A stretch of 64,000 nt of DNA from Candidatus Planktophila sp. (GTDB lineage Bacteria; Actinomycetota; Actinomycetes; Nanopelagicales; Nanopelagicaceae), in the NCBI GenBank assembly GCA_030681675.1, contig JAUXRP010000002.1, positions 5,178 to 69,177 of the forward strand. The letters run 5' to 3'. The notes beneath the pieces are model-generated. The model made no database searches and had not been told where the DNA came from. It worked only from the letters and a program-made list of their open reading frames with translations. Of the stretch, positions 1 through 64,000 are shown piece by piece (the first letter of the stretch is position 1; each line of letters starts with the position of its first letter). The position numbers and the translations under genes are program-made.

Positions 1-2
1 TG

Positions 3-1877
3 CACTTGGCTGGGCTTGCTTCAAAACCAATTATTGGATCAGATATTGCTATTTCAAAGTATTTAATTCCTGGTCAACCAATCTTTGCCTTTGCATCGCA
101 AGACAAAAAGGCGATTCTTGTAAGTCTGCCACTTACCTTTGATTCGGCTCAAGATTTATTGCCGAATGATAAACCCGTGCTGCCGGAGATCATAAAAACT
201 CTTCGAGAGGATTCGGCCGCTTACGCTAAAGCCAATGGGTTGACCGCAAACGTAACCGGTATAGGTGCGCTACTGGGAGATCTCTTTGGAGCCTTTAGCG
301 GTATCGACTCATCTCTTTTATTTACTACGCTTATAGTTGTTGCGTTTATATTAATAATCGTTTATCGATCCCCTGTTTTATGGATTTTGCCGCTTTTCTC
401 ATCAGTGATAGCCCTATCTACGGCTGGTGGAATTGTTTATTTATTAGCTAAAAATAATGCGATTGATTTAAGCGGTCAGTCCCAGGGAATTCTCTCGGTC
501 TTAGTCTTAGGCGCAGCAACGGACTATGCGCTACTTTTAATTTCACGTTATCGCGAAGAGCTACATCACTATGCCTCACGATTTGATGCGATGAAGGCAG
601 CTTACAAGGGCATCTTTGAACCAATTCTTGCTTCGGGTTTAACCGTCATCGTTAGTTTATTAGTTTTACTCCTTAGTGATCTCTCCAGTAATCGAGGACT
701 TGGTCCAGTGGGAGCGATAGGTATCGCCGCTTCAATGATTACGATTTTAACTTTACTCCCGGCACTTTTAGTGGCATTTGGAAGATGGATTTTCTGGCCA
801 CGAATTCCGCGCTTTGATGATGTTAACTCTCAACTCGAAGGAACTTGGGCAAAAATCGGTGCAGGTGTTCGAAAGCGTCCCCGTAAATTGTGGATTGTAA
901 CCTCAGTAATTCTAGTAATTCTCGCCGGTTTTTCTACGACGTTAAACGCTAAAGGTCTGTCGACGGCCGACTCTTTCACTAAAAAACAGGAATCAGTCGT
1001 TGGTTTAGAGCTTTTAGGTCAACACTTTCCTGGTGGAGCAGGACAACCAACAGAGGTTATTGTTAATGAAGCTTTGGCTAACTCAGTGAGTGAAGCACTC
1101 ATGAGAGTCGAAGGAGTCGCATCAGTTGAACCACTGCGTGTGACTCCAGTTATTCCTGGACAGCCACTCTCAGATGTAAAAACTCTCAATGGCCAAGTTG
1201 TTTTAAATGCAACACTATCGCTTAACCCTGATTCAATTGAAGCACGGGATGTCATACCAGTAATCAGAGAAACCGTGCACGCTATTGATCCAAATATATT
1301 AGTCGGTGGCTCAACTGCCGTTGCATTTGACACAGATGTCGCGGCCGATCACGACAATAGAACGATTATTCCAATCGTTCTAGTTTTAATCACACTTATA
1401 CTTGGTTTACTTCTTCGAAGTATTATTTCGGCGCTTCTCTTACTGTCAACGGTGGTGCTCTCATACTTTGCAACATTGGGGGCTTGTCAATTGGTCTTTG
1501 AACATATATTCAACTTCAAAGGGGCAGATACATCTTTTCCTCTATTCGCATTTATTTTCCTAGTTGCTCTTGGCATTGACTACAACATTTTCCTCATGAC
1601 TAGAGTTCGAGAAGAGAGTACAAAAATCGGTACTCGAGCCGGCGTGATAAAGGGGTTAACTGTCACTGGTGGTGTGATTACTTCTGCCGGAATTGTTTTA
1701 GCTGCAACTTTCGGAGTTCTTGGTGTTCTACCTTTGGTCTTTTTAGCTGAATTGGGCTTTGCAGTAGCCTTCGGTGTTTTACTTGACACTCTCATAGTTC
1801 GAACGATTTTAGTTCCAGCATTGGCTTATGACATCGGCGGGAAAATCTGGTGGCCATCAAAGTTGCAGTACAAGTAA
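3..1877 (+). CDS. MMPL/RND-family membrane transporter (5' end lies before the window)
   Basis: Frame is open from the window start. Two blocks of about 6 TM helices with MMPL motifs (GAATDYALLLISRYREEL; ALGIDYNIFLMTRVREE). Confidence 0.9.
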   Translation, partial: HLAGLASKPIIGSDIAISKYLIPGQPIFAFASQDKKAILVSLPLTFDSAQDLLPNDKPVLPEIIKTLREDSAAYAKANGLTANVTGIGALLGDLFGAFSGIDSSLLFTTLIVVAFILIIVYRSPVLWILPLFSSVIALSTAGGIVYLLAKNNAIDLSGQSQGILSVLVLGAATDYALLLISRYREELHHYASRFDAMKAAYKGIFEPILASGLTVIVSLLVLLLSDLSSNRGLGPVGAIGIAASMITILTLLPALLVAFGRWIFWPRIPRFDDVNSQLEGTWAKIGAGVRKRPRKLWIVTSVILVILAGFSTTLNAKGLSTADSFTKKQESVVGLELLGQHFPGGAGQPTEVIVNEALANSVSEALMRVEGVASVEPLRVTPVIPGQPLSDVKTLNGQVVLNATLSLNPDSIEARDVIPVIRETVHAIDPNILVGGSTAVAFDTDVAADHDNRTIIPIVLVLITLILGLLLRSIISALLLLSTVVLSYFATLGACQLVFEHIFNFKGADTSFPLFAFIFLVALGIDYNIFLMTRVREESTKIGTRAGVIKGLTVTGGVITSAGIVLAATFGVLGVLPLVFLAELGFAVAFGVLLDTLIVRTILVPALAYDIGGKIWWPSKLQYK

Positions 1878-2894
1878 ATGGACCTGCGTGTAGGAATTGT
1901 CGGCTATGGATTAGCCGGGCGCTACTTTCATGCTCCGTTACTTAAAGGGTGTGGTTTCGAAGTAGCCGCGATTGTGACCACAAATGAAATTCGACAGAGC
2001 CATGCGCACAAGGACTTTCCAGGTGTAAAAGTAGTCGCCACGAGTGAAGAGCTTGTGAAGGAGCGGTTAGATCTCGTAGTAATCGCTTCAGCAAATATCG
2101 CACACGCACATGATGCGTTGAGTGCAATTGATGCAGGTATCCCGGTGGTTATAGATAAACCTATGGGCCGAACCTATGCTGAAACTAAGGCAATAATCGA
2201 TGCCGGTCTAAAGGCTGGAACTCCAGTTTCGACATTCTTTAATCGAAGATGGGATAGCAACGCATTAACTATTAAACGTGTCTTAGCCAGTGGAGTGTTA
2301 GGGCAGATCCATAGACTGGAGTCACGTTTTGAGCGCTTTCGACCACACCTAAATGCGCAGTCATGGCGAGAAAACATGAGCGCTGCCGAGGGTGGAGGTC
2401 AGTTATTGGATTTACAGTCCCATTTAATATCAACGGCTATAGATTGGTTTGGTTCTGCCGAACTTGTTATGTCTTCGGTTCGATCTTTGCGAGGTGGGGC
2501 CGATGATGACTCTGTTGTGGTTTTGCGCCACGCTGGAGGATTAATGTCGTATCTATCGGCAAGTGCAGTCGTTGGCGCACCGGGTCCTTGTGTTCGAATG
2601 CTTGGTACTCAAGGCGCACTTGTAATACATGATTTAGATCCGCAAGAGGATTTATTGAGAAGCGGAAAATATCCAGCGGGTGGCACGTGGGCAGAACCAA
2701 CTTCCTCTAGAGCTTTCATTCACCGCGGCACTGAGGTAGAAGAAATCGCCAGTGAAAATGGAAACTATGCTTTGTTTTATATCGCTGTTGCCGATGCAAT
2801 TACAGGTAAAGCTCCTTGGCCAATTGCTAATGATGATGTTTTATTAGTGGCGCAGTTAATTGATCAAGCACGTGAGGGTTCAGTTCAGGATTAA
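1878..2894 (+). CDS. Gfo/Idh/MocA family NAD(P)-dependent oxidoreductase
   Basis: Rossmann motif VGIVGYGLAG, VIDKP (EKP-type), FFNRRWD, GGGQLLDL. Start directly abuts the MMPL stop (taaATG). Confidence 0.88.
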   Translation: MDLRVGIVGYGLAGRYFHAPLLKGCGFEVAAIVTTNEIRQSHAHKDFPGVKVVATSEELVKERLDLVVIASANIAHAHDALSAIDAGIPVVIDKPMGRTYAETKAIIDAGLKAGTPVSTFFNRRWDSNALTIKRVLASGVLGQIHRLESRFERFRPHLNAQSWRENMSAAEGGGQLLDLQSHLISTAIDWFGSAELVMSSVRSLRGGADDDSVVVLRHAGGLMSYLSASAVVGAPGPCVRMLGTQGALVIHDLDPQEDLLRSGKYPAGGTWAEPTSSRAFIHRGTEVEEIASENGNYALFYIAVADAITGKAPWPIANDDVLLVAQLIDQAREGSVQD

Positions 2895-2895
2895 A

Positions 2896-3786
2896 TTAGC
2901 TTTCAACTAGGGCTTTCAGCGCCTCGGTTATGTGGGGGTAATCCCATGTAAAGCCGGCATCTTGCAAAGCCTGTGGTATTACGCGCTTCGAACCTAAAAC
3001 TTCAATCGAAAAACCGCCGAGAGCGATTTTAAGTGCAAATGCCGGAGCTGGAAAAAGAGCGGGACGGTGTAGAGCGCGAGCTAGCGCAGAAGTGAATTCT
3101 AAGTTGGTTACAGGGTTAGGTGAAGTTAAATTTACAGGACCAGAAATATCTTCTACAAGTGCGAAATCAATGGCACGAACAAGATCGTGGAGAGTAATCC
3201 ATGACCACCATTGCTTACCGCTGCCAAGTTTTCCGCCAAAACCTAAGCGAAAGAGTGGAAGCATCTTTCCAAGGGCGCCTCCAGTCGGATCTAAAACTAA
3301 CCCTGTACGTAATTTTACTGTTCGGACCCCGGATGCTATATCGGCCGCGGCCTCCCATTCATGGCATGTGGCTGCAAGGAAATCATCACCCACTCGATCA
3401 GATTCAACCACTGCTCGATTGCCGCTCTCGCCATACCAGCCGATGGCACTGGCAGATATAAATACATCTGGCTTAACTTCGGCCACCGCTTTTGCAATTG
3501 TAGTAGTACCCATTAACCGAGAGTTAAGAATTTCCGCTTTGTATTTTTTACTCCAGCGTTTATCGGCAACAGGTGCGCCAGCTAAGTGGATAATTGCATC
3601 GACGCCTTCGAGCGCGCTCAAATCTACATATCCAGTATTTGGATCCCAAGTCACTTCATCGACTGCGACTGGCGCTCGACGTACTAGACGCTGAACTGTG
3701 TGACCCTCGGACTTTAGGTGACCAACGAGGGAGGTACCAATTAGCCCGGATGAGCCAGTAATTGCTATACGTTCAGGAACTCTCAT
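2896..3786 (-). CDS. TIGR01777 family NAD-dependent epimerase-like protein (YfcH/Rv2216-like)
   Basis: IAITGSSGLIG, HLAGAPV, LRTGLVL, GSGKQWWSWI. Usual position downstream of dlaT. Confidence 0.9.
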   Translation of the reverse strand: MRVPERIAITGSSGLIGTSLVGHLKSEGHTVQRLVRRAPVAVDEVTWDPNTGYVDLSALEGVDAIIHLAGAPVADKRWSKKYKAEILNSRLMGTTTIAKAVAEVKPDVFISASAIGWYGESGNRAVVESDRVGDDFLAATCHEWEAAADIASGVRTVKLRTGLVLDPTGGALGKMLPLFRLGFGGKLGSGKQWWSWITLHDLVRAIDFALVEDISGPVNLTSPNPVTNLEFTSALARALHRPALFPAPAFALKIALGGFSIEVLGSKRVIPQALQDAGFTWDYPHITEALKALVES

Positions 3787-3793
3787 ATCTTTT

Positions 3794-5479
3794 TTACAGA
3801 CCTAAATCTGATTCAAAAGCTCCACCTTCAAGTCGCTCTTTAAGAGTGACCAAGAAGCGCGCAGCATCTGCACCATCTACAACACGATGATCGTATGAAA
3901 GAGCGAGATAGACCATGGATCGAATTGCGATGGACTCCCCGCCATCTTCACCACGAACAACCATTGGACGTTTTACAACTGCGCCAATTCCCAAGATTGC
4001 AACTTGAGGCTGATTGATAATCGGAGTATCGAAAAGTGCGCCGCGACTTCCGGTATTAGTCAAAGTGAAAGTTCCACCGCCGAGTTCATCTGGAGTGACT
4101 TTATTTTCGCGAGTGCGTGCAGCAAGGTCGGCAATTTTTCGTGCAATTCCACCCATATTTAAATCGCCGGCATTAGCAATTACGGGGACTAGCAAACCTC
4201 TCTCAGTATCCACTGCCACGCCGAGGTGCTCGGCGCCGTGGTAGGTAATTTGGTCACCTTCGACAGATGAGTTCAGTACTGGATGTTGCTTCAAAGCCTC
4301 ACAGATAGCAACTGCAAAAAAAGGAAGGAAAGAGAGTTTGACTCCTTCGCGCGCTTCAAAATTTACCTTAGAGCGATCGCGTAAACGAGCAATTTTAGTT
4401 ACATCAACTTCAACAACCGTTGTGAGTTGTGCGCTCACATGAAGTGATTCAAGCATTCGAGCCGCGATAACTTTGCGCAACCGTGTCATTGTTACAGTCG
4501 TCCCACGAAGAGGGGAGACAGCAACGCTCGTTGGTGTTGAAGTTTTTGCTGCGGGGGAAGAAATATTTTGAGTTTGAACTGACACTGCTACCGGCTTAGA
4601 GAGGGCTTCAATATCTTCACGGCGAATTCTTCCGCCAACGCCTGTGCCTTTAACATCGGCTAGGTTTACTCCGAGATCATTAGCGAGTTTGCGAACAAGG
4701 GGTGTTACATAGACATCCATTGGTTGGTTTATTTGTGCAGGAACTATTGCAGCGGCAACTAGTGCTGCGGGGGCTGCGACCTGAGTTGGAACCTCGGAGA
4801 CAGCAATCTCAGCCATTGGCTTGGACACTACTGGCGCAGCAACGGCGCCAGTTACACCGATGAGTGCTAATCGAGCACCAACTGCAACAGTCGTATCGAT
4901 AGGCACATCTATGGCAAGCAAAGTTCCGGCGACCGGCGATGGAATCTCGGTATCAACTTTGTCGGTTGACACTTCAAGTAAGGCCTCATCAACTGCAACA
5001 ACGTCTCCAACGTTTTTCAACCAACGAGTAACAGTCCCCTCACTTACGCTTTCACCAAGGGCCGGCATTGTGATGACCGTGCCTGCCGTTGTCACAACTT
5101 GAGCTGGAACCTCGGACACAGCAAGCTGAGTTAGTGGCTCGGACACAGCTGGTGCGACGAGCGCGGGCGTTTCAACCACGTCAACCGTTTGCATAACTTG
5201 GGCTGGAACCTCGGACACAGCAACCTGAGTTCGTGGTTCGGACACATCGGAAATTACTGCAAGCTCGGCTCCGACCGCAACGGTTTGATCAATCTGAACA
5301 ACAATTTTGGTAAGAACTCCTGCTACGGGTGAGGGAATTTCGGTATCTACTTTGTCAGTTGAAACTTCTAGAAGTGGTTCATCTACATTGACATGATCGC
5401 CTTCGGCTTTGAGCCAACGAGTGACCGTACCTTCGCTCACGCTCTCGCCAAGCGCCGGCATAGTTACTGAAAATGTCAT
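3794..5479 (-). CDS. sucB: 2-oxoacid dehydrogenase E2, dihydrolipoamide acyltransferase with two lipoyl domains (DlaT/SucB)
   Basis: Two lipoyl domains (VSTDKVDTEIPSP), E3-binding domain (TPLVRKLA...GTGVGGRI), catalytic SYDHRVVDG. Start moved to ATG 5479, which follows an AAGGAG RBS. Confidence 0.95.
   Translation of the reverse strand: MTFSVTMPALGESVSEGTVTRWLKAEGDHVNVDEPLLEVSTDKVDTEIPSPVAGVLTKIVVQIDQTVAVGAELAVISDVSEPRTQVAVSEVPAQVMQTVDVVETPALVAPAVSEPLTQLAVSEVPAQVVTTAGTVITMPALGESVSEGTVTRWLKNVGDVVAVDEALLEVSTDKVDTEIPSPVAGTLLAIDVPIDTTVAVGARLALIGVTGAVAAPVVSKPMAEIAVSEVPTQVAAPAALVAAAIVPAQINQPMDVYVTPLVRKLANDLGVNLADVKGTGVGGRIRREDIEALSKPVAVSVQTQNISSPAAKTSTPTSVAVSPLRGTTVTMTRLRKVIAARMLESLHVSAQLTTVVEVDVTKIARLRDRSKVNFEAREGVKLSFLPFFAVAICEALKQHPVLNSSVEGDQITYHGAEHLGVAVDTERGLLVPVIANAGDLNMGGIARKIADLAARTRENKVTPDELGGGTFTLTNTGSRGALFDTPIINQPQVAILGIGAVVKRPMVVRGEDGGESIAIRSMVYLALSYDHRVVDGADAARFLVTLKERLEGGAFESDLGL
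5096..5246. repeat. 52-bp direct repeat (5096-5147 and 5195-5246, 48/52 identical) with a partial third copy at 4779-4806, in the DlaT linkers
   Basis: aacttgRgctggaacctcggacacagcaaSctgagttMgtggYtcggacaca, read directly from the sequence. Copies are 99 bp apart (in frame) and encode repeated AVSEVPAQV. Confidence 0.9.
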
Positions 5480-5492
5480 TTCATCTCCTTGA

Positions 5493-6860
5493 TTATCCGT
5501 GAGCGTGTAGCGGTTTGCCTGCAAGTGCCATGTGGGCTTCGCCCATAGCTTCTGAAAGCGTTGGATGTGGGTGAATTAAAGATGCAACGTCATCTGCACG
5601 CGCCTCCCAGTTAAATATTAATTCGGCCTCAGCTAATAACTCACCGACGCGTGCACCGACCATATGCACACCGAGAATCGGGCCATTTTTTTCAGCAATT
5701 AATTTTATTGAACCAGCGGTATTGAGTATCTGAGCCTTACCATTTCCAGCTAAGTCATAGCTCAGTTCAATCACATTGTGGCCACGCTTCTTAGCTTCTG
5801 CCGTTGTTAAACCCACAGATGCAACTTCAGGATCTGAGTATGTAATGCGTGGTATTCCATCGTAGTTGATTGGACGCGGACTTAGCCCTGCAATCTCTTC
5901 AGCTACGAGCATCCCTTCTGCAAAGCCAACGTGGGCTAACTGCAACGTTGGAATTAGATCGCCAACGGCCCAGATCCCAGGAACATTTGTACGACACTTG
6001 TTATCAACTAATACATAACCACGATCCATCGCAACGCCGGCCGCCTCATAACCGAGATTTGCCGACACTGGACCGCGACCAACTGAGACCATGAGTAGTT
6101 CGGCGGTAAAAGTCTTGCCATCTTCAAGAGTTACGGTTACGCCCTCGGAGTTTTTTTCCATGGATTTGAAAAATACGCCGAGTTCGAAATTGATTCCACG
6201 TTTTCTAAAAGCGCGCTCCAACTGTTTGCTCGATGATTCATCTTCGAGTGCAATTAAGTGAGGCAGGCCTTCAATGATTGTTACTTCGGCACCAAATGAT
6301 TTCCAAACCGATGCAAACTCACAACCGATGACACCGCCTCCCAGCACGATGACACTCTTTGGCACATAATCTAACTTCGTTCCATGGTCGGAGGTAATAA
6401 CCTGGTGACCATCTATTTCAACTCCCGGAAGGCTTTTAGCATACGAGCCAGTTGCTAGGACGATATTTTTACCGGTGTAAATCTGACCATTAACTTCAAC
6501 AGAGTTTTTTGAGACAAGTTTTCCGTGGCCTTCGACATATGTAATTGCGCGAGATTTAATTAAACCTTGCAAACCTTTGTACAGACGAGAGACAACGCCA
6601 TCTTTGTAACTGTTAACTCCAGCCATATCGATTCCTTCGAAAGTGGATTTAACTCCGAAGCGAGCGCTCTCACGGGCGCTATCGGCAATTTCACCGGCAT
6701 GTAAAAGCGCCTTTGTCGGAATACAGCCTTTATGCAAACACGTGCCACCAACTTTTTCGGCCTCAATGAGTACAACGCTTTTACCTAATTGCGCACTGCG
6801 TAGGGCGCAGGCATAGCCGCCGCTTCCGCCGCCGATAATGACAAGATCAAACTCAGACAC
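5493..6860 (-). CDS. lpdA: Dihydrolipoamide dehydrogenase (E3)
   Basis: IGGGSGG FAD motif, GGTCLHKGCIP redox disulfide, GGGVIG, HPTLSE. Confidence 0.96.
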   Translation of the reverse strand: MSEFDLVIIGGGSGGYACALRSAQLGKSVVLIEAEKVGGTCLHKGCIPTKALLHAGEIADSARESARFGVKSTFEGIDMAGVNSYKDGVVSRLYKGLQGLIKSRAITYVEGHGKLVSKNSVEVNGQIYTGKNIVLATGSYAKSLPGVEIDGHQVITSDHGTKLDYVPKSVIVLGGGVIGCEFASVWKSFGAEVTIIEGLPHLIALEDESSSKQLERAFRKRGINFELGVFFKSMEKNSEGVTVTLEDGKTFTAELLMVSVGRGPVSANLGYEAAGVAMDRGYVLVDNKCRTNVPGIWAVGDLIPTLQLAHVGFAEGMLVAEEIAGLSPRPINYDGIPRITYSDPEVASVGLTTAEAKKRGHNVIELSYDLAGNGKAQILNTAGSIKLIAEKNGPILGVHMVGARVGELLAEAELIFNWEARADDVASLIHPHPTLSEAMGEAHMALAGKPLHAHG

Positions 6861-6942
6861 GAATCTAACGACCTTTCACCTGGATAAATCTGCAGGGCTC
6901 TATCTTGCCTTACTGAGCGCGAAACTACCCAATGGAGGTTTT

Positions 6943-8433
6943 CTAAGCGCCCTCTGCAAGGGTAATCAGGCTGCGAAGTGCTATTCCAGTGCCACCAACC
7001 GGGGTGTAGCCATGAGCCTTTGCAGTATTGAAGGCAGGTCCGGCGATATCCAAATGAAGCCATGCAAGATCTGGATTAATAAACTCTTTTAAGAAGAGCC
7101 CAGCCACTAACATTCCACCGTTTTTATCACCGATATTTGCCATATCCGCGACGGGTGAATCCAGTGAAGCTCGAAGTTCAACTGGAAGTGGCATTGGCCA
7201 AAAAGCTTCACCACTAATTGCACTGGCTTTTAGAAACTGCACAGAAAACTCTTCGTTATTTGTCATGACTGCGCTTGTGCGCGTTCCTAGGGCAACGACT
7301 TGAGCTCCAGTGAGAGTCGCAACATCGACTATCCCGTCGAGTCTGTTTTTGCTTGACTGAGCTTTTACTAAAGCATCGGCTAACACTAAACGGCCTTCAG
7401 CATCGGGATTTAAAACCTCAATAGTTTTGCCGCCGAAAATTGTAATGATGTCACTTGGGCGAGTTGCTTTATCACTTGGCATATTCTCTGCCAGCGGTGC
7501 CCATGTTTCGATCGCAATTGGTAGTTTTAGCGCTGCAATTGCCAGAACCGCGGCACACACTGCAGCGGCGCCACTCATATCTGATTTCATCGCCTCCATA
7601 CCAAGTGCAGGTTTTAACGCTAAACCGCCGGTATCGAACGTAATTCCCTTGCCAACATATGCATACCGCTTTTTCACGGCTCCCTTTGGTGTGTACGAGA
7701 TATGAATGAGGCGGGGAGGGTTGGCAGAGCCTTGCCCGACTCCAATAATTCCGCCAAAGCCTTGACTCTTTAACGCAGTCTCATCCAAAATAGAGATTCT
7801 CAATCCAGCTTTTACTCCACCAGCTTTTCTCACTTCGACTGATATCTTCTTTGCAAAGCTATCGGGAGTCAGGTGAGAAGGGGGAGTATTAATCAAATCA
7901 CGGACTAAGAACGTGTAATCTGCGATTATTTTCGCGCGCTCTAAAATCGATTGTGCAGCAGGGTCTGTAGCTAGTTTGCTATGGATTGTAATTGTTTTAA
8001 GTGGTGCTTTTTGTTCGGCCTTTGTCGAACCTCGAAAATCGGTAAATACATATGCACCAAGGGCCGCGCCTTCGGCTACAGCGCTCAAACTCTCTGGCGT
8101 TGAAGATGGAAGTGCGAAAGTTGCATTAGTAGCACCGGCCAATGAACGCGACGCTGCACCGGCCGCTCTCCGAAGCGTTTCATGAGAGTAGGTATTCATT
8201 TTCTTTCCTAGCCCGGTAAAGACCATCATGCGCACAGTGCCACCTGGAAATTTAATTACCTCGTCGGCAGCCCCCGTTGCACCCATTTCGGTAAGCGCGG
8301 CAATGAGTGCACGTGAATCGACAGCTACATCGCCAGATTCAATAGCAAGACCGCCTGCTGAATCACTCTTGGCTAAACCCAATACAAGTACATCGTCTTT
8401 TAGCGGACCCTCGGTAATTCTTAAAGTACTCAT
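6943..8433 (-). CDS. pepA: Leucyl aminopeptidase (M17)
   Basis: GKGITFDTGG, MKSDMSGAA, NPDAEGRLVLAD, LDIAG. Confidence 0.95.
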   Translation of the reverse strand: MSTLRITEGPLKDDVLVLGLAKSDSAGGLAIESGDVAVDSRALIAALTEMGATGAADEVIKFPGGTVRMMVFTGLGKKMNTYSHETLRRAAGAASRSLAGATNATFALPSSTPESLSAVAEGAALGAYVFTDFRGSTKAEQKAPLKTITIHSKLATDPAAQSILERAKIIADYTFLVRDLINTPPSHLTPDSFAKKISVEVRKAGGVKAGLRISILDETALKSQGFGGIIGVGQGSANPPRLIHISYTPKGAVKKRYAYVGKGITFDTGGLALKPALGMEAMKSDMSGAAAVCAAVLAIAALKLPIAIETWAPLAENMPSDKATRPSDIITIFGGKTIEVLNPDAEGRLVLADALVKAQSSKNRLDGIVDVATLTGAQVVALGTRTSAVMTNNEEFSVQFLKASAISGEAFWPMPLPVELRASLDSPVADMANIGDKNGGMLVAGLFLKEFINPDLAWLHLDIAGPAFNTAKAHGYTPVGGTGIALRSLITLAEGA

Positions 8434-8471
8434 GGGTCTCAGCGTAATAGATGTTTTGGTAGGTTTGCACT

Positions 8472-9560
8472 ATGAAGAGTTCACCATTACATGAGAAACA
8501 CCTCACGCGAAATGCCAAAATGGCAGATTTTGGCGGTTGGTCTATGCCCATCGAATATCCGAGTGGGGGTGTTCTTGCCGAGCATGCTGCAGTACGCGAA
8601 CGTGTCGGACTCTTTGATGTTTCGCATTTAGGTAAAATCTCAGTTGTCGGGGTTGGGGCTTTAGAGTTTCTTAATACAGTATTTACTAATGACTTAGATC
8701 GAATTGGCGATGGTTCGGCTCAATACACTTTGCTGTGTACTCCTGAGGGTGGCGTCATTGATGATCTAATTGCATATCGAAACTCACCCGATAATCTATT
8801 TTTAGTACCAAACGCCTCAAATACCAGCGATGTCGTTGCGGTACTTCAATCACTCGCACCGGCTGGGATTACAGTTACGAATCTGCATAATGATTTCGCG
8901 GTCTTGGCTGTTCAAGGCCCACTAGCTGCCCACGTTATGCAATCACTTGGGGTCAATACCGAAATCGACTACATGGAATTTTCTCATGTGAAGGTTGGCG
9001 GCGCCGAGGTTATTCTCTGCCGAACTGGCTATACCGGCGAACTTGGCTATGAAATTTTGCCGAGAGTCGCTGATGCATCTGCAGTGTGGGATGCCCTAGC
9101 AAGTGCAGTTGAAGCTTTTGGTGGCTTAGTGTGCGGCCTAGGTGCTCGCGATACATTACGCACTGAGATGGGCTATCCACTTCATGGTCACGAGTTATCA
9201 CGAGAGATAACTCCGGTTCAGGCAAGTGCCTCATGGGCAATTGGCTGGGACAAACCTGGATTTATTGGCAGTGATGTTTTACGCGCTGAAAAGGCTAATA
9301 AACCAGCGTTGCGCAGCGTGGCGCTTAAATCTTTAGATCGCGGAATTCCGCGTGGACATATGCAGGTAAAAAGTGCATCGAGAGAGGCTTTAGGTGAAGT
9401 TACTAGCGGAACTTTTTCTCCAACTCTGAAAACTGGAATTGCACTCGCACTTCTTGCATCTTCTGTCAAAGTTGGGGATAAATTAATTATTGATGTTCGC
9501 GGGCGAGAATCACATGTAGAAGTTGTCAAGCTTCCTTTTGTACCTTCTCATGTTCGATAA
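8472..9560 (+). CDS. gcvT: Glycine cleavage system aminomethyltransferase T
   Basis: FGGWSMP, GLFDVSHLG, RTGYTGELGYE, GLGARDTLRTEMGYPLHG. Confidence 0.95.
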   Translation: MKSSPLHEKHLTRNAKMADFGGWSMPIEYPSGGVLAEHAAVRERVGLFDVSHLGKISVVGVGALEFLNTVFTNDLDRIGDGSAQYTLLCTPEGGVIDDLIAYRNSPDNLFLVPNASNTSDVVAVLQSLAPAGITVTNLHNDFAVLAVQGPLAAHVMQSLGVNTEIDYMEFSHVKVGGAEVILCRTGYTGELGYEILPRVADASAVWDALASAVEAFGGLVCGLGARDTLRTEMGYPLHGHELSREITPVQASASWAIGWDKPGFIGSDVLRAEKANKPALRSVALKSLDRGIPRGHMQVKSASREALGEVTSGTFSPTLKTGIALALLASSVKVGDKLIIDVRGRESHVEVVKLPFVPSHVR

Positions 9561-10344
9561 ATTCAATAGGCGTTAAAAAGGCTGCACGTACATATGTTCG
9601 CCGCAATGCCGTTAATACTGCGCGACCGGCAAAGAGAATTAATCCAGCAGTAAATACCGCTCGGGGAATATCCCAGGCCATTGCCGTGAGAAAGTGAAAT
9701 GTAAAAAAATTAGAGAGATTCTCTGAAATTGGTGCACCGGCTACGAAAGATAATTGAGTTTGTGAGCCAAGGGCCCAAGGCCAGAACTGTAGATCCATTA
9801 AAATTCCAAATAACTCACTTGCTAAAGCGCCATACATCATAAGCATTGCTATCTCGCCTTTTCCTCGAAGGCTTTTAGTTCCAGGCAGCAGACCTGCGAG
9901 CAGACCAATCCAGGCCGCGGCAAAGATTTGATAGCCCAACCAAGGGCCTAAGCCACCAGTTAAGAGGGCAGATACAAAGACTGAGATAAGCCCCAGCAAA
10001 AAACCAAAGGAGGGACCAAAGACTCTGGCGCTGAGTATGAGTAGAAACCACATCGGTTCAATTCCAAGAGCACCTGCGCCAAGCGGTCGCAAGGCAGCGA
10101 TCAAAGCCGAAAGAACGCCTAGCAGGGCAATAGATTTTGAATCTAAACCTGATCCAGATATTTCAATAATTGCCAACAGAGCGGCGATTGAAATCGCAAT
10201 CCAGAAAAAGATTTGAGTTCTAGGAAGGCTCTCACCGGTGTAAAAAAATGGCCAAATAAAACCTGCCGCACTTATTATGGATGCAATCGATAGAACTAAG
10301 GCATTGCGTCGAGAGAATTTTACAATATCGCCAGTTAACATCAT
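9526..10344 (-). CDS. ECF transporter S (substrate-binding) component, probably for cobalamin or its precursors
   Basis: Polytopic membrane protein (GIEPMWFLLILSARVFG, GLGPWLGYQ, WDIPRA). Last gene of the riboswitch-controlled ECF operon. Confidence 0.8.
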   Translation of the reverse strand: MMLTGDIVKFSRRNALVLSIASIISAAGFIWPFFYTGESLPRTQIFFWIAISIAALLAIIEISGSGLDSKSIALLGVLSALIAALRPLGAGALGIEPMWFLLILSARVFGPSFGFLLGLISVFVSALLTGGLGPWLGYQIFAAAWIGLLAGLLPGTKSLRGKGEIAMLMMYGALASELFGILMDLQFWPWALGSQTQLSFVAGAPISENLSNFFTFHFLTAMAWDIPRAVFTAGLILFAGRAVLTALRRTYVRAAFLTPIEFIEHEKVQKEA

Positions 10345-11951
10345 GGCGCGTTAGCTTCTAAGGCCGCTACGACATCGCGCACAGTCAACCAAGGTTGCGG
10401 TGACATCACTTTTGAAACTTGTGGCGCAAAGGCCGGGGATGAGAGTAAAACATCGATAGTTGGGCCGTCGGCAACGATATCTCCATCGGCGATGAAAATT
10501 ACACGCGTAGCAAGTTCAGCTACTAGCTCTACATCGTGAGTGGCAAGTACGACCGTGCGGTTAAAAGCCTTTGCGAACTCTAGGAGAATTCGCGTAAGTG
10601 ATTTCTTTGCCTCGTAATCTAAACCACGGGTTGGTTCATCGAGGATTAGAATTTTTGGATTTGCTGAGAGAACAATACTAAGAGCCAAACCCAGGCGTTG
10701 TCCCTCAGATAAATCACGCGGGTGTGCATGTAAGGAGATTCCTGGTACAAGTTGCGTCAATAATGTATATGTTGAACCCGGTGCGATTTCATTATCTCTA
10801 TCAGCCTGTTCACACTCTTGTGAGACACTCTGGGCATACAAAAGATCACTAGGCTCTTGCGGAATGTATCCAATTGTTGCTCTCCTAACTTTGCTGTGTA
10901 GATCTTTAGAATTTATTGAGTGAACGTGCACGTGTCCAGTTGCTCCATCACTCACGCCGGCGATTGATCGCAGAAGCGAACTCTTACCCGCACCGTTGCG
11001 TCCCATCACGGCAACGATCTCATTGTCGAAAATCGTCGCACTTACTTCATTGAGTGCAATTGTCGTTCCATGAACCATACTTAACTTCTTAATTTCGATG
11101 ACAGGAATCGCGCTTACAGGATTTTTATGTGGTGGACTAAGTGGGGTATTTGCTCGTACGTTCTCGGTCATTCGGCGCATGTCTCTGACGGATAACCCGA
11201 CTTCTTCAAGCCCAAGGGCTCTCGCTAAGTGCACAATGGGTGGTGCAATCGAGGATATTTTCATAATCTCTTCTGGTGTTCCGATAACGGAGTTACCGTC
11301 TCCACTAATATGAAGAATTCGATCGGCAAAACCAATGACGCGCTCTAACTTGTGTTCTGCGATTATGACGGTAAGGCTTAAATCATGTACTAAGCGGTGA
11401 AGAATCGAGAGAACTTCTTCGGCGGCAATTGGATCGAGTGCGCTCGTTGGCTCATCTAAAACTAAGACTTTAGGATGCAATACGAGGGCGCTAGCAATTG
11501 CTACACGCTGTTGCTCGCCACCACTTAACGTTGCAATTGTCCGAGCACGAAGTGAAGCTAATGAAAGCAAATCCAAAACCTCTTCGACACGTTTACGCAT
11601 CGTCTCAGGCGCTAGGTTGAGCGCCTCCATAGAAAATGCCAACTCCTCCTCAACGGTGTCGGCCACGAAGCCGTTGATTGGGTTTTGTCCGACAATTCCG
11701 ATGAGATGTGCCAAGCCTCCAGGTTTAACTTCGCGAGTCGAGAAACCATTGACACTGATGTCACCGGCAAGAATTCCTCCAGTGTGGTGGGGGACCAGAC
11801 CATTTATCAATCGCAGTAATGAAGATTTACCCGAACCAGTAGCTCCGATGACTAAAACTAACTCTCCTTCAGAGATTTCCAGCGTTAAATTTTCAATCAC
11901 TGTTCTTGTTGAGTTTGGATAGATGAGTGAAACATTAGAAAACTTAATCAC
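10341..11951 (-). CDS. ECF transporter fused double ATPase (A-A')
   Basis: Two Walker A motifs (GATGSGKS, GRNGAGKS), signatures LSGGEQQR and LSEGQR, two LDEPT. Confidence 0.92.
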   Translation of the reverse strand: MIKFSNVSLIYPNSTRTVIENLTLEISEGELVLVIGATGSGKSSLLRLINGLVPHHTGGILAGDISVNGFSTREVKPGGLAHLIGIVGQNPINGFVADTVEEELAFSMEALNLAPETMRKRVEEVLDLLSLASLRARTIATLSGGEQQRVAIASALVLHPKVLVLDEPTSALDPIAAEEVLSILHRLVHDLSLTVIIAEHKLERVIGFADRILHISGDGNSVIGTPEEIMKISSIAPPIVHLARALGLEEVGLSVRDMRRMTENVRANTPLSPPHKNPVSAIPVIEIKKLSMVHGTTIALNEVSATIFDNEIVAVMGRNGAGKSSLLRSIAGVSDGATGHVHVHSINSKDLHSKVRRATIGYIPQEPSDLLYAQSVSQECEQADRDNEIAPGSTYTLLTQLVPGISLHAHPRDLSEGQRLGLALSIVLSANPKILILDEPTRGLDYEAKKSLTRILLEFAKAFNRTVVLATHDVELVAELATRVIFIADGDIVADGPTIDVLLSSPAFAPQVSKVMSPQPWLTVRDVVAALEANAP

Positions 11952-12694
11952 GATAACCCCATAACGATTAGGCCAGTTGCAACAATGGCCGTGTCAACAG
12001 ATCTCCACCTAATAGGCCGATACCTACTGCGCTTACGACTGATTCCGTATCCGCGAGAATCCATAGCTGCCGCTAAATCCAATGAGCGGGCAAGGGATTC
12101 TTCTAAAAGGGGAATCGCTACGCGACGATACGAGGCAAATCCCTTGGTGCTCTGCCCGCGCAAACGTTGCGCAGTTCTTATTCTGGAAAAGCTAGTTACT
12201 AACTGGGGCAATATTGTGGTGGCGATGACAACTGAGACTCCAAACTCATACATATAGACCGGAAGCACACGCAATAGCCGATGAGGACTCGTAAGTGAGG
12301 CCGCTGCGCCAAAAATTACGATAATTGCGCAGATGATCAGACCCTCTGAAATCGCAGAAGAGATTCGTTCCAGCGTCACTGCTCCACCGATTCGAACTCC
12401 CGGCATCCAAGTGGGAAGGGGGATTTGAGGAAGTGAGAAAATCGTAGTTCCAGGTATTGGTACACCAATTACTACAGCGATATACGTTCGGATTACTAAA
12501 ATCCATGCAGCTAATTTCAACGTCCAGGTGAAGCTCTTACCCCAAGGCGCATCTTCGCGAAAAAAATAGACAATTACTCCGACGACACCCACTGAAGCGA
12601 TGGCAAAGGCTGGCGCATTAACACGTGCAACGCAGATTGCAACGGCGAATGACCAAATCCACCACGTCAGAGGGTGAAGCGGGGTTTTTCTCAA
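11948..12694 (-). CDS. ECF transporter T component (CbiQ/EcfT)
   Basis: Hydrophobic protein with AQRLRG and AMDSRGY Ala-Arg-Gly-type motifs. Overlaps the ATPase gene by 4 bp. Confidence 0.88.
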   Translation of the reverse strand: MRKTPLHPLTWWIWSFAVAICVARVNAPAFAIASVGVVGVIVYFFREDAPWGKSFTWTLKLAAWILVIRTYIAVVIGVPIPGTTIFSLPQIPLPTWMPGVRIGGAVTLERISSAISEGLIICAIIVIFGAAASLTSPHRLLRVLPVYMYEFGVSVVIATTILPQLVTSFSRIRTAQRLRGQSTKGFASYRRVAIPLLEESLARSLDLAAAMDSRGYGISRKRSRYRPIRWRSVDTAIVATGLIVMGLS

Positions 12695-12704
12695 TTGAGG
12701 TTTT

Positions 12705-13238
12705 TTACTTCTTCGGAATCAAAGCTGCTGGCGTTGAAATCTCGACACCACACTCTTTAGCCGGAAATCCATTAAGCCCACAAATTAGACCTGATGACGC
12801 CGCACGAATCTTTACGACTTGACCCAATACGTCGATTCCTTGGGAATCTAAAGCGGTACGTACGCATCTTTTAATAGTCTTAGCAGGTTTTTCGCCCTTT
12901 GGTGCCCATGCTTTTGAGCCGAACTCAATGACAAGTGCCACTCGTTTAGTATCCGGGTCGGCTTTTGTTGTGCCACATATGGCTTTGAAGTTAGGTTTAA
13001 TTTTTGGAGGAATTGATGGAACATCATCGCTACTAAACACAAAGGACCACCCCTCAACTGCGCCATTGGCAACATCGACGGTAGGTCCAGTCATCGCAGT
13101 GGTCCATTTAGTTGCACCTGGGGCCGCTTGAAAATAGCCCCAGTAACGCCAACCCTTAGTCGCACTGTGGGATGCGGGAATTGTGAAAACTGATGAAGTC
13201 AGAATGAAAAGAGTGATTAATAAAGCTTTGATTTTCAT
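12705..13238 (-). CDS. Secreted SCO2322-like protein of unknown function, first gene of the B12-riboswitch operon
   Basis: N-terminal signal peptide (MKIKALLITLFILTSSVFTIPASHS), GWRYWGYF and GAVEGWSF motifs, four Cys. Confidence 0.7.
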   Translation of the reverse strand: MKIKALLITLFILTSSVFTIPASHSATKGWRYWGYFQAAPGATKWTTAMTGPTVDVANGAVEGWSFVFSSDDVPSIPPKIKPNFKAICGTTKADPDTKRVALVIEFGSKAWAPKGEKPAKTIKRCVRTALDSQGIDVLGQVVKIRAASSGLICGLNGFPAKECGVEISTPAALIPKK

Positions 13239-13359
13239 TGAAGTGAAGCCTCTCGAATGTGAAGAGTCTCACAGGGGTAGCACCGCATAAGAGTGCAGAA
13301 ATCGCACTCAAATCAAGGACCACACCCCGCAAACCTCGGCGGGTGTCTGTCTCGTACGT

Positions 13360-13452
13360 CTCTTCATTAGGTAATCCGACTTCACGCTTAATACAGGCGC
13401 TTTACGGTTGCGGGTCAGCGTCGGAATTTCACCGAACTTCCCCTAATGAGAA
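13360..13452 (-). promoter_or_regulatory. Cobalamin (B12) riboswitch, compact form
   Basis: Minus strand reads TCTCATTAGG-GGAAGTTCGGTGAAATTCCGACGCTGACCCGCAACCGTAAAGCGC...GTGAAGTCGGATTA-CCTAATGAAGA. This has the conserved GGGAA, the P4 CGGTG..AAT.CCG stem, CCCGCAAC.GT, the B12 box and a closing P1 stem. Confidence 0.92.
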
Positions 13453-13529
13453 AACTATTAAGTTGTGGGTGAACCAAACCACATCGAACTGGAGTTGGCA
13501 ACTGGGCGCGCAGGACCTAAAGTCGTTGT

Positions 13530-14531
13530 ATGGAATATCGCCGCCTTGGAAGTACCGGAATGTATGTCTCTGAAATCGCCTATGGCAATTGGATTACTCA
13601 TGGATCACAAGTTGAAGCTGAAGCGGCAATCAAATGTGTCAAAGCCGCGCTCAATGAGGGGATCACAACATTTGATACCGCCGATGTGTATGCCGGCACT
13701 CGAGCCGAAGTAGTTTTAGGCAGAGCGCTAAAAGGCGTGCGCCGTGAGTCCTATGAACTTTTCACAAAGGTATATTGGCCAACAGGCCCAGGCAAAAACG
13801 ATCGCGGCTTATCGCGTAAGCACATCATTGAATCATGCAATGCATCGCTTAAGCGTTTGCAGACCGACCATATAGATTTATACCAAATGCATCGTTATGA
13901 TTTTGAAACCCCACTTGAAGAATCGTTAAGCGCCTTCGATGATTTAATTCGTGCGGGAAAAGTTCATTACATCGGTTTCTCTGAATGGAACGCCTCTCAG
14001 ATTTCAGCGGCGTTAGAGATTCAAGATGCACTTGGCTATAACCGTTTTGTTTCAAGTCAACCTCAATACTCAGCGCTGTGGCGCGTCATTGAAGCCGAAG
14101 TTATTCCACTCTCAATTAAGGAAGGGATAGGCCAGATTGTTTGGTCACCAATGGCCCAGGGCGTTCTCTCTGGAAAGTATGCACCAGGAAAGAAAGCTCC
14201 AGCAGGTTCTCGCGCAACCGATAAAAAGAGTGGCGCTGGAATGATTTCGGGTTGGATGAGAGATGAGGTGCTAACTGCCGTTGCTAAGCTAGCACCCGTT
14301 GCTAAAGAGGCTGGGTTAACAATGTCGCAAATGGCGATCGCGTGGGTATTACAAAATCCAAATGTTTCTTCAGCGATTATGGGTGCCACAAAGCCGTCAC
14401 AGGTAAAGGAGAACGTTAAAGCGTCGGGAGTGAAGTTAGATGCTTCGACGATGAAAGCGATCGACAAAGCTCTTGGAAAACTACCTGAAATGGATCCGGC
14501 TAAGAATATAAGTCCGAATCCTCGTGCTTAG
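13530..14531 (+). CDS. Aldo/keto reductase (Kv-beta/Tas-like)
   Basis: YRRLGSTG, FDTADVY, TKVYWP, IDLYQMH, WSPMAQG. Confidence 0.92.
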   Translation: MEYRRLGSTGMYVSEIAYGNWITHGSQVEAEAAIKCVKAALNEGITTFDTADVYAGTRAEVVLGRALKGVRRESYELFTKVYWPTGPGKNDRGLSRKHIIESCNASLKRLQTDHIDLYQMHRYDFETPLEESLSAFDDLIRAGKVHYIGFSEWNASQISAALEIQDALGYNRFVSSQPQYSALWRVIEAEVIPLSIKEGIGQIVWSPMAQGVLSGKYAPGKKAPAGSRATDKKSGAGMISGWMRDEVLTAVAKLAPVAKEAGLTMSQMAIAWVLQNPNVSSAIMGATKPSQVKENVKASGVKLDASTMKAIDKALGKLPEMDPAKNISPNPRA

Positions 14532-15058
14532 TTGAACTTATCTCCGACTTTAATCTGAGGGTGTGGCGCGCGCAATCGCCGCATCTGCGTAGATCGCAGC
14601 CAGGCGTACATTCCGAGACCTTTAGTTGGAGAGTTAGGAAATTTCCCACCAATTAATCTTCGAATTTTACGACTGAGGAAAACTCCATCGACAACGGCAA
14701 TCATCAGTACTCCATACATAACAGCAATTGCGCTAAATTGAACTACTGGCTCAGGAATCAACGTTAAGATTAGTACGAGAAAGATGATGGGTAAAAAGTA
14801 TTCGCCAATAGATCGTCGGGCATCGACATAGTTTCGGACAAAACGTCGTTCTGGACCACGGTCGCGAGCAGGCAGCGCGTTCTCATCTCCGCGCAGATAT
14901 GCCGCACGCATTGTGATGCGGTCTTGGCGGTTAGCTAGTTTGGCTGCACGTTTCTGATCTTTTGTAACAACTGGGGCCAGGGATGAAGTAATGCGTTTTG
15001 CCTCTGAAACTTTACGCTTTGGCGTCGGACGGCCTTTGCCTGTGGATTCTGTACTCAT
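14528..15058 (-). CDS. DUF3043 family membrane protein (Rv2206-like)
   Basis: GKGRPTPKRK, RDRGPERRFVRNYVDARR, QMRRLRAPHPQ. Confidence 0.88.
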   Translation of the reverse strand: MSTESTGKGRPTPKRKVSEAKRITSSLAPVVTKDQKRAAKLANRQDRITMRAAYLRGDENALPARDRGPERRFVRNYVDARRSIGEYFLPIIFLVLILTLIPEPVVQFSAIAVMYGVLMIAVVDGVFLSRKIRRLIGGKFPNSPTKGLGMYAWLRSTQMRRLRAPHPQIKVGDKFN

Positions 15059-15150
15059 AGCGCTAACTATATTGGCTTTTTTAGCCGTTGCGTTCGCGGT
15101 GACAAGGGGGAGCAGGTAGGCTTGTTCTATCTAGTCCAAGGAGAGAATGT

Positions 15151-15507
15151 ATGAGCACTGAGACCCAAACGGATTCATTGACTACTGCAATTAGATTGAC
15201 CGATGTCGCAGCTGTAAAAGTCGCTGCGCTACTGGCTCAAGAGGGCCGCGATGATTTGATGCTTCGCGTAGCAGTTCAACCTGGTGGTTGTTCTGGACTT
15301 CGCTATCAACTCTACTTTGATGACCGTAATCAAGATGGAGATGTCATCCATGAGTTCGGTGGCGTCAAGGTCATTATTGACAAGATGAGTGATCCATATT
15401 TAATGGGTGCATCGATTGACTTTGTCGACACAATTGAAAAACAGGGATTTACAATAGATAATCCCAATGCAGGTGGCTCATGCGCCTGCGGCGATTCATT
15501 TAACTAA
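15151..15507 (+). CDS. HesB/IscA (ErpA-type) Fe-S cluster carrier protein
   Basis: QPGGCSGLRY and C-terminal CACGDSF. Confidence 0.95.
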   Translation: MSTETQTDSLTTAIRLTDVAAVKVAALLAQEGRDDLMLRVAVQPGGCSGLRYQLYFDDRNQDGDVIHEFGGVKVIIDKMSDPYLMGASIDFVDTIEKQGFTIDNPNAGGSCACGDSFN

Positions 15508-15536
15508 GTTTTCCTAAAACGCTCTAGTATCGCGAC

Positions 15537-16514
15537 ATGAAAATCGGTGTAGCGGGCTCGGTGGGTCTTGATCATTTAATGAATTTTTCTGGAAAGTTCA
15601 CCGACTCATTTGTAGCTGGTTCGCTAGAGAAAATCTCACTCTCTTTTTTAGTCGATAGTCTGGATGTTCGACGTGGTGGTTGCGCGGCCAACATTGCATT
15701 TGGCATGGGAGTGCTTGGACTAAACCCAGTTCTCATTGCCGCGGTCGGCAAAGATTGGCCAGATTATGAAGCCTGGCTATCGCGTCACGGTGTCGACACA
15801 TCGCATGCCTTAGTTTCTCAGTCACTGTTCACTGCCCACTTTATGGTCACGACAGATGATGATCTCAATCAAATCGCATCATTTTTTCCGGGTGCGATGA
15901 GCGAAGCGAGAAATATCGAACTTGGACCGATTATGGATAAAACCGGTCGCTTTGACATGCTCGTGATCTCACCGGATGATCCTGAGGCGATGTTACGCCA
16001 CTCTGAAACATGCCGTGAATTGGGCATTGCATTTGCCGCCGATCCTTCTCAACAGATGGCGCGTATGAGCGGTGAAGATATAAAACTTCTCATTGATGGC
16101 GCGTCTTATCTTTTTATGAATGAGTATGAACTCGCCCTTGCCATGCAAAAGACGGGCTGGAGCGATGCCGAGATATTGGAGCGGGTGAAGGTTCGAGTTA
16201 CAACTCTTGGATCAAAGGGTGCCAAAGTCGAGAGTGCTGATGGTGAGTTTGTGCAGGTGGGATGTCCTAAAGAGATATCAAAGACAGATCCAACGGGCGT
16301 CGGTGACTCTTTTAGATCTGGATTTATTGCCGGTCTTGCATGGGGGTTGAGCCATGAGCGATGTGCACAGTTAGGCGCTCTCATCGCCACATACGTCATC
16401 GAAACGATGGGCACTCAGGAGTATCGCTTTACTGGCCAAGAGTTTGTAGCCAGATTTGCTGAGGCGTATGGCGGCGATGCCGCCGCTGAGATATCGCTCC
16501 ATATCAAGAAATAG
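15537..16514 (+). CDS. adoK: PfkB-family kinase, adenosine kinase-like
   Basis: GSVGLDHLMNFSGKF...SLSFLVD..RRGGCAAN resembles mycobacterial AdoK. DPTGVGDSFR is the PfkB motif. Syntenic between HesB and ctaC. Confidence 0.82.
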   Translation: MKIGVAGSVGLDHLMNFSGKFTDSFVAGSLEKISLSFLVDSLDVRRGGCAANIAFGMGVLGLNPVLIAAVGKDWPDYEAWLSRHGVDTSHALVSQSLFTAHFMVTTDDDLNQIASFFPGAMSEARNIELGPIMDKTGRFDMLVISPDDPEAMLRHSETCRELGIAFAADPSQQMARMSGEDIKLLIDGASYLFMNEYELALAMQKTGWSDAEILERVKVRVTTLGSKGAKVESADGEFVQVGCPKEISKTDPTGVGDSFRSGFIAGLAWGLSHERCAQLGALIATYVIETMGTQEYRFTGQEFVARFAEAYGGDAAAEISLHIKK

Positions 16515-16590
16515 CCGGTACTTACAACCACGGCGCCAGGACAGCAATTGGATACTGAGAATTTGGCGCTCGGCCTATATCCTTGGCCCC

Positions 16591-17340
16591 ATGTCGTCAC
16601 AGAAATTTAAGGCTCTGCGTACCTTTGCCTTATTGATTCCAGCTCTATTTTTAACTGGTTGTTCCAAAGTTTCAGAGCTTGGTTTTCCAGAGGGCGTCAC
16701 AAGTGTTAACGATGAGTCACTTTCACTGTGGCAAGGCGCATGGATAGCGGCAGGCGTTGTCGGTGTTATCACGCTGATTTTGATTGTGTGGCCTGCAATT
16801 TTTCATCGCCCTAAAAAAGATGGACCTGAGTTTCCGAAACAGACCCAGTATCACATTCCCATCGAAATAATTTATACGATCATTCCTTTCATCATTGTTG
16901 CAGTGATGTTTTATTACACTGCAAAGAAAGAAACCGTCATTACCGCTAAGAGTGATTCAGTGATGCACCAAATCTCAGTGACTGGCATGCAATGGTCGTG
17001 GCAGTTTGCATATCCCGACGCTGGACCTTCGGCCATAGTTACTGGAACTCCTTCTCAAAAACCAACGTTAGTAATTCCATTGGGAGAGCGTGTTAGGTAC
17101 ACAATAATTTCAAATGATGTTGTTCATGGATTTTGGATTCCGGCCTTTATGATTCAAATGCAGAATATTCCAGGCGTGACTAATCACCTTGAATTCACAG
17201 CGAATAAATTAGGAGAGTATCCAGGGCGCTGCAATATTTTATGTGGACGCGCGCACTCCCAAATGATTTTTACAGTAAAAGTTGTTACACCCACTGATTA
17301 TCAGGCTTATCTTGAGACGTTAAAGGGGAGCCAAGCATGA
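16591..17340 (+). CDS. ctaC: Cytochrome c oxidase subunit II
   Basis: Lipoprotein-like [28 protein letters not shown], CuA motif [12 protein letters not shown]. Start moved to ATG 16591. Confidence 0.93.
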
Positions 17341-18989
17341 CCATATATGCATCAAACCCAACTGCGTCAGATGTTGTGGCACAACCATCGCCTAAAGGCA
17401 AGAACTTTGTTAAGTGGATAACCTCAACTGACCACAAGACAATCGGCTATCTGTATTTGCTGACTTCTTTTGCATGGTTCCTAATCGGTGGAGTTTTAGC
17501 CTTGGCACTTCGAAGCGAATTAGCTCGCCCAGGTATGCAGTTCTTGAGCTATGAGCAGTACAACCAAATCTTTACTATGCACGGAACAATTATGCTTTTG
17601 ATGTTTGCAACTCCACTCTTTGTGGGTTTTGCTAATGTGATTATGCCTTTGCAAATAGGCGCGGCCGACGTGGCTTTCCCGCGGTTAAATATGCTCTCGT
17701 ACTGGCTCTATTTATTCGGCGGCACGATGGCCTTTGCAGGTTTCTTATCACCGGGAGGGGCGGCATCATTTGGCTGGACCGTCTATGTTCCACTCTCAAA
17801 TGCAACATATTCACCCGGTATTGGCGCCGATTTATGGCTCGTTGGTCTAGCTATCAGTGGCGTTGGAACAATTCTGGGTGGAGTTAATTTCATAACAACG
17901 ATACTTACTATGCGCGCACCAGGTATGACGATGTTTCGTATGTCAATCTTTTCATGGAACGTTCTACTTACCTCAATTTTAGTTTTGCTCGCATTTCCAC
18001 CACTTGCTGCAGCGTTATTAGGGCTTGAATCCGATCGTTTATATGGAACACATCTCTTCGACCCTGCAAATGGCGGAGCTATGTTGTTCCAGCATTTGTT
18101 CTGGTTCTTCGGCCATCCCGAAGTTTATATTTTGGCTCTGCCTTTCTTTGGCATTGCAACTGAAATCTTGCCCGTATTTAGCCGCAAACCGATCTTTGGT
18201 TATAAGGGTTTAATCGCAGCAACGATTGCGATCTCGGCGCTCTCAGTTTCGGTCTGGGCCCACCATATGTTTGCCACCGGTCAAGTTCTTCTTCCATTCT
18301 TCTCCTTTATGACTTTCTTAATCGGCGTGCCGACCGGAGTCAAATTCTTCAACTGGATCGGTACCATGTGGCGCGGCCACGTAACTTTTGAGACACCAAT
18401 GCTTTGGGTAATGGGTTTTCTCGTGACCTTCCTATTCGGCGGATTAACTGGAATTATCTTGGCATCACCACCATTGGACTTTGCCGTATCGGCTAGCTAC
18501 TTTGTCGTGGCGCACTTTCATTACGTGCTCTTTGGAACTGTGGTCTTTGCGATGTTTGCAGGCTTCTATTTCTGGTGGCCAAAGATGACTGGCAAGATGC
18601 TCAATGAGAGACTTGGCAAGATTCACTTCTGGACAACTTTTGTCGGCTTCCACTTAACCTTCTTAATTCAGCACTGGCTTGGTATAAAGGGCTTTCCGCG
18701 ACGTTATGCCGATTATCTTGCAACCGATGGCTTCACCTTGATGAATACGGTTTCAACTATCGGCTCATTCCTTCTCGCCTTTTCCATGATTCCATTTATG
18801 ATCAATATTTGGATTACTCGCAAATCACCACTCGTCGGCGTTGATGATCCATGGGGTTATGGGGCATCACTTGAGTGGGCAACCTCTTGCCCACCGCCAC
18901 GCCACAACTTTTTAACGATGCCACGTATATCTAGTGAGCGTCCAGCATTTGATCTACATTATCCGCACATTAAGACAGAGGAGCACTGA
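17337..18989 (+). CDS. ctaD: Cytochrome c oxidase subunit I (A1 type)
   Basis: [33 protein letters not shown]. Confidence 0.97.
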
Positions 18990-18994
18990 CTTCC

Positions 18995-19399
18995 GTGAAG
19001 GTCAATTGGCAGTTATTTACTGGTTTAGCGGTCTTCTATGTCATCATGACGGTTATATATTGGTATGTCGGCGGAGAACCCGTTGGAATTGGCGGGATGC
19101 TCTTAGCGGCTGGACTTGCAGGCATGGTCGGTTTTTATGTCTGGTTTACTCAAAAACGAATTGGTGAAATCCTTCCTGAGGATAGTTTAACGGCTGAAAT
19201 CGCTGATGGCGCGGGCGAACTTGGTTTCTATAGCCCACACTCATGGTGGCCGCTTCCTGTGGCGTTAAGTTCATGCGCCATGGGTCTCGGGCTGATCATT
19301 GGTTGGTGGCTCACACTTATCGGTGTTGGAGCACTAATTATTTCGGTAATTGGAATGGTTACTGAGTATGAGAAGCCAATTCAAAGCCCTTCTCACTGA
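18995..19399 (+). CDS. ctaF: Cytochrome c oxidase subunit IV (actinobacterial)
   Basis: Three TM helices, PED...AEIADGAGELGFYSPHSWWP. Confidence 0.92.
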   Translation: MKVNWQLFTGLAVFYVIMTVIYWYVGGEPVGIGGMLLAAGLAGMVGFYVWFTQKRIGEILPEDSLTAEIADGAGELGFYSPHSWWPLPVALSSCAMGLGLIIGWWLTLIGVGALIISVIGMVTEYEKPIQSPSH

Positions 19400-19405
19400 C
19401 CTAAC

Positions 19406-20269
19406 TTGTTGAGAGTTTCGCGTTTCGCGCCGTTCATCTTTGTTCTTCTCTGGAGCACTGGCTTTGTTGGTGCAAAATATGGTCTGCCTTTTGCCGACCC
19501 ATTCATATTTTTAGCTCTGCGATTATTTATCGCCGCACTTATTCTCTTTGGAATTGCTGTACTCCTGAAATCGCCAATTGCACTCACCCGAATACAGATT
19601 AGAAGTTCGGCTCTTATTGGGATTTTTTTACACGCCGCCTATTTAGGTGGGGTCTTCTTTGCAATCTCTAAGGGAGTAACTGCCGGAACTGCCGCGGTAA
19701 TCACTAGCCTGCAACCTGTTCTTGTTTCTTTATTGGCAATAAAGGTATTGAATGAGAAGTTACATAGTCGGCAAATTCTTGGATTAATTCTTGGACTTTG
19801 TGGTGTTGTATTAGTTCTTGGACCAAGTTTCGAGAGTTCAGTTTCGCAATTGGGAATTCTTGCAGTCTTTATTGCGCTCATTGGTAGCACTACTGCTACT
19901 TTGCTTCAAAAGAAAATTGGTTCAGGTATTCCATTGCTGGCCGGAACCGCCTACCAATATTGTGCAAGTGGATTTTTCTTATTTATAGTAGCAGTTGTTA
20001 CGGGTGGAACTGAGATTCAATGGAATATTAGATTTGCTAGCGCCATGATTTGGCTGATTTTAGTACTCTCGGTGGGCGCGATCTTGTTATTGCTCTGGCT
20101 CCTTAACACGGCAAGTACAGCATCGGTTTCATCGCTCTTTTACTTAGTCCCTCCAGCAACTGCCGTTGAAGCATATTTTCTATTTGGGGAAAAACTAAAT
20201 ACCCAGAGTTTGCTTGGAATAGCAATTACCGCTTTAGGTGTTTGGTTGGTATTACGCTCTGGGAATTAG
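19406..20269 (+). CDS. EamA/DMT family transporter
   Basis: Ten TM helices in two EamA repeats (WSTGFVGAKYGL, SLFYLVPP..AVEAYFLFGEKL). Confidence 0.9.
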   Translation: MLRVSRFAPFIFVLLWSTGFVGAKYGLPFADPFIFLALRLFIAALILFGIAVLLKSPIALTRIQIRSSALIGIFLHAAYLGGVFFAISKGVTAGTAAVITSLQPVLVSLLAIKVLNEKLHSRQILGLILGLCGVVLVLGPSFESSVSQLGILAVFIALIGSTTATLLQKKIGSGIPLLAGTAYQYCASGFFLFIVAVVTGGTEIQWNIRFASAMIWLILVLSVGAILLLLWLLNTASTASVSSLFYLVPPATAVEAYFLFGEKLNTQSLLGIAITALGVWLVLRSGN

Positions 20270-21852
20270 TGGTTCTCAATCTCTTTTAACTCCTGCGCAG
20301 TTACCTTAGGAATTGCTACGGCGTGAGCTTTGCTCATGCGCACGCGTAGTTTATTTTTAAGCCCACCTGGACGTTTGACTCCACGAGAATCAATATCTTC
20401 GAGCACAAGTGGTGTGGGCTGCTCATGCGAAGTCAAGATAAAGCGCTTTTGCTCTGAGATTGGTTCGTGGACTTCGACGAATTCACCGCTCGGCATTCGT
20501 ACAAGGCGACCAGTCTCTTTTCCATGAAGAACTAATTCACGATCTGCGCGCTGTAACGATAGGCACAGTCGTTTAGTAATTACAAATGCAATGGGTGGAA
20601 GCACAAAGATCGAAATTCGAGAAAACCACATAATCTGGTTAATTGAAAGGTCAAAGGCCGTTGCTAAAATATCGTTTCCACCGTTTATTAGAGAAATCAT
20701 GACGAAAGTAATTGACATAACTCCGAGTGCAGTTCGGTTAGGAACATTGCGTGGACGATCAAGGAGATGATGTTCGCGCTTATCTCCAGTAATCCAACTT
20801 TCAATAAATGGATAGAGCGCCATTCCAGTAAATAAAATTCCAGGAACTATGAGTGCCGGGATCAAAATGTTCCATGAAACCGTGTGACCAAATGCATGTG
20901 TTTCCCAAGGGGGTGCCATTCGAACTAAGCCATCTAACCAACCCATGTACCAATCCGGCTGAGAGCCCGCAGAAATCTGACCTGGAGTGTAAGGACCGTA
21001 TAACCAGATTGGGTTAATCGATGCGACCGCAGAGAGGAATGCAGTTACTCCAAAAACGATAAAGAAGAAACCGCCAGCTTTTGCCATATACACGGGCAAA
21101 ATTGGATGCCCAACCACATTTTTTTCGGTTTTACCAGGGCCAGCAAACTGGGTGTGCTTTTGGTACCAGACGAGCATCACGTGAATTGTGATAACCGCTA
21201 AGAAAATTCCTGGAATCAGTAAAACGTGAAGTGTAAATATGCGTGGGATGAATCCAACGCCAGGGAAGGCTCCACCAAATAAGAAGAAGGTGATATAGGT
21301 TCCAACAAGTGGAATCGCTTGAATTATTGCGGAGGTAATTCGAAGGCCAGTTCCTGAAAGTAGGTCATCTGGAAGTGAGTAGCCAAAGAGACCTTCAACC
21401 AGACCAAGAGTGACGAGAATGATTCCCAGAATCCAGTTAAATTCACGTGGTTTTCTAAATGCGCCTGTGAAAAAGACTCGAAGCAAGTGGGCCACAATGG
21501 CGGCCATGAAGATATTTGCAGACCAGTGGTGAATCTGGCGCATTAATAATCCACCTCGGACCTCAAAGGAGATGTCTAAAGTGGATGCATACGCAGCCGA
21601 CATTTTCAGACCTTGAAGCGGCTCGTACACGCCATCGTAAATGACTTCACGTTGAGATGGATCAAACCAGAGCGTTAAGAAAGTTCCAGATAAGAGCAAG
21701 ATGATAAATGAATACATGCATACTTCACCGAGCATGAAGGACCAGTGGTCTGGAAAGACCTTGTTAAGGGATTTCTTAACCCAACCAGCGGCACCTGTTC
21801 GCTCATCTACAAAGTTAGCTACCGCACCGACTCTTTTTTCAGCAATTGTCAT
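20266..21852 (-). CDS. qcrB: Cytochrome bcc complex cytochrome b subunit
   Basis: KVFPDHWSFMLGE, RQIHHWSA, FTLHVLLIP, AGSQPDWY. Confidence 0.96.
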   Translation of the reverse strand: MTIAEKRVGAVANFVDERTGAAGWVKKSLNKVFPDHWSFMLGEVCMYSFIILLLSGTFLTLWFDPSQREVIYDGVYEPLQGLKMSAAYASTLDISFEVRGGLLMRQIHHWSANIFMAAIVAHLLRVFFTGAFRKPREFNWILGIILVTLGLVEGLFGYSLPDDLLSGTGLRITSAIIQAIPLVGTYITFFLFGGAFPGVGFIPRIFTLHVLLIPGIFLAVITIHVMLVWYQKHTQFAGPGKTEKNVVGHPILPVYMAKAGGFFFIVFGVTAFLSAVASINPIWLYGPYTPGQISAGSQPDWYMGWLDGLVRMAPPWETHAFGHTVSWNILIPALIVPGILFTGMALYPFIESWITGDKREHHLLDRPRNVPNRTALGVMSITFVMISLINGGNDILATAFDLSINQIMWFSRISIFVLPPIAFVITKRLCLSLQRADRELVLHGKETGRLVRMPSGEFVEVHEPISEQKRFILTSHEQPTPLVLEDIDSRGVKRPGGLKNKLRVRMSKAHAVAIPKVTAQELKEIENH

Positions 21853-22871
21853 TGTGAGTTTCGCTCCCAGTAACTAGGTCCAACGGATTCACTAAATGGT
21901 GCACGAGCAATTAAATATCCTTCAGCGTCAACGGTTATATCCAACTGCGGTAATGGACGTGCAGCTGGTCCAAAGATAACTTTAGCGCCGCGAGTAACAT
22001 CAAAAGTTGATTGATGGCACGGGCATAACAAATGCTTTGTTGTCTGTTCATAGAGAGCAACTGCGCATCCCATGTGCGAACAAATCTTTGAAAAGGCGAT
22101 GATTCCTTCATGTGTCATGGCAAGTTTTTCTGGAGTCAGATTAAAATCTTCGGGACGCAGACGAATAAGTAGTACTGGATCCTTAGCAATATCACTCAGT
22201 AAGCGCTCGGCGTGTTCGCCCTTCTCGCCACTCTCGGCAATTGCTGGCAGAACTTGAACAACTGATCCGACTTCAAGATCGGAGGCCAGAATTGGGCGAT
22301 CGCCCGGGTCCGAGACCAGGCGCGTCCCACTCTTCCAATTCGTTGTTTCAAGTTGCTTTTTAGGTAATGGACCTAAATCGCGCAGAAGTAAGACTGGTGG
22401 AAGTGCGAAGAGCCCTATAGAGGCGGCCATCGAACGCTTAATAAGTTTACGCCGGCCAAGTTGTACGCCGGCAACACCCTCTTTAACCGTCTTGATGAAA
22501 TCTTCGCGATCTTCGTCTGATGAGCGGAACTCATGGCGATGATTAATCACTTCAGTCTCCGGCATCAAAGTTTTAGCCCAATGAATTGCCGCCATGCCAA
22601 GGAAGAAAAGCGACATGGCCATTCCGATACCAAGCCCGAGTTGCTGTGCATGTTGATTTCCCATGACAGGAATAAAAATAAATACATCATTTGCAATAAA
22701 AACATAAGAGTAAATCAACAAAAGCGAGCCCACACCGGAGAGAGCAAAGAGAATCGCTACTTGTTGTTCAGCACGTTTTTCAGAGCGTGGGTTTACATCG
22801 GCTGCGCGAAGTACATGTGGGGCAGGACCGGGATCTTTTATTGATTCGATTTCGTTAGACACCGTTCTCAT
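21849..22871 (-). CDS. qcrA: Cytochrome bcc complex Rieske Fe-S subunit
   Basis: CSHMGC and CPCHQS ligand motifs, GPAARPLPQL. Start set at ATG 22871 (ATGA overlap with the qcrC stop). Confidence 0.95.
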   Translation of the reverse strand: MRTVSNEIESIKDPGPAPHVLRAADVNPRSEKRAEQQVAILFALSGVGSLLLIYSYVFIANDVFIFIPVMGNQHAQQLGLGIGMAMSLFFLGMAAIHWAKTLMPETEVINHRHEFRSSDEDREDFIKTVKEGVAGVQLGRRKLIKRSMAASIGLFALPPVLLLRDLGPLPKKQLETTNWKSGTRLVSDPGDRPILASDLEVGSVVQVLPAIAESGEKGEHAERLLSDIAKDPVLLIRLRPEDFNLTPEKLAMTHEGIIAFSKICSHMGCAVALYEQTTKHLLCPCHQSTFDVTRGAKVIFGPAARPLPQLDITVDAEGYLIARAPFSESVGPSYWERNSQ

Positions 22872-23659
22872 CTCGCTTTCGTTGTTAGCCAGACTGCAAC
22901 AGCTATCAGCAGTCCCATACCTAGTATCCACGCCAAAAGTCCTTCTGTAACTGGTCCAATTCGACCCATGGTGGCACCGCCGAGATTTGGTTCAGCTTCG
23001 GCCGCCTTAATCCACTTAATGAGCGAAAGTTTTTCAGCTGGCGTGATTGTCTTATCGCTAAATACTGGCATTGCCTGTGGTCCAGTAATAAGTGCTTCGT
23101 AAATATATTTCGGTTCAACTCCCATCAATGTGGGTGCGTATTTACCTTGCGTCAGGGCGCCGCCTTGTCCTGCGAAGTTGTGGCACATTGCGCAGTTGTT
23201 TCTAAACAATTCTCCGCCTTCTGCAGTGCTTCCATCGCGCTCATAATTTAACTGTCCTTCCGTTGGAATCATCGGTCCAGGAGCCAGGGATGCAACGTAG
23301 GCAGCTAGAGCCGCCGTTTGCTCAGGAGTATAAACCGGAGCTTTTCTAACAGCCTGAGTGCTCATATCGGCCATCGGCATACGACCCGTGCCAACTTGGA
23401 AATCTACCGAAGCTGCGCCAACACCAATTAAAGATGGTGCGATTGCGCCACCTTCGGCATTCAATCCATGACATGAAGAACAACCTTTAAGGAAAATCTG
23501 TTTACCCTCTTCAATTGCGGCAGAACGAGCAAAAGTATTCGGCGCCAATTTGATAGTTGCACTAGCAATGTTAAAAGTTGTACCTATCCCTAATAAAGCG
23601 ATGATAAGCAACAAGGGAGCTGCCCCTTTATGGCGACGGTATCTGGAAAGGCGCTTCAC
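22868..23659 (-). CDS. qcrC: Cytochrome bcc complex diheme cytochrome c
   Basis: Two CxxCH motifs (CSSCH, CAMCH), GPVTEG C-terminal anchor. Confidence 0.96.
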   Translation of the reverse strand: MKRLSRYRRHKGAAPLLLIIALLGIGTTFNIASATIKLAPNTFARSAAIEEGKQIFLKGCSSCHGLNAEGGAIAPSLIGVGAASVDFQVGTGRMPMADMSTQAVRKAPVYTPEQTAALAAYVASLAPGPMIPTEGQLNYERDGSTAEGGELFRNNCAMCHNFAGQGGALTQGKYAPTLMGVEPKYIYEALITGPQAMPVFSDKTITPAEKLSLIKWIKAAEAEPNLGGATMGRIGPVTEGLLAWILGMGLLIAVAVWLTTKAR

Positions 23660-23674
23660 GATTAAATAACTCCT

Positions 23675-24304
23675 TTACTTAATGAGGTAGATAGCGGAGA
23701 AAAGTGCGATCCACACTACGTCGACGAAGTGCCAGTAATACGAAACTACGATTGCCGTTGTTGCTTGAGCGCTGGTAAAACGTCGTGCTTTTGATACTCG
23801 AACAATCACGATTAAAAATGCAATTAATCCACCCGTTACGTGTAGACCATGAAAACCTGTAGCAACGAAAAATACTGATCCGTATGCCGTAGATGAAAGT
23901 GTTAATCCTTCGTGAACCAATGCGGCATATTCATAAATCTGACCGGCAACGAAAAAAGCGCCCATTAAAAATGTCAATGCGAACCATTCGCGCATTCCCC
24001 ATTTATTGATTTGATAAATCTTTCCAGTTTTATGATTTTGAAATCGCTCGGCGGCAAAGACGCCAAATTGGCAGGTAACTGAAGACAGAACTAAGACCGT
24101 TGTATTAATGGCAGCAAATGGAATATTCAGAAGATGTGTTGATTCGCTCCAAATTGTTGGACCCTGGACTCCACGAGTCGTGAAGTAGATTGCAAATAAA
24201 GCGGCAAAGAACATTAACTCACTTGAGAGCCAGACGATAGTTCCAACTGCTACAGCGTTGGGGCGTGAAATTTTGTGATGGGCCATTACGGCTGCGCTAG
24301 ACAT
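23675..24304 (-). CDS. ctaE: Cytochrome c oxidase subunit III
   Basis: [34 protein letters not shown]. Start moved to ATG 24304. Confidence 0.94.
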
Positions 24305-24454
24305 GGGGCGATTATTGCCTAAAACACGCGCTCTGTCCTGCATAAAAGGCCCATCTGAGAAGAGTCTGCCCGCAGTGGCTCATGAAACAGGTCACTACTA
24401 CACAGTGCGGTTTGGGCTTTTGCCAGACCTATATCTGGAGTTAGAATCGTGGCC

Positions 24455-24868
24455 ATGAGCCAGAAGATTCAAAAGAGCCAGATTGTTCTTTACTCCAATG
24501 ACTCCTCGGTTCGCCAAACTATCATCGCAGCGTTGGGACGAACAGTGGCCGCTGACTTACCTGAGCATGTAATTCATGAGTTTGCCACGGGTCCGGCGCT
24601 TCGCGCATTTGTAGATTCAAAAGCCCACATTGATCTTTTCATTCTCGATGGAGAATCAACGCCTGAGGGTGGAATGGGAATCGCACGGCAACTAAAAGAT
24701 GAGGTTTTCAACTGCCCTCCTGTTTTACTTATAATTGGACGTGTTCAAGATTCATGGTTGGCGGCCTGGTCCTTAGCCGAAGCCTCGGTGGTACATCCAA
24801 TCGATCCATTCACTCTCGCGCAAAGTGCGGCGAAATTGCTGCGTACACGTTTATCCATTGTTGCCTAG
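24455..24868 (+). CDS. Orphan single-domain response-regulator receiver (Rv3143-like)
   Basis: VLYSND, LFILDGESTPEGGMGIARQLKDE, WLAAWSLAE, HPIDP. Start ATG 24455 lies 7 nt after TAGAAT. Confidence 0.8.
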   Translation: MSQKIQKSQIVLYSNDSSVRQTIIAALGRTVAADLPEHVIHEFATGPALRAFVDSKAHIDLFILDGESTPEGGMGIARQLKDEVFNCPPVLLIIGRVQDSWLAAWSLAEASVVHPIDPFTLAQSAAKLLRTRLSIVA

Positions 24869-24924
24869 TTTGTACTGATTAATTTATCCACCAATAAAGG
24901 GTTACATCTGCTTGGATTACGCTC

Positions 24925-25980
24925 ATGCGCGAACACTCTTGGGGTAAAAATCTGATTACCCTTGTCTCTGGTTTAGATCTTGAGATAGACGATGTTGCTT
25001 GGTGCATGCAAGAGATATTAGAAGGCCGTGCCGAAACCGAACAGATAAAAGATTTTCTTCTAGCATTGAAAGCTAAAGGAGAAACGGCAGATGAGGTCGG
25101 CGCACTCGTTGCTCAGATGTACCAGCATTGTGCCCCGATTACGATTTCAGAGCGCGCAGTCGATACTGTTGGAACTGGCGGAGATGGCGCCCACACAATA
25201 AATATCTCTACTACCGCGGCAATCATCGCTGCTGCTGCAGGTGCGAAAGTAATCAAACACGGCAACCGCGCCGCATCATCAAAATCTGGGGCAGGGGATT
25301 TACTTGAAGCTTTAGGCGTTTCAATTACTTTAGATGGGGCCGGTGTTGAAAAAACTTTTGCCTCTCTCGGTATTGGATTTTGCTTTGCGCCGGTTTTTCA
25401 CCCTGCAATGCGCTTTGCCGCCCTTGCACGAAAAGAGTTAGGCGTGCCCACCGTATTCAATATTTTAGGACCTCTTGCTAACCCAGCTAAACCACAAGCC
25501 GCAGCGATAGGTGTTGCAAATGATCGAATGCATTTAGTGATGGCGCAAGTTCTCGGCGATCGCGGAGTCGATGGCTTTGTCTTTCGCGGAGACGATGGTT
25601 TAGATGAGATTACATTGGCAACTACAACATCTGTATTAACTATTGGAAGCGGTGAAATCTCGAGTGATTTAATCGATCCGCTAGATTTTTCAATTGCGCG
25701 TGCGCCAATTTCTGCGTTAGTTGGGGGAGATGCAGCGGAAAATGCTCGGATTACAAACGCCATTTTCGCAGGTGAGTCAGGTGCACCCCGTGATGCCGTT
25801 GTACTCAATGCCGCTGCAGCCATAGCCGCTTACGATGGTGAATTCGAATTGAGCCTGCATGATCGCATTGCTAAGGGAGTCGAACAAGCTATCTCTGCTG
25901 TTGATTCTGGGGCCGCGCGCGAGCTATTAGCTAAATGGGTCGAACTCAGCCAAGAGCTTTCGATTCGGAAAGTCAATTAA
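24925..25980 (+). CDS. trpD: Anthranilate phosphoribosyltransferase
   Basis: DTVGTGGDG, NIST, KHGNRAASSKSG, DGLDE. Confidence 0.96.
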   Translation: MREHSWGKNLITLVSGLDLEIDDVAWCMQEILEGRAETEQIKDFLLALKAKGETADEVGALVAQMYQHCAPITISERAVDTVGTGGDGAHTINISTTAAIIAAAAGAKVIKHGNRAASSKSGAGDLLEALGVSITLDGAGVEKTFASLGIGFCFAPVFHPAMRFAALARKELGVPTVFNILGPLANPAKPQAAAIGVANDRMHLVMAQVLGDRGVDGFVFRGDDGLDEITLATTTSVLTIGSGEISSDLIDPLDFSIARAPISALVGGDAAENARITNAIFAGESGAPRDAVVLNAAAAIAAYDGEFELSLHDRIAKGVEQAISAVDSGAARELLAKWVELSQELSIRKVN

Positions 25981-25989
25981 CCGATCTTG

Positions 25990-26646
25990 CTAGCTCAAAC
26001 CTCTTCGTGATATCCGATTAGTAAATGCCATAACATCTTCAACGGTTTTGATATCGAGTGAACCAAAGCGTTCAAAGATCCCATGTAATACATCGACGGT
26101 TGCACGTGCATCATCTAGTGCGCGGTGATTGGGGGAGGTGGCAGCGCCGAAAAATGTAGATAGAGTAGAAAGTTTGCAGTCCGGCACGTCATCTTTACTC
26201 AAAATCGCCCGGGCTAATGCAACGGTGTCGAATACCTTAAATCGAGGCCATTTATAATTATGTTGTGAGGCGGCCGCTCTCAAGAAACTAATATCAAAAC
26301 TGGCATTGTGTGCAACTAGAATATTGGTTAGGGGTGAACCAAGAAACTCGAAAAACGACGGCAAGATGCTTTCGATTGATGGCGAACCCTGAAGCATCGC
26401 AAAAGATATTCCAGTTAAATCGGTAATGTAATCAGGAATCGGAGTTCCGGGGTTCACTAAACTTTGGAATTCGCCAATTACCTTGCCACCACAAACTTTC
26501 ACAGCTCCGATCTCTGTAATTCCGGCTCCGGCAAAGGTGGAGCCGCCAGAAGTTTCGAGATCTACGACAACGAAAACCGTTTCAGATAATGGCCGACCTA
26601 AATCCCCAATACTCGGCTGCCATGCCGTTTCATCGTCAGAATTCAC
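25990..26646 (-). CDS. Stand-alone DEDDh 3'-5' exonuclease (DnaQ/Rv2191 N-domain-like)
   Basis: VDLETSG (Exo I), VAHNASFD (Exo II), HRALDDA (Exo III). GTG 26646 lies 7 nt after TACTCT, so it is preferred over the ATG at 26676. Confidence 0.88.
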   Translation of the reverse strand: MNSDDETAWQPSIGDLGRPLSETVFVVVDLETSGGSTFAGAGITEIGAVKVCGGKVIGEFQSLVNPGTPIPDYITDLTGISFAMLQGSPSIESILPSFFEFLGSPLTNILVAHNASFDISFLRAAASQHNYKWPRFKVFDTVALARAILSKDDVPDCKLSTLSTFFGAATSPNHRALDDARATVDVLHGIFERFGSLDIKTVEDVMAFTNRISRRGLS

Positions 26647-26726
26647 AGTACAAAGAGTAAATGAATTGACTGACATTCACTTGGTTGATGTTGCTTGGTA
26701 ATAATTGATTGCGTAGCCTTATGCCT

Positions 26727-27503
26727 ATGGCCGTTGAAACCGCACCTCCAGGATGGATGCAAGATTGGGCCGCGACCGGCTCTGATAAAAACGCTCGTAT
26801 TGGAGTACTGCTTGTACATGGATTCACGGGTGCGCCTCCATCGATGCGCCCGTGGGCGGAGTTTTTGCTCTCTAAGGGTTACACCGTTCGGGTTCCATTA
26901 CTGCCAGGGCACGGTACTAAGCCTGAGGATTTAAATAAAGTGAAATGGCAAGAGTGGCCAGCTAAAGTGCAAAGCGAGTTAGAAGAGTTATTTAAAATCT
27001 GCGATCAAGTCTTTATCGCTGGGTTATCAATGGGCGGTGGAACTTCACTCCATGTTGCAGAAGAGAACAATGATCGATTAAGTGGAATTATTCTCGTTAA
27101 TCCAATGATTCACCTGCCGCGCGTTTCTCCGCAGTTAGCTTACGTACTTTCGCGCTTTCAAAAACTTCGAGCTAGTGTTGGCAACGACATCAAACGACCT
27201 GGGACTACCGAACATGGATATGACGCGTTACCGACTCGCGGAATTTATCAACTTCTTTTAATGCTAAAAATAACCAGAGAGAATCTACATAAAATAACCG
27301 TACCTGTTCAACTTTTTTACAGCATCGAAGATCACACTCTGCCAGTTTCAAACACCGAAATCATTATGGCCGGTTTGGGTTCAACAAATAAATCCAGAAT
27401 TGAATTAGTAAATAGCTATCACGTTGCAACTCTTGATTATGATCAGGAATTGATCTTTGCCAACTCACTCGCATTTATTGAAAGGCTCACACTTTCTAGG
27501 TGA
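26727..27503 (+). CDS. Carboxylesterase / alpha-beta hydrolase
   Basis: HGFTG oxyanion motif, GLSMGG nucleophile elbow, DHTLP, SYHVATLD. Confidence 0.9.
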   Translation: MAVETAPPGWMQDWAATGSDKNARIGVLLVHGFTGAPPSMRPWAEFLLSKGYTVRVPLLPGHGTKPEDLNKVKWQEWPAKVQSELEELFKICDQVFIAGLSMGGGTSLHVAEENNDRLSGIILVNPMIHLPRVSPQLAYVLSRFQKLRASVGNDIKRPGTTEHGYDALPTRGIYQLLLMLKITRENLHKITVPVQLFYSIEDHTLPVSNTEIIMAGLGSTNKSRIELVNSYHVATLDYDQELIFANSLAFIERLTLSR

Positions 27504-27549
27504 GTGCTTGCTTTACTAAAAGTGAAAAGTTTTCCGTAACAGGTCAATC

Positions 27550-28980
27550 TTAACAACCGTTCAAATACTCCATGGCTTGAACTGCACTCCAACCATCTGG
27601 ATACATAGCTAGCAATGCCTCTTCACCGGCTAAATCAGAGCCCAATGTTACAAGCGCAGCTTCTTGATAACCTGTTGGTCTTATTTGCGCCAGTCCAATA
27701 TTGGCCATTAAAGCGTTACACAGACATTTTTTGCCCACCGTCGCGCCATCTACCCCACCTTTGAAATTAAAGGTTTTATTGGGCTCACCAGAGCATCGAT
27801 AGACGATTCGTTTATTTGGTCGCTCCACTACTGTTCGCAAATAACCTAAATCGCAAAGCTTTACACGAGAGTCAAATTCACTGTTATCTGAAATTGTCTC
27901 GGCAAGTTCGGCATATTTAAATGGAAATGAAGTTGGAGAGCCAAGTGGATCGGTAATTACATTCAAGGTTTTGTCAGCCAGTTGAGTTAATACTTGCCGG
28001 CGCAGCTCTTTCGTTATTCCGGATTCATGTGAGAGTGCAAAGATTGACCCTACTTGAACACCCACTGCACCTTGCGAAATCGCGGAATTGAGCTTTTCTG
28101 GAGTTGCATATCCACCCGCTAACCAAAATGGCAGACCCGTTGCGCGAATCTTTTCTATATCTGCATCATCCTTGATCGTAAACTGGCTCTGACCATCACT
28201 GCCTATTGGAGTGTTTCCTCGCGGTGGAGCGTTGTGCCCTCCCGCGGTTACTCCTTCAACTACAAATCCATCGGGGCGCACATCTACATCACGGTTAAGG
28301 TATGCCGCTAAAGCATGGGATGAAATAATCGCGAGAAATTTTGGTTGTGCAATTTCAATTTTATTTGCACCGAGGATGATAGAAGGATCAAATGGGACAT
28401 AGTATTTTGTGCTCGCATTTTCAACCGCGATAGAGATTGACGTCTCCTTGTGATTTGAAAGTTCACGAATTACTCGAGGTATCTCACTTGGGATGCCAGC
28501 GCCCATGAGTACATAATCAACTCCTGCCAATATAGCTCCGTATATCGATGCGGGCGTTGATAATTGCAGCTTTTCAAGAAAATTGATTCCTATTAATCCA
28601 GTATGTGCTTCCTTTGCAAGCCAGACTTCGACGAAGTTAGCTAAAACTAAAAACTTTGTAGAAAACTCAGTTGGGAGAAGTGAGAGTTTGGGTACAAGTA
28701 GGTAGGGAGTATTTCTTTCTCTGCCACCTTCAATAAAGTATCGTCGGATAACTTCGTCAGCGAATTCTTGATCTGGAAAATGCTCGATTGCTCGGCGAAG
28801 CGATCCATCGCTATCGCCATCTTGTAAACGCCGCGAAATTACCGAATCAATGGCCGTGCCGGAGACAACCCCTAAGCCACCGGCCTGTGCGACCGCCTTG
28901 GCCATCGGCCATGATGAAACCCCGATACCCATGCCACCTTGAATAATGCGGGGAAGTGATGAAATCTCTCCAATTTCCAT
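27550..28980 (-). CDS. Nitronate monooxygenase / FabK-like FMN oxidoreductase, long form with C-terminal Cys motif
   Basis: IIQGGMGIGVS, EGVTAGGHN, WLAGG, VQVGSIF. C-terminal CDLGY...YRC...CLCN. Confidence 0.8.
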   Translation of the reverse strand: MEIGEISSLPRIIQGGMGIGVSSWPMAKAVAQAGGLGVVSGTAIDSVISRRLQDGDSDGSLRRAIEHFPDQEFADEVIRRYFIEGGRERNTPYLLVPKLSLLPTEFSTKFLVLANFVEVWLAKEAHTGLIGINFLEKLQLSTPASIYGAILAGVDYVLMGAGIPSEIPRVIRELSNHKETSISIAVENASTKYYVPFDPSIILGANKIEIAQPKFLAIISSHALAAYLNRDVDVRPDGFVVEGVTAGGHNAPPRGNTPIGSDGQSQFTIKDDADIEKIRATGLPFWLAGGYATPEKLNSAISQGAVGVQVGSIFALSHESGITKELRRQVLTQLADKTLNVITDPLGSPTSFPFKYAELAETISDNSEFDSRVKLCDLGYLRTVVERPNKRIVYRCSGEPNKTFNFKGGVDGATVGKKCLCNALMANIGLAQIRPTGYQEAALVTLGSDLAGEEALLAMYPDGWSAVQAMEYLNGC

Positions 28981-29047
28981 TTCTCAATCGTAAGTGTGCT
29001 AAAAAACCAACTGACCAGTACGGGGAGAGATGACACTCAAAGAGTTA

Positions 29048-29069
29048 AGATGTGAATATTGCTACATCT
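29048..29069. promoter_or_regulatory. Inverted repeat AGATGT-N10-ACATCT, possible operator with CRP/GlxR-like core
   Basis: Lies between the divergent NMO-like and DinB genes. Core TGTGAatattgCTACA is close to TGTGA-N6-TCACA. Confidence 0.3.
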
Positions 29070-29106
29070 GTGTAGTTAATACAGGCGCTAAGGTGAGGAG
29101 TTTGTG

Positions 29107-29607
29107 ATGCTCAACCAAGAGAAGTTGCTGCTGCATATGGCGTGGGCAAATCAATATGTTCTAGCCGCATTGGAGCGACTTTCAGATTCAGATTGGCAAC
29201 TCAAACTCACCGAAGATGATTGGTCGATTCAAGTGTTAGTCAATCACATCGTCTTAGCTGCCGGGGGATATGCCCATCGCGTATCCGGTCGAGCGGTTTC
29301 AACTGGTTTAAATCAAGAGATGGTAATACCGCTAGCCGATTTGCAGGCCCATTGTGCCGAAGCCGATGAGATTTTGCGCATTGAATCGCATAAACCTGAT
29401 GAAGTAAATACGTACACCCGTGACGGTGGAAGCGTTGACAGATCGCGTTCAACAATTATTTCTCAGTCTATACATCATGCAACTGAACACCGTGCACAGA
29501 TTTCAGATACGCTGAAAGTGCATGGAATTCGTATTTTGGATTTAGATGAAATTGACCTTTGGGCATACTCAGATATAGCCGGGGAGATTAATTCAATCGA
29601 TGGATAG
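29107..29607 (+). CDS. DinB/YfiT-like (S-transferase-like) metalloprotein
   Basis: HMAWANQ, LVNHIV, HHATEHRAQI His triad, DLWAY. GGAG RBS 6 nt upstream. Confidence 0.85.
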   Translation: MLNQEKLLLHMAWANQYVLAALERLSDSDWQLKLTEDDWSIQVLVNHIVLAAGGYAHRVSGRAVSTGLNQEMVIPLADLQAHCAEADEILRIESHKPDEVNTYTRDGGSVDRSRSTIISQSIHHATEHRAQISDTLKVHGIRILDLDEIDLWAYSDIAGEINSIDG

Positions 29608-30154
29608 AGAGCCGGTAATTTACACGCCGCGCTTAGAACTACATCACTTAAACGTTGCTGAAATTATCTCTCTCCTTGAAAGACCTGAAGACCCATGGAT
29701 TTATGAAGGCAAGGGCTTTACTAATCCGCACCGCGAACTTATTGATGAGTCTGGCCCATTGGCATGGAGAGTTCCGCAAGTGAAGGTAGAACCGCAGCTC
29801 AATAAATGGTTTGTTCGATGGATGGTTTTAAGACAGAGCCGAGAGATTATTGGCAGCACTAGTTTTCATGGTGCACCAGATGACAATGGAATGATTGAAA
29901 TTGGCCTAGGTGTAAGTCCAAATTTCCGGAGACAGGGTTTTGCTTTCGAGACCTTGGTTGGAATGTGGAGTTGGGTCTGTATACAGGAGGGCGTAAAAAC
30001 CCTGAGGTACACCGTTGCCGCCTCCAACGAAGCCTCGATTGCACTTGTGAGTAAGTTTGGTTTTTCGCACATCGGCCAACAATTGGATGAGATTGATGGT
30101 CCTGAAGAAATCTTCGAGTTATCGACTGAAATCTTTAAGAATCTCAGTTTCTAG
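29600..30154 (+). CDS. GNAT N-acetyltransferase (RimJ/RimL-like)
   Basis: IGSTSFHG, EIGLGVSPNFRRQGFA (acetyl-CoA motif A), NEASIALVSKFGF. Confidence 0.87.
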   Translation: MDREPVIYTPRLELHHLNVAEIISLLERPEDPWIYEGKGFTNPHRELIDESGPLAWRVPQVKVEPQLNKWFVRWMVLRQSREIIGSTSFHGAPDDNGMIEIGLGVSPNFRRQGFAFETLVGMWSWVCIQEGVKTLRYTVAASNEASIALVSKFGFSHIGQQLDEIDGPEEIFELSTEIFKNLSF

Positions 30155-30170
30155 GGCTAGCACTATCTAA

Positions 30171-30188
30171 ATCCATATTTTTATGGAT
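30171..30188. promoter_or_regulatory. Perfect inverted repeat ATCCATA-N4-TATGGAT over the predicted -35 region of the tryptophanase gene
   Basis: Read directly. A -10-like TAACCT lies at 30198-30203, 6 nt before the ATG. Confidence 0.4.
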
Positions 30189-30209
30189 CTCATTCTTTAA
30201 CCTCAAGGC

Positions 30210-31583
30210 ATGGAATTTAATACCATCATCGAGCCATTTAGAATTCACTCAGTAGCATCAATTGCAATGACAACGCAATCGCAGCGGGAAAAATTCATTG
30301 CAGATGTCGGATACAATCTTTTTTCTCTGCACTCCGACGATGTTCTTATTGATTTTCTCACTGATTCGGGCACAGGCGCTATGAGTCGAAATCAATGGGC
30401 AGCCATTCAACGAGGGGATGAGTCATATGCGGGTTCGCCATCGTGGTTAACTTTTAAAGCAGCGGTTCAAAACCTCTTTCCTTACAAACATGTTATCCCG
30501 ACGCACCAAGGACGGGCCGCTGAGAAGATTCTATTCACGGCGATTGGGGGAGCAGGGAAAGTTATTCCGAGTAATACTCACTTTGATACCACGCGCGCAA
30601 ATATTGAGTATTCACAAGCCGAGGCAGTTGACCTAGTTATAGCTGAGGGCCGTGATCCTGCTAACTTGCATCCATTTAAAGGAAACATGGATTTGGTGGC
30701 GCTTGAAGCAGTTATTAACGCGCGAGGAGTTGGAAACATTCCGGTCGTAATGATGACAATAACAAATAATTCAGGTGGTGGCCAACCTGTCTCACTTGAA
30801 AATTTGAAGGCCGTCAGTGCAATGTGTAAAAAATACTCTATCCCTTTCTTTTTGGATGCATGTCGATTCGCTGAAAATGCTTGGTTTATTCGCGAACGTG
30901 AAGTAGGGCAATCAGAACGCCAAGTCGTAGATATTGTGCGCGAAATCGCAGCTTTAGCCAATGGAATGACAATGAGTGCAAAGAAGGATCCTTTAGGCAA
31001 CATCGGGGGCTGGCTCGCACTCAACGATGATGGACTTGCAGCAATATGCCGAAACCTTCTCATTTTGACTGAGGGTTTTCCAACTTACGGCGGTCTGGCT
31101 GGGCGTGATTTAGAGGCGTTAGCGGTTGGTCTTAGTGAAGTTGTCTCACATGATTATTTGAAGTATCGAATCAGATCAACGGCCTATCTTGGAAATGCCC
31201 TTGCCCAGATGGGAATTCCAGTTGTGCAACCAATCGGAGGTCATGCGGTTTACATCGATGCTAAAGCACTTTTGCCACACATCCCAGCGTTGCAGTATCC
31301 AGGCCAATCACTTGCAATCGAACTCTATAAAATCGGTGGAATTCGTGGATGTGAAATAGGCAGTGTTATGTTCGGGCGAAAACCCGATGGAAGCGAACTC
31401 CCTGCGACCATGGAGCTTGTGCGTTTGGCCATTCCACGACGCACATATACTCAAAGTCACATTGATTACGTAATTGAAGTATGTGAAGAAGTGCTCAAAC
31501 GTGCACCAAGCTTTCACGGTTACAGGATTACACAAGAGCCAGCTTCCCTGCGGCACTTCACATCGGAGTTTGCACCTCTTTGA
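30210..31583 (+). CDS. tnaA: Tryptophanase (PLP-dependent beta-eliminating lyase)
   Basis: EPFRIH, IDFLTDSGT, PTHQGR, SAKKD (PLP lysine). Specificity residues are TnaA-like rather than tyrosine phenol-lyase-like: HFDTT (Asp), EIGS (Ile, not Arg), LRHFT (His). Confidence 0.88.
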   Translation: MEFNTIIEPFRIHSVASIAMTTQSQREKFIADVGYNLFSLHSDDVLIDFLTDSGTGAMSRNQWAAIQRGDESYAGSPSWLTFKAAVQNLFPYKHVIPTHQGRAAEKILFTAIGGAGKVIPSNTHFDTTRANIEYSQAEAVDLVIAEGRDPANLHPFKGNMDLVALEAVINARGVGNIPVVMMTITNNSGGGQPVSLENLKAVSAMCKKYSIPFFLDACRFAENAWFIREREVGQSERQVVDIVREIAALANGMTMSAKKDPLGNIGGWLALNDDGLAAICRNLLILTEGFPTYGGLAGRDLEALAVGLSEVVSHDYLKYRIRSTAYLGNALAQMGIPVVQPIGGHAVYIDAKALLPHIPALQYPGQSLAIELYKIGGIRGCEIGSVMFGRKPDGSELPATMELVRLAIPRRTYTQSHIDYVIEVCEEVLKRAPSFHGYRITQEPASLRHFTSEFAPL

Positions 31584-31614
31584 GGTTTATTAACCCTGGA
31601 AAAAGGATTTGAAG

Positions 31615-31686
31615 TGGACCGTACTGGGATCGAACCAGTGACCCCCACAATGTCAATGTGGTGCTCTACCGCTGAGCCAACGATCC
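31615..31686 (-). tRNA. tRNA-Val(GAC)
   Basis: GGATCGT/ACGGTCC acceptor stem, anticodon arm CCACA-TTGACAT-TGTGG, T-loop TTCGATC. CCA not encoded. Confidence 0.97.
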
Positions 31687-31696
31687 TTGCTGGGAA

Positions 31697-31702
31697 ATCA
31701 TA
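31697..31702 (-). promoter_or_regulatory. Candidate -10 element (TATGAT) for stand-alone tRNA-Val transcription
   Basis: TATGAT ends 10 nt before tRNA position 1. Confidence 0.45.
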
Positions 31703-31719
31703 CCCCAGGAAAATTAATG

Positions 31720-32073
31720 TTATCGGCGCCCGAAATCATCTTCGATTCGTTCAATATCATCTTCACCAAAGTAGGTGCCGGTTTGAACTTCAATGAAGAT
31801 AACTTCTCTATCGCTGACATTGCTCACTCGATGGAGATCTCCGATTTTCACAGTGACGCTATCTCCTGCCGAATGGTGAGTGATCACTCCATTTAGCGTT
31901 ACTTCAGCTTTGCCTTGCACGAAATACCATTGTTCGGCACGTTTCTCATGGCGTTGGTAAGAGAGTCTTTTCCCTGGCGAGACCCAGATGCACTTGACCT
32001 TGAATTGGGCATGCTCTTGCAGGATTTCGTAACGCCCCCATGGGCGAGTCGATTTCTCTAATTCCTGGGTCAT
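31720..32073 (-). CDS. Stand-alone cupin, mannose-6-phosphate isomerase type II C-terminal-like
   Basis: RPWGRY, LSYQRHEKRAEQW, HRVSN, IEVQTGTYFGEDDIERIEDDFGR. AAGGAAGAGG RBS before ATG 32073. Confidence 0.88.
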   Translation of the reverse strand: MTQELEKSTRPWGRYEILQEHAQFKVKCIWVSPGKRLSYQRHEKRAEQWYFVQGKAEVTLNGVITHHSAGDSVTVKIGDLHRVSNVSDREVIFIEVQTGTYFGEDDIERIEDDFGRR

Positions 32074-32282
32074 GGTCAAACCTCTTCCTTGAAACTCTTG
32101 AGACACCGCTGCATGCGAGGATTCTCTCAACAATGCTACTGGCTGATACTGGGTTTTTAGCGAGAGAAGTTCAACAGGTTGGAAGCTTCTGAAAGTGGTG
32201 TATTCCGAGTCACTATGTGAAATGAGAACCAACCCTCTCGTCACTTTCACCTCAAACTAAGTCAGTTTATTAGAATTTATGC

Positions 32283-33017
32283 ATGAGTCTTATTAAGGGA
32301 AAATCGCAAATTACAATCGAAAAAACACAGAAATTCGGTCGAACTGGCTACCTTGCGGCAATTCTCACCGCGGCACTTGCCGCTTCGTCCTTGGGGGTGG
32401 CAATCACAACGCCTCCAAGAAGCGGACCATTTGCGGCCCCCGAAAACCTAATTCCTTATCCCTACTCCGGTGCAGGGAAATACGTACCGCGAGATTTCAT
32501 TTGGATGTACCCGGCCCTGTTAATGATGCTTTTCTATGTAATCTTGTTCGTCTGCTTGCAGAGGCGAAGCGTCGGAGCTGGAAGAGTTTACGGGACTGTC
32601 GGATCGACATTGGCAGCGGTGTCCTTCGGAATCATCGGTGTTGATTACTTCATACAGTTACGGACTGTTCAACCCTCACTCTTACGAGGAGAAACTGACG
32701 GGCTTGCGATAATTTCGCAATACAACCCGCATGGGGTGTTTATTGCTCTTGAAGAACTGGGCTTTCTCGTAATGGGAATATCGTTCGGATTCATTGCTTT
32801 CGCGCTAGGTTCTTCAAAACTGGAACGAATATCTCGGCGAGTTTTCTTGATGTCAGCCATTGTCATAGTTGTCGCATTTGTGGGGATGTCGCTCAGCTTC
32901 GGCATGTCTCTCGAGTATCGGTTCGAAGTGACCGCCATCTTCTTCGCGTGGCTAACGCTGATCACTACTGGCGTGCTGCTCGCATTAGATTTTGGGCGAG
33001 AGTCGAAACGTGAATAA
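32283..33017 (+). CDS. Hypothetical integral membrane protein (about 6 TM)
   Basis: 244-aa intact ORF with alternating hydrophobic helices. Motifs TPPRSGPF, PRDFIWMYPA, DYFIQL..VQPSLL.GE, QYNPHGVFIALEE. TAGAAT lies 6 nt before the ATG. Confidence 0.75.
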   Translation: MSLIKGKSQITIEKTQKFGRTGYLAAILTAALAASSLGVAITTPPRSGPFAAPENLIPYPYSGAGKYVPRDFIWMYPALLMMLFYVILFVCLQRRSVGAGRVYGTVGSTLAAVSFGIIGVDYFIQLRTVQPSLLRGETDGLAIISQYNPHGVFIALEELGFLVMGISFGFIAFALGSSKLERISRRVFLMSAIVIVVAFVGMSLSFGMSLEYRFEVTAIFFAWLTLITTGVLLALDFGRESKRE

Positions 33018-33021
33018 CTCC

Positions 33022-33046
33022 GTCCAACCAACGGCTTGAATGGGAC
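33022..33046 (+). other. Possible left half of an integron attC site
   Basis: GTCCAAC (RYYYAAC inverse core) 4 nt after the stop codon, followed by CAACGGCTTGAATGGGAC. The matching right half is absent. Confidence 0.25.
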
Positions 33047-33051
33047 ACACG

Positions 33052-33125
33052 TGGAGGTCGGGACGGGATTTGAACCCGTGTAGAGGGATTTGCAGTCCCT
33101 TGCCTCGCCTCTCGGCCACCCGACC
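33052..33125 (-). tRNA. tRNA-Cys(GCA)
   Basis: GGTCGGG/CCCGACC acceptor stem, U discriminator, encoded CCA, anticodon arm AGGGA-CTGCAAA-TCCCT. Confidence 0.97.
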
Positions 33126-33154
33126 AATTACTCATCGCCGTGGCGACTTACCAG

Positions 33155-33227
33155 AGCGGACGACCGGGTTCGAACCGGCGACCTGAACCTTGGCAAGGTT
33201 CCGCGCTACCAACTGCGCTACGTCCGC
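33155..33227 (-). tRNA. tRNA-Gly(GCC)
   Basis: GCGGACG/CGTCCGC acceptor stem, anticodon arm GAACC-TTGCCAA-GGTTC, T-loop TTCGAAC. Confidence 0.97.
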
Positions 33228-33237
33228 GAGGTAACAA

Positions 33238-33267
33238 AATCTATCGTAGGTAAGCCGTAAGCGCCAA
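33238..33267 (-). promoter_or_regulatory. Housekeeping sigma-type promoter for tRNA-Gly-Cys
   Basis: TTGGCG-N18-TAGATT, ending 10 nt upstream of tRNA-Gly. Confidence 0.6.
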
Positions 33268-33296
33268 AATCAATCCCACATAGGTAGCGTGTGCTC

Positions 33297-34286
33297 ATGA
33301 GTCAGGACGAAGCTATGTTTTGGATGGGAGGCCGATCTGCAACCGGTTTGACCGAGATAACCCATGATCCTTCAGATTTAGATGATGGTGGTTTTTGGGC
33401 GGTTTCAACAACCTTTGAAGGCGCTTTTACTGCAGCGCGATTTGAGAGCGTGACACCTGCACCGTTTCCAAAAGTTACATGGAAAAAACTGGAGGGCCAG
33501 TGGCATTCATCGCGAAGTAAATCGGGCTACATCGAATACGTGGAGTCAATTCAAACTCTTATTGCTCAGGGATGGGTGTATCAAGTAAATGCCTGCAGAG
33601 AGTTATCAACGCCCTTTGATGAATCTCGTAACTTGCGTGGTCTTTTTTCATCGATTCTTATCGACAATCCTGCACCGTGGGCCTCATATTTTGAAACCCC
33701 TGGAATTAATATCGCATCGGCTTCGCCAGAATTATTTTTAAAACGAAATGGAAATCGAGTGCGGACTTCGCCGATTAAAGGAACTCAACTTCCTGGTCAA
33801 TCTCACTTTGGCGCGAAAGATATCGCTGAAAATGTCATGATCGTTGATTTAATGCGCAATGATTTCGGAGCAATCTGTCAAGGTGGCACGGTCACGGTTC
33901 CAAGACTTTTGGCATCAGAGCCACATCCTGGGTTAGTACATTTAGTCTCAGATATTGAGGGCGAACTTAGAGATGGAATTTCTTGGAGCGAGATTTTTGC
34001 GGCGCTGCAACCTGCTGGATCAATTAGCGGTGCCCCTAAGTCATCGGCGGTTTCAGTGATAACCGAGAATGAAATCGCTCGCGGCCCTTACTGCGGGGCT
34101 CTAGGGTGGGTTCAAGGCGATGCATGTGAACTCTCAGTCGCAATTCGAATCTTCTTTAAAGATAGCGCGTTGCGTTTTGGAACAGGAGCGGGAATTACAT
34201 GGGGGAGCATCCCAAGTGATGAGTGGGAAGAGACCGAATTGAAAGCGCGCCGACTCATTTCAATCGCTGGTGGAACCTTGTCATGA
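33297..34286 (+). CDS. Chorismate-binding enzyme (aminodeoxychorismate synthase component I / TrpE-like)
   Basis: VYQVNACR, SASPELFL, SPIKGT, AENVMIVDLMRND, GSISGAPK, RGPYCGA, GAGIT. ATG 33297 lies 6 nt after TAGCGT. Confidence 0.88.
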   Translation: MSQDEAMFWMGGRSATGLTEITHDPSDLDDGGFWAVSTTFEGAFTAARFESVTPAPFPKVTWKKLEGQWHSSRSKSGYIEYVESIQTLIAQGWVYQVNACRELSTPFDESRNLRGLFSSILIDNPAPWASYFETPGINIASASPELFLKRNGNRVRTSPIKGTQLPGQSHFGAKDIAENVMIVDLMRNDFGAICQGGTVTVPRLLASEPHPGLVHLVSDIEGELRDGISWSEIFAALQPAGSISGAPKSSAVSVITENEIARGPYCGALGWVQGDACELSVAIRIFFKDSALRFGTGAGITWGSIPSDEWEETELKARRLISIAGGTLS

Positions 34287-35041
34287 AGATCTCATTTAAC
34301 GGGGCTTTACTTGATATTGAAACTACACCATGTACTCCAACAGGATGGCTGCAGGGTAATGGATTATTTGAAACTTTACGTACAGTAGATGGTGTTGTCT
34401 ATGCATACTCTCGCCATATTGCGCGCGCAATAAAGAGTGCTCAGATTGCCCAGATAAACTTGCCTGATCTTGAACTTGTTGAACAAGCGGTAGCACAGGT
34501 GCTTGGAGCCGAACCACACCCTGATGGTTTATTGCGAATCTCTTTTGGCTCCAATGATCAGTGGGCCGTTGTTCATCTGCCGTATCACTCACACAATAAG
34601 CCGGCTAGGGTGCGTATTCACCCCGATGCACTTGCACCCGATAGCCAGATGATTAAACGCTATCCATATGAACATCGCTTGGCGATTTTAGAAGAGGCAA
34701 AGCTCGTAGGTTTTGATGACGCGATAGTGTGTAACACCGATGGAAATATTTGTGAAGGCGCGGTCTCAAATGTGATGATGAATATCAATGACCGTTGGGT
34801 GACGCCGCCCACTAGTGATGGAACTTTGCCCGGCATCATGCGAGAGCTCGTTGTTGAGCACTGCGAGGTGAGCGTTGAATCAATTTCTATCTCTCGAATC
34901 GATGAAGTACGAGCGGCGATTTTGCTCAGTAGTCTTCGAATCTCACAGCCAGTGGCATCTATTGATGGTCGCGAATTAGAGGCATCTCAGGCCTTCAGCG
35001 ATAAAATCCGAGCGATGGTCATACTTCATTCGCTAGGCTAA
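34283..35041 (+). CDS. Aminotransferase class IV (aminodeoxychorismate lyase PabC-like)
   Basis: [31 protein letters not shown] overlap with the preceding gene. Confidence 0.85.
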
Positions 35042-35045
35042 GCAC

Positions 35046-37034
35046 ATGTCCTCGATAGAGATCACAGTAGATGGTCAACTGCTCAGCGTTGAGGTCGATA
35101 TTCGCCCAACCCATCTCTTCGCTGATAACAAAGATATTGTTGTTGCGCGCATCAATGGTCAACTACGAGATCTCTGGAGCCAGTTAAATGCTGGAGATAT
35201 CGTTGAGGGTGTTTCGATTTCCTCCCCTGATGGTTTAGCCGTTCTTAGACACTCAACTGCGCATGTAATGGCCCAAGCCGTTCAGGAGCTCTATGCCAAT
35301 ACTCGTCTAGGAATCGGACCACCCATCAAAGATGGCTTCTACTATGACTTTGAACCAGAGGCGAGTTTTAACCCAGATGATTTAGTAAAAATCGAAGCGG
35401 TGATGCGCAAGATCGTCAAAGAAGGTCAGCGTTTTAGGCGGCGAGTGGTTACTGAAACCGAAGCACTTTTTGAGCTTGCTCACGAACCATACAAATGCGA
35501 ACTCATTGGAATTAAAGGTCCCGCAGGTGAAGAAGCCAGTGTTGAAGTCGGCGGCTCCGAATTAACGATATATGACAACTTAGGTCGAGATGGGAATCCA
35601 GTGTGGAGTGATCTATGCAGAGGCCCACACTTATCATCGACAAAGTTAATCCCTGCATTTAAATTAATGCGAAGCGCTGGGGCATATTGGCGTGGCTCGG
35701 AAAAAAATCCGATGTTACAGCGCATTTACGGAACTGCTTGGACTTCTCAGGATGAGCTCAATGCTTACCTAGAGCTTTTGGCAGAGGCTGAAAAGCGCGA
35801 TCATCGCCGACTTGGAGCAGAGTTAGATCTCTTTTCATTTCCCGAAGAGATTGGCTCAGGTTTAGCGGTATTTCATCCAAAGGGCGGAATTATTCGTAGA
35901 GCAATGGAGGATTACTCCCGAAAGCGCCACGAGGATGAGGGATACGAGTTTGTCTACTCACCCCATTTAACAAAGGCCGCGCTCTTTGAAACATCAGGAC
36001 ACCTAGAATGGTATGCCGATGGTATGTACCCACCAATGATTTTAGATGAAGAGTTTCATACCGATGGCACAATCAAACGTGCAGGTCAGCAGTATTACAT
36101 GAAGCCAATGAACTGCCCTTTCCACAATCTAATTTATCGCTCACGTGGTCGCTCGTATCGTGAACTTCCATTGCGTCTTTTTGAATTTGGTACGGTCTAC
36201 CGCTATGAAAAATCTGGAGTTCTCCATGGCATCACACGTGCACGGGGATTTACTCAAGATGATGCGCATATTTATTGCACTAAAGAACAGATGGTTGGTG
36301 AACTGGATTCGCTTCTGACCTTTGTTCTTAACTTACTTCGCGATTATGGTCTCAGTGATTTCTATCTTGAACTCTCCACTAGAAACCCTGAAAAATCAGT
36401 TGGCGACGATAGTGATTGGCTGGAGGCAACCGAGGCACTTCGCGCCGCCGCGACTGCCCAGAAACTTGAACTTGTATTAGATGAGGGTGGAGCGGCTTTT
36501 TACGGACCAAAGATTTCAGTTCAGGCAAAAGATGCAATCGGTCGAACATGGCAGATGTCGACTATCCAAGTTGATTTCCAACTACCGCAACGCTTTGGAC
36601 TTGAGTATGTCACTCCGAATGGCACCCGCCAGCGCCCAGTGATGATCCACCGCGCACTCTTTGGCTCCATTGAACGGTTTTTTGGAGTCTTGACCGAACA
36701 TTATGCAGGGGCTTTTCCGCCATGGCTTGCTCCTGTCCAGGCTATAGGAATTCCAGTGGCCGATGCTTTCGCCGATTATTTAGCAGGAGTCATGTCGGCC
36801 ATGGGCAAAGCTGGAATTCGCACTGAACTCGATAACTCTGATGATCGAATGCAAAAGAAAGTTCGCAATGCCCAATTGCAAAAAATACCCTTCATGGTGA
36901 TCGCGGGCGAAGAAGATCAAGCAGCTGGTGCCGTCTCATTTAGATATCGAAATGGTGAGCAGAAAAATGGAATTCCTATCGCCGATGCAATAGCTGAAAT
37001 CAAAAAAATAATCGACGATCGCACGCAGGTGTAA
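35046..37034 (+). CDS. thrS: Threonyl-tRNA synthetase
   Basis: [46 protein letters not shown]. Confidence 0.97.
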
Positions 37035-37039
37035 TTGAG

Positions 37040-37555
37040 ATGGATGGCTTAGGGATTCCAGATAGTTGGGCACGTTTATGGGCTCCACATCGACTTGATT
37101 ATCTACGTGGTGAAAACCGTCCGCTAGAAGGAAATGGAATTGAATGTCCATTCTGTCGAATTCCAACTTTAAGCAATGAAGATGGTCTAATTGTTCATCG
37201 CGGCGAAACCGCTTACGTGGTCATGAATTTGTATCCATATAACCCGGGCCATCTTTTAATTTGTGCTTATCGACATGTCAGCGATTTAACCGATTTAACT
37301 GACATTGAGCGCGATGAGATTTCAGCGCTCACTGCGCATGCAATGAGGACGGTGCGCATCGTGTCTTCGCCAGCAGGTTTTAATCTTGGCATGAACCAAG
37401 GGGCGATTTCTGGAGCAGGAGTGGCCGATCATATTCATCAGCATCTTGTTCCACGGTGGAGTGGTGATGCCAACTTCATGCCGATCATCGGGCATACGAA
37501 AGTTATCCCGCAGCTTTTAAGCCTTACTCGCGATGAAATCGCAGCCGCGTGGTGA
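37040..37555 (+). CDS. HIT family protein (Ap4A phosphorylase Rv2613c-like)
   Basis: CPFC, NLYPYNPGH, FNLGMNQG, HIHQHLVPRW. Confidence 0.9.
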   Translation: MDGLGIPDSWARLWAPHRLDYLRGENRPLEGNGIECPFCRIPTLSNEDGLIVHRGETAYVVMNLYPYNPGHLLICAYRHVSDLTDLTDIERDEISALTAHAMRTVRIVSSPAGFNLGMNQGAISGAGVADHIHQHLVPRWSGDANFMPIIGHTKVIPQLLSLTRDEIAAAW

Positions 37556-38140
37556 TTACACGTTGAGTTGTTGCACGTAACTTTTTACAATATCTACACC
37601 GAGGGTTTTTTCAATCCAGATTGGTATTGCTGGAAATAAAACCCCGGCAGAAAATGCACCTTCACCCAATGAGGACGTGAGTTCGAGGTACTCATCGCGA
37701 AACTCCTGCACTAATAGTTCATGTTCAGTTTCGCAGGGGCGTTGCGTTGGCGGTACGGTGCTGTAGTCGAGTATCTGCATTGATTCAAGCGAGATAAGTG
37801 CGCAGGGCAATCCAGCCTCATCATGCAAAACTAAATATGGAGTAGCCATAAGATCAAAGACGCGGTTCGCAACCATGACGGCATCCTCGAAATCAGCCTC
37901 CTGGTTTTCTAGATGTGTCACAACAAGAATCCGTGGAGTCTGAAACTCATCATATGCCGACCAGATATCAATCGTTGCCTGGTCAATTCCGGTGGATGGG
38001 TTAACGGCAAAGATTGCACAGTCAATATGCGCCTCAGCGACGTGGGCTACATGTGCGCCCAGTGCTGCGGCAACAGCTGCTGGCTCGGCGCTCTCATGGC
38101 CATAAACTGCGATGGACAGGGATGATGCAGTGGAATTCAC
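37556..38140 (-). CDS. Miniaturised EF-G2-like G-domain protein with degenerate GTPase motifs
   Basis: DCAIFAVNPSTGIDQATIDIW...PRILVVTHLENQEADFED resembles the post-G3/G4 part of actinobacterial EF-G2. It occupies the usual EF-G2 slot between HIT and pgsA. No GKT and no domains II-V. Confidence 0.65.
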   Translation of the reverse strand: MNSTASSLSIAVYGHESAEPAAVAAALGAHVAHVAEAHIDCAIFAVNPSTGIDQATIDIWSAYDEFQTPRILVVTHLENQEADFEDAVMVANRVFDLMATPYLVLHDEAGLPCALISLESMQILDYSTVPPTQRPCETEHELLVQEFRDEYLELTSSLGEGAFSAGVLFPAIPIWIEKTLGVDIVKSYVQQLNV

Positions 38141-38146
38141 CTGCTC

Positions 38147-38156
38147 AGCCTACGAT
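38147..38156. promoter_or_regulatory. Overlapping bidirectional -10 elements (TAGGCT on minus, TACGAT on plus)
   Basis: In AGCCTACGAT, the minus hexamer is 6 nt before GTG 38140 and the plus hexamer is 5 or 8 nt before GTG 38162 / ATG 38165. Confidence 0.55.
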
Positions 38157-38161
38157 GGGAG

Positions 38162-38761
38162 GTGATGATAAGTCGCATTTTCAAACCGGCGGTTACGAGA
38201 TTCATAACACCCGTAGCTAAGTTCGCCCTTCGTATCGGCATCACGCCTAACGGGGCCACCTTTATTGGTGCGCTCGGTGTAGTTGCATCCTCGCTCTATT
38301 TCTACCCGAGGGGGGATTTTTTTCTCGGAACGGCCATCATCTTAATCTTTGCCCTTAGCGATCTTTTCGATGGAACCATGGCGAGAATTTCCCAGATAGG
38401 TGCCAGTCGTTGGGGCGCTTTTTTAGATTCAACGATAGATCGAATAACAGACTCTGCAATCTTGATTGGTTTAGCAATCTATTTAATCGATAGAGATGAT
38501 CGCTTGACCGGTGTAGTCATAGTTGCCTTAGTGTCAGGTTTGCTGGTGCCATATATTCGAGCTAAAGCTGAGATTTTTTCAATTCCATGTTCAGGTGGAA
38601 TCGCCGAACGCACTGAGCGATTAGCAATTTCAATGCTAGCTATCGCCTTTGATGGTCTTGGCGTTCCATTTGTTTTAGCCGGGGGATTGTGGTTGTTAGC
38701 GATCCTGGGATCAGTAACAGTGCTACAACGAATGCTCATCGTTAAAAGAGCGCTTGCCTAA
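38162..38761 (+). CDS. pgsA: Phosphatidylinositol phosphate synthase (CDP-alcohol phosphotransferase)
   Basis: DLFDGTMAR...GAFLDSTIDRITD, YIRAKAE, ERTERL. Confidence 0.93.
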   Translation: MMISRIFKPAVTRFITPVAKFALRIGITPNGATFIGALGVVASSLYFYPRGDFFLGTAIILIFALSDLFDGTMARISQIGASRWGAFLDSTIDRITDSAILIGLAIYLIDRDDRLTGVVIVALVSGLLVPYIRAKAEIFSIPCSGGIAERTERLAISMLAIAFDGLGVPFVLAGGLWLLAILGSVTVLQRMLIVKRALA

Positions 38762-39646
38762 ATGCTGAAAACACTCACTGCATGGGGCTATTTTGCCGCT
38801 TGGCGTATTTTGCGTTGGCTGCCTGAAGGTTTTGTTTACAGGTCGGCATATCGAATCTCAGATTTTCTTACAAAGAGAAATGGTCCGGGCGTGGTACGTT
38901 TCAAATCAAATCTCGCACGTACACAACCAAACATTACGGCATTGGATTTAGATTTGCTGGTGTACAGGGCGATGCGCTCGATGGTTCGATATTGGTGCGA
39001 CACATTTAGATTTCCAGATTGGTCGGAAGCGCGAATTGCTTCAACTGTAACTACGACAAATGAGCATCTTCTCCTTGATGCAATTGCCGCAGGTAAAGGC
39101 GCTATCGTGACGTTGCCACATGTTGGAAATTATGACCATGCCGCAGCCTATTTTTGCGGCAAAGGGGCAAAAATTGTGACCGTGGCCGAGCGATTAAAGC
39201 CAGAGGCTCTGTTTAAGAAATTTATGTCATATCGCGCTGCATTTGGTATGGAGGCTTTGCCCCTTGATGGACGTGTTATTCCAACTCTGGCACAACGATT
39301 ACGCGCCGGATGTGTTGTTGCATTGGCTGCAGATAGAGATCTTTCTCGCTCTGGAATCGATGTTAATTTCTTTGGGGCTCCGGCACGCATGCCAGCTGGA
39401 CCTGCAATTTTGGCCATCAAGACAGGCGCACCGCTCATTTATGCGATGGTTTCTTATACCGAGGATGGAATTCACATTGATTTTGAAATGGTTCCGATGT
39501 CAACGAATGGCGATGAGAGTGAGAGAGTTGCAGCAATTGTTCAAAGTAGTGCTGATTTATTTGCTAAAGGAATTTCTGCACATCCTTCCGATTGGCATAT
39601 GATGCAGCGCATTTGGATCGATGGCGATTTCAAGGAGCGAAATTGA
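38762..39646 (+). CDS. patA: Phosphatidylinositol mannoside acyltransferase
   Basis: RYWCDTFR, PHVGNYD, ADRDL, DWHMMQRIW. Lies between pgsA and pimA. Confidence 0.9.
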   Translation: MLKTLTAWGYFAAWRILRWLPEGFVYRSAYRISDFLTKRNGPGVVRFKSNLARTQPNITALDLDLLVYRAMRSMVRYWCDTFRFPDWSEARIASTVTTTNEHLLLDAIAAGKGAIVTLPHVGNYDHAAAYFCGKGAKIVTVAERLKPEALFKKFMSYRAAFGMEALPLDGRVIPTLAQRLRAGCVVALAADRDLSRSGIDVNFFGAPARMPAGPAILAIKTGAPLIYAMVSYTEDGIHIDFEMVPMSTNGDESERVAAIVQSSADLFAKGISAHPSDWHMMQRIWIDGDFKERN

Positions 39647-40824
39647 CGCACACTAAAAAACTAGCAATTGGAATTGTCTGCCCTTATGGATGGGATACGC
39701 CCGGTGGAGTGCAAAACCATGTGCGAGATTTAGCTGAGTTTCTAATTAGTGCAGGACATAGAGTCTCAGTATTAGCACCTGCGATAAATGAATCTTTATT
39801 ACCACCTTACGTGGTTAATGCTGGAAAGCCAATCTCAATTCCTTACAACGGCGCAGTTGCGCGAGTGCTTTTTGGTCCAATCGCCTTTGCACGTGTGCGG
39901 CAATGGATTCAAAATGGGGAGTTCGATGTCTTGCATTTACATGAGCCAGCAATTCCATCGATTTCACTTCTTGCATGCTGGGCCGCCGAAGGTCCAATGG
40001 TCGGAACTTTTCATGCTGCGGCTAAACATCAAAAAGTAATTTTTGCCATTGGTCCAATTCTCGAACCTGCCATAGAAAAACTCTCAGCTCGCATTGCAGT
40101 CTCTGAAGCGGCGCGATTAACGCTTACCAATCACCTTGAAACCGATGCCGTTGTGATTCCAAATGGGATTTATGCCAAGCGTTATGCAAATGGAGTTCCA
40201 AGAGCTGAATGGTCGGGAAATTCGATTGGATTTATTGGGCGCTTTGAAGAGCCCCGAAAAGGTTTACAAGTTTTACTCGACGCGCTTCCAATCATTGCCC
40301 GATTTGCCCCTGATGTTAAACTTTTTGTCGCTGGTCCAGGTGATTCAAGTGAGATTGAAAAATCGATCGATCCAGAACTACGTCACCGAATTAAATTTTT
40401 AGGCAAGATTACTGAAGCTGAAAAGGCCGATTTTATCTCATCATTGGTCATCTACGTCGCCCCAAACACTGGTGGAGAGTCCTTTGGAATAATTTTGGCC
40501 GAAGCTCTAGCCGGAGGTGCCTGCGTAGTAGCAAGTGATATTCCCGCTTTTGATTCACTGCTAGGTGGAGGCGAATACGGCGCCTTGTTTGCATCGGAGG
40601 ATTCATTGGATTTGGCAAAAACCATAATTGACTTACTTCGCGATGAACCTAAGTGTAGAGAACTTGTGAGAAAAGGTAAGAATCACGCTCAAATATTTGA
40701 TTGGGATGTTGTGGCACAAGAAATATTTTCGATTTATGAAATGGCCATGGTGGGTGGAGAAAAAATTACTTTAGCCTCAGATAATCGATCATGGAATCGA
40801 TTTCTAACTAGAGACGGGCGATAG
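39643..40824 (+). CDS. pimA: Phosphatidyl-myo-inositol alpha-mannosyltransferase (GT4)
   Basis: IGIVCPY, GGVQNH, PYNGAVAR, EPRKG, ESFGIILAE. TTG start at 39643 overlaps the patA end. Confidence 0.92.
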   Translation: MTHTKKLAIGIVCPYGWDTPGGVQNHVRDLAEFLISAGHRVSVLAPAINESLLPPYVVNAGKPISIPYNGAVARVLFGPIAFARVRQWIQNGEFDVLHLHEPAIPSISLLACWAAEGPMVGTFHAAAKHQKVIFAIGPILEPAIEKLSARIAVSEAARLTLTNHLETDAVVIPNGIYAKRYANGVPRAEWSGNSIGFIGRFEEPRKGLQVLLDALPIIARFAPDVKLFVAGPGDSSEIEKSIDPELRHRIKFLGKITEAEKADFISSLVIYVAPNTGGESFGIILAEALAGGACVVASDIPAFDSLLGGGEYGALFASEDSLDLAKTIIDLLRDEPKCRELVRKGKNHAQIFDWDVVAQEIFSIYEMAMVGGEKITLASDNRSWNRFLTRDGR

Positions 40825-40827
40825 GAA

Positions 40828-41331
40828 GTGAAAACTACACTGGCAGTTGCTTTAGTTATTCTGATTTCGCTCTGGTATCTCTCCTTCCTTGCTACTCGTT
40901 TAGACCGATTACATCATCGGGTTGAAACTAGTTGGGCGAACTTAGATAGTCTGCTTCAGCGTCGTGCGGCAATAGCTTTAGAAATTGCCCACAGCGATTT
41001 CGCAGATCCGGCATCCTCGTTGCTATTAACGTCTGCTGCTTATCAAGCACGTGAAGCGAGTGTTCAAGATCGTTCATCGGCGGAGATGGCGCTATCTGGT
41101 GCTTTAGGTCTGCTCATTGTTGATGGAGCGATCCATGCAAATGAAGGGGAGGCCTCATTACTCAATGAATTATCGGAGTTGATGGCTAAGATTTCTATTG
41201 CTATTGCGATTCATACCGATGCAGTTTCATCGACACAGATGGTCAGAAAGAAATTAGCTATTCGCTTATTTCGTTTAGCAGGAACTGCGCCGCTTCCAGT
41301 AACGTACGAGTTTGAGTTCGATGCGATCTAA
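40828..41331 (+). CDS. Conserved actinobacterial membrane-anchored LemA-like helical protein
   Basis: N-terminal TM, RLDRLHHRVE...LQRRA, RLFRLAGTAPLP. Confidence 0.75.
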   Translation: MKTTLAVALVILISLWYLSFLATRLDRLHHRVETSWANLDSLLQRRAAIALEIAHSDFADPASSLLLTSAAYQAREASVQDRSSAEMALSGALGLLIVDGAIHANEGEASLLNELSELMAKISIAIAIHTDAVSSTQMVRKKLAIRLFRLAGTAPLPVTYEFEFDAI

Positions 41332-42352
41332 AACCGTTTTAGGCCTATGTAGCCTCATCATCCTACTTTTAGTGAGCAGTTGCGCAACAGTGACACCAAG
41401 GATTGCCACTCCCATTCCAACCATTCCTAAAGTAATTGAATACAATGCTTTGAGCGGTCGCGAGGGGATTAACGGTCCAGTTTTAATAGTCAAAATTGAT
41501 GATACGAATGCAGCGCGTCCGCAGATCGGTTTAGAAGATGCCGATGTTGTATACATTGAACAGGTTGAGGGTGGCCTAACGCGCCTCGCTGCAGTTTTTT
41601 CATCGATTATTCCGATGCGTATCGGTCCAGTTCGAAGTGCGCGCATTTCAGATATTGAGATCATGAGTCAATATGGTCGAGTTGTTTTTGCATATAGTGG
41701 TGCTCAACGCAAACTCCTTCCAGTAATCGATGCAGCCAATGTAGTTAATCTCGGCGCCCAATCTCAATCTCCAACGATTTATACAACGGATCCAACTCGA
41801 AATCAGCCGCATGCAATGGTTCTACGCGCTGATTTATTAATGCAGAGAGTTTTGGAGAAGGAATATGTTGTCGATTCTGCGAAATCAATTGGTTGGAAAT
41901 TTGGAAAAGTCGATTCTGTTGGAGTTCCGATTTCACGTGCGGTGGTTCGCTGGCCCGCCGCGCAATATGGTGTCATCTGGTCATTTGTTGAAAATAGATG
42001 GCTTTTAACGCACAACAATGAACCCAAACTTGCCGATACAGGAAAACAATTAGGCGCTTCGACCTTCGTAATTCAAATTACTTCGATTACCCCCTCGATC
42101 TATGGAGATAAGTTTGGAGGCGTCACTCCGCTATCTAGGACCGTAGGTACTGGAACTGGTTACATTTTGCGCGATGGCAAAAGCTTTACCGCGACATGGA
42201 GCCGCGCCTCTGATGAGGTTGGAACAACGTGGACGGCGCTCGATGGCAGTGAAATCGCCTTCGCGCCCGGCCACGTCTGGGTAGCGCTGACCGATACTGA
42301 GCCGGATTTCACGCTAATACCTGCGAGCGCAAAGCCATCACCAACAAAGTAG
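41312..42352 (+). CDS. DUF3048 (YerB-like) putative lipoprotein
   Basis: Signal peptide with VSSC lipobox, VKIDD..AARPQIGLEDADVVY.EQVEGGLTRL, GPVRSAR. Confidence 0.85.
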   Translation: MSSMRSKTVLGLCSLIILLLVSSCATVTPRIATPIPTIPKVIEYNALSGREGINGPVLIVKIDDTNAARPQIGLEDADVVYIEQVEGGLTRLAAVFSSIIPMRIGPVRSARISDIEIMSQYGRVVFAYSGAQRKLLPVIDAANVVNLGAQSQSPTIYTTDPTRNQPHAMVLRADLLMQRVLEKEYVVDSAKSIGWKFGKVDSVGVPISRAVVRWPAAQYGVIWSFVENRWLLTHNNEPKLADTGKQLGASTFVIQITSITPSIYGDKFGGVTPLSRTVGTGTGYILRDGKSFTATWSRASDEVGTTWTALDGSEIAFAPGHVWVALTDTEPDFTLIPASAKPSPTK

Positions 42353-42392
42353 GATATCCCTCTAGTAAGAGTGAAAAAATTGGAGAACCTTA

Positions 42393-43280
42393 ATGGCGCA
42401 TGAGACAGGTACTGGGCGAGTCAAACGTGGCATGGCAGAGATGCTCAAAGGTGGCGTCATCATGGATGTCGTTAACGCCGAGCAGGCAAAGATTGCTGAA
42501 GATGCCGGTGCAGTTGCCGTGATGGCACTTGAGCGAGTACCTGCCGATATTCGCGCACAAGGTGGTGTAGCGCGGATGTCAGATCCAGACATGATTGAAA
42601 AGATAAAGGCCGCGGTCACAATTCCAGTGATGGCAAAGGCGCGCATTGGTCATTTTGTTGAAGCACAGGTTTTGCAGTCCTTAGGTGTTGATTACATCGA
42701 CGAGTCAGAGGTATTAACTCCTGCGGATTATAAAAATCATATTGATAAATGGGCCTTCACCATACCCTTCGTATGCGGTGCTACAAATCTTGGCGAAGCG
42801 CTGCGGCGAATCAATGAAGGTGCTGCCATGATCCGTTCAAAGGGCGAGGCCGGCACGGGCGATGTATCTAATGCGATGCAGCACATGCGTGAAATTAATG
42901 GTGAAATTCGCCGTTTATCATCTCTTCGTGAAGATGAACTCTATGTTGCAGCAAAAGAGTTGCAGGCGCCGTATGAATTAGTAAAAGAGGTAGCTGAAAA
43001 AGGCAAACTTCCAGTTGTTCTCTTCACCGCCGGAGGAATCGCAACTCCTGCCGATGCAGCGCTTATGATGAGCATGGGTGCAGATGGTGTATTTATCGGC
43101 TCCGGAATATTTAAATCAGGAAATCCAGCACAACGCGCTGCAGCATGTGTTCGCGCGACAACTTTTTGGGATGACCCTAAGGTAATTGCGGATGCTTCAC
43201 GTGGCCTAGGGGAGGCGATGGTTGGAATTAATGTCGCCGATCTTCCAGCGCCCCACCGTCTTGCAGAGCGTGGTTGGTAG
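42393..43280 (+). CDS. pdxS: Pyridoxal 5'-phosphate synthase lyase subunit
   Basis: [40 protein letters not shown]. Confidence 0.97.
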
Positions 43281-43294
43281 TCAGAGTTTCGGGA

Positions 43295-43891
43295 ATGAGA
43301 GTTGGAGTTCTTGCACTACAGGGCGATGTTCGCGAACATGTTAGTGCGCTGATCGCTTGCGGAGTGTATCCAACGGCAATTCGACGCTCCCAAGAGTTAG
43401 ATGCAGTTGATGCCTTAGTTATACCTGGCGGCGAGTCAACAACAATTGCACATTTAGCTAAGAGTTTTGAGATTTTCATGCCCATTAAGTCACGAATTGC
43501 TTCAGGAATGCCGGTGTATGGATCGTGTGCTGGGATGATTCTATTAGCCAACCAGATTCTTGATGTGATGGATGGACAAGAGGTTTTTGGTGGTCTGGAT
43601 ATCACAGTTCGAAGAAATGCTTTTGGACGCCAAGTTGATTCCTTTGAATCAGATATTGCATTTGCAGATGGAAATGATGTGCCGCTTCGCGCAATCTTTA
43701 TTCGTGCACCATGGGTAGAAACAACAGGACTCGGAGTTGAAGTTTTGGCGCAGATTGATTCCCACCCAGTCGCGGTTCGCTCTTCAACCATCTTGGCAAC
43801 ATCTTTTCATCCAGAGCTCACGGGAGATCATCGAGTTCATCGATACTTTATTGAGGAAGTGGCACGAGGCGCGCTGAAGCAGGTACAGTAG
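43295..43891 (+). CDS. pdxT: Pyridoxal 5'-phosphate synthase glutaminase subunit
   Basis: GVLALQG, PGGEST, GSCAG, RNAFGRQ, FIRAP, FHPE. Confidence 0.95.
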
Positions 43892-43927
43892 CTCGAACTA
43901 TTACAAAAGCGGCAAAGGGGCAAAGAA

Positions 43928-44680
43928 ATGTCTGGCCATTCCAAATGGGCGACAACTAAGCATAAGAAGGCGATCATCGATAGCCGACGTGCAAAGGTTT
44001 TTGCAAAACAGATCCGTGCAATAGAAGTGGCTGCGCGAAATGGTGGCGCCGATCTTGAAGGCAATCCAACGCTCTTTGATGCAATCACTAAAGCGAAGAA
44101 ATCATCGATGCCCGCCGACAATATTGAGCGTGCGGTCAAACGAGGAGCGGGTTTAGAGCTCGGTGCGGCGGATTACCAAACGATTATGTACGAGGGTTAT
44201 GGCCCCAATGGTGTTGCAATCATGATTGAGTGTCTTACAGATAATCGGAATAGGTCATCTTCTGAGGTGCGCGTTGCTGTGACGCGAAATGGTGGCACGA
44301 TGGCAGATCCAGGGTCGGTTGCATATTTATTTAATCGAAAAGGTGTGGTCATCGTAAATAAAACTGATGGCCTTACTGAAGACTCAATTCTTGAAGCGGT
44401 ACTTGATGCCGGAGCCGAAGAGGTCAATGATTTAGGTACGGCCTTTGAAGTGGTAAGTGAGCCAAATAGATTAGTTCCAGTGCGTACCGCACTCCAAAGC
44501 GCAGGCATTGACTATGAATCGGCAGACTCCTCATTTCTGCCTTCATTGCAGATTGAGCTCGACGTCGAGAACGCTAAGAAAGTATTTGAACTCATCGATG
44601 CCATCGAAGAGCTCGATGATGTGCAAAATGTTTTTAGCAATTTTGATGTAAGTGATGAGGTTATGGCGAGCCTTGAGTAA
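43928..44680 (+). CDS. yebC: YebC/PmpR family protein
   Basis: [28 protein letters not shown]. Confidence 0.95.
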
Positions 44681-44741
44681 AGAAGTGGGTAAAACCCTAG
44701 GCTAGAACTCTTATGTAACGCGATGTAGTGAAGGTGGTGCG

Positions 44742-45278
44742 ATGCGAGTTCTTGGTATTGATCCAGGTCTAACGCGCTGCGGTATTGGGATAGTCGAAGG
44801 CGCTGTTGGTCGACCTCTAACAATGATGGGTGTCGGTGTGATTTTAACTCCCTCAACTCTTGCACTTGAGTCGCGTCTTCTTGAATTAGATACCTCAATT
44901 AATGAATGGATCTCTTTATGGAGCCCAGATTTCATCGCAGTCGAGCGCGTCTTTGCCCAACATAATGTTCGCACTGTTATGGGTACTGCTCAAGCCGCCG
45001 GTGTAGCCTTATTAATCGCAGCAAAATCCGGGATTCCAGTCATGATGCATACACCTAGCGAAGTTAAAGCATCGGTCACAGGATCTGGTCGTGCCAATAA
45101 GGCTCAAGTTGCACAGATGGTCGCCAAACTTTTGAATTTAAATGAGATTCCAAAGCCAGTCGATGCCACTGATGCGCTTGCCCTTGCAATCTGTCATATT
45201 TGGCGGGGCGGGGCAACTGCAAAGATTGCATCGGCGGTATCGATTGAGCAAGCTCGACTTAGAAAACAACGTGCGTAA
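44742..45278 (+). CDS. ruvC: Holliday junction resolvase RuvC
   Basis: GIDPG, ERVF, PSEVKASVTG, DATDALA. Confidence 0.96.
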   Translation: MRVLGIDPGLTRCGIGIVEGAVGRPLTMMGVGVILTPSTLALESRLLELDTSINEWISLWSPDFIAVERVFAQHNVRTVMGTAQAAGVALLIAAKSGIPVMMHTPSEVKASVTGSGRANKAQVAQMVAKLLNLNEIPKPVDATDALALAICHIWRGGATAKIASAVSIEQARLRKQRA

Positions 45279-45893
45279 ATGATTTCTACAGTACATGGAG
45301 TTGTTCGCGCCGTCCACAGTGATCGCTTAATCGTTGAAGTTGGGGGAGTGGGCCTAAGCATTTTAGTAAACGCGCAAACGGCCGCTGAAGTCAGTATTGG
45401 ATCTCAACTCCTTCTCTATACGACGTTAGTCGTACGCGAAGACTCCTTAACACTATTTGGATTTGCACATGATGAGGCACGTACGATATTTGAACTACTT
45501 CAAACAGTATCTGGTATCGGTCCAAAAGTAGCGCTCTCCATTCTAGGCGCACTCACTCCAGAGGATTTAGGTAGTGCAATAGCACAAGATGATGTTGCAA
45601 CTATCGAAAGAGTGCCTGGCATCGGAAAAAAAGGAGCGCAACGATTAATTCTTGAACTCAAAGGAAAGTTAACTTCGCTCACCAACTCTTCGGCTTTCTC
45701 CGCGCATGTTCCGGCATGGCGTGAAGATTTAACGGGTGCACTGATCACACTTGGTTTTTCACCCAGAGATTCTGATGCAGCAATCTCAGCCTTGATTTCC
45801 AGGTTAACTAATGAGGGCGTGGATCCGAAAACTATTGCATTGGGCGAATTACTCAAAGATGCATTATCACAAGGGAAAATCTCACGTGAATGA
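45279..45893 (+). CDS. ruvA: Holliday junction branch migration protein RuvA
   Basis: [28 protein letters not shown]. Confidence 0.95.
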
Positions 45894-46926
45894 GGATCGC
45901 TTAGTGGGTTCAAGTATTAAGGGCGAAGACTCAGCCGTTGAACAGGCACTTCGCCCAGCCAGCTTGAAGGAGTTTATTGGACAGCACAGAGTGCGTGAGC
46001 AAATCGATGTTCTTCTTACTGCAGCGCGCCATCGCGGATCGCCTGCCGATCATATTTTACTTTCGGGACCACCAGGTTTAGGAAAAACAACGTTAGCTCT
46101 TATTTTGGCCAATGAAATGTCTGCACCTATTCGAATTACTAGTGGACCGGCGATTACACATGCCGGTGATTTGGCAGCAATTCTCTCCTCATTAGTTGAG
46201 GGTGAGATTTTGTTTCTCGATGAGATTCATCGCTTACCGCGACCTGCCGAAGAGCTTCTGTATTTGGCGATGGAGGATTTTAGAGTAGATATTGTTGTCG
46301 GTAAGGGTCCTGGTGCAACGGCTATTCCGCTTTCACTTCCACATTTCACTTTAGTCGGAGCAACTACTCGAAGTGGTTTATTAACTAGTCCGCTGCGCGA
46401 TCGTTTTGGCTTTACTGGGCATTTAGATTTTTACAGCGACAGTGAGTTAGCGCAGGTAATAAGCAGGAGTGCAGATTTACTTGATATTCAAATTGCACAC
46501 GATGCAATTGTTGAAATCGCTACGCGCTCTCGCGGAACTCCCAGAATTGCCAATCGCCTTCTTCGTCGCGTGCGAGATTATGGTCAAGTCAAGGGCAGTG
46601 TTCTTATCGGCATTGAAGATACTCGCGCCGCCCTTGAAATCTACGAGGTAGATTTTGCAGGTTTAGATCGCCTAGATCGTGGAGTTCTCACCGCTTTAAT
46701 TGAGCGCTTCAATGGCGGACCTGTGGGGCTATCGACACTGGCAATAGCAGTTGGTGAAGAGGTTGAAACCGTTGAATCTGTAGCAGAGCCCTTCTTGGTA
46801 AGAAATGGCTTTATGGCCAGAACTCCGCGGGGGAGAGTTGCAACAGCAATGGGTTTTGCCCACATAGGACGTACACCACCCGCGCAACTGGCCTCTCTTT
46901 TCGACACACCTGCAATTGATGCCTAG
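45886..46926 (+). CDS. ruvB: Holliday junction helicase RuvB
   Basis: [39 protein letters not shown] start at 45886. Confidence 0.96.
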
Positions 46927-46937
46927 ACTCTGCGTCT

Positions 46938-48449
46938 ATGTCTACTACTAATAAAGCTGTAAAGACGGCCAACCGCCCGAGCCGTTCATTGGCGATCCTT
47001 GGCCTGGTTCTAGTGGCCTTGGCTGGAATCGCCTTTGTCCAAGGCGCAACCTCGGTGCGCCTTGGCCTAGATCTTCGAGGCGGAACATCTGTGACGCTCC
47101 AACCTCGAGTAGCACCTGGCGAGAGTGGGAAAGTTACCAATGAGGCGATAGATCAAGCCGTATCTATAATTCGCCAACGCGTTAACTCACTTGGCGTTGC
47201 TGAATCAGAAGTTGCCGCGCAGGGAAGTGGAACTAATCGTCAAATTGTCATCTCTGTTCCAGGAGATACAGGTCGTAGAGTTGTTGAATTAGTTGGACAA
47301 ACAGCTGAACTTCGATTTCGTCAGGTTCTTGCAAGCGCTGCTGCAACGGGAACTGCCGATCCTGCCGCGACCCCAACTGCGGGTGTGAGCGCTGACGTGA
47401 ATGCAAAGTTTGCGGCTTTAGATTGCACCAAGTTAGAAAATCTTCAGGGAACTGGAACTGATGCACCAACAGATACGATTGCTGTGTGTGATCGCGCAGG
47501 CACCACTAAATATATTTTAGCTCCAGCTGAAGTATTAGGCCGTCAAATTTCAAAAGCATCTGCCGGAATTGACACCCAAGGTGGAAACGCTTGGTATGTC
47601 AGTCTGACATTTAATGGCGAGGGAACAACAGCATTTGGTGCACTCACAACTCGTGTAACAACGTTGGTTGAGCCTCTTAATCAAGTCGCGATAGTTCTAG
47701 ATGGTTTAGTTGTTTCATCTCCACGAATCACTGAGCCAATTCCATCTGGAAATGCGCAGATTACTGGCAGCTTCACTCAACTTGAAGCACAGGATTTAGC
47801 CAATGTATTAAAGTACGGTGCATTGCCTTTGGCATTTGATCGTGGCGAAATTCAGCAGATCTCTCCAACTCTTGGAGCTGACCAACTTGATGCTGGTTTA
47901 ATTGCAGGTGGCCTTGGCCTAATTCTCGTCTTTCTTTACTCACTGCTCTATTACCGAGGTCTTGGCCTTGTAACCGTCGGCTCACTTCTTGTGGCAACTT
48001 CACTTGTACTTGTTCTCTTCTTGCTTCTAGGAGAATGGATTGGATTTACGCTCACACTTGCTGGAATCGCGGGTGCAATCGTAGCTATCGGCGTTACTGC
48101 CGATTCATTCATTATCTACTTCGAACGTATTCGAGATGAGATTAGAGAGGGTAAATCGCTTCGAACTGCAGTTGAAACTGGCTGGCTGCGCGCCCGTCAC
48201 ACAATTTTAATCGCCGACTTTGTTTCGATTATTGCCGCAGCACTTCTCTACTTCTTTGCCGTTGGCGGAGTTCGAGGCTTTGCATTTACTTTAGGTCTCA
48301 CCACCTTGGTTGACCTCATTGTGGTCTTCACTTTCACAAAGCCACTCGTGACGATTCTTGCACGGCTCAATTTCTTTGCATCTGGGCACCGCTTCTCTGG
48401 CCTCTCAGCTAAGAGCACTGGAACACTGCTAGTAACTAAGGAGGCGTAA
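46938..48449 (+). CDS. secD: Protein translocase subunit SecD
   Basis: LGLDLRGG, RQRVNSLGVAE, YGALP, ADSFIIYFERIRDE. Confidence 0.95.
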   Translation: MSTTNKAVKTANRPSRSLAILGLVLVALAGIAFVQGATSVRLGLDLRGGTSVTLQPRVAPGESGKVTNEAIDQAVSIIRQRVNSLGVAESEVAAQGSGTNRQIVISVPGDTGRRVVELVGQTAELRFRQVLASAAATGTADPAATPTAGVSADVNAKFAALDCTKLENLQGTGTDAPTDTIAVCDRAGTTKYILAPAEVLGRQISKASAGIDTQGGNAWYVSLTFNGEGTTAFGALTTRVTTLVEPLNQVAIVLDGLVVSSPRITEPIPSGNAQITGSFTQLEAQDLANVLKYGALPLAFDRGEIQQISPTLGADQLDAGLIAGGLGLILVFLYSLLYYRGLGLVTVGSLLVATSLVLVLFLLLGEWIGFTLTLAGIAGAIVAIGVTADSFIIYFERIRDEIREGKSLRTAVETGWLRARHTILIADFVSIIAAALLYFFAVGGVRGFAFTLGLTTLVDLIVVFTFTKPLVTILARLNFFASGHRFSGLSAKSTGTLLVTKEA

Positions 48450-48452
48450 TTC

Positions 48453-49508
48453 ATGTCAAAATTTTCAGGTCTAGGTGGTCGTCTCTATCGCGGTGAAACA
48501 TCAGTTGACTTCATTGGACGTCGACGTCGCTGGTATTCAATTTCTGCTTTCTTCATCCTTTTATCAATCGCAGCCCTTGTATGGCAAGGCCTACATTTAG
48601 GAATTGAATTTAAAGGTGGCTCATCTTTTACGGTTACTAAGCAAAACGCATCAATTGCCGATGCACGTGCAGCTGTTGCTTCAGTTGGAGTTCCTGGCGA
48701 GATAATCGTTCAAAATATTGGTACTGATAAAGTGCGAGTTCAAACGGCGGCCCTTGATACTGTTCAAAATAATGCGGTTCAGGATGCCCTTGCCGACAAG
48801 TTTTCGGTAAGTGTCGAATCAATCGATACTCAAATCGTTGGTCCATCGTGGGGTAAAGAGATTACACGCAAGGCAGTGTACGGATTACTTGGTTTCCTGA
48901 TTTGCGTCATGCTCTATCTTGCTATGGCATTTGAGCCGAAGATGGCAGTTGCGGCAATTGTGGCCGTTGTGCACGACGTCTTTATTACAGTTGGAATCTA
49001 TGCTCTTGTTGGATTTGATGTAACGCCGGCGACGGTCATTGGTTTTCTCACCATTCTCGGTTATTCGCTCTACGACACCGTTGTTGTCTTTGACAAGATT
49101 CGTGAAAACACTCGGACCATAACATCGAGTTCAAAGAGCACGTATTCTCAAGCTGCAAATTTGGCAGTTAACCAGACGATTGTTCGCTCATTTAACACGT
49201 CTGTCATTGCCTTACTTCCAGTTGGCTCAATCTTGTTTGTAGGTGCGGGACTACTCGGTGCTGGAACGCTCAAAGATCTCTCGCTCGCTCTATTTATTGG
49301 TTTAGCAGTCGGAACTTATTCCTCGGTCTTTATCGCACCTCCCGTGCTTGCTCAATTGCGTGAAAGAGAGCCGGCGATGATTGCCCTGGCCAAGCGTGTA
49401 AATGGGCGAAGTGCAACCCCAACAGTTTTTTCCGCAGTAACTCCAATTACTGCAAAGATTGAAAATCGTGGACCTCGTAATCAACCAAAGCGCAAAGGTC
49501 GCAAGTAG
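48453..49508 (+). CDS. secF: Protein translocase subunit SecF
   Basis: GIEFKGG, VGPSWG, HDVFIT, YSLYDTVVVFDKIRE. Confidence 0.95.
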   Translation: MSKFSGLGGRLYRGETSVDFIGRRRRWYSISAFFILLSIAALVWQGLHLGIEFKGGSSFTVTKQNASIADARAAVASVGVPGEIIVQNIGTDKVRVQTAALDTVQNNAVQDALADKFSVSVESIDTQIVGPSWGKEITRKAVYGLLGFLICVMLYLAMAFEPKMAVAAIVAVVHDVFITVGIYALVGFDVTPATVIGFLTILGYSLYDTVVVFDKIRENTRTITSSSKSTYSQAANLAVNQTIVRSFNTSVIALLPVGSILFVGAGLLGAGTLKDLSLALFIGLAVGTYSSVFIAPPVLAQLREREPAMIALAKRVNGRSATPTVFSAVTPITAKIENRGPRNQPKRKGRK

Positions 49509-49517
49509 GCAGTTCTT

Positions 49518-51680
49518 GTGGATACTTTGATTGCACCAGTTTTAAGTGTGCTCAAAGAAAATCATGCGAGTAGCAAGCTTGAAGATGTAGAGCGCGCCTT
49601 TCTTGTTGCCCAAAAGGCACATGAGGGTCAATTACGTAAATCCGGAGAACACTACATTACACACCCTGTAGCCGTTGCTAAAATCTTGGCAGAGCTAGGA
49701 TTAAATAGCGAAACAATTATTGCAGCGCTCTTGCATGACACCATAGAAGATACTCCGTACTCACTCAAAGAGTTGCGACGAGATTTTGGTGACGAGATCG
49801 CTAATCTTGTTGACGGTGTCACTAAATTAGATCGCCTTACATATGGCCCCATGGCCGAAGCTGAGACCGTTCGTAAAATGGTAGTGGCAATGTCTAGGGA
49901 TATTCGTGTATTGGTAATCAAACTTGCAGATCGTCTGCACAATGCGCGCACCTGGAAATTTGTTTCTCAGGAAAACGCTGAGCGCAAGGCTCGCGAGACT
50001 CTAGATATATATGCACCATTAGCGCACCGGCTAGGAATGAATGCAATTAAGTGGGAGTTAGAAGATCTCTCATTTGAAGTTCTCGAACCTAAGAAATTTG
50101 AAGAGATTTCTCGGTTAGTTGCTGAGCGATCACCTTCGCGCGATTCACTAACATCGCAGGTTATCGCCATCGTCACCGATGATCTAGCTAAAGATTCGAT
50201 TCATGCAACGGTTACGGGTCGTCAAAAACATTTTTTTTCGGTGTATCAAAAAATGGTTGTTCGAGGACGCGAGTTCAATGAAATTTATGATTTAGTAGGT
50301 ATTCGAGTTCTAGTTGATGATGTACGCGACTGTTATGCCGTATTAGGTTCTATTCATGCTAGATGGAGTCCAATTCCTGGCCGATTTAAAGATTACATTG
50401 CGATGCCTAAATTTAATCTCTATCAATCTCTTCATACAACGGTAATCGGACCGACTGGTAAAGCGATAGAGATTCAGATCCGAACCTTTGATATGCATTC
50501 GCGGGCTGAGTTCGGCATTGCAGCACACTGGAAGTACAAGCAGGGACATGAGAATAACGAGAGTTCGCCAGAAATGTTATGGCTTCGCCAACTCCATGAA
50601 TGGCAAAAGGAGACCGAAGATCCTTCAGAGTTCCTCGAAGCGTTGCGTTTTGATTTAGGTTCACCTGAGGTCTTCGTATTTACGCCAAAGGGGAGTGTTG
50701 TCGCTCTGCCAGGGGGATCGACTCCGGTTGATTTTGCATTCTCGGTTCATACCGATGTGGGCATCCGATGCGCAGGGGCAAAAGTAAATGGACGGTTAGT
50801 TCCACTTGAATCCCGGTTAAGTAATGGTGATGTTGTAGAGATTTTAACTAATAAGGGCGAGCACGCAGGTCCAAGTCGAGATTGGCTTAACTTTGTACAG
50901 AGCCCTCGCGCACGTTCAAAGATAAAGGCTTGGTTTAGTAAAGAGCGTAGAGAGGAAGCGATAGATGCTGGCCGTGAATCAATCGCTCGACAAATGCGCA
51001 AAGCTGGTCTGCCTTTGCAAAAGATATTTGCTGGTCACTCGCTTCTAGAGCTCGCCCATGATCTTCACTACAGCGATATCGAAAGCCTTTACTCTGCCGT
51101 CGGTGATGGCCATGTTTCAGCAACATCGATAATTGATAAGTTAGTCGTAGCGCTCGGCGCAGAAGACTCTCACCCCGAACCAACTATGAATGTTCTGCCC
51201 ACCCGTGTGCCTGTAAGTCGCAGATCAAGTAATGCCGTAGATGTTGAAGGCGCTGATGATGTACTCGTTAAACTTGCACGCTGCTGCACACCGGTACCAG
51301 GTGATGAAATCATGGGCTTTATTACTAAAGGCAGTGGTGTTTCCATACATCGAAGTGATTGCGTCAATGCAGGGGATTTAGTAACAAATCAATTCGATAG
51401 AGTGGTCGAGGTAAAGTGGCGAGTAGGAGCAGGTTCGATCTTCCTCGTAAATATTCAGGTAGAGGCGCTGGACCGTGCATCACTTTTAGCTGATGTGACA
51501 CGCACACTATCGGATCAACATGTAAATATTTTAAGTGCATCAGTTAGTACATCAAAAGACCGTACGGCCTTTTCACGCTTTACTTTTGAAATGGCCGACG
51601 CAACGCATTTGGATGCAGTCCTAGGTGCAGTGCGAAATATCGAAGGCGTCTACGACGTCTATAGAACCACTAAAAATTAA
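49518..51680 (+). CDS. relA: Bifunctional (p)ppGpp synthetase/hydrolase Rel
   Basis: HD hydrolase LLHDTIED, KLADRLHN, YQSLHT, EIQIRT, TGS (DFAFSVHT), CCTPVPGD, ACT domain. Confidence 0.96.
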   Translation: MDTLIAPVLSVLKENHASSKLEDVERAFLVAQKAHEGQLRKSGEHYITHPVAVAKILAELGLNSETIIAALLHDTIEDTPYSLKELRRDFGDEIANLVDGVTKLDRLTYGPMAEAETVRKMVVAMSRDIRVLVIKLADRLHNARTWKFVSQENAERKARETLDIYAPLAHRLGMNAIKWELEDLSFEVLEPKKFEEISRLVAERSPSRDSLTSQVIAIVTDDLAKDSIHATVTGRQKHFFSVYQKMVVRGREFNEIYDLVGIRVLVDDVRDCYAVLGSIHARWSPIPGRFKDYIAMPKFNLYQSLHTTVIGPTGKAIEIQIRTFDMHSRAEFGIAAHWKYKQGHENNESSPEMLWLRQLHEWQKETEDPSEFLEALRFDLGSPEVFVFTPKGSVVALPGGSTPVDFAFSVHTDVGIRCAGAKVNGRLVPLESRLSNGDVVEILTNKGEHAGPSRDWLNFVQSPRARSKIKAWFSKERREEAIDAGRESIARQMRKAGLPLQKIFAGHSLLELAHDLHYSDIESLYSAVGDGHVSATSIIDKLVVALGAEDSHPEPTMNVLPTRVPVSRRSSNAVDVEGADDVLVKLARCCTPVPGDEIMGFITKGSGVSIHRSDCVNAGDLVTNQFDRVVEVKWRVGAGSIFLVNIQVEALDRASLLADVTRTLSDQHVNILSASVSTSKDRTAFSRFTFEMADATHLDAVLGAVRNIEGVYDVYRTTKN

Positions 51681-51681
51681 A

Positions 51682-52980
51682 TTAGCTAAACTCTGCCAAG
51701 CTCTTTTCTGCCTCTGCGAGCCACACTCTTCGAGCGGCGGCTGACTCTAAAGCCTCGGTAGCTTTCTTGGTATTGCCAGCAGCTTGCGATTTAGCGGCGG
51801 TTTTTTCATAGTTTTCGATTGAATCATTCAGCTGCTTTACTACCTCTTGGGCTCTAGCCTTTGCAGCGGGATCACTCTTGCGCCAATTATCGGCTTCGGC
51901 CGCTTTAACTGCAGCTTCAACTGCATGGACACGAGCATCGAGAGAGGCGCGCTTGTCGCGATGAGTCATACCAATCTTGTTCCATTCGTTCATATGCTCT
52001 CGAAGCGCCTTCTTAGCCTCATCCAACTTCGTTATTGGCAGAATTGCTTCGATGAGTACGACAAGTTCTTCGCGCTTTATTAAATTACTTGCCATCGTTA
52101 CATCGCGTTTTTCTAGATCTGCATTCTTAGCAGTGAAGAATTGGTCCTGCGCGGCTTTAAAACGCGCCCACATCTTGGCATCATCACTTGGCTTGCCTCG
52201 ACCCGTAGCTTTCCAAGCATCCATAAGTGTTTTAAAGCGTTTGGCTGTTGGCACCCAATCAGTTGATGTGGCTAAGCTTTCAGCTTCAGTAATAATCGCT
52301 TTTTTTGCATCAGAGACAACTTTCTGTACCGCTTCAAGGGCGGCAAAGTGGGTGCGACGGCGTTTATCAAATTTGTTACGCGAGGATGAGAAACGCTTCC
52401 ACAGTTCGGCATCTGTCGCTTTATCTAAACGTGGCGCGGATTTCCACTCATCTAAGAGAGTTTTTAATCTATCTCCCGTGCTCTTCCATGACTCACTCAT
52501 CGCTAATGATTCAGCCTCTGCAACTATTTTCTCTTTCTCAATCAAAATTTGTTCAAGGCGAGCTTTCTTGGCGGCAGTTTCAGCGGCCTTTTTAGCTTCA
52601 TATGCTTCACGATGACCTTCAATCAATGGCTCGATCTGCTCAACTGAGGCTGAGAGTGCTTCTAAATCGCCGACTGCATTTAACTCTTTTATCGCATCTC
52701 GTAATTTCTTTACTGCGATGTAGGCATCTGAAGGAACCAACGCTCCGCTTTTAACGCGTGCTGCCAGTAGCGCAACCTCAGCGGCGAGCATTTCAAATTT
52801 GCGGACAAAGTAGGTGAGTGCTTCTTCAGGGGTTTTTCCCGGATATGAGCCAACGGCTTTTTCGCCGCTTGAAGTTCGAACATAGACGGTTCCGTCGTCG
52901 CCTACCCGTCCAAATGCTGCAGGATCTCCAATCAACGCGCTTGCCGCTGTTGCTATAGGAAGTGGATGTATATCGGTCAT
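51682..52980 (-). CDS. DUF349 domain protein
   Basis: FGRVGDDGTVYV..SGEKAVGSY and repeated helical W..F...R..F units. Usual neighbour of rel. Confidence 0.9.
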   Translation of the reverse strand: MTDIHPLPIATAASALIGDPAAFGRVGDDGTVYVRTSSGEKAVGSYPGKTPEEALTYFVRKFEMLAAEVALLAARVKSGALVPSDAYIAVKKLRDAIKELNAVGDLEALSASVEQIEPLIEGHREAYEAKKAAETAAKKARLEQILIEKEKIVAEAESLAMSESWKSTGDRLKTLLDEWKSAPRLDKATDAELWKRFSSSRNKFDKRRRTHFAALEAVQKVVSDAKKAIITEAESLATSTDWVPTAKRFKTLMDAWKATGRGKPSDDAKMWARFKAAQDQFFTAKNADLEKRDVTMASNLIKREELVVLIEAILPITKLDEAKKALREHMNEWNKIGMTHRDKRASLDARVHAVEAAVKAAEADNWRKSDPAAKARAQEVVKQLNDSIENYEKTAAKSQAAGNTKKATEALESAAARRVWLAEAEKSLAEFS

Positions 52981-53150
52981 GGTGGTGATCCTTTCAGCGC
53001 GTTGTTCATGTGAACGTCGCTATGTATGGCGCGGGCTCTTCGAGGTGTACCTCAAAGCGCGTGAATTCTGCGTTTGTGTAGGGTAAAAGGTACCCTGTAC
53101 CAGCCAGATAGCGTCAATCGTAGTTATGGCACGAGATAAGGGGTACATGG

Positions 53151-53813
53151 ATGTTTGTAGCCTCATTTGCCGCCCCTATGTTTGCAACTAACTGCTGGGT
53201 TATCGCCAGCGCCCCTGGAGCTGAGTGCATAGTTATTGATCCAGGCATGCCCGATGTGAGCCCCCAGTTATCGTCCATTCTCGATGAGTTCAGGCTCAAG
53301 CCCGTGGCTATTTTTGCTACCCATGGCCACTTGGACCACACTTTTTCAATTACACCTATCGCCGATGGATATGAGATTCCGGCATATATCCATAGTCAGG
53401 ATCGGATTGCTCTTGCCCATCCCGAACGCTGCCTGTCGCCAGAATATGCCGCGACATTGGCAGGCATGGAGTTTGTTGAGCCAAGGGATGTAAGAGAATT
53501 GCGAAATGGAGAAGTTCTTGAGATTGTCGGGCTCAGGATTACGGCCATACATGCACCTGGCCATACGGCGGGCTCACTGATGTTTGAAGTATCCAATGAA
53601 CTGCTCATTAGCGGCGATGTTCTCTTTGCAGGCTCGATTGGCCGGACCGATCAACCAACCGGCTCGGCTAAGGATATGGAGGAGAGTTTGCGAAAAAGAG
53701 TTCTACCTCTTGGCGACCATTTACGGGTATTGCCGGGACATGGCAATGAAACAACGATTGGTCGCGAACGAAAGCACAACCCATATTTGAACTCACTGAA
53801 AGAGCGTTACTAA
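53151..53813 (+). CDS. Metallo-beta-lactamase fold hydrolase (glyoxalase II-like)
   Basis: THGHLDH, PGHTAGS, GDVLF, PGHG. Confidence 0.92.
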
Positions 53814-55063
53814 TGGCTCGAGCGAGAATTCAAGCCCCCAAAGGGGTGAGTGAGTATGTTCCTCCACGTTCAAAGTTATTTGAATTCGTTCGTGAATCTT
53901 TGATTGCACCGGCTCGTCTGGCTGGTTACCAACTTATGGAGCTTCCTGTTTTTGAAGATACTGAACTCTTTAGCAGAGGTGTTGGTGCTTCAACTGATGT
54001 GGTAACAAAAGAGATGTACACCTTTACCGATAGGGGAGATCGTTCGATTACTTTGCGCCCTGAAGGAACTGCGGGAGCGATGCGAGCGGTTATCGAGCAT
54101 GGTTTAGACAGAGGTCGTTTGCCAGTAAAGATTTGGTACTCAGGGGCATATTTTCGTGCCGAACGCCCGCAGGCCGGGCGTTACCGCCAATTCTATCAAG
54201 TTGGTATTGAAGCGATCGGCTTAGATGATCCTGCAATAGATGCAGAAGTCATCGCAATCGCTGATGCTGGTTTTAAATCAATTGGTTTGAAGCAGTATCG
54301 CTTAGAGATTACTAGCCTTGGTGATGCGCAATCTCGCGCGGCACATCGCGTTGAACTTCTGAAATATATAGCAACTCTTGACTTAGATGAAGCTACTACT
54401 TCTAGAGCTTTAATAAATCCGTTGCGGTTATTTGATGATAAACGAGAGGTGATCAAAAACGCCATGGCGCAGGCACCGCTTCTGATGGATTTTCTAAGCG
54501 TTGCATCTCGTCAACATTTTGAAAAAGTAAAGAATTTTCTAGATGTATTAGGTATTTCATACCACTTAAATCCACGAATGGTGCGGGGTTTGGATTATTA
54601 CACGGGTACCACCTTTGAGTTTGTACATGATCTTTTAGGTGCTCAATCTGGTATTGGTGGGGGAGGCCGCTATGACGGTTTGATGGCCGAACTCGGAGGC
54701 CAAGAGCTCTCTGGAATTGGTTTCGGTCTTGGGGTTGATCGTGCATTGTTGGCGGCTGAGGCCGAAGGAGTAATTCCAATTGAAGGCTTTGTTTCGGATT
54801 TGTTCATTATTCCGCTCGGCGATGGTGCAATGCAGATGGTTTTAGAGTTAGCTACGCAGCTACGAGGCGCAGGAAAAATAGTTGAAATAGCCTTTGGTGA
54901 CCGCTCCTTGAAAACTGCAATGAAGTCTGCCGATAAGAGTGGTGCGCGCAATGTCGTGGTAGTTGGCGATCAAGAGATTGCTTCTCAAAGCGTTGAACTC
55001 AAAAATATGAACACCGGTGTATCGGTTTCAGTTACAATTGAATCCTTAATCAACGCACTGTAG
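53813..55063 (+). CDS. hisS: Histidyl-tRNA synthetase
   Basis: [31 protein letters not shown]. Confidence 0.97.
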
Positions 55064-55083
55064 AAAGCGAAACCACACTCATT

Positions 55084-56835
55084 ATGCTAAGAAGCCACGA
55101 TGCGGGCACGCTACGCAAAACTGATGCCGGTACGGTAGTTACATTGGCAGGCTGGGTTTCCCGCCGTCGCGATCATGGCGGTGTGGCATTTATCGATCTT
55201 CGAGATGCATCTGGTTCAGTGCAGGTCGTCATTCGTGATGAAAAAATTGCAGGTGCGCTTCGGGCAGAATGGTGCTTGCTCATTACTGGCGAAGTTCTTG
55301 CCAGGCCAGCTGGAAATGAGAATTCCAATATTCCAACGGGCGAGATTGAAGTTATGGGTGACACCGTTGTAGTCCTGAGTGAATCTGCCCCGCTTCCATT
55401 TCCTATAGATAGCGGTAATGACGCAGATATTGGCGAAGAAGTACGCCTTAAATATCGATACTTGGATTTGCGTCGAGAAAAACCTGCAGCAAATCTTCGG
55501 CTTCGTTCAAAGGTTACATCAACCATTCGACGTGTTATGGAGGAAGAGTCTTTTCTTGAAATTGAAACACCCTATCTGACACGTTCAACGCCAGAAGGCG
55601 CTCGTGATTTCCTTGTCCCTGTTCGGCTTCAACCTGGAAGCTGGTACGCCCTTCCACAATCACCTCAGCTCTTTAAACAGTTGTTGATGGTTGCAGGAAT
55701 GGAAAAGTACTATCAGATAGCCCGTTGTTTTCGTGATGAAGATTTTCGTGCAGATCGACAACCTGAATTCACTCAGTTAGATATTGAAATGTCGTTCATT
55801 GACCAAGAGGATATTTTAGCTGTCGCCGAAAAAATTGTTGCCAAAATTTGGCTAGAGGCTGTTGGTTACACAATTGCGTTGCCATTGAAACGTATGACGT
55901 ATGCCGAAGCTATGTCGCGGTATGGATCGGATAAACCAGATTTACGTTTTGGCAATGAACTCTCAGAGCAGACTGAATTTTTTGCAGAAACAAGTTTTAG
56001 AGTTTTCCAAGCACCCTATGTTGGCGCAGTTGTTATGCCAGGGGGGGCAACTTCGCCGCGACGCGAGCTTGATGCTTGGCAAGATTGGGCGAAAGCTCGA
56101 GGCGCAAAGGGTTTGGCCTATATTTTAATTGATGCCGATGGAGCATTAGGTGGACCCGTTGCTAAAAATTTAAGTGAAAGTGAGTCCGCTGGAATTGCTG
56201 CAGCAACTGGAGCAAAACCTGGCGATGCAATCTTTTTTGCCGCAGGTGAGCGCAGCGAAGCGTTGAATCTCTTAGGTGCCGTGCGTCTTGAAATAGGAAA
56301 GCGCTGTGGATTAATTGCTCACAATTCATGGGAGTTTTTATGGGTTGTCGATGCACCAATGTTTGAACCAACACAAGACGGGGGATGGACCGCTGTCCAC
56401 CACCCCTTCACTGGTCCAAAACCTGAATTTGCATCGAGCTTCGCGAACGATCCTGAACATGCATTGGCGTATGCCTATGACATAGTTTTAAATGGAACTG
56501 AGCTAGGTGGAGGTTCGATACGTATTCATGACCAGAAAATGCAGAGCGATGTCTTTCGTGTAATCGGTTTGAGTGATGAGGAAGCGGCTTCGAAGTTTGG
56601 TTTCTTACTTGAGGCATTCAATTACGGTCCGCCGCCCCATGGAGGAATAGCATTGGGTCTTGATCGAGTCTGCGCCTTGTTGACGGGTTCTGATTCAATT
56701 CGCGAAGTTATCGCATTTCCTAAGACGGCCAGCGGGGGAGATCCATTAACTGGAGCTCCTACACCTATTACTGCCGCTCAAAGAAAAGAAAGTGGTATTG
56801 ATGGCGCAGTAAAGAACGCTCCTCAGGTAGGCTAA
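55084..56835 (+). CDS. aspS: Aspartyl-tRNA synthetase, non-discriminating type
   Basis: [42 protein letters not shown]. Confidence 0.96.
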
Positions 56836-56839
56836 TTAC

Positions 56840-57199
56840 ATGGGACCAGGTGGAATTGCAACTATCATCGCAGCGAGCGGACTCTTTATAATCGCTATCG
56901 CAATAAGTTATGTCGTAATCAGGGTTGGTCGATTTATCGATGAGGCTAAGCTCTCTCTTAAATCATTGACCGAAGAGACTGCACCTCTGATTGAAGAGGT
57001 TCACACGACTATTTCTCTTGTAAATGCACCACTCAAGAGTTTTAATAGAATTACTAGGAACGCTGAAGATATCTCAGATAAAGTTGCTAACGCAACAAAC
57101 TCTTTTATGAATAAGAATGGTTCTGCAGTTAAAGTTGCTGGAGCGATTTTAGCTGCGGCGGCTAAGAAAAAGTCACGCTCTAAGAAGAAGGCTGAGTGA
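56840..57199 (+). CDS. DUF948 family membrane-anchored protein
   Basis: N-terminal TM followed by a helical region. Usual position before alaS. Confidence 0.75.
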   Translation: MGPGGIATIIAASGLFIIAIAISYVVIRVGRFIDEAKLSLKSLTEETAPLIEEVHTTISLVNAPLKSFNRITRNAEDISDKVANATNSFMNKNGSAVKVAGAILAAAAKKKSRSKKKAE

Positions 57200-57208
57200 T
57201 CACTCTAC

Positions 57209-59881
57209 GTGGAATCCGCCGAGATCCGTGCGCGCTGGCTGCGTTTTTTTGAGAGTGATAATCGCCAGGGTCTAACCCATACCGTTGTACCATCGGCCTC
57301 ACTTATCGCCGATGATCCGAATCTACTTTTAGTCAACGCCGGAATGGTGCCTTTTAAACCATATTTCTTAGGTGAAGTTAAACCGCCCTTTAAGCGCGCA
57401 ACCTCGGTACAAAAATGTGTTCGAACGTTGGATATCGATGAAGTTGGCAAGACCACACGTCATGCATCATTTTTTCAAATGTGTGGAAATTTCTCTTTCG
57501 GTGACTACTTTAAAGAAGGTGCTATCTCACTAGCATGGGAGCTATTGACTCGAGCGATCGATGATGGTGGTTATGGTTTTTCGCCAGATAAGTTATGGGT
57601 CACGGTTTTTCTAGACGATGATGAAGCTGCCGATATTTGGCATAAAAAGATAGGCGTGTCCCTAGAGCGAATTCAGCGAATGGGAATGAGTGATAATTTT
57701 TGGTCGATGGGTGTGCCTGGTCCATGTGGACCTTGCTCTGAGATTTATTATGATCGTGGACCGGCTTACGGAAAAGATGGTGGTCCCATTGCCGATGAAA
57801 ATCGTTACATGGAAATCTGGAACCTGGTGTTCATGCAGAATGAACGCGGGGTTGGCAACGGCAAGGATGATTTTCCAATTCTCGGTGAACTACCGGCAAA
57901 AAGTATAGACACAGGCCTTGGCCTTGAACGATTAACTTCGATTTTGCAAGGTGTGGATAATATCTATGAGATTGATACGACGATGCAGATTCTCAATAAA
58001 GCATCCGAGCTAACTGGTGTTAAGTATGGGGCATCTAAGAAATCGGATATCTCGTTGAGAGTTATTGCCGATCATGCACGCACATCAGCGATGCTCATTG
58101 GTGATGGCATAACACCCGGAAATGAAGGTCGAGGATATGTACTGCGTCGTATGATGCGCCGAACGATTCGCAATATGCGTTTGCTCGGATCTATGGATCC
58201 CATCATGTCCGAACTATCCGTTGCAGCAATTGGTGCTATGGGGCCCCAATATCCTGAATTAGTCACCGATAAAGCGAGGATCCTCTCTGTGAGCGTTTCT
58301 GAAGAAGAGAGTTTTTTGCAAACGTTAAAGAGTGGAACAACTATCTTTGATGGTGCAAGTGCTGCCTTAAAGAAGAGTTCACAATCTGTGCTGCCAGGTG
58401 CCGAAGCTTTTAAACTCCATGACACCTATGGTTTTCCATTTGATTTAACGTTGGAAATGGCGCGCGAAGAGGGCCTTGAAGTGGACGAGGTCGGTTTTAG
58501 GCGATTAATGCAGGAACAAAAAGATAGGGCTAAAGCCGATTCTCGCGCTAAAAAGAGTGGGCATACCGATGTTAGCGAATATCGCGCAATCGCTGATAAA
58601 AGCGGTAAGAGTGAGTTTTGCGGTTATACATCGATCTCGAGTGAATCTTTAATTACTGGACTACTTGTCGATGGGATTTCGGTAAGTAATGTTGATGCAG
58701 GCTTTGACGTTGAAGTCGTCCTAAATCGCACTCCTTTCTATGCAGAAGGTGGTGGTCAGTTAGCAGATGGTGGGAAAATAACATTAGCTAACGGCGCTAT
58801 TATTGAAATCTGGGACGTGCAGACGCCAGTTCCTGGAGTTATTGTTCACCGTGGTCGAGTAGTTAGCGGAAACGTCGAAGTTAGCAGTCAAGCCCTTGCT
58901 CAGATAGATGTAGAGCGCAGAGCTGCGATTTCTAGAGCGCACACTGCAACGCACATGGTGCATAAAGCATTCCGTGAGATTTTAGGAGAGACGGCAACTC
59001 AGGCGGGATCGGAAAACTCACCGGGACGTTTTCGCTTCGATTTTCCTTCAACTGGGGCAGTACCTGACAGCGTAATTAATGAGGTTGAATCTCGAGTAAA
59101 TACATTGCTGCTAGATAATTTGCAGGTTACCGCCGAAACTATGTCTCAAGCACAGGCCAAAGAAATCGGCGCAATGGCCCTATTTGGTGAAAAGTATGGC
59201 GATGTCGTTCGTGTAGTCAGCGTTGGAGATTGGGCACGTGAGTTATGCGGTGGAACTCACGTCCTTGCCTCAGGAGAGCTTGGTGTTATTAAGTTATTGA
59301 GCGAATCCTCCATCGGTGCAGGTGTACGTCGGGTTGAGGCTTTAGTAGGCGTTGACGCATACAAGTTTTTAGCACGCGAACATTTTTTGCTTAATTCATT
59401 GACCACTTTAATCAAAGGTGCGCGTGTTGAGGATTTGCCAGATCGAATTTCGGATTTACTTACAAAAATAAAGGATTTTGAGAAGGAGATCGCAGGCCTT
59501 CGATCAGCAGGTGCTTTTGCTCAAGTAAACGAAATCGCTAAAACTGCTAGAGAAATCAATGGAGTTTCAACTATCGCAGCCCTTCTTAGAGATGGAATTC
59601 CTGGGGATGATTTGCGAAAAATCGCATTGAAGCTTCGGGCACAATCAGATGTCAGTGTCGTAGCACTCATTAGTGTTAACGATTCCAAACCTGTATTAGT
59701 AGTGGCGGCAAGTGATGGAGCTCGGAACCTCGGAGTTAAAGCGGGTGATTTAGTGAAGATAGGTTCTTCCATTCTTGGCGGTGGGGGAGGCGGCAAAGAT
59801 GATTGTGCCCAAGGTGGCGGTACTGATGCATCGAAGACCGTTCAGGCCCTGGAAGCGATTACCACGGCACTTAAAGGGTAA
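57209..59881 (+). CDS. alaS: Alanyl-tRNA synthetase
   Basis: [22 protein letters not shown], editing HTATH and ELCGGTH, GGGG C-terminus. Confidence 0.97.
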
Positions 59882-59889
59882 TAGCGCCC

Positions 59890-60315
59890 ATGCAAAGAGG
59901 TCGTCGTATTGCCTTCGATTATGGCGCTGTTCGAATTGGCGTGGCGGTATGCGATGTCGATGGGATTTTGGCCTCACCTCTAATGGTTCTACGAAGCACT
60001 GATAAGACATTGAAGAGTAAACTCTTAGAAATCTTCCAAGAGTTTGAACCTATCAAGATCTATATAGGTAAACCCTCAAATATGGATGGAAGTTCTGGTT
60101 CTGCAGTTGATAAAGCTTTGGAGTTCTGCGATTTTCTTCTAACGTTGACGAATTCCCCTATCGAACTCATTGATGAACGATTATCGACGGTGAGCGGCGC
60201 CAAAAGTTTGCGCGATTCTGGGGTACGTTTTAAGGAATCGAAATCTCGGATTGATGAAGCCGCAGCGGTTGCAATTTTAGAGTTTGCACTCTCGATTGAA
60301 AAGAATCGAACGTGA
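59890..60315 (+). CDS. ruvX: RuvX/YqgF pre-16S rRNA nuclease
   Basis: AFDYGAVRIGVA, IDERLST, IDEAAA. Confidence 0.93.
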   Translation: MQRGRRIAFDYGAVRIGVAVCDVDGILASPLMVLRSTDKTLKSKLLEIFQEFEPIKIYIGKPSNMDGSSGSAVDKALEFCDFLLTLTNSPIELIDERLSTVSGAKSLRDSGVRFKESKSRIDEAAAVAILEFALSIEKNRT

Positions 60316-61328
60316 GATTGAGACCGGTTGTTTTGGCGGCGGTCTTTATTTTGGGATTGACCTACTCACTTCATCTGGTTCGAAGCAATACTTCAACAGC
60401 ACCCGATTATCCCACTCGAGCCATTGGTGTTAGTGAACCTGAAGTAGTTGTGGACATTTCATCTGGTGCAACGGGATACGAAGTGGCAGAACTTCTATTT
60501 AAAAACAAAGTTACTAAATCCGTTTCAGCATATTTTAGAGTCGCTGTTTCGAATAAAAACTCAGAAAAAGTTTCACCCGGTTCTCATCGACTTACTTTGT
60601 CCATCTCTGCGGCGCAAGCTCTTGAACAGCTTCTAGATCCAGCACGCATTCCAAATCTGATCAAAGTATTTGAAGGCGCTTGGAGTGAGGAAATTGTTAA
60701 TTCACTTCTTGTTTACGGATTTAAGCAAGCTGAAATATCGAAGGCTTTCGATTCGCTATTTCTCCCTTCAGGGTTTAGTAATCCAGAAGGTTTACTTTTT
60801 CCAGCTCAATATAGTTTTCCGCGGCAAACCAGCGCGATACAGGTGCTCCAAGCGATGATTAATCGTTTTCGAAGCGAAAAATTTGGTCAGGAGATTCTTA
60901 ATGCTTCAGGCACTTATACACCATTACAATTATTGACAATTGCCTCCATTGTGCAAGCCGAAGGCGACACCGCAGATTTCAGCAAAGTTGCTCGAGTAAT
61001 TTTTAATAGGCTCGAAATTTCTATGCCTCTTCAGATGGATTCAACTGTTCACTATGTTAAGAAAGTGCGCGGTGAAATTTTTTTAAGTACTTCATCAACG
61101 CTCATAGATTCCCCATACAACACTTACAAGAGATATGGCCTACCGCCGACTCCAATTGGAAATCCAGGGGCGCGTGCAATGGAAGCTGCATTGAATCCCG
61201 CCGTTGGAGATTGGCTTTACTTTATTACTGTTGCACCCGGTGACACTCGATTTACTGCCTCTCACGAAGAGTTTCTCGCGTGGAAATCTTTGTATCAAGA
61301 AAATAGGAAGGCAGGTGCATTCGATTGA
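60312..61328 (+). CDS. mltG: Endolytic transglycosylase MltG
   Basis: N-terminal TM, EGLLFPAQY, ASIVQAE, LQMDST, SPYNTY..YGLPPTPI.NPG. Confidence 0.93.
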   Translation: MRLRPVVLAAVFILGLTYSLHLVRSNTSTAPDYPTRAIGVSEPEVVVDISSGATGYEVAELLFKNKVTKSVSAYFRVAVSNKNSEKVSPGSHRLTLSISAAQALEQLLDPARIPNLIKVFEGAWSEEIVNSLLVYGFKQAEISKAFDSLFLPSGFSNPEGLLFPAQYSFPRQTSAIQVLQAMINRFRSEKFGQEILNASGTYTPLQLLTIASIVQAEGDTADFSKVARVIFNRLEISMPLQMDSTVHYVKKVRGEIFLSTSSTLIDSPYNTYKRYGLPPTPIGNPGARAMEAALNPAVGDWLYFITVAPGDTRFTASHEEFLAWKSLYQENRKAGAFD

Positions 61329-62146
61329 TCAAAGCGGCCGTCCTTGGCTCTCCGATTTCTCACTCTTTAAGTCCATTACTTCATACGATTGCATATACCG
61401 AATTAGGTCTCGAGAGTGAATACACTCGAATCGAGATTAAATCGGGCGAGCTGGGAAGTTTTCTGGAAAGTTGTGGACCAACGTGGTCAGGTTTCTCACT
61501 TACGATGCCGTTAAAAGAAGAAGTGTTGGATTTTGCTAGTAATGTTTCACCATTGGCTTCACGAATACTAAGTGCCAATACCTTAGTGCAAGACCCCTTT
61601 CAGGTATGGAGCGCTTCAACGACCGATGTTTCAGGCTTCACGCACGCCTTATCAGCACATGGAAGAGATGCCACCGGTGATGTTCTTGTTATCGGAGGTG
61701 GAGCAACGGCGCGTGCAGCGGTATCTGCATGCGATGGCGTTTCAACTCGAATAAGCGTTATGGTTCGATCGCTATCTAGAGTTAAAGAGATTTCTAACTG
61801 CGTTGAATTTTCGGGTTTAACGTTCGTAGAGTGGGGAGACTCAAACCTCTTTGAAAGTGCTGATTTAATTATCTCAACGGTTCCAGAAGGTGTCTCAGAT
61901 TCACTAATAAAAAACTTCCCATCAAAGCCGGCTGGTATCTTCTTCGACGTTCTCTACAATCCGTGGCCGACGATGGCGCTAAAAGCATGGAGCGGACTTG
62001 GAGCTCAGGTTGTGGATGGTTTAGATCTTTTAATCCATCAAGCAATCGATCAAGTAGCGATTTTTTCAGGTGTCTATGTCGAACGTACCAGCATGGCGCA
62101 GTTAATGCGACGGCATGCAGAAAAGGCACTTGGGCCATCCACATAG
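61325..62146 (+). CDS. aroE: Shikimate dehydrogenase
   Basis: GSPISHSLSP, TMPLK, ANT, GGGATA, DVLYNPWPT. Confidence 0.92.
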   Translation: MIKAAVLGSPISHSLSPLLHTIAYTELGLESEYTRIEIKSGELGSFLESCGPTWSGFSLTMPLKEEVLDFASNVSPLASRILSANTLVQDPFQVWSASTTDVSGFTHALSAHGRDATGDVLVIGGGATARAAVSACDGVSTRISVMVRSLSRVKEISNCVEFSGLTFVEWGDSNLFESADLIISTVPEGVSDSLIKNFPSKPAGIFFDVLYNPWPTMALKAWSGLGAQVVDGLDLLIHQAIDQVAIFSGVYVERTSMAQLMRRHAEKALGPST

Positions 62147-62166
62147 GCTTTTTTCAGTAACTCCTG

Positions 62167-62304
62167 ATGAAGCTGTTTTCGGCACAATTGCCCAAAAGTA
62201 TCCCTCTAGCCTTTGCAATATTTTCTGGCTCGGCCTTGTATTTGGCTGCAGACATGAGCACATCTCTGCGACAATACGCAGATGCGTTGGTTAACAGCTG
62301 GTGA
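62167..62304 (+). pseudogene. 45-codon hydrophobic ORF, probable C-terminal remnant of an A24 prepilin-peptidase-like gene
   Basis: [45 protein letters not shown], overlapping the aroC start. An in-frame TAA at 62158-62160 cuts it off from an upstream WAIHIGFFQ. Not in the ORF track (under 60 aa). Confidence 0.45.
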
Positions 62305-63463
62305 ATCTCATGGTCAGGCCCTCAGTGCAATTATTGAAGGGATACCCGCCTCGGTTGCCGTCACGACGGCTGACATTGATTATCACTTAACTCGTAGGCG
62401 TTTAGGCGTTGGGCGTGGAGCCCGCCAAAGTTTTGAGGCCGATAAAACCACGATTCTTGGTGGTATTCGATTGGGATTAACACAAGGCGGACCTATTTCG
62501 ATTCAGATTGATAACTCTGAGTGGCCAAAGTGGGAAAAAATTATGTCACCAGATCCCATCGCAACGCAGGAGATTGAGGATTTGGCGCGCAACGCACCTT
62601 TGACACGTCCGCGACCAGGACATGCAGATTTAGTAGGAATGCAAAAATATAATTTAAATGATGCGCGGCCAATTCTTGAACGTGCCAGTGCACGAGAAAC
62701 TGCATCTCGAGTAGCACTCGGTGCAGTGGCGCGCATGTTCCTCGAACAAAGTGTAGGTATTACGATTCTAAGTCACGTTCTATCGGTAGGCGCTGTCCGC
62801 GTACCTAACACAGCGCAGCTTCCTGAGGTTGATGATATGAAGCGAATTGATGAGGATCCAGTTCGATGCGCCGATCCAACCACTAGTGCGCTTATGGTCG
62901 CAGAAATTGAGAGCGCTCATTCGGATGGAGATACTCTGGGTGGAGTTATAGAGGTTTTAGCATTTAATATGCCGCCAGGGCTTGGTTCTCATGTTCATTG
63001 GGATCGTCGGTTAGATGCGCGTTTGGCAGGTGCGCTTATGGGAATTCAAGCCATTAAAGGCGTCGAACTTGGAGATGGGTTTGAGACCGCTTCGAGGCGG
63101 GGAAGTGTTGCTCACGATGAGATTGAAAAATCAAGTGGTGGAAGAATCATTCGTCGAAGTGATCGCGCCGGTGGCACCGAAGGCGGAATGTCGAATGGTG
63201 AAATCCTACGCGTGCGAGCGGCGATGAAGCCAATATCAACGGTGCCAAAAGCTTTAGACACTATCGATGTGGTTACGGGTTTACCTGCGAAAGCAATTAA
63301 TCAGCGTTCAGATGTCTGTGCAGTTCCAGCAGCAGGCGTAGTCGCCGAAGCCATGGTAGCTCTAGTCTTAGCCGAAGCAGTTCTTGAAAAATTTGGTGGA
63401 GACAGTCTCAGTGAGACAAAGCGAAACTTTGAAGGCTACATGCAGAACTTAAATTTTAAGTAG
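62282..63463 (+). CDS. aroC: Chorismate synthase
   Basis: [42 protein letters not shown]. Confidence 0.97.
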
Positions 63464-63466
63464 GTA

Positions 63467-63973
63467 GTGGACGTGCCATATGCAATTCTCATTGGACCTC
63501 CTGGGAGCGGAAAAAGTAGTGTAGGAAGAGCGCTGGCAAAGACACTTGGAGTGGGCTTTATTGACTCAGATAATGTGGTGGAAAAAAACTCCGGCAGAAG
63601 GATTTCGGATATTTTCGTAGTTGATGGTGAAGAGGTGTTTAGAGATTTAGAGTTTGAAGCGCTCACAGCCTCCTTAAAGGATAAGAACTCTGTCCTCTCT
63701 CTTGGAGGAGGAGCACCAATTTCTGAGCGTTCGCAGGCCGCACTCGCTGCGACAGAATGCCCAATAGTTTTTCTCGACGTCTCTTTATCGGTTGCAGCAC
63801 CACGTGTAGGTTTTAATCGTGATAGACCCTTACTTCTTGGAAATCCACGTGCCCAATGGCAAAACCTATACGATGTGCGGCGTCCAATTTACGAGAAATT
63901 AGCGACAATGGTAATTAAAGTCGATGCAATGAGTATTGAAGAGATCGTTCAAACTATTAAATCGGGGATTTGA
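63467..63973 (+). CDS. aroK: Shikimate kinase
   Basis: GPPGSGKS, DGEEVFR.LE, SLGGG, RPLL, RRPIY. Confidence 0.95.
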   Translation: MDVPYAILIGPPGSGKSSVGRALAKTLGVGFIDSDNVVEKNSGRRISDIFVVDGEEVFRDLEFEALTASLKDKNSVLSLGGGAPISERSQAALAATECPIVFLDVSLSVAAPRVGFNRDRPLLLGNPRAQWQNLYDVRRPIYEKLATMVIKVDAMSIEEIVQTIKSGI

Positions 63974-64000
63974 GTGAAATTAATAACGGTTAAGGCCGAG
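63974..64000 (+). CDS. aroB: Probable start of 3-dehydroquinate synthase (runs past the window end)
   Basis: GTG AAA TTA ATA ACG GTT AAG GCC GAG directly after the aroK stop. Assigned from aroC-aroK-aroB synteny only. Confidence 0.6.

What the first reader, a model, noticed from the sequence alone, without database searches (positions are those of the whole stretch)
12705..13238. Secreted Cys-containing protein heading a B12-riboswitch ECF operon: candidate cobalamin-capture protein
Seen: first gene after the cobalamin riboswitch, with a signal peptide, aromatic motifs GWRYWGYF and GAVEGWSF, and four Cys. It is 10 bp from ecfT-ecfAA'-S. Established: ECF S components normally bind substrate without a soluble binding protein. 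Inference: the motif pattern recalls the transcobalamin-like/DUF4430 beta domain, so this may be an extracellular corrinoid scavenger feeding the ECF.
Basis: partly seen in the sequence, partly recalled or inferred. Interest (0 to 1): 0.55.

Follow-up and report, generated by a model that had tools for sequence, protein, structure and literature searches.

The report
Minimal B12-catcher candidate on ECF importer
The first gene of the only vitamin-B12-switched operon in this freshwater actinobacterium encodes a small exported protein that looks like a rearranged B12-binding end of human transcobalamin. It is probably a stripped-down, untested helper that catches B12 outside the cell for an ECF importer.

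Summary
ORF 12705-13238(-) encodes 177 aa with a cleavable signal peptide, both motifs and four conserved Cys. It lies 76 nt behind an AdoCbl riboswitch and 10 bp ahead of ecfT-ecfAA'-S.

It belongs to the named but uncharacterised SCO2322 family (NF040672, E 1.8e-44; PF28005). The AF2 model is confident (pLDDT 93). Its C-terminal half gives transcobalamin, haptocorrin and intrinsic-factor beta domains and a bacterial DUF4430 structure as the top five of 48,161 PDB chains, but at weak Z (3.2-4.3). Profile comparisons show SCO2322 is a circular permutant of unpermuted actinobacterial relatives (98.8% and 97.2%), which are weakly linked to DUF4430 (45-83%).

All 31 Nanopelagicaceae loci scanned carry a B12 riboswitch upstream (23 above threshold). 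The genome has NrdJ and a corrinoid protein. CobS, CbiB and CobU were not found, and there is no second B12 riboswitch.

This window holds the most reduced form, with no alpha/alpha-toroid partner and no C-terminal membrane anchor. Corrinoid binding remains untested.

The scan had already found the SCO2322/ECF/riboswitch system on other DNA (33 notes), including the permutation. The acI ECF module was published in 2017, and B12 scavenging by transcobalamin-like proteins was predicted in 2007. Verdict: a new variant of a known kind.

The parts
13315..13468 (-). AdoCbl (cobalamin) riboswitch aptamer, leader of the operon. It is the only cobalamin riboswitch found in this genome.
   Evidence: RF01482 at 66 bits (gathering score 50), E 6.4e-10, full model 1-149. 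Whole-genome searches with RF01482 and RF00174 find only this site.
12705..13238 (-). SCO2322-family gene, 177 aa: the finding itself.
   Evidence: NF040672 at 1.8e-44. All homologues carry PF28005. AF2 pLDDT 93.3.
13161..13238 (-). Signal peptide, residues 1-26, with predicted type I cleavage near SHS|A.
   Evidence: Read from the sequence. Relatives have AXA-type sites 2-5 residues before the first conserved strand. The model shows a helix at 3-18 with lower pLDDT. Cleavage is inferred.
12960..13160 (-). N-terminal half of the domain, residues 27-93. It is a long beta-hairpin carrying GWRYWGYF and GAVEGWSF, and is the equivalent of the last two strands of unpermuted relatives and of DUF4430.
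   Evidence: Strands 28-38 and 60-69. hhalign of unpermuted relatives, columns 77-146, against SCO2322 31-100: 98.8%, E 1e-16.
12735..12959 (-). C-terminal half, residues 94-168. It is a beta-grasp (SLBB-like) core with a helix and a following hairpin, and holds three of the four conserved Cys.
   Evidence: Folded alone, pLDDT 91.5. VIA top hits: 5no0 Z 4.3, 4kkj 4.2, 2bb6 4.1, 2pmv 3.9, 3u7z 3.2. hhalign to unpermuted relatives 97.2% and to DUF4430 82.5%.
11948..12694 (-). EcfT (CbiQ-type) transmembrane subunit.
   Evidence: PF02361 at 8.9e-10. Conserved next to SCO2322 in the loci examined, except two contig-edge loci (L073, L082) that stop before the ecfT position.
10341..11951 (-). Fused EcfA-EcfA' ATPase.
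   Evidence: Two ABC_tran domains at 7.4e-53. ECF_ATPase_1 and ECF_ATPase_2 at 1e-90 and 2e-88.
9526..10344 (-). ECF S component (272 aa), the presumed corrinoid-specific membrane subunit.
   Evidence: PF07155 at 27.3 bits against a cut-off of 26.7. Weak match to TIGR04518. Conserved at 41-62% identity in 15 actinobacterial loci. No sequence match in the PDB, CbrT included.

Best explanation
The gene encodes an exported, disulfide-stabilised single-domain protein of about 150 residues. It is a circularly permuted relative of the transcobalamin-type beta-grasp (SLBB/DUF4430) corrinoid-binding domain.

When intracellular AdoCbl is low, the riboswitch lets the operon be expressed. The protein is secreted and its signal peptide is removed. 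On the outer face of the membrane it binds complete cobamides at very low ambient concentration and passes them to the S component of the co-encoded ECF transporter (EcfT-EcfAA'-S), which imports them for NrdJ and a corrinoid methyl-transfer protein.

This lineage has lost both the alpha/alpha-toroid partner and the C-terminal stalk-plus-anchor found in most relatives. The protein must therefore bind the corrinoid on one face only, as the isolated transcobalamin beta domain can. It probably stays with the cell by docking non-covalently on the transporter.

Shown: gene structure, family membership, the permutation, riboswitch linkage, ECF linkage, the organism's dependence on imported B12, and the missing partner and anchor.

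Inferred: homology to the transcobalamin beta domain (moderate evidence), signal-peptide cleavage, disulfides, corrinoid binding, hand-over to S, and docking.
For: Family and conservation: NF040672 at 1.8e-44. W33, W45, C88, G107, C125, P159 and C163 are invariant in 134 sequences at 28-79% identity.

Fold: AF2 pLDDT 93.3. The C-terminal half, folded alone (pLDDT 91.5), has as its five best matches of 48,161 PDB chains the human TC beta domain 5no0 (Z 4.3, 63 aa, 3.1 A), haptocorrin 4kkj (4.2, 59 aa, 2.1 A), bovine TC 2bb6 (4.1), intrinsic factor 2pmv (3.9, 64 aa, 2.4 A) and the R. gnavus DUF4430 protein 3u7z (3.2). Generic beta-grasp folds follow. The same four carriers appear with the full model on residues 94-168.

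Permutation: the two halves align in swapped order to unpermuted relatives at 98.8% (E 1e-16) and 97.2% (E 2.8e-11). These relatives align colinearly with DUF4430 over both halves (45%, P 2e-4). DUF4430 aligns with SCO2322 124-166, covering the helix and the hairpin that follows it, at 79-83%. Burroughs et al. 2007 (PMC1796856) single out that hairpin as the main B12-contacting element of the transcobalamin clade.

Regulation: a riboswitch lies directly upstream here and in 31 of 31 Nanopelagicaceae loci scanned, 23 at the gathering score and 8 just below at E 4e-6 to 1.4e-3. Outside the family, 3 of 8 loci reach the gathering score and 3 more show partial matches below it.

ECF linkage: found in all 47 loci examined except two contig-edge loci.

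Need for import: NrdJ at 621 bits. A corrinoid protein is present. CobS, CbiB and CobU were not found in a 97.9%-complete genome. This is the only B12 riboswitch in the genome. Kang et al. 2017 (PMC5301498) report acI strains as B12 auxotrophs with a riboswitch-led ECF module.

Precedent for one-domain binding: the isolated human TC beta domain was crystallised with cyanocobalamin and with cobinamide (PMC5599065).

Precedent for the system: TC-like SLBB proteins in CbiO/CbiQ operons were predicted to scavenge B12 (PMC1796856).
Against: No biochemical data exist for any SCO2322-family protein; a full-text search for the name found no paper.

The structural matches are weak. Z is at most 4.3, and the tool warns that Z under 8 may reflect only a common arrangement. 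Foldseek E-values are 2-4. Pfam DUF4430 and Cobalamin_bind do not match. Family profiles find no PDB sequence. The link to DUF4430 rests on hhalign probabilities of 45-83%, which are not decisive.

Without the toroid partner the high-affinity two-domain sandwich of transcobalamin cannot form.

The window's protein has N58 where at least 90% of the family have Asp.

The one experimentally studied split transcobalamin-like plus ECF system, in L. sakei, was linked to heme uptake, not B12 uptake (bioRxiv 10.1101/864751).

An unanchored secreted protein would be costly for a planktonic cell unless it is retained, and retention is not shown.
Confidence: 0.6

Rival explanations
1. The protein does not bind the vitamin itself. 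It is an extracytoplasmic structural or gating subunit of this special ECF transporter, for example stabilising or capping the unusually long S component or helping its assembly.
For: The gene is always adjacent to ecfT and probably translationally coupled to it (10-bp gap here). The S component is long (272 aa) and unlike solved S components. The protein persists after loss of both toroid and anchor, as a core subunit might.
Against: The best fold and profile relatives are ligand-binding domains. The conserved exposed aromatics (W33, W45, W64) and the conserved hairpin fit a ligand site better than a pure scaffold; this is inference. ECF transporters for B12 work without such a subunit (ECF-CbrT, PMC5997447).
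Confidence: 0.15
2. It binds a different tetrapyrrole or metal species, such as heme (as proposed for L. sakei Lsa1839/1840), an incomplete corrinoid or cobalt. The riboswitch would then couple only expression, not substrate identity, to B12 status.
For: Deleting the L. sakei operon, which encodes transcobalamin alpha- and beta-like proteins plus an ECF, impaired heme uptake (bioRxiv 10.1101/864751). Burroughs et al. allow 'B12 or its precursors' (PMC1796856).
Against: An AdoCbl riboswitch is present at essentially every Nanopelagicaceae locus. CobS, CbiB and CobU were not found, so precursors would be useless to this organism. It needs complete cobamide for NrdJ, and no other B12-regulated uptake locus exists.
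Confidence: 0.1
3. It is a conserved exported protein of unrelated function that merely shares the transcript.
For: No function has been shown for any member. The structural similarity scores are low.
Against: The arrangement riboswitch-SCO2322-T-AA'-S is conserved across families of Actinomycetota at 30-69% protein identity. The family was not found away from ECF genes in any locus examined.
Confidence: 0.05

Closest known systems
SCO2322 family (NCBIfam NF040672, Pfam PF28005), as in the Streptomyces toroid-SCO2322-EcfT-EcfAA'-S operon
   Same: The window's protein matches the family HMM above the cut-off and has the same motifs and four Cys. Its gene has the same position before ecfT and the same riboswitch control.
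   Different: Streptomyces-type members have a low-complexity stalk and a C-terminal TM anchor with an RRR tail, and follow a prenyltransferase-like alpha/alpha-toroid gene. The window's protein ends 9 residues after the last strand (E165-168), at ...IPKK, and no toroid gene is found in the operon or the genome.
Beta domain of transcobalamin, intrinsic factor and haptocorrin, and bacterial DUF4430 (PF14478; PDB 5no0, 2bb6, 2pmv, 4kkj, 3u7z)
   Same: It has a beta-grasp core with a helix followed by a hairpin. These structures are the best structural matches of residues 94-168. There is motif-level and profile similarity. All are exported, and bacterial members sit in CbiO/CbiQ-type operons (PMC1796856).
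   Different: The last two strands (YW...GD.v.W) have moved to the N terminus, a circular permutation. Four conserved Cys are added. There is no Pfam-level match. The alpha domain is neither fused nor encoded separately.
Unpermuted PF28005 relatives in other Actinomycetota classes (for example L031:5957-6829:-, L034:6084-7112:+)
   Same: They carry the same two halves with the same motifs and Cys pattern, and a signal peptide.
   Different: The halves are in transcobalamin order, with the beta-grasp first. These relatives also have a stalk and a TM anchor.
Latilactobacillus sakei Lsa1836-1840 (bioRxiv 10.1101/864751)
   Same: It is an ECF S, AA' and T module co-encoded with exported transcobalamin-like proteins.
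   Different: There, both alpha-like and beta-like proteins are present, the order is unpermuted, and the experimental phenotype is heme uptake. No B12 riboswitch is reported in the part of the paper I read.
ECF-CbrT of Lactobacillus delbrueckii (PMC5997447)
   Same: It is an ECF-type importer of cobalamin and cobinamide.
   Different: It works with the S component alone and has no exported accessory protein. The window's S component shows no detectable sequence similarity to any PDB chain, CbrT included.

Membership tests
SCO2322 family (NF040672 / PF28005) | Match to the family HMM above the curated cut-off | tested here: met
   151.6 bits against a cut-off of 85, E 1.8e-44, model positions 3-143 of 144. 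The ESM Atlas fold match is to a PF28005 cluster at TM 0.87.
SCO2322 family (NF040672 / PF28005) | Conserved YRYW and DGxVEGW motifs and four Cys | tested here: met
   R31, W33, W45, G59, V61, G63, W64, C88, C125, C153 and C163 are present. The one exception is N58 in place of the near-invariant Asp.
SCO2322 family (NF040672 / PF28005) | C-terminal stalk plus TM anchor (typical of most members, but not part of the HMM) | tested here: not met
   There is no tail after the domain. The same holds in 7 of 13 Nanopelagicaceae genera that carry the gene.
Transcobalamin-like SLBB / DUF4430 (PF14478) | Match to the Pfam model | tested here: not met
   No hit at E<=1 for the protein or in the whole genome.
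Transcobalamin-like SLBB / DUF4430 (PF14478) | Profile-profile similarity to DUF4430 | tested here: inconclusive
   hhalign gives 79% (E 1.6e-5) and 82.5% (E 9.8e-6) over 42-43 columns. Through the unpermuted relatives it gives 45% over 76 colinear columns.
Transcobalamin-like SLBB / DUF4430 (PF14478) | Beta-grasp fold with the clade-specific hairpin after the helix | tested here: inconclusive
   TC, HC, IF and 3u7z are ranks 1-5 of 48,161 chains, but Z is only 3.2-4.3. Foldseek is not significant. The secondary-structure order fits.
Transcobalamin-like SLBB / DUF4430 (PF14478) | Colinear strand order | tested here: not met
   The order is circularly permuted relative to unpermuted relatives and to DUF4430.
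Transcobalamin-like SLBB / DUF4430 (PF14478) | Binds a corrinoid | not testable with these tools
   This needs purified protein and ITC, UV-vis or a structure.
Split transcobalamin-like pair (alpha/alpha toroid + beta) with ECF | Co-encoded alpha/alpha-toroid (prenyltransferase-like) protein | tested here: not met
   There is no room for it between the riboswitch and the divergent aldo-keto reductase gene. PF00432 and PF01122 give no genome hit, nor does a Nanopelagicaceae toroid protein used as query. The genome is 97.9% complete.
Dedicated ECF importer operon | EcfT, two EcfA domains and an S component encoded together | tested here: met
   PF02361, 2 x PF00005 with TIGR04520/04521-like matches, and PF07155.
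Cobalamin-riboswitch regulon | Cobalamin-clan aptamer on the same strand directly upstream | tested here: met
   RF01482 at 66 bits, 76 nt before the ATG. The element is conserved in relatives.

The most novel reading that the evidence does not exclude
In the most abundant freshwater bacterioplankton, a free, unanchored 16-kDa permuted transcobalamin-beta-like protein captures cobamides by itself, with no alpha-domain partner, and delivers them to an ECF S component. That would be the first ECF transporter that depends on a soluble substrate-binding protein. The protein would be either docked on the transporter or released as a hemophore-like 'cobalophore'.
Probability: 0.35. Interest if true: 0.7.

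Novelty: new variant of a known kind. Interest (0 to 1): 0.45.

Why it matters
ECF vitamin importers are textbook examples of transporters that need no soluble binding protein. A conserved, B12-switched exported partner would qualify that rule.

Nanopelagicaceae (acI) dominate lake bacterioplankton and cannot make B12, so this operon is probably how a large share of freshwater bacteria obtain the vitamin at picomolar levels.

The reduced form here has one small domain, no partner and no anchor. That makes it the simplest member to express and crystallise, and therefore the easiest way to test the 2007 prediction that bacterial transcobalamin-like proteins scavenge B12. It would also show how a single beta-type domain could suffice.

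The series from toroid plus anchor, to anchor only, to neither, within one bacterial family is also a clean example of stepwise genome streamlining.

Tried and rejected
- Local Pfam scan of the protein: no family. PF28005 is newer than the local copy.
- Foldseek against the PDB with the full model and with the C-terminal half: nothing at E<=0.001. TC entries appear only at E 2-4.
- VIA with the full model: the top hits are Cmr2 palm-like regions (Z 4.2-2.9, rmsd 3.8-5.3 A). I take these as a generic sheet arrangement.
- HMM searches of PDB sequences with the family profile A1 and the unpermuted profile A3: only low-complexity or chance hits.
- ESM Atlas by fold: only its own family. ESM Atlas by features: no usable hit.
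- Complex prediction, S component with mature SCO2322: score 0.14 and 0.08, below the mark of 0.32. This is no verdict, and is evidence neither for nor against binding.
- Sequencing runs: no RNA holder is listed. The 20 runs that hold the stretch or part of it are DNA assemblies only, so nothing can be said on expression.
- Expression platform of the riboswitch: no terminator-like site lies between the aptamer and the ATG, and the local fold is only z -2.1. The switching mechanism is left open.
- Pfam on the unpermuted relatives: no DUF4430 hit.
- Full-text search for 'SCO2322': no papers.
- An uncleaved signal-anchor was considered as an alternative to secretion. It is less likely, because relatives carry canonical AXA sites 2-5 residues before the first strand.

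Full report
OBSERVATION

On the minus strand an ORF runs from ATG 13238 to TAA 12705-12707 and encodes 177 aa. It begins with a typical signal peptide (MKIK, hydrophobic core, SHS|A). It carries GWRYWGYF at residues 29-36 and GAVEGWSF at 59-66, and has four Cys (88, 125, 153, 163).

An AdoCbl riboswitch lies at 13315-13468 on the same strand, 76 nt upstream (RF01482, 66 bits against a gathering score of 50, full-length match). Ten bases downstream starts ecfT (11948-12694, PF02361). Then come a fused ecfA-ecfA' (10341-11951) and an S component (9526-10344, PF07155 just above cut-off), each overlapping the previous gene by 4 bp. A divergent aldo-keto reductase gene (13530-14531, +) and a convergent gcvT (8472-9560, +) bound the operon.

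IDENTITY

The local Pfam copy gives nothing. NCBIfam places the protein in the 'SCO2322 family' (NF040672, 151.6 bits against a cut-off of 85, E 1.8e-44). All homologues in the 5.8-billion-protein collection carry the new Pfam entry PF28005. The nearest homologue, at 98% identity, is labelled Candidatus Planktophila, which is acI lineage, Nanopelagicaceae. A full scan of 1.84 billion cluster representatives finds 585 at E<=1e-3.

In an alignment of 134 diverse members (28-79% identity), W33, W45, C88, G107, C125, P159 and C163 are invariant. R31, G51, D58, G59, V61, G63, W64, P78, F84, R99, D105, L138, R145, G150 and C153 are at least 90% conserved. No paper in the library contains the name, so the family is named but uncharacterised.

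FOLD

AlphaFold2 with this alignment gives a confident model (pLDDT 93.3, pTM 0.83). It has a signal helix, a long hairpin (strands 28-38 and 60-69), then strand 97-105, strand 122-129, helix 134-139, a small hairpin (144-146 and 152-155) and strand 165-168.

Foldseek against the PDB finds nothing. The exhaustive aligner also gives only low Z. Four of its twelve rows, however, are the beta domains of haptocorrin, intrinsic factor and human and bovine transcobalamin, aligned to residues 94-168 at 1.9-2.6 A.

I therefore folded residues 90-177 alone (pLDDT 91.5). Of 48,161 chains the five best are:
- human TC beta domain 5no0 (Z 4.3)
- haptocorrin 4kkj (Z 4.2, 59 residues, 2.1 A)
- bovine TC 2bb6 (Z 4.1)
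- intrinsic factor 2pmv (Z 3.9)
- the Ruminococcus gnavus DUF4430 protein 3u7z (Z 3.2)

Generic beta-grasp folds (ubiquitin-like, SdhB N-terminal domain) follow at Z 3.0 or less. These Z values are below the level at which the tool advises trust, and Foldseek stays non-significant. The ranking is specific, but the evidence is moderate.

CIRCULAR PERMUTATION

A phylum-wide genome search with the family HMM gave many weak partial hits. In some genomes the two halves of the model matched in reversed order within one ORF. Reading those ORFs shows proteins with a signal peptide, then the beta-grasp half (…RAALVVDTG…YCV…GG.AVCML.GVG…DCF), then the aromatic hairpin half (YPDFWGYW…W…DGDVEGWSWG…PPP…F..VC), then a stalk and TM anchor.

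Profile-profile comparison confirms the swap. The second half of these proteins (columns 77-146) aligns to SCO2322 31-100 at 98.8% probability (E 1e-16). Their first half (columns 12-73) aligns to SCO2322's C-terminal half at 97.2% (E 2.8e-11).

The unpermuted order is that of DUF4430 and transcobalamin. Twenty-seven actinobacterial DUF4430 domains show …G.TVMDAL…V.T.YGGGFV..IDGL…DWFYYVNG…GA…V..GD.V.WDY. They align colinearly with the unpermuted relatives over both halves (45%, P 2e-4), and with SCO2322 124-166 at 79-83%.

This also explains why order-dependent structure aligners cover only half of the model. Burroughs et al. 2007 (PMC1796856) describe the hairpin after the helix as the clade-specific, main B12-contacting element. 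That region (R145, G150, C153) is conserved here. I derived it independently here.

CONTEXT ACROSS GENOMES

In Nanopelagicaceae, 42 of 61 sampled genomes and 13 of 18 genera carry the family. I examined 39 loci from these genomes. All lie in the same place, between the aldo-keto reductase gene and gcvT, and are followed by ecfT-ecfAA'-S where the contig allows.

Three forms exist:
- toroid gene plus anchored SCO2322 (genera g7, g16)
- no toroid, anchored SCO2322 (g2, g11, g14, g18)
- no toroid and no anchor (g1, which is the window's genus, plus g3, g5, g6, g9, g10, g13)

In a maximum-likelihood tree the toroid-less proteins form one clade (support 98/97) and the anchored toroid-less ones form a sub-clade (99/98). 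The root is at the midpoint only, and the order of anchor changes is unresolved.

Streptomyces-like loci have toroid-SCO2322-T-AA'-S. Two other actinobacterial families have anchored SCO2322 without a toroid (L018, L019).

In the window's genome (97.9% complete) I found no toroid protein with PF00432, with PF01122, or with a Nanopelagicaceae toroid protein as query.

RIBOSWITCH LINKAGE

Of 31 Nanopelagicaceae loci scanned, 23 have a cobalamin-clan aptamer at the gathering score directly upstream on the same strand. The other 8 have one just below it, at 30.7-48.6 bits and E 4e-6 to 1.4e-3. Outside the family, 3 of 8 loci reach the gathering score, 3 more show partial matches, and 2 show none.

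PHYSIOLOGY

The genome has a B12-dependent class II ribonucleotide reductase (NrdJ, 621 bits against a cut-off of 400). It also has a corrinoid protein (B12-binding_2 plus B12-binding) next to MTHFR-like genes. CobS, CbiB and CobU were not found. The only cobalamin riboswitch in the assembly is the one in this window.

This agrees with Kang et al. 2017 (PMC5301498). [quoted passage not shown] The passages I read mention only the ECF module, not this first gene. A 2025 study reports cobinamide salvage in a few Planktophila strains (PMC12817590). The genes for it were not found in this genome.

MECHANISM

The best reading is given under Best explanation. The protein would be a secreted, disulfide-stabilised, permuted transcobalamin-beta-like domain. 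It would bind complete cobamides outside the membrane and feed the ECF S component, and it is made only when AdoCbl is scarce.

One-domain binding has a precedent: the isolated human TC beta domain crystallises with cyanocobalamin and with cobinamide, and assembly with the alpha domain is Cbl-dependent (PMC5599065).

The mature protein here has neither anchor nor partner, and Nanopelagicaceae are monoderm plankton. I therefore infer that it is retained by docking to the transporter. The alternative is a released, recaptured carrier.

The rivals are a non-binding structural subunit, a different ligand (heme, as in the L. sakei system; bioRxiv 10.1101/864751), and an unrelated co-transcribed protein.

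COMPARISON AND NOVELTY

The protein is a member of the SCO2322 family. It works, by inference, like the transcobalamin-type SLBB proteins that Burroughs et al. predicted in 2007 to scavenge B12 next to CbiO/CbiQ transporters. It fails their Pfam model and their strand order.

The system has been met repeatedly by this scan: 33 notes in at least 31 genomes. What is particular here is the minimal form, a solo, unanchored domain, in an ecologically dominant B12 auxotroph. I rate it a new variant of a known kind, of moderate interest, whose main value is as the simplest experimental entry point.

USE OF UNPUBLISHED GENOMES

The phylum tallies include seven unpublished genomes (G234, G061, G108, G208, G299, G078, G180), which contribute weak partial hits. 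One of them (G061, locus L036) was read but was not used in any alignment. No conclusion rests on them.

Noticed in passing
G000 contig C13, locus L069:1222-3171 (outside the window): A 221-aa corrinoid protein (B12-binding_2 plus B12-binding) is followed by a DUF5981/MTHFR-C-like gene and an MTHFR-like gene, behind an IclR regulator. This looks like a corrinoid-dependent methyl-transfer module and would be a second B12 consumer beside NrdJ.
   Followed up: partly
window 13065-13067 (residue 58): The window's protein has Asn where at least 90% of the family, and 115 of 118 close relatives, have Asp in the DGxVEGW motif. Only its nearest relatives (P0001, P0005, P0038) share the Asn.
   Followed up: partly
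window 9526-10344 (-): The S component is long for its class (272 aa) and has no sequence match to any PDB chain, CbrT included. It has many invariant Gly, Trp and Pro positions across 16 actinobacterial orthologues (for example W31, P32, K70, R86, E96, W135, W188, W224, D225, R228). Its substrate pocket is uncharacterised.
   Followed up: partly
Nanopelagicaceae genomes G001, G007, G016 and others: 19 of 61 sampled genomes lack the SCO2322 family. These include all sampled members of five genera (g4, g8, g12, g15, g17), among them several complete 1.2-1.4 Mb genomes. How these obtain B12, or whether they keep the ECF module without it, was not examined.
   Followed up: no
L018 (G157) and L019 (G399), other actinobacterial families: The neighbourhood aldo-keto reductase / SCO2322-ECF operon / gcvT is kept beyond Nanopelagicaceae. 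L018 keeps both flanking genes and L019 keeps gcvT, which suggests an old, vertically inherited locus.
   Followed up: partly
L032:5813-6853:+, L033:5722-7011:+, L034:6084-7112:+: A second type of unpermuted relative matches the SCO2322 HMM with both halves in swapped order. It retains the 'GLLCAIDGFPATGCG' loop almost as in SCO2322, and may be the closest unpermuted sister of the permuted family.
   Followed up: partly
window 9526-9560: The 3' ends of the convergent S-component gene and gcvT overlap by 35 bp, and the same tight arrangement recurs in relatives. No terminator-like site was found between them.
   Followed up: no

Follow-up and report, generated by a model that had tools for sequence, protein, structure and literature searches.

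Between the HIT-family gene and the pgsA gene of a Candidatus Planktophila genome, in a window of 64,000 nucleotides (the whole stretch of DNA analysed here), lies a short frame that runs antisense to the row thrS, HIT, pgsA, HtrB-type acyltransferase and pimA-like glycosyltransferase. The question raised by this locus is whether the frame is the debris of a translation factor or a gene that has been kept, and, if it has been kept, what its product could still do. An earlier note, made from the DNA letters, had described an intact frame of 194 codons at this place without giving its strand; the frame is present, on the minus strand (Table 1), and we refer to it as the mini gene and to its product as the mini protein. 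Most database copies of the protein are unnamed or called 'hypothetical protein' (NCBI), some JGI labels read 'translation elongation factor EF-G', and the literature searched held no paper describing it.

Table 1. Position of the mini gene, its parts and its neighbours in the window.
Feature	Position	Strand	Basis or remark
Mini gene, coding sequence, 194 aa	37556..38140	minus	start GTG 38138-38140, stop TAA 37556-37558; NF009377 match, AlphaFold2 model, dN/dS
Core homologous to EF-G2 102-285 (mini residues 32-190), beta4 to the end of the G domain, G' included	37571..38047	minus	hhalign
G' subdomain, four-stranded sheet and acidic helix	37661..37843	minus	family-wide invariant motifs TPYLVLH and EH..LV.EFR.EYLE
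G4 remnant THLE, residues 75-78	37907..37918	minus	motif of the parent EF-G2, T[HK][LV]D
Putative dead Walker A slot, residues 13-21, YGHESAEPA, after beta1	38078..38104	minus	aligned by eye, with weak profile matches, to EF-G2 GHSSAGKT
HIT-family gene	37040..37555	plus	convergent neighbour of the mini gene
pgsA-like CDP-alcohol phosphatidyltransferase	38162..38761	plus	divergent neighbour; 21-nt intergenic region common to the mini gene and pgsA
Candidate -10 box TAGGCT (TANNNT type), 6 nt before GTG	38147..38152	minus	conserved motif
Candidate pgsA -10 box TACGAT	38151..38156	plus	8 nt before ATG 38165, 5 nt before GTG 38162
Conserved 12-mer CCATCGTAGGCT (minus strand), holding both divergent -10 boxes	38147..38158		conserved across genera

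The similarity of the mini protein to EF-G is far beyond chance. The NCBIfam model NF009377, 'elongation factor G-like protein EF-G2', matches residues 39-153 of the mini protein over profile positions 102-216 of 700 (E=2.4e-16), with a score of 59.3 bits against a curated cut-off of 890 bits, which leaves the match below the threshold of the family model. The Pfam model GTP_EFTU reaches 14.5 bits, under its threshold, and Pfam alone would miss the gene. A profile of 67 family sequences finds as its best match in the PDB the EF-G2 of M. smegmatis (9k0z_7, E=1.7e-15), with the Thermus EF-G-2 (1wdt, E=5e-10) as the second solved relative, and hhalign pairs the mini protein with five full-length EF-G2 sequences at 99.7% probability (E=2.9e-25), with one deletion of 24 residues inside the G' subdomain. 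From the family alignment, AlphaFold2 predicts a single compact domain (pLDDT 93.5, pTM 0.89) whose core has four strands only (residues 10-14, 41-47, 70-74 and 169-173), the remainder being a G' sheet of four strands (102-135), a long helix (138-158) and a helix at the C-terminus. When this model is compared with the PDB by Foldseek, the top 50 matches are all EF-G, EF-G2 or RF3 (E down to 6.6e-11, TMq 0.60-0.81), and the predicted structure thus has the alpha/beta fold of a G domain with the G' insertion that is specific to EF-G. The layout of an EF-G G domain, which the earlier note had read from the letters, is borne out by the NF009377, hhalign, PDB profile and Foldseek matches alike; the same note had named a lack of structural matches to translational GTPases as the outcome that would speak against it, and the opposite is what we find.

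The location of the gene points to its origin. Five genomes, each of a different other family of the class, carry the segment that matches the mini protein inside an EF-G2 of 712-731 aa with intact GxxxxGKT and DTPG motifs, and this full-length gene adjoins pgsA, the acyltransferase and pimA, in antisense, at all five loci, with thrS and HIT on its other side at four of them. A full-length EF-G2 at this locus in other actinobacteria had been part of the earlier reading, and these loci agree with it. At these five loci (L021:5770-7908 and four others), the G4 motif is THLD, TKLD or TKVD in all but one protein, so that Thr replaces the canonical Asn. The genome of the window holds no second EF-G2 and only the canonical fusA, beside tuf. 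The shared position and the lack of another EF-G2 in the genome indicate that the mini gene is what remains of EF-G2, a positional ortholog still standing at the ancestral place. A split gene with domains II-V encoded elsewhere was considered and rejected; matches of the domain III-V type occur in this genome only in fusA and in two GTPase frames of 629 and 647 aa. Two other families of the class are without EF-G2, and there thrS, (HIT) and pgsA are contiguous (L138 = G033:C75; L139 = G036:C32); G033, a genome of 1.4 Mb, is also without HIT between thrS and pgsA.

The mini gene is packed tightly between its neighbours. Towards HIT the two genes end stop to stop (37553-37558), the TGA of HIT and the complement of the mini gene's TAA standing side by side without an intervening base, and a scan for terminators of the E. 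coli type found no terminator-like hairpin at this junction. Since the stops abut without spacer or hairpin, the two transcripts must overlap or terminate within the opposite gene. Towards pgsA, the divergent start codons are 21 nt apart. The earlier note had given the mini gene a promoter of its own, with TAGGCT 6 nt before the GTG, and across genera this candidate box does keep a fixed distance from the start codon: the 11-mer CATCGTAGGCT is found in 116 of 130 related loci, and at every locus listed it stands directly upstream of the mini gene with an ATG or GTG 6-8 nt past TAGGCT. The candidate box of pgsA, TACGAT, overlaps TAGGCT back to back by 2 nt, and in the relatives the ATG of pgsA follows it after 7-8 nt. 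In actinobacteria the rule for a -10 box is a TANNNT whose centre lies 7-12 bp before the start site, and leaderless mRNAs occur often in this group (PMC3898074). The TAGGCT box probably drives transcription of the mini gene as a leaderless mRNA, and pgsA probably starts at ATG 38165, not at GTG 38162, and is leaderless too. A promoter scan of the E. coli type flags neither of the two boxes. We did not adopt the 11-mer as a general signature of leaderless promoters: of its four further copies in the genome, two of them exact and two differing at one position, none marks a clear gene start. Overlapping -10 boxes, back to back, for two leaderless genes would be a compact example of promoter packing in streamlined genomes.

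One reading of this arrangement is that the remnant serves the lipid pathway together with its phosphatidylinositol/PIM neighbours (pgsA, acyltransferase, pimA), for instance as a subunit that regulates or scaffolds, and does not act on the ribosome. Although the back-to-back promoter layout with pgsA is conserved family-wide, and EF-G2 adjoins pgsA in all five of the loci from other families, we regard such a role as improbable. There is no known link of EF-G paralogs to lipid synthesis, no EF-G2 accompanies the pgsA row in the genomes G033 and G036, and the proteins of the mini family are very acidic (pI ~4.2, net charge ~-19), the mini protein being soluble and without a membrane segment. 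The mycobacterial arrangement also counts against it; there the row thrS-HIT-pgsA1-acyltransferase-pimA is presumably contiguous, with fusA2 elsewhere.

What has been lost from the protein is as telling as what has been kept. At the Walker A slot, where the full-length EF-G2 proteins of other families at this locus have G[HP][ST][SG]AGKT, the mini protein reads GHESAEPA; the absence of GKT was noticed earlier and extends to the whole family, as none of 67 relatives carries GK[ST] and 35 of them have a deletion of three residues at the slot. Switch I, beta2, beta3 and G3/switch II are missing, the alignment resuming at EF-G2 residue 102, past DTPG, and no DxxG stands at the expected place. This, together with the four core strands of the model, agrees with the earlier description of a switch/G3 region that is largely deleted. 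The same description had THLE in place of NKxD. THLE does occupy the G4 slot, but it does not derive directly from NKxD: the parent EF-G2 already had THLD, TKLD or TKVD, so that THLE differs from its parent by the change of D to E only. Among the 67 relatives, the position of the G4 Asp is E in 30, T in 9, S in 9, Q in 8 and A in 7, and the G5 slot (SAx in EF-G) is an invariant FPAIP in the mini family. Domains II-V are absent, as had been claimed, and Pfam EFG_III, EFG_IV and EFG_C have no match in the mini protein, which stops where the G domain would pass into domain II. In many relatives the last residues are LPS.S and correspond to the PSP linker that joins these two domains in EF-G, and the C-terminal cut therefore falls at a domain boundary.

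The N-terminal 31 residues give no statistically significant alignment with EF-G2. A profile of them matches four of five EF-G2 sequences at residues 21-39, with scores of only 2-5 bits, and an intermediate form of 323-349 aa (described below) and the multiple alignment place them on beta1 and the P-loop; with this support we infer that they are the remnant of beta1, the P-loop and alpha1. A plain MAFFT alignment with EF-G2 and fusA puts the N-terminus on beta3/DTPG instead, a placement that was not adopted because the intermediate form and the weak profile matches favour beta1.

With neither the Walker A Lys/Thr, nor the ligands of Mg and the gamma-phosphate, nor the base-specifying Asp, canonical GTP binding would be excluded by established G-protein chemistry. 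A nucleotide might nonetheless be bound and hydrolysed through a non-canonical site, which would make the mini protein a minimal enzyme. Non-canonical P-loops do occur in other NTPases, and in the mini family G14 at the end of beta1 and DFDD are invariant while T75 of the G4 slot is mostly kept. We hold this to be very improbable in view of the complete lack of Lys and of Ser/Thr at the Walker A positions in all 67 relatives, where the loop also varies in length; of the outright deletion of the elements that bind Mg and the gamma-phosphate (the switch I Thr/Ser and DxxG); of the replacement of the base-specifying Asp by E, T, S, Q or A; and of the relaxed constraint on the Walker A segment, which is the least constrained part of the protein.

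The path from EF-G2 to the mini protein can be followed in part among its relatives. One basal genus of the Nanopelagicaceae has, at the same locus and in the same orientation, the intermediate of 323-349 aa (L026:4381-5430, L027:3981-5012; P0403-P0419), which has a dead Walker A of the sequence GRSANSAI, a beta3-like strand and an undeleted G'. The intermediate also carries a C-terminal beta-alpha-beta-beta-alpha-beta domain. Its AlphaFold2 model is of low confidence (pLDDT 62.5), and the Foldseek alignments of this model span 600-650 EF-G columns, covering the G domain and the C-terminal domain V, which is suggestive of an origin of the extra domain from EF-G domain V. In this genus a gene for a multi-pass membrane protein of 195-207 aa lies between the remnant and pgsA (L026:3831-4418, L027:3395-4018); the C-terminus of the inserted protein is SHOCT-like and ends in ...GLITQ.DYDRKKEE.LRRL. 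In metagenomic EF-G2-like proteins of 320-390 aa (P0176, P0209, P0226 and P0206; P0209 clusters with P0391, MDD2858259.1) another residue stands in place of the Walker A Lys, as in GSAGSGRSS, GAPGAGTST and GATGGATTT. These proteins keep only a portion of domain II, or else domain V (P0226 matches Pfam EFG_C), and one of them is titled 'GTP-binding protein [Candidatus Nanopelagicales bacterium]'. Such proteins may represent additional steps in the reduction of EF-G2, or parallel cases of it. The series suggests that the loss of the GTP site preceded or accompanied the loss of domains.

The mini gene has been retained throughout its family. It is present in 119 of 121 genomes that are at least 90% complete, in all 12 genera, at identities to the query down to ~27-34%. 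Three genomes without a match (two of the set of 121 and one other) were re-examined and all are also without pgsA, which marks these as gaps in the assemblies. All 100 Planktophila-type loci of a stricter set have an intact frame with no in-frame stop, and the chosen coding length is ~189-204 aa in nearly all genera. A frame break is seen only in G018, an assembly that is 41% complete, and the lone TAA of G050 and of G130 appears to sit at the very end of the match, as judged from the lengths of match and frame.

The gene is also under strong constraint. Over one shared set of 66 genome pairs whose dS is unsaturated, the median NG86 dN/dS is 0.066 for the mini gene, 0.031 for HIT and 0.052 for pgsA. 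By segment, omega is ~0.38 for residues 1-38, 0.05 for alpha4 (83-99), 0.08-0.10 for G' and 0.12 for the remaining segments, so that the N-terminal segment with its dead P-loop is the least constrained stretch of the protein. The invariant residues include W60, DFDD (83-86), TPYLVLH (100-106), EH..LV.EFR.EYLE (139-153), FPAIP (169-173) and G181. The earlier note had held that the gene is not debris, and its retention and a dN/dS near those of the neighbouring housekeeping genes uphold this; the variable truncation and the dN/dS near 1 that it had associated with decay are not what the family displays. That the frame is a decaying pseudogene, or is open by chance or through an unrelated constraint (as a spacer, an antisense RNA or a carrier of the promoter), would suit what is left of a larger gene in a streamlined genome, with its sub-threshold Pfam score and its mostly unnamed database copies, but this has next to no probability beside a frame that stays intact across 12 genera at such low identity, a dN/dS this low with synonymous sites near saturation, a well-packed predicted domain, 21 invariant residues across 17 divergent sequences, and an opposite strand with no competing ORF that has homologs.

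We consider it likely that the mini gene is a functional and selected single-domain descendant of EF-G2, and that its product is a pseudo-GTPase binding module. By the sequence-level definition of the term (fold kept, motifs lost, purifying selection), the mini protein is a pseudo-GTPase. The stand-alone pseudo-GTPase left by streamlining, which the earlier note had proposed, holds up in these three respects, and the new role that it had added, as an adaptor of the ribosome or of the lipid pathway, stays conjectural. In the model that we propose, EF-G2 in an ancestor of the Nanopelagicaceae would have lost the Walker A Lys/Thr, switch I, beta2, beta3, G3/switch II, the G4 Asp and domains II-V, and what remained would be a four-stranded Rossmann-like core (beta1, beta4, beta5 and beta6 with helices) plus G'. 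The mini protein would act as a very acidic binding module that is independent of nucleotide, and its binding surfaces would be the most constrained ones, namely helix alpha4 with DFDD, the G' sheet and the acidic helix.

As the acidic G' region of EF-G faces the L7/L12 stalk, the likeliest target of such a module would be the ribosomal stalk region or another translation component. We name this partner tentatively; the stalk hypothesis is weakened by the deletion of 24 residues in G', which may have removed part of the surface that contacts L7/L12. With domains II-V gone, the mini protein could neither mimic tRNA nor reach the decoding/A site. In a more specific form of the model, which we think rather unlikely as it stands, the mini protein would be a nucleotide-independent regulator of the ribosomal GTPase-associated centre that docks on the C-terminal domains of bL12 or on the stalk base; in oligotrophic cells that grow slowly, a free G/G' module docked there would throttle how EF-Tu, EF-G and IF2 are recruited. 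Were this form of regulation true, G' would be the part that carries the long-unknown selected function of EF-G2.

The interest of the mini family extends to its parent. What EF-G2, the widespread EFG II subfamily, does is still under debate, and the mini family is a natural deletion experiment in the highly abundant freshwater lineage acI/Nanopelagicaceae, in which the GTP site and domains II-V have been discarded while the rest of the G domain with G' has been kept at a dN/dS of ~0.07. The maintenance of this part under selection without a GTP site points to a function in G/G' that is independent of GTP. Moreover, other families of the class do without EF-G2 altogether, and the keeping of a piece thus argues for a function of that piece. 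The mini protein is small and predicted to fold well, and offers a direct test object for the function of G/G'. It would also be a pseudo-GTPase that is bacterial, stands alone and descends from a translation factor, and of such a protein we found no description in the literature searched.

Among known systems, the actinobacterial EF-G2 (NF009377; M. smegmatis, PDB 9K0Z/9K10) is the best sequence and profile match of the mini protein. The two have the same position and orientation, between HIT and pgsA, and have in common a G4 of the T[HK][LV]D type, ADFD(E/D), and DYS and PEH in G'. They differ in that the mini protein has 194 aa against 712-731 aa, a G' that is 24 residues shorter and no domains II-V, and, unlike the factor in 9K0Z, it cannot occupy the ribosomal A site. 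The mycobacterial EF-G2 itself is reported to show no ribosome-dependent GTPase activity and to be a stress factor which binds ribosomes and so traps them (preprint 10.64898/2026.05.25.727771). The EF-G-2 of Thermus thermophilus (PDB 1WDT/2DY1) matches the model of the mini protein with a Foldseek TMq of 0.70 and an rmsd of 2.7. The EFG II subfamily has a fast-evolving and indel-rich G', a relaxed G domain and a conserved acidic G' region, and all of its members keep G1, G3, G4 and G5 and five domains (Margus et al. 2011, PMC3150367). In contrast, the mini protein keeps none of the G motifs.

The 323-349-aa intermediate shares with the mini protein the dead Walker A, the motifs LVLH..G.PAALIDL and DFDE, and the locus. 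The intermediate differs in its beta3-like strand, full G', C-terminal domain and the membrane-protein gene before pgsA. Outside the bacteria, CENP-M is reportedly a pseudo-GTPase of eukaryotes. The eukaryotic p190RhoGAP contains two pseudo-GTPase domains, pG1 and pG2, that are without nucleotide-binding motifs and are retained as structural or binding modules (PMC5593906). Like pG1 and pG2, the mini protein keeps a G-protein fold after the loss of the motifs that bind nucleotide; unlike the eukaryotic pseudo-GTPases, which come from small Ras-like GTPases, it is bacterial, stands alone, derives from a translational GTPase and has lost two strands of the core.
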